DNA from: Octopus sinensis
Taxonomy: Eukaryota
Direction: 5' to 3'
Assembly (NCBI RefSeq): GCF_006345805.1
Contig: NW_021825759.1
Location: forward strand, 1 to 14,926
Length of the DNA stretch: 14,926 bases
Under the pieces are notes generated by a model that was given only the letters and a program-made list of their open reading frames with translations, searched no databases and had not been told where the DNA came from. Of this stretch, positions 1-14,926 are shown piece by piece; position 1 is the first letter of the stretch; the number at the start of each line of letters is the position of its first letter. Both the position numbers and the translations under genes were made by a program.

Positions 1-134
1 CGGCAAAGGAAACCGATAGACCAAGTATTCAGTTTTCCAAAAATGTCATGGGATCGATTCCTTCGACCAAAACCCTCCATGCCGGTGCCCCAGCATGACC
101 GGAGTCTAATGACTGAAACAAGTTAAGGGAAAAG
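1..134 (+). mobile_element. Diverged 3' part of composite tRNA-derived SINE (family B tail), truncated by the window edge
   Basis: CGGCAAAGGAAACCGATAGA...GGATCGATT..TTCGAC...GGTGCCCCAGCATGACC..AGTCTAATGACTGAAACAAGT parallels the tails at 3325-3555, 6455-6659 and 14461-14664. Confidence 0.75.
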
Positions 135-232
135 TCAAGAGCTACTGTACTTCTCTCGGAGAAGTCGTTGTCCTAACGAAAGGCGCTCAAACCGTGACCA
201 TCATGTCTTTTGTTCAGTGCCTCTCTAGGACT

Positions 233-1337
233 ACTTTGCCTTTCATCCTTTCGGGGTCGATTAAATAAGTACCAGTTACGCACTGGGGTCGATGTAATCG
301 ACTTAATCGTTTGTCTGTCCTTGTTTGTCCCCTCTATGTTTAGCCCCTTGTGGGTAGTAAAGAAATAGGTATTTCGTCTGCCGTTACGTTCTGAGTTCAA
401 ATTCCGCCGAGGTCGACTTTGTCTTTCATCCTTTCGGGCTCGATTAAACAAGTACCAGTTACGCACTGGGGTCGATATAATCGACTTAATCCCTTTGTCT
501 GGCCTTGTTTGTCCCCTCTATGTAAGCCCCTTGTGGGTAGTAAAGAAATAGGTATTTTGTCTGCCGTTACGTTCTGAGTTCAAATTCCACCGAGGCCGAC
601 TTTGCCTTTCATCCTTTCGGGGTCGATTAAATAAGTACCAGTTACGCACTGGGGTCAATGTAATCGACTTAATCCGTTTGTCTGTCCTTGTTTGTCCCTT
701 CTGTGTGTAGCCCCTTGTGGGTAGTAAAGAAATAGGTATTTCCTCAGCTGCTACGTTCTGTGTTCAAATTTCGCCGAAGTCGACTTTGCCTTTCATCCTT
801 TCGGGGTCGATTAATTAAGTACTAGTTACGCACTGGGGTCGATGTAATCGACTTAATCCGTTTGTCTGTCCTTGTTTGTCCCCTCTGTGTTTAGCCCCTT
901 GTGGGCAGTAAAGAAATAGGTATTTCGTCTGCCGTTACGTTCTGAGTTCAAATTCCGCCGAGGTCGACTTTGCCTTTCATCCTTTCGGAGTCGATAAATT
1001 AAGTACCAGTTACGCACTAGGGGCGATGTAATCGACTTAATCCGTCCGTCTGTCCTTGTTTGTTCCCTCTATGTTTAGCCCCTTGTGGGCAATAAAGAAA
1101 TAAGAAACTTTAGAACGCCGGGCGAAATGCTTAGCAGTTTTTCGTCTGTCTTTACGTTCTGAGTTTAAATTCCGCCGAGGACGACTTTGCCTAACATCCT
1201 TTCGGGGTCGATAAGATAAGTACCAGTTGCGCACTGGGGTCGATGTAATCGACTTAATCCGTTTGTCTGCCCTTGTTTGTCCCCTCTGTGTTTAGCCCCT
1301 TGCTTATTGCCCTTGTGGGCAATAAAGAAATAAGAAA
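233..1337 (+). repeat. Head-to-tail tandem array of six units of a tRNA-derived SINE (family A; Meta/MESC-like central domain)
   Basis: The motif ACTTTG(C/T)CT recurs at 233, 416, 599, 783, 967 and 1184 (periods 183, 183, 184, 184, 217). Units 2-6 carry a B-box-like GAGTTCAAATTCC (one-base variants in two units); all carry the CCTTTCATCCTTTCGGGGTCGAT..AAGTACCAG domain. A full-length copy with its head is at 13955-14190. The domain name is from recall. Confidence 0.9.
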
Positions 1338-1654
1338 ATGTCCACTGAAATAATGAAATAAATGACCACCACAACATGGACTCTGCAGATCAGATGTCAT
1401 GCACAACACAGCTCACATTATGAACATAATACGCACAGTAATACAATAAGACTCCCGTCGACACTTTCGTTCCGCAAAATAACAAACGTACAGGTGTAAT
1501 ACAATACTGGAAAAAATTTGAGCCCCGCAAGATAACAACGCACAATGCTGCACATACTTCTGCTCCACGGAAGCCAAGCAGGTGGCGCAGTAGGAATTTA
1601 CCTGAAGCTCTCAAATGTCGAATAATGATGATAATGATGGTGATGATAATTTTA

Positions 1655-1790
1655 ATTCTTTTTACTAAAGGTACAAGGCTTGGAATTTGGTGGGAGGGGC
1701 TTAGACGATTACATCGACCCCCAGTGTTTAGCTGGTACTTATTCTCTCAACCTCGAAAGGATGAAAGGCAAAGCCGACCCCAGCGGAATT
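1655..1790 (-). mobile_element. 5'-truncated SINE sharing the family A central domain but with a variant 3' tail
   Basis: GATTACATCGACCCCCAGTG..CTGGTACTTATT..CGAAAGGATGAAAGGCAAAGCCGACC..GCGGAATT is the reverse complement of the array unit core. The (ATG/AAT) repeats at 1621-1650 lie at its 3' end. Confidence 0.8.
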
Positions 1791-1806
1791 TATCTATCTA
1801 CCTATC

Positions 1807-2860
1807 TGGCACCGCGAGTGTCGCGTTGCTCTCAAGCAACTCTGCCGTCCTGGGTCGACCTTGAGTGACTTCAACACAACCAAAGCATTCTATAGGGGTT
1901 TAGTGGAGGGGAGGTACGGACGACGAGCTCGGGGCGAACCTGGACGTCGACGAGGAGTACCTGACCCGCTGTTCGGGACGACTTTCGGGCCAGGGCCCAT
2001 GGACACTTCCAGAGATCCCTGGCCTGGCAGTGCTACCGAGAAGCGCTACCCGTTCGGGATAAGCTCTACAGACACGGCTCGAGAAACACGGGGCCGACCT
2101 GCCCGAGATGCGGTCAGAGCGACGAAACCGTTCTGCACGCACTCGTGCAGTGTCCAACAATTCCGACTTGTGGGCTTATGTCGAACAACTGCTGTCACGT
2201 GTGGGACGAGTCGGTTTATCAGCTGAGTCTATCGTCAATATTGTCACGCCTCCCTCCTTCAAACGGGAAGGAGGAGCTATTTTCATCATCCTTGTGGCTA
2301 TGGCGAAAGAATGTATCTGGTGGACGCGTCTGAAAGGATTGGAGACAAACACTTTCCTCTCTGGTCAATCTCTCATCACTTCTCAAGTACCACTTGAAAA
2401 GGAAAGTGAGAGTAGAGAGGCAAGTTTTGTCTAGCGAATTTTAAAAAAAGATGGGTGAATGTAGCAAGAATGGCACGTATGAATGACGAAGCCACCTTGA
2501 GCATGATCCTATGAACCCAGAAATTGAAAACAGAGAGTTGCTTATTCGCAAAAAAAAAAAAAAAGAAATATAACATGTGACTCCATTGACGAGGTTACCG
2601 TGGTCTTTTCGTAGGCTTTTCTTTCCACGGGTAAACTCACCTGTCCTCCCCTTTACACTCATATTGACATTTCTGTGATAACGATCCCTATGATCATTTT
2701 TTTCCCTCTCCCCCTTCCCCCCCTTTTTTTGTCCTCTTCTCTCCTTTTACGATCCCCTTTGATCGAAACTCTCCCTTCCATTTTTTTAAAACTTCAAAAG
2801 AAAGCTCTACCTTGTAATTTGTTCTATCTGTGTGCAGCCCTGTGTGGCTAATAAAGAAAC
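1807..2860 (+). mobile_element. 5'-truncated, frameshifted Tx1/L1-clade non-LTR retrotransposon: ORF2 C-terminus (about 1807-2514) plus 3' UTR
   Basis: Stitching frames gives WHRECRVALKQL..TTKAFYRGLV..FQRSLAWQCYREALPVRDKLYRHG..TCPRCGQSDETVLHALVQCPTI-DLWAYVEQLL..AIFIILVAMAKECIWWTR..KRWVNV..MIL* (stop 2512-2514). The C-x2-C-x8-H-x4-C knuckle preceded by an F..W..LP motif is typical of the zf-RVT end of L1/Tx1 ORF2. The pyrimidine-rich 3' UTR ends in AATAAAGAAAC followed by (ATCT)n. Confidence 0.85.
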
Positions 2861-3320
<460 letters not shown>

Positions 3321-3324
3321 TGCG

Positions 3325-3555
3325 TTTGTGGTTTTGTGCTTGACTTGTCTTTCCTCGCCACTGCTTCAAAACTAGTGTTGGCCTGTTTACTTCTCCGTAA
3401 CTTAGCGGCTTGGCAAATGACCCCGATAGAATTTAGTACCAGGCGCAAAGAAAAATAAAGTAGCCGGGTCGATTTGTTCGACTAAACTCTTGAAGGCGGT
3501 GCTCCAGCATGGTCACACTTCAATGTCTGAAACAATTAAAAGCCAAACGATAAAA
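3325..3555 (+). mobile_element. Diverged family B SINE tail
   Basis: CCGTAACTTAGCGGCTTGGCAAA..CCGATAGAA.TTAGTACCAGG..GGGTCGATTTGTTCGACTAAA..GAAGGCGGTGCTCCAGCATGG..TGAAACAA matches 14461-14664. Confidence 0.8.
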
Positions 3556-3886
3556 CATACGTCTCTACACCCAGTTGTTTCGACATATCAGTCAATCTAC
3601 GTTTGTGTATTTGGTCATTGAAGGTATTATATGATGTCGCCTGTCAGAACGTGTACAGTTTTAGGTGGAATGATGTCATCTGTGTAGGTTGAAAAGGAGT
3701 TAAAGCTCCACTGCTCAACCGTTCCTTTGTCAAGGACACCTAATATTTAAACAGGTTCTTCCCTCTGAATCTAGTTTTTTTTTTTTAAGATTTGTCTACT
3801 GAAAAAACAAACAAACGAAAGACAGCAAAAATGACAACACCAACAAAAACAAAAATATAACAAAACACAAGCTGCTCTGCTGATAA

Positions 3887-4385
3887 TAGTCCATAAAATA
3901 GGATTTGACTACACCTCCATATAGAGCACAATTTAAGCTATCTTTTCATGGAAGAAGGTTTATGTTCCTATAACCTGTGTTAATTCTGTAACCCTTTAAA
4001 ATGGAAGATAAGAAAGTTCATTTTCGGCATTTGATGCTTTGGGAACCAGACAAAAATTGCTGCAGCTCGGCTGGGATGTGTTACCTCACTCTCCATATTC
4101 ACCAGATATTGCTCCTTCGGATTTCCACTTATTCAGATCTCTGCAGAATAGTCTTTATGGTAAAAATTTCAATTCCTTGGATGACGTAAAAAGATACCTT
4201 GATGAATTCTTTATCATGAAACCACGTCAATTCTGGGAAGAGGGTATTTTCAAGTTAAAGGAAAGATGGAGATGCATTATGCAACAAATACTTCATATTT
4301 GGTTGATTAAAAATGTAATGGCAAGTATTTATTGACCTTTTTCTTTCCTTTTAAAATCGGCACGAACTTTCCAGACAACCCAATA
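3887..4385 (+). mobile_element. Internally deleted mariner (Tc1/mariner DD34D) transposon with its 3' terminal inverted repeat
   Basis: N-terminal MEDKKVHFRHLMLW (ATG at 4001) is fused near 4044 to C-terminal TRQKLLQLGWDVLPHSPYSPDIAPSDFHLFRSLQNSL..GIFKLKERWR. The YSPD(L/I)APSD motif is diagnostic of mariner. It ends in the TIR-like AAAATCGGCACGAACTTTCCAGACAACCCAATA (4353-4385). No 5' TIR is visible. Confidence 0.92.
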
Positions 4386-4611
4386 AATTAGGGTACAGTT
4401 GGGGGCATTAAAATGTGAACGCTGTTTTGCATAGGTATATACACAGTATTTGAATGCGAGCGACAATTAGTTTCAAGCTGTGGAAACACGTGAATTCAGC
4501 AGGTTTATATATCATGTCTTGTGTCTCCCAGCAATTCTTCAGGATCGAGCGTGCAACATGGCAACAATGTCATAGATTAATGTAGGAATTTAAAGGATAA
4601 GCGTAGAGCCA

Positions 4612-4670
4612 GAAAGATGGAGAAGCATTGGGCAACAAAATGGTTCATATTTGGTTGATTAAACCCAATA
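4612..4670 (+). mobile_element. Miniature second fragment of the same mariner (C-terminal codons plus terminal bases)
   Basis: GAAAGATGGAGAAGCATTGGGCAACAAAATGGTTCATATTTGGTTGATTAA (ERWRSIGQQNGSYLVD*) resembles 4261-4310 and is followed directly by ACCCAATA. Confidence 0.7.
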
Positions 4671-4787
4671 CAATCTGTAAGTGGAGCAGTAAAAAGTTCA
4701 GCATGTAACAATGGTTTTGTGGCCATATTCTGACAATGGAGCTTTGATTCTTTTTTTAGAAATCAACTCGTTCCTCTAAGAAGAAAG

Positions 4788-5222
4788 CACACACACACAG
4801 ACACACACACACACACACGCAAACACACACGCACACATACACACACATATATACACATACACACACATACACACACATACATATACACACACACGCACGC
4901 ATACACACACATACACACACACACACGCATATACACAAACACATACAAACACACATACACACACACGCATACATACACACACACGCACACATATACACAC
5001 ACGCACACACACATACACACACACATACACACACATACATATACACACACACGCACGCATACACACATACACACACACACACGCATACACACAAACACAT
5101 ACAAACACACATACACACATACACACATACACACATACACACACACGCACACACATACACACATACACACATACACACACACATTATTCATACATATACA
5201 TACATACATCTATATATACATA
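4788..5222. repeat. Imperfect (CA)n/(CATA)n microsatellite
   Basis: Direct reading. Confidence 0.97.
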
Positions 5223-5240
5223 TATAGGCAGTAAGAAATG

Positions 5241-5368
5241 GGGTAATATAGTGTGTGTGTATGTGTGTGTATGTGTGTGAGATTGAGATAGAGAGAGGGA
5301 GAGAGGGGGAGTAAGCGGGAGAGATAGAGGGAGAAAGAAAGAGAGAGGGAGAGAGAAAGAGAGAGAGA
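5241..5368. repeat. (GT)n followed by imperfect (GA)n
   Basis: Direct reading. Confidence 0.9.
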
Positions 5369-5456
5369 TTAACAATGACAGTTTACCTGAACTTGGCTTC
5401 GGTTCGGTGATCTCAAGTTTTCTATGACACATGCAACTCTTACCTGCACCTACGAT

Positions 5457-5569
5457 GGTGGTGGTGGTGGCGGTGGTGGTGGTGGGGACGTAGTCATAAC
5501 AATGGAAATTGCTTTGTAGTAGTAGTAGTAGTTGTGGTGGTGGTGGTGGTGGTAGTAGTAGTAGTAGTA

Positions 5570-5602
<33 letters not shown>

Positions 5603-5630
5603 ATAGTAGTAGTAGTAGTAGTAGTAGTAA

Positions 5631-5666
<36 letters not shown>

Positions 5667-5735
5667 TGGTATTAGTAGTAGTAGTAATAGTAGTAGTGGT
5701 AGTAGTGGTAGTAGTAGTAGTAGTAGTAGTGGTAT

Positions 5736-5767
<32 letters not shown>

Positions 5768-5943
5768 CTAGTAGTAGTAGTAGTAATAGTAGTAATAGTA
5801 GTAATAGTAGTAGTAGTAGTGGTGGTGGTGTTGGTAGTAGTAGTAGTAGTAGTAGTAAGAGTAGTAATAGTAGTAGTAGTAGTGGTGGTGGTGGTGGTAG
5901 TTGCAGTAGCAGTAGTAGTAGTAGTAGTGGTAGTAGTAGTAGC
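5457..5943. repeat. (GGT)n/(TAG)n trinucleotide microsatellite
   Basis: Direct reading. It produces the poly-S, poly-V, poly-L and poly-Y ORFs. Confidence 0.97.
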
Positions 5944-6339
5944 AAAGATGAAAGAAGTTGTTGGGGGTATTGGTTATCATAGACGTTTAACCCTAGGCCA
6001 AACCATACAGGACAAGCCTTATGTTTAACAATAACCAAGCCGTGGAACTCAAGGACCATATTACCCAGCATGCCCTCCCCCATCATCCTTTCAACTAATT
6101 AAGGGTCCGTGGCCCCTAAAAAACCCCACTGGAGTCCTGTTATAGGCTTGGCTGTGGTTGTGTGTTTCAGAAGATTGCTTCCATCCGCGTACAGGTGCTA
6201 TGGGTTATTTCCTTGGGTGTTTAAAAAAAAAGAGAAATTAGCTATTTGAGGTAGATACAAAAGTCCCTTCCAAGGGCCATATTATCGACATTTTTCAACA
6301 ATTTAAGTACGTCATGAGGCTTCCAGACATGGGTTCTAA

Positions 6340-6420
6340 TCACATGTCTAGTTTCATCAAAATCAATAAAACGATGTAGGAGGAGTTAGCTAACAACGCC
6401 ACAAACAAACACACACCGGT
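6340..6420 (+). mobile_element. Possible fragment of a non-autonomous rolling-circle element (DINE-1/Lep1/HINE-like core)
   Basis: AGTTTCATCAAAATC..GTAGGAGGAGTT..ACAAACAAACAC resembles the recalled core-plus-microsatellite of such elements. No termini were identified. Confidence 0.3.
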
Positions 6421-6454
6421 TTTCCACACACGTGTGTGTGTGTGTGTGTGTGTG

Positions 6455-6659
6455 AATTGTTGTATGTGTGTGTTTGTCCTCCCACCATCGCTTGGCAAAC
6501 GATGCTGGTGTGTTTACGTCCCCGTAATCTAGCGGTTGGGCAAAAGCGACCGATAGAATAAGTACTAGGCTCACAAAGAGTAAGTCCTGGGGTCGATTTG
6601 CGCCACTGAAGGCGGTGCTCTAGCATGGCCGCAGTCAAATGACTGAAAAGAATAAAAGA
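6455..6659 (+). mobile_element. Family B SINE tail (inverted duplicate of 7313-7518)
   Basis: Shares private variants with the 7313-7733 copy, e.g. CAGTGGCGCAAATCG and CATACAACAATTCA on the opposite strand. Confidence 0.9.
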
Positions 6660-6934
6660 CTACAGGTACGATTTTGTGTCTCTGTAGTGTGTGTCACGCA
6701 CACACACACACACACCAGCCTTACCATTTAGCAACCGGTGCCGGTTTGTTTACGTTATTATTAGCTAGCGTTTCAGTAAAAAGTGAGCTAGAGAATAACT
6801 AGCTCATGGAGTCATTTAGCTCGACAATGACCTTTCAGTCAGTGACCTATTAACCATTATTCAACGAGAAATATGCTTTCCTTGAGAGATGAAACTGGAA
6901 AAACTAGTATTATTTCTATTCGTTTATTTAATCA

Positions 6935-7063
6935 ACTTGGTTGTGATGCATGTGCCTGGTGTACCCTTATCAGACGGGTAGTCATGATGGGTATATTGGG
7001 CTTCGTATATTTTACCCCAGTGTCACTTTGATGGCATGCACTGCTCTCTCACTCAATAATAAT
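6935..7063 (+). mobile_element. Probable 3' end of a LINE with a stem-loop and (AAT)n tail
   Basis: Ends in a CAGTG...CACTG stem-loop, then CTCTCTCACTC and AATAATAAT. I recall it as an abundant octopus LINE terminus; not verified. Confidence 0.5.
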
Positions 7064-7312
7064 ACTAGTTTTTCCAGTTTCATCTCTCAATGAAAGCATA
7101 TTTCTCGTTGAATAATGGTTAATAGGTCACTGACTGAAAGGTCGTTGTCGAGCTAAATGACTCCAGGAGCTAGTTATTCTCTAGCTCACTTTTTTACTGA
7201 AACGTTAGCTAATAATAACGTAAACAAACCAGCACCGGTTGTTAAATGGTAAGGCTGGTGTGTGTGTGTGTGCGTGACACACACTACAGAGACACAAAAT
7301 CGTACCTGTAGT

Positions 7313-7515
7313 CTTTTACTCTTTTCAGTCATTTGACTGCGGCCATGCTGGAGCATCGCCTTCAGTGGCGCAAATCGACCCCAGGACTTTTACTCTTTGT
7401 GAGCCTAGTACTTATTGTATCGGTCCCTTTTGCCGAACCGCTAAGTTACGGGGACGTAAACACACCAGCATCGTTTGTCAAGCGATGGTGGGAGGACAAA
7501 CACACACATACAACA

Positions 7516-7570
<55 letters not shown>

Positions 7571-7733
7571 CGACAGGCTTCTTTCAGTTTCCGTCTACCA
7601 AATCTACTCACAAGACTTTGGTCGGCCCGAGGCTATAGTAGAGGACACTCGGGCAAGGTGCCAAGCAGCGGGACTGAACCCGGAACCATGTGGTTGGTAT
7701 GCAAGCTACTTACCACACAGCCACTCCTGCGCC
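7313..7733 (-). mobile_element. Full-length composite tRNA-derived SINE (family B): tRNA-like head, internal microsatellite, tail
   Basis: The minus strand reads GGCGCAGGAGTGGCTGTGTGGTAAG (A-box-like)...GGTTCAGTCCC (B-box-like)..., then (TA)/(TG) at about 7519-7570, then the tail ending GACTGAAAAGAGTAAAAG. Same layout as 14191-14664. Confidence 0.88.
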
Positions 7734-8278
7734 TGTGTGTATATATATATATAAATATATAAATATATATATATACATATAGGCGCAGGAGTGGTTGATG
7801 TATGTCTATATATATATATATATATGTATATATATTTATATTTTAACCATATCGTGCTTATGGGGTGTTTTGGCGGGCAATTTAACTGGCCGTGTGCATA
7901 CGTACATATGTATGTATGTATGGACGTTCGTATATGTAAGTATATCGTTTGTTCTGCATATATATATCTGTATTTATGTACTCTTGATATTCAATTGATG
8001 ACGGTAAAGCTTATTTAAAAGCAAACCAGAATCCTGGATCTTGAATTATTCAATACTTTTGCTTGTCTTTTAGGTCCCTCTGTCTTATCTCATAGTACGA
8101 TATGAACATTTAACGTGATTTTATAGTCAGAGTTTCGACTGCTATTCGCAATGGTGGTGTCTGTCAGACACCCTCATTTTTAATTGTAAAAAATTATTAC
8201 CTTTGTACGGTATTTTTTCCCATGCTGGCCACTTGATAATATCGATATTTAAATTCGATATAATCCTCATTTATAAAT

Positions 8279-8478
<200 letters not shown>

Positions 8479-8970
8479 CTTTTGCAACATACACTATAAT
8501 AAACTCCAGGGGAATTAACTCATTCTTTAATAATTATAAATGGGGTACCAAAGGTTATTTCCCTTCGGACGACATCGTCGTGGAGGTCTTGTATACGTGT
8601 GATCTACATATATATTTGCGCATGAATTCCAACGTGTAGCTAATTTGAAAATGTTTTCAAAGATCGGGTTAAATACAAATATACACATCATTCACACTTT
8701 GATACATAATACATACATAAACACTTACATACACACTTACGTACATAGCTACAAATGAACACGATACCTGGGACTATAAAAAAAAACTGCAAGATTTTAG
8801 GATTTAAAGGATGAAGGTTAGAGATACTTTTTTGAACAGCCTCGCTACCAAGGAGGTGAACGGTTAAAATTTACTTTAAATTAAAAAGAAAAGGAGCATA
8901 GACACACACAGATGTATTATATATATATATATATATATATAATCAAAATAAGCAACAAGACTGACTCCGG

Positions 8971-9061
8971 TAATTTGGTACGATCGTTTCGTACTACAAT
9001 CATTTTATAAACGTTGTAAGTATTCACCAGTTTAAAATGCTGAGCACTCATCAGACAATTA
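8971..9061 (-). ncRNA. Type I hammerhead ribozyme, copy 1 (closing pair of stem I mismatched)
   Basis: Minus strand: UAAUUGU-CUGAUGA(9054-9048)-GUGCU...AGUAC-GAAA(8990-8987)-CGAUCG-UA^CCAAAUUA. The U opposite C next to the core suggests impaired activity. Confidence 0.7.
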
Positions 9062-9203
9062 TAGAGTTTTCCATTAATACAAAAATTTTCATATCAAGTG
9101 GCAAACATTATAGAGAAGGTAGATACATAGACAAAGAGGTGGATTTAAATTTTAAGAACATTTGAGGTAGTGAAGCCCATTTTGTATTAATGGAAAACCT
9201 CTA

Positions 9204-9296
9204 TAATTGGCTGATGAGTGCTCAGCATTTTAAAAGTGTTGTAATACTTACAACATTTAATAAAATGATGTAGTACGAAACGATCGTACCAAATTA
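9204..9296 (+). ncRNA. Type I hammerhead ribozyme, copy 2 (core intact)
   Basis: Stem I UAAUUGG(9204-9210) pairs with CCAAAUUA(9289-9296), one bulge. CUGAUGA is at 9211-9217. Stem II GUGCU(9218-9222) pairs with AGUAC(9272-9276) and extends into a long hairpin. GAAA is at 9277-9280, followed by palindromic stem III ACGAUCGU. The GUA triplet at 9286-9288 predicts cleavage after 9288. Confidence 0.82.
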
Positions 9297-9469
9297 CCGG
9301 AATCATTCTTGTTGCTTATTTTGATTATAATCACCCCGCGGATTTTTATGGATAACACCATACAGAATTCTGGTGCATCTAAATTAAGTACTATATTCAT
9401 TTGAATCTAAATTTTTGCTGAACTTATATATATATATGAAGAAAAAACTTACTTAGAAATGGATGCGTG

Positions 9470-9725
9470 CGTTCCGTCATATAATAATAAATTAATAAAG
9501 AAAACATATGCATATATACATACATATATGTACGTACCTACCTCTACATGAATATATACATGCATATATGGGTACAGGACACCAAAAACCGTCGAACACA
9601 ATGAGAAACGAAAACATAAACACAAAACCAAGGAAATGGAGATTTTTCTTAAACAACGAAAAAATAGAGTACAGGACATACAACACAAGGAAAATTCCCC
9701 TTCTTCAGTCGCCTGTGTTTCATCT
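9470..9725 (-). mobile_element. Unclassified repeat fragment, possibly Penelope-associated
   Basis: The minus strand begins GATGAAACACAGGCGACTGAAGAAGGGGAATTTTCCTT followed by a T-rich stretch and a (TA/TG) tract. It resembles an abundant octopus repeat from recall only. Confidence 0.3.
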
Positions 9726-9727
9726 AC

Positions 9728-10320
9728 TATTCACTAAAAATTGATAGATAAGCCACAACCCGATTAAATGGATGAGTTCATAGCTATTTAGTCCACTCAC
9801 ATAATTCTCTCTTCCTCCAAAACCTGTTATAAACTCCAAACTTCTTTCCAACTTCCCACAGGGTCTTCAAAGTAAAAACTTTATTAGTTTAACAATCTAA
9901 CTTTCACTAAACCATTCCTCCCTACAAACGGACACCCAGATACACATGAGGAGGTGTTAAACTGACCGAACATCTTTTAAATGCTATATTCTCACGTTCA
10001 TACCAACATAGTCCCTTTTCCTTTACAGCCTTTCATTTCCATCCTACGATTACCAAATATATATACAGATATATACACACACCTGTTGAATAGTTAAACT
10101 AACACACTAACTCCTGACTATATATATACCATCATTACAATTACACATACACTTATATTCCTTCATTCTCTATCTCTTCTTCTTTTCTTAGCTTTTTACT
10201 TTCACTTTCACTTCCCTATTATTGAACTCAACATATATTTATCTTCGGCATTCTTCTCTCTTATTAAAGTCAGGTATTTATTATCACTAGCAGTGAACTG
10301 GTCTTCATTATACTTGTACT
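9728..10320 (+). repeat. Copy A of an unclassified ~590-bp repeat
   Basis: Collinear with 11374-11920 and the reverse complement of 12461-13052. The strand label is arbitrary. Confidence 0.9.
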
Positions 10321-10329
10321 TTTATATGT

Positions 10330-10383
10330 GCGAGTCAATGTGTGCTTGTGTGTGTGGTGTGTGTGTGTGTGTGCGCGTGTGTG

Positions 10384-10430
<47 letters not shown>

Positions 10431-10568
10431 TTTTATTTGAGGGAATTGATAAAAGGTGTTTTTTCTAATTTATATAATATATATATATATATATATATAG
10501 ATATATATATTATCTATATATATATATATACATATATATGTGTGTGTGTATGTATGTATATATATATA
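10330..10568. repeat. (TG)n/(TA)n microsatellite
   Basis: Direct reading. Confidence 0.92.
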
Positions 10569-10574
10569 AGTGAA

Positions 10575-10735
10575 GGCGCGTGGCTTAGTGGTTAGGGCAT
10601 TCGGTTGGTTCACGATCGTAAAGTCGGGAGTTCAATTCCCCGTGACGCGTTTTGTCCTTGAGCAAGACACATTATTTCACGTTGCTCCAGTCCACTCAGC
10701 TAGCAAAAATGAGTTGTACCTGTATTTCGCAAGGT
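10575..10735 (+). mobile_element. tRNA-derived SINE (family C), head plus central domain
   Basis: GGCGCG-TGGCTTAGTGG (A box)...GAGTTCAATTCCC (B box)...TGTCCTTGAGCAAGACAC.TTATTTCACGTTGCTCCAGTCCACTCAGCT..CAAAAATGAGT. Homologous to 13256-13505. Confidence 0.85.
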
Positions 10736-10741
10736 CAGTCA

Positions 10742-10842
10742 GAAGACTTTAGTCGGTCCGGCGCTATAGTACAAGGCACTTGTCACGAAGTGGGACTGAA
10801 CCTGGAAACATGTGGTTGGGAAGAAAAAGCTTTTTAACCACA
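10742..10842 (-). mobile_element. Diverged family B SINE head
   Basis: GACTTTAGTCGG..CTATAGTA..GGGACTGAACC.GGAA.CATGTGGTTGG parallels 7611-7733. Confidence 0.75.
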
Positions 10843-10905
10843 TACATATATGTATATTGCAAAACGTGCATGCGTGTGTGTGTGTCTGTGTGAGTGTGTC
10901 TGTAC

Positions 10906-10960
<55 letters not shown>

Positions 10961-11077
10961 TGTGTACACGCTTAGCCAGCGGGGTGGCGTCATTTGAAGG
11001 CTAAAACAATGCGAAGCGCATTGTGACCAGTGATGTGTAACAACCTCTGATGGTCTGGTCGGTCACGCGTGATCACG

Positions 11078-11081
<4 letters not shown>

Positions 11082-11119
<38 letters not shown>

Positions 11120-11191
11120 TGCATATATATGTATGTATACATGCATACATACCTACGTACATATATATTTATACATACATACATACATACA

Positions 11192-11227
<36 letters not shown>

Positions 11228-11255
11228 TAGAAAGTATATGTGTGTGTGTGTGTGA
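11082..11255. repeat. (TA)n/(ACAT)n/(TG)n microsatellite
   Basis: Direct reading. Confidence 0.92.
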
Positions 11256-11373
11256 GAAGAAAATGAATCAGATACCTCCCTTAAATGAGGACACTTTGCG
11301 AAATTTTTTCAGAAATACATAAGATACACAATCATTGGACTAAACAGAGAAACATAATGCCATTTACTAAGAG

Positions 11374-11920
11374 TATTTACACTCGCACATTATTCTCTCT
11401 TCCTTTAACACCTGTTATAAACCCCAAACTTAATTTCACCAGTGTAAGGTCTTCAAATTAAAACCGTCAATTAGTTTATCAAATGAACTTTTACTAAGCT
11501 ATATCTAACAGTACATACATACGCATGCGCGCACACACACATACACACAAATGATGAATAGTTAAACTGACTGAACATCTTTTAAATGCTATATTCTCGC
11601 GTTCATACTAACTCAGTCCTTTTTTTCCTTTACAGCCTTTCATTTCTATCTTACGATTACCAAATGTATATACAAATATATACACACACCTGTTGAATAG
11701 TTAAACTAACACACTAACACCTGACTATATATACCATCATTACAATTACACATACACTTGTATTCCTTGTTTCTCTACCTCTTCTTCTTTTCTTAGCTTT
11801 TTACTTTCTCTTTCCTATTATTGAACTCAACATATATTTACCTTCGGCATTCTTCCCTATTATTAAAGTCAGGTACTTATTATCACAACCAGTTAACTGG
11901 TCTTCCCTATTCTTGTACGG
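11374..11920 (+). repeat. Copy B of the ~590-bp repeat (segment about 11490-11560 replaced by CA-rich sequence)
   Basis: TTCTCTCTTCC..CCTGTTATAAAC.CCAAACTT...ACCAGTTAACTGGTCTTCCCTATTCTTGTACGG aligns with copy A. Confidence 0.88.
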
Positions 11921-11929
11921 AGATCTCTC

Positions 11930-12085
11930 CATGTAAGTAGTAGGTAGTATGTATGTATGTATGTTGTATGTATGTATGTATGTATGTATGTATGTTGTAT
12001 GTAATGTATGTATTGACAGATGATATATAAGCATATATATATATGTATATATAATATATATAATATATATATTATATATATGTAT

Positions 12086-12117
<32 letters not shown>

Positions 12118-12401
12118 ATGTATATATTATATATATTATATATAATATTATATAATATATAATATAATATATAAGTAATTATATATATATATATAATATA
12201 TAATATATATATATATAATATATATATATATAATATATATATAATACACTCACTCACAACTATATGTACATATATATACCAATATATCATATCTTCTATA
12301 GTATATTATATAATATTATATATCGGATCTATCTATATACACACACATGTGCCCGTATACGCATACGTGCGTGCGTACGTACACACACACACACACACAC
12401 C

Positions 12402-12437
<36 letters not shown>

Positions 12438-12458
12438 GAGAGAAAGAAAGAGAGAGAA
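11930..12458. repeat. Low-complexity spacer: (TATG)n, degenerate (TA/TAA)n, (CA)n, (GA)n
   Basis: Direct reading. Confidence 0.9.
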
Positions 12459-12460
12459 CA

Positions 12461-13052
12461 CCGTACAAGAAATGGGAAGACCAGTTAACTGGTTGTGATA
12501 ATAAATACCTGACTTTGATAATAGAGAAGAATGCCGAAGTTAAATATATGTTGAGTCCAATAATAGGAAAGAGAAAGTGAAACTAAAAGGCTAAGAAACG
12601 AAGAAGAGATAGAGAAAGAAGGAATATAAGTGTAATTGTAATTGTAATGATGGTACATATAGTCCGGAGTTGGTGTGTTAGTTTAACTATTCAACAGGTG
12701 TGTATATATATCTGTATATATATTTGGTAATCGTAAGATAGAAATGAAAGGCTGTAAAGGAAAAGGGACTTTGTTAGTATGAACGCGAGAATATAGCATT
12801 TAAATTATGTTCAGTCAGTTTAACACCTCCTCATGTGAATCTGGGTGTGTTTTTGTAGTGAGGAATGGCTTAGTGAAAGTTAGATTGTTAAACTAATAAA
12901 GTTTTTACTTTGAAGACCCTGTGGGAAGTTGAAAAGAAGTTTGGAGTTTATAACAGGTGTTGGAGAAAGAGAGGATTATGTGAGTGGGCTAAATGACTAT
13001 GTACTTATCCATTTAATCGGGTTCTGGCTTATCTTTCAATTTCTAGTGAATA
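12461..13052 (-). repeat. Copy C of the ~590-bp repeat (inverted)
   Basis: CCGTACAAGA...GGCTTATCTTTCAATTTCTAGTGAATA is the reverse complement of copies A and B. The outer end matches 9728. Confidence 0.9.
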
Positions 13053-13255
13053 TTTTCCGAAGTGTCTTCATTTATGGTAGATATCTAATCTGACATTTAG
13101 ATATTCAAGAGATTAATTGTGCTTTTGAACAATAAAGTATTTTAAAAAAGAAATTATACGTAACCCAAAAGATTTTTTTCCCCAATTATGTCTTGCGTTT
13201 CGAGTGCCTTGAATTGTATGGCGAATACAGTTTATCTTTTTCAATGTTCTGAGGA

Positions 13256-13505
13256 GGCGCGTGGGTTAGTGGTTAGGGTTTCAGCATCATGATCGTAAGA
13301 TTGTGGTTTCGAATGCTGGACGGGCGTCGTGTTGTGTTCTTGAGCAAAACACTTCATTTCACGTTGCTGCAGTCCACTCAGCTGGCAAAAATGAGTAACA
13401 CTGCGATGGACTGGTGTCCCGTCCAGCTGGGGAACACATACACCATAGACACCGGGAAACCGAGCCCATGAACCTTGCTAGGCTTTAAAAAAGGCGCATT
13501 TATTT
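13256..13505 (+). mobile_element. tRNA-derived SINE (family C) with a different 3' half
   Basis: Same head and central domain as 10575-10735, then GCGATGGACTGG.GTCCCGTCCAGCTGGGGAACAC...AAAAGGCGCATTTATT. Confidence 0.82.
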
Positions 13506-13672
13506 TTTTAAATTTTTCAATGTTCTAACTTAACTACTTAATTTGTTTGCGTTATTATTTTCTCTTTTCCTAAATAGTGAAGTATTGTTGGTATACAGGT
13601 GTTTGAACTTGCTTTCCATTATACCGATATAGCATTTATACTTGCGGTATAGATTTAGTTTTCATTCCCGTT

Positions 13673-13833
13673 GGCGTGTGGCTGTGTGGTAAGTAGCTTG
13701 CTTACCAACCACCATGGTTCCAGGTTCAGTTCCACTGCGTGTCACCATGGGCAAGTGTCTTTTACTATAGCCTCGCGCCGACCAAAGCCTTGTCAGAGGA
13801 ATTGGTAGACGGAAACTGAAAGAGGCTCGACGT
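13673..13833 (+). mobile_element. Family B SINE head followed by its internal microsatellite (to about 13954)
   Basis: TGGCTGTGTGGTAAGTAGCTTGCTTACCAAC...GGTTCAGTTCC...GACGGAAACTGAAAGAGGCTCGACGTA. Confidence 0.85.
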
Positions 13834-13849
13834 ACATGTATGTATTATG

Positions 13850-13893
<44 letters not shown>

Positions 13894-13954
13894 TATATAA
13901 TATATATGTATGTATGTATGTATGTGTGTGTGTGTGTGTGTGCGTGCGTGTGTG

Positions 13955-14190
13955 GGTGGCGAGCTCGCAGAAACGTCAGCACGCCGGGCGAAATGCTTAG
14001 CGGTATTTCGTCTCCCGTTACGTTCTGAGTTCAAATTCCCCCGAGGTCGACTTTACCTTTCATCCTTTCGGGGTCGATAAATTAAGTACCAGTTACGCAC
14101 TGGGATCGATGTTATCGACTTAATCCGTTTGTCTGTCCTTGTTTGTCCCCTCTGTGTTTAGCCCCTTGAGGGTAGTAAAGAAATGGGTAT
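13955..14190 (+). mobile_element. Full-length family A SINE (same family as the 233-1337 array)
   Basis: Head GGTGGCGAGCTCGCAGAAACGTCAGCACGCCGGGCGAAATGCTTAGC, B-box-like GAGTTCAAATTCC, central domain and tail TAGCCCCTTGAGGGTAGTAAAGAAA. Confidence 0.9.
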
Positions 14191-14317
14191 TGGCTGTGTG
14201 GTAAGTAGCTTGCTTACCAACCACATGGTTCTGGGTTCAATCCCCCTGCGTGGCACCTTCTACTATACCTCGGGCCGACCACCCTTGTGAGTGGAAATTG
14301 AAAGAAGCCGTCGTATA

Positions 14318-14364
<47 letters not shown>

Positions 14365-14664
14365 ATATCTATGTATGTGTGTAATGTATGTATGTATGTA
14401 TGTATGTATGTATGTATGTATGTATGTATGTGTGTATGTATGTATGTATGTGTATATGCTTGTGTGTCTGTGTTTGTCCCCCCCGCATCGCTTGACAACC
14501 GATGCTGGTGTGTATACGTCCCCGTAACTTAGCGGTTCGGCAAAAGACACCAATAAAATAAGTACTAGGCTTACAATGAATAAGTCCTGGGGTAGATTTT
14601 GCTCGAGTAAAGGCGGTGCTCCAGCATGGCCGCAGTCAAATGATTGAAAAAAAGTAAAGAGAGT
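14191..14664 (+). mobile_element. Composite family B SINE (head with small deletions, microsatellite 14316-14460, tail)
   Basis: Collinear with the reverse complement of 7313-7733. Confidence 0.88.
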
Positions 14665-14707
14665 ATGCTGTTTGTGAAGGAGTGCCGAAAAGGGTATCCG
14701 CGAAAGG

Positions 14708-14801
14708 CTCGGTTGGAGGATCAACCTTCCCGGTGTTTTTTACAGGGTTTAGAAAAACTGAAGGACCGGTGCAATAAGTTTGTGAATCCGAGAGGGGAAT
14801 A
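14708..14801 (+). mobile_element. C-terminal fragment of a second mariner-family transposase
   Basis: Translates RLEDQPSRCFLQGLEKLKDRCNKFVNPRGEY, matching the mariner C-terminal pattern W..Q...F...G..KL..RW.KC....G.Y. Confidence 0.65.
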
Positions 14802-14926
14802 TCTTTATATATAAAAGTGAAGTTGTGTGTCTGTCTCCTACGATTTAGATTCCTAACTACTCCCACATTTTGGCGGTGCAGTTTAGCCAAAACCGGGTAT
14901 CTTTAGTCGTGATTCATATCGAACCC
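14802..14926 (+). mobile_element. Probable Helitron-type element 5' end
   Basis: Starts with TC after a host A (A|TCTTTATATATAAAAGTGAAGTTGTGTGTCTGTCT), a typical Helitron 5' pattern. It interrupts the mariner codons. The 3' end lies outside the window. Confidence 0.55.

What the first reader, a model, noticed from the sequence alone, without database searches (positions are those of the whole stretch)
8938..9329. Back-to-back pair of type I hammerhead ribozymes in a short inverted element
Seen: both arms carry the hammerhead core in type I order (stem I, CUGAUGA, stem II, GAAA, stem III, GUA, stem I'). The plus copy (9204-9296) keeps every core base and stem; the minus copy (9061-8971) has a mismatch at the stem I closing pair. 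The copies point away from a 95-bp spacer, and both 3' ends finish at ..TTGATTATA, the left one running into (TA)n. Established: Penelope-like elements and metazoan non-LTR retrozymes carry type I hammerheads, and Penelope-like insertions often form inverted terminal structures. Inference: this is a non-autonomous, ribozyme-bearing retroelement family; no coding partner is visible in the window.
Basis: partly seen in the sequence, partly recalled or inferred. Interest (0 to 1): 0.85.

Follow-up and report, generated by a model that had tools for sequence, protein, structure and literature searches.

The report
Inverted hammerhead-ribozyme retroelement relic in octopus DNA
A 392-base inverted repeat in an octopus-like genome carries, on each arm, a textbook "dimer-type" type I hammerhead ribozyme motif near the outer end; it is most likely an ordinary head-to-head insertion of Penelope-like retroelement tails, a kind of element already described in many animals.

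Summary
Window 8938-9329 is an inverted repeat: arms 8938-9084 and 9180-9329, about 92% identical, with a 95-nt spacer. Each arm carries a complete type I hammerhead core on its outward-reading strand. The right copy is intact. The left copy has a U.C mismatch at the pair closing stem I and a decayed distal stem II. Helix III is the 8-nt palindrome ACGAUCGU, and two copies co-fold into the classic double hammerhead. Rfam Hammerhead_1 is the top match for both arms, but below threshold (18.6 and 15.2 bits against 34) because stem II is 59 nt long. A chance match is unlikely: 100 Mb of composition-matched random sequence gave no hit with the full feature set. The host is an octopod, and octopus genomes hold abundant Penelope-like elements. 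The geometry fits a Penelope-like double-strand-primed insertion: 3' ends outward, ribozyme about 40 nt from each end, (TA)n on one flank. I found no other copy anywhere, so family membership, non-autonomy and ribozyme conservation remain untested. A MITE or a local inverted duplication remain possible. As one transcript the element folds into a roughly 150-bp hairpin, so the "pair" is not a working unit. It is a new member of a known kind and of modest interest.

The parts
8918..8941 (.). (TA)12 microsatellite abutting the left end and overlapping it by 4 nt. It may be the insertion target. It also makes any target-site duplication ambiguous.
   Evidence: Read directly from the sequence. PLE insertion bias towards microsatellites, including (TA)n, is reported in PMC8557442. 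(TA)n arrays are very common in this window, so this is weak evidence.
8938..9084 (-). Left arm: the decayed copy of the hammerhead-bearing unit. Its 3' end points left.
   Evidence: Inverted repeat with 9180-9329.
8971..9061 (-). Left hammerhead motif. Core 9054->9048, GAAA 8990->8987, palindromic helix III 8987->8980, expected cleavage between 8979 and 8978. It has a U9055.C8978 mismatch closing stem I and a weakened distal stem II.
   Evidence: Rfam Hammerhead_1 scores 15.2 bits, E = 0.3, and is the top hit. The unconstrained MFE fold does not recover the hammerhead.
9085..9179 (.). 95-nt asymmetric spacer. Under the retroelement reading it is the extra 5' portion of the longer of the two copies. 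Which copy it belongs to cannot be told.
   Evidence: Arm homology stops sharply at 9084 and 9180. No ORF family hit.
9180..9329 (+). Right arm: the better-preserved copy. Its 3' end points right.
9204..9296 (+). Right hammerhead motif. Stem I 9204-9210 with 9289-9296, CUGAUGA 9211-9217, 59-nt stem II 9218-9276, GAAA 9277-9280, helix III palindrome ACGAUCGU 9280-9287, expected cleavage between 9288 and 9289.
   Evidence: Rfam Hammerhead_1 scores 18.6 bits, E = 0.024, with the full model aligned. The MFE fold recovers stems I and II, z = -3.67. Co-folding two copies gives the double hammerhead at -56.0 kcal/mol against 2 x -24.6.
9326..9333 (.). TATAATCA, a direct repeat of 8938-8945 that overlaps the inverted-repeat ends. 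Candidate target-site duplications are TA, TATA or this 8-mer, and they cannot be told apart.
   Evidence: Read directly from the sequence.

Best explanation
The locus is a dead insertion of a hammerhead-bearing retroelement of the Penelope-like (PLE) system. Two short 3'-terminal copies sit head to head with their 3' ends facing outward.

Inferred mechanism:
1. A PLE RT/GIY-YIG enzyme cut both strands of the target at or beside a (TA)n tract.
2. Each exposed 3'-OH primed reverse transcription near the 3' end of an element RNA.
3. Both cDNAs stopped early, one after about 150 nt and the other after about 245 nt.
4. The two copies were joined in the middle.

Each copy therefore keeps the element's 3' region. 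That region holds a type I hammerhead about 40 nt from the end.

Helix III of the hammerhead is too short to hold as a monomer: 2 bp plus a GAUC loop. Because ACGAUCGU is palindromic, two copies can form an 8-bp intermolecular helix III with stems I paired in trans. Cleavage would then need two sense copies, as in tandem element transcripts, and would fall after A9288 in the right arm and after A8979 in the left arm.

At this locus the ribozymes are relics. They are on opposite strands, the left one is damaged, and a transcript through both arms would fold into a hairpin.

What is shown: the inverted repeat, the complete motif, its thermodynamic fit to the dimer fold, and the octopod host. What is inferred: the PLE affiliation, the double-priming origin and any catalytic activity. 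Whether the source was an autonomous PLE or a PLE-dependent non-autonomous (retrozyme-like) element is open.
For: Motif:
- All core bases are present, with G10.1-C11.1 and an 8-nt palindromic helix III.
- Rfam Hammerhead_1 is the top family on the predicted strand for both arms, with the whole model aligned.
- The MFE fold of the right arm recovers stems I and II.
- RNAcofold of two copies yields exactly the double-hammerhead topology and gains 6.8 kcal/mol.

Chance: 8 of 3000 shuffles matched the bare descriptor. No hit in 100 Mb matched the descriptor plus G10.1-C11.1 or plus the palindrome.

Literature:
- Metazoan type I hammerheads typically have a 1-2 bp helix III capped by a 2-4 nt palindromic loop and act as dimers.
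- PLE hammerheads sit in the terminal repeats.
- Dual hammerheads on opposite strands 100-700 bp apart were seen in Schistosoma. These three points come from PMC4209133.
- PLEs often carry an adjacent inverted 5'-truncated copy and favour microsatellite targets (PMC8557442).
- A purified PLE protein cleaves and extends both DNA strands, and reverse transcription starts near the RNA 3' end (PMC11167929).

Host:
- A SINE-like ORF in the window matches an Octopus bimaculoides protein, and the window shares repeats with an O. bimaculoides chromosome at 70-92% identity.
- Octopus genomes contain many PLE families, including recently active ones (PMC13282606 and PMC8967140).
Against: - No second copy of the unit was found anywhere I could search. 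There is therefore no evidence for solo or 5'-truncated copies, for a parent PLE with the same tail, or for covariation.
- The Rfam scores are roughly half the gathering threshold.
- A 59-nt helix II is far longer than described for metazoan or PLE hammerheads, which have 4-8 bp.
- The antisense strand folds as well as the sense strand (z = -5.16). The hairpin is therefore a DNA palindrome and is not by itself evidence of RNA-level selection.
- Long terminal inverted repeats flanked by TA also fit a MITE.
- The window holds other inverted duplications whose ends do not coincide with repeat-family ends. A DNA-level origin of the inversion is therefore possible.
- No differential 30-40 bp 'tail' is visible.
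Confidence: 0.6

Rival explanations
1. The element is a miniature inverted-repeat DNA transposon (MITE or foldback type) with arms of about 150 bp. It would be mobilised by a cut-and-paste transposase, with a TA, TATA or 8-bp target duplication. The hammerhead motif would be either captured from a retroelement or a coincidence.
For: - The element is 388-392 bp, AT-rich and non-coding.
- The arms run to the very ends and are flanked by TA/TATA. An 8-bp direct repeat, TATAATCA, is also present at both ends.
- Tc1/mariner elements are present in the window (transposase remnant at 4012-4332).
- Tc1/mariner elements are abundant in octopus, and MITEs are annotated there.
Against: - The termini do not resemble any TIR I can name, which rests on memory only.
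- The TA flank is uninformative beside a (TA)n run.
- A full hammerhead with G10.1-C11.1 and a palindromic helix III arising by chance in a 150-nt arm is very unlikely: no such hit in 100 Mb.
- No second copy was seen.
- Hammerheads placed about 40 nt from outward-facing 3' ends are what PLE insertions produce.
Confidence: 0.15
2. A single hammerhead-bearing repeat (a solo retrozyme or PLE fragment) was already at this site. Its terminal 150 bp were later copied in inverted orientation by a DNA-level event, such as fold-back or template-switch replication at the AT-rich palindromic region. On this reading the symmetry says nothing about how the element inserts.
For: - The window contains other inverted duplications: 6432-6914 with 7058-7541 at 96%, and 9728-10319 with 13052-12463 at 91%.
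- The arm ends of the first pair do not coincide with the limits of the interspersed repeat inside it, as judged against the O. bimaculoides matches.
- The region is rich in (TA)n and internal palindromes.
Against: - It does not explain why both outer ends stop where the flanking sequence changes to (TA)n on one side and unique DNA on the other.
- PLE biology already predicts this exact geometry.
- It is untestable without other copies or an orthologous locus.
Confidence: 0.12
3. The hammerhead resemblance is a coincidence in an AT-rich palindromic repeat, and no ribozyme was ever encoded.
For: - There is no Rfam hit at gathering threshold, and the lax-filter scores are 18.6 and 15.2 bits against 34.
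- Stem II is atypically long.
- The bare descriptor does occur by chance at about 1 per 5-9 Mb. A genome-wide scan would therefore meet such hits.
- The two arms are not independent observations.
Against: - The features not built into the descriptor are all present: G10.1-C11.1, a fully palindromic 8-nt helix III, stem I extending to 7 bp, and a dimer co-fold identical to the double hammerhead.
- The motif lies in a duplicated, mobile-looking unit in a PLE-rich genome.
Confidence: 0.06

Closest known systems
Hammerhead ribozymes of Penelope-like elements (Cervera & de la Pena 2014, PMC4209133; Luense et al. 2017, RNA Biol, cited from memory)
   Same: - Type I topology with a conserved core and a G10.1-C11.1 pair.
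- A short palindromic helix III that implies action as a dimer.
- A location in the terminal region of a retroelement.
- Occurrence as dispersed single motifs and as pairs on opposite strands 100-700 bp apart.
- A larger-than-usual helix II.
   Different: - Helix II here is about 59 nt (three stacked helices), against 6-8 bp.
- There is no unpaired nucleotide between A9 and 10.1.
- Helix III keeps a 2-bp stem and tetraloop, like 'canonical' invertebrate hammerheads, rather than being absent.
- No PLE ORF or homologous pLTR was identified.
PLE insertion architecture: pLTR plus an inverted 5'-truncated copy (Craig et al. 2021, PMC8557442; Mob DNA 2024, PMC11167929)
   Same: - Head-to-head copies with 3' ends outward.
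- Heavy 5' truncation.
- A microsatellite at the junction.
- A hammerhead near the 3' end.
- An enzyme shown to cut and extend both target strands.
   Different: - Only about 150 bp and about 245 bp remain.
- There is no ORF, no direct pseudo-LTR, and no recognisable 30-40 bp one-sided tail.
Metazoan non-LTR retrozymes (Cervera & de la Pena 2020, PMC7229834; bioRxiv 10.64898/2026.07.22.740005)
   Same: - Small, AT-rich and non-coding.
- A type I hammerhead with a 2-bp helix III plus a palindromic tetraloop, as in invertebrate motifs.
- Thought to depend on PLE machinery.
   Different: Retrozymes are defined by direct tandem repeats of 170-400 bp, each with a hammerhead, which yield circular RNAs. 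This locus is an inverted pair, not a tandem, so it cannot release a unit-length RNA.
MITEs / foldback elements
   Same: Under 400 bp, non-coding, with long terminal inverted repeats and a TA-type flank.
   Different: MITEs are not known to me to carry hammerheads. Copy number, the target-site duplication and the transposase partner are all unverified here.

Membership tests
Hammerhead ribozyme, type I (Rfam RF00163) | Conserved core C3 U4 G5 A6 N7 G8 A9 / G12 A13 A14 / A15.1-U16.1 / H17 (not G) | tested here: met
   Both arms have CUGAUGA, GAAA, the A-U pair and UA. Right arm: 9211-9217, 9277-9280, 9280/9287, 9288. Left arm: 9054-9048, 8990-8987, 8987/8980, 8979.
Hammerhead ribozyme, type I (Rfam RF00163) | Three helices around the core, with helix I open-ended, and a G10.1-C11.1 pair | tested here: met
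   Right arm: stem I is 4 bp, a bulged A, then 3 bp. Stem II is closed by G9218-C9276. Helix III is 2 bp plus a GAUC loop. The left arm has a U.C mismatch at the 2.1-1.1 pair.
Hammerhead ribozyme, type I (Rfam RF00163) | Covariance-model score at or above the curated gathering threshold (34 bits) | tested here: not met
   No hit at gathering threshold. With lax filters the scores are 18.6 bits (right) and 15.2 bits (left). The full model is aligned, with a 55- or 53-nt insertion in loop 2.
Hammerhead ribozyme, type I (Rfam RF00163) | Conservation of the core and compensatory changes in the stems among homologues | tested here: inconclusive
   The only comparison available is the two arms: 11 differences, none in the core or helix III (about 1.4 expected by chance) and none clearly compensatory. 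No other homologue was found.
Hammerhead ribozyme, type I (Rfam RF00163) | Site-specific Mg2+-dependent self-cleavage | not testable with these tools
   The only evidence is thermodynamic: the dimer co-fold equals the double hammerhead at -56.0 kcal/mol against -49.2 for two monomers.
Penelope-like element (autonomous) | An ORF with a telomerase-like RT and a GIY-YIG endonuclease | tested here: not met
   Pfam was run on 20 selected stop-to-stop segments of at least 45 aa, including those around the element. The only family above its curated cutoff was a zf-RVT LINE fragment at 1965-2330; two other hits were far below cutoff. The other segments were not scanned.
Penelope-like element (insertion fragment / pLTR-derived) | Hammerhead in the terminal repeat, near the 3' end of inserted copies | tested here: met
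   The expected cleavage sites lie 39-41 nt from each outer end.
Penelope-like element (insertion fragment / pLTR-derived) | An adjacent inverted 5'-truncated copy, giving a head-to-head arrangement | tested here: met
   The arms point outward. The inner ends are unequal if the 95-nt spacer belongs to one copy. A MITE would show the same geometry.
Penelope-like element (insertion fragment / pLTR-derived) | Sequence homology to the 3' end or pLTR of a PLE in the same genome | not testable with these tools
   No eukaryotic genome or repeat library is searchable here. The 62 kb of O. bimaculoides that I sampled has no copy.
Metazoan non-LTR retrozyme | At least two direct tandem units of 170-400 bp, each with a type I hammerhead | tested here: not met
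   TRF finds no tandem array at 8900-9400. The two copies are inverted.
MITE | Terminal inverted repeats, small size and no coding capacity | tested here: met
   The arms are 147 and 150 nt at about 92% identity, the total length is 392 bp, and no ORF family is hit.
MITE | A defined target-site duplication and many copies that keep both ends | tested here: inconclusive
   TA, TATA and the 8-bp TATAATCA are all possible duplications beside the (TA)n run. No further copies are available.

The most novel reading that the evidence does not exclude
The 392-bp inverted unit is itself the mobile element. It would be a cephalopod family of PLE-dependent or foldback-type non-autonomous elements in which either strand's transcript carries, near its 3' end, a dimer-type hammerhead with an unusually long (about 60-nt) helix II. 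That would make it a hammerhead subclass and an element architecture not yet described.
Probability: 0.1. Interest if true: 0.55.

Novelty: new member of a known kind. Interest (0 to 1): 0.3.

Why it matters
If confirmed in other genomic copies, this would extend the catalogue of hammerhead-bearing Penelope-type retroelements to cephalopods. It would also add a variant with a very long helix II. In addition, it would give a clean natural example of the head-to-head product expected from the double-strand priming seen in vitro for a PLE enzyme. It would not change how these elements are understood. The motif type, its link to retroelements and even its occurrence as opposite-strand pairs are already published.

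Tried and rejected
1. Rfam at gathering threshold over the whole window gave nothing. Rfam at E<=10 over 571 nt gave no hammerhead hit. The Hammerhead_1 alignment appeared only when each arm was searched alone with laxer filters.

2. I looked for other copies and found none.
- blastn of the element against the window found only itself.
- Exact and gapped patterns found nothing in viral contigs.
- A gapped pattern found nothing in JGI metagenomes.
- A 19-mer found 7 metagenome loci and 2 GTDB loci. All are unrelated prokaryotic chance matches without CUGAUGA.

3. As a proxy for other copies I searched the peptides encoded by the arms. A full HMMER scan of 1.84 billion representatives found one hit, an unrelated translated satellite.

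4. An exact look-up of ten window ORFs, meant to find the source contig, found none in the collection.

5. I sampled the host genome through a 76-kb O. bimaculoides locus. It has no copy by blastn, by Rfam or by a covariance model built from the two arms.

6. Sequence strings searched in papers and supplements gave nothing relevant.

7. I considered a PacBio missed-adapter palindrome artefact and rejected it. The spacer is 95 nt of ordinary asymmetric sequence and the arms are only 150 nt.

I replaced it with selected stop-to-stop segments.

Full report
**1. What is there**

Window 8938-9329 is an inverted repeat. The repeat finder reports three collinear inverted blocks:
- 8938-9024 with 9243-9329
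- 9031-9070 with 9195-9234
- 9066-9084 with 9180-9198

Together they make arms of 147 nt (8938-9084) and 150 nt (9180-9329) around a 95-nt spacer (9085-9179). Aligned globally, the arms differ by 6 substitutions and 5 single-base indels. The element aligned to its own reverse complement gives E = 1.9e-90, and nothing else in the window resembles it. The left end runs into a (TA)12 tract at 8918-8941. The right end meets unique sequence.

**2. The hammerhead motif**

On the + strand of the right arm the order is that of a type I hammerhead:

| Feature | Coordinates |
|---|---|
| Stem I, 5' strand (UAAUUGG) | 9204-9210 |
| CUGAUGA | 9211-9217 |
| Stem II hairpin, 59 nt, closed by G9218-C9276 (the conserved G10.1-C11.1 pair) | 9218-9276 |
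| GAAA | 9277-9280 |
| Helix III: A9280-U9287 and C9281-G9286 around a GAUC loop | 9280-9287 |
| H17 | A9288 |
| Stem I, 3' strand (CCAAAUUA), with A9293 bulged | 9289-9296 |

The left arm has the same motif on the - strand:
- core 9054->9048
- GAAA 8990->8987
- helix III 8987->8980
- cleavage expected between 8979 and 8978

In the left arm the pair closing stem I is U9055.C8978, and the distal part of stem II has lost pairs.

**3. Is it more than chance?**

- CUGAUGA occurs once per strand in 14.9 kb, both times in the element.
- My descriptor required stem I of at least 4 bp, CUGANGA, stem II of at least 4 bp with up to 80 nt between the core and GAAA, 2-12 nt of helix III, UH, and the stem I return strand. 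It matched the right arm only.
- It matched 8 of 3000 dinucleotide-preserving shuffles of the window.
- It matched 11 times in 100 Mb of first-order Markov sequence of the same composition. None of those 11 had G10.1-C11.1 or a palindromic helix III.
- Features outside the descriptor are therefore the strongest argument. ACGAUCGU (15.1 to 16.1) is a perfect 8-nt palindrome. Stem I continues for three more pairs beyond a bulge.
- The two arms are copies of each other, so they count as one observation.

**4. Model-based and thermodynamic checks**

- Rfam finds nothing at gathering threshold, and no hammerhead hit when 571 nt are searched at E<=10.
- When each arm is searched alone, Hammerhead_1 (RF00163) is the best family on the predicted strand, with all 45 model positions aligned. 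The right arm scores 18.6 bits (E = 0.024) and the left 15.2 bits (E = 0.3). The threshold is 34 bits. Loop 2 holds 55 or 53 inserted nt where the model expects about 10.
- The unconstrained MFE fold of the right arm recovers stems I and II (-24.6 kcal/mol, z = -3.67). The left arm's MFE fold does not (z = -1.5).
- The antisense of the right arm folds equally well (z = -5.16). The hairpin is a DNA-level palindrome, and strand specificity rests on the core motifs and on the G.U pairs at 9220.9274 and 9236.9256.
- Co-folding two right-arm RNAs gives exactly the double-hammerhead topology, with an 8-bp intermolecular helix III and stems I formed in trans. The energy is -56.0 kcal/mol against 2 x -24.6.
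- The whole element as one RNA folds into a roughly 150-bp hairpin (-204.8 kcal/mol). The two opposite-strand ribozymes cannot cooperate, and a read-through transcript would bury the sense copy.

**5. Context**

The window is non-coding eukaryotic DNA, dense in microsatellites. It contains:
- a 184-bp tandem array of SINE-like units at 233-1102
- a LINE zf-RVT fragment at 1965-2330
- a mariner transposase remnant at 4012-4332 (recognised by eye)

No RT or GIY-YIG ORF is present among the ORF segments I scanned.

A SINE-like ORF (176-517, - strand) matches Octopus bimaculoides LOC106868243. A 76-kb stretch of an O. bimaculoides chromosome shares the window's interspersed repeats at 70-92% identity. 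The host is therefore an octopod. The species is not determined.

Recent repeat annotations report Penelope-like elements among the abundant octopus transposon groups, including recently active ones. The O. vulgaris annotation lists 31 PLE families with 336 recently active insertions (PMC13282606; PMC8967140).

**6. Comparison with what is known**

- Cervera & de la Pena 2014 (PMC4209133) describe metazoan type I hammerheads with a 1-2 bp helix III capped by a 2-4 nt palindromic loop that work as dimers.
- The same paper describes PLE hammerheads in the terminal repeats, with the conserved G10.1-C11.1 pair and palindromic 15.2-16.2 positions, found mostly as dispersed single motifs.
- It also reports [quoted passage not shown].
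- Craig et al. 2021 (PMC8557442) describe the typical PLE insertion: heavy 5' truncation, and often an inverted 5'-truncated copy adjacent at the 5' end. They also report a bias for microsatellite targets, with (TA)n named for Naiads.
[quoted passage not shown] This predicts head-to-head copies with 3' ends outward, which is the geometry seen here.
- Non-LTR retrozymes (PMC7229834; bioRxiv 2026) carry the same kind of hammerhead. They are defined by direct tandem repeats, which this locus lacks.

**7. Interpretation**

The best reading (confidence about 0.6) is a dead, head-to-head pair of short 3'-terminal copies of a PLE-system retroelement. Each copy keeps a dimer-type hammerhead about 40 nt from its 3' end.

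I could not decide between 5'-truncated tails of an autonomous PLE and a PLE-dependent non-autonomous family. No other copy was retrievable from the window, the DNA collections, predicted-protein databases or the octopus sample.

Three rivals remain:
- **A MITE or foldback element (0.15).** Long terminal inverted repeats and TA/TATA flanks fit. The 8-bp direct repeat TATAATCA at 8938-8945 and 9326-9333 overlaps the inverted-repeat ends, so the target-site duplication cannot be read.
- **A DNA-level inverted duplication of a solo hammerhead repeat (0.12).** The window has other inverted duplications, at 6432-6914/7058-7541 and 9728-10319/13052-12463.
- **A chance motif (0.06).**

**8. Novelty and verdict**

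This is a new member of a known kind: a type I, dimer-type hammerhead in a retroelement relic, apparently not yet described for cephalopods in the searchable literature. Its one unusual trait is a roughly 59-nt helix II. The "back-to-back pair" is an insertion by-product already noted in other animals, not a functional unit. Interest is 0.3.

Noticed in passing
window 233-1102 (homology extends to about 1337); related solo copies at 13969-14191 and 1695-1791: A tandem array of at least 4.7 units of 184 bp of a SINE-like repeat, at 91% identity between units. An ORF through it matches Octopus bimaculoides LOC106868243. ARAGORN finds no intact tRNA. A SINE-like unit arranged as a satellite-like tandem array is unusual.
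   Followed up: partly
window 6432-6914 and 7058-7541: A large inverted duplication: arms of about 483 bp at 96% identity with a 144-bp spacer. Microsatellites lie at or near its outer ends, (GT)n at 6432-6477 and (AC)n at 7496-7558. The interspersed repeat inside the right arm continues to about 7734, beyond the arm end, which suggests a DNA-level duplication rather than a transposon with terminal repeats.
   Followed up: partly
window 9728-10319 vs 13052-12463 (inverted, 91%) and 9798-10538 vs 11386-12144 (direct, 78%): An unclassified repeat family of 600-780 bp, present three times within 3.5 kb and starting 400 bp to the right of the hammerhead element. Its ORF-like segments hit no Pfam family. 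Homology does not extend into the hammerhead element.
   Followed up: partly
window 1965-2330 (+): The C-terminal fragment of a LINE reverse transcriptase (Pfam zf-RVT, E = 1.9e-07), with no upstream RT domain in frame.
   Followed up: partly
window 3992-4332 (+): A remnant of a mariner-type transposase, recognised by eye. A C-terminal stretch (...LGWDVLPHSPYSPDIAPSDFHLF...) is preceded in another frame by an N-terminal-like stretch, which suggests an internally deleted copy. Pfam gave no hit.
   Followed up: no
window 5516-5942 and 4788-5183: Very long microsatellites: (GTA)n of about 142 units and a (CA)n-rich array of about 400 bp. Overall the window is unusually dense in (TA)n, (CA)n and tetranucleotide arrays.
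   Followed up: no
window 9271-9290 (and 8977-8996 on the - strand): GUACGA...UCGUAC around the GAAA box can form a 6-bp hairpin that competes with the hammerhead fold. It appears in the MFE fold of the left arm. It could act as an inactive alternative conformation, as is known for dimer-type hammerheads.
   Followed up: partly
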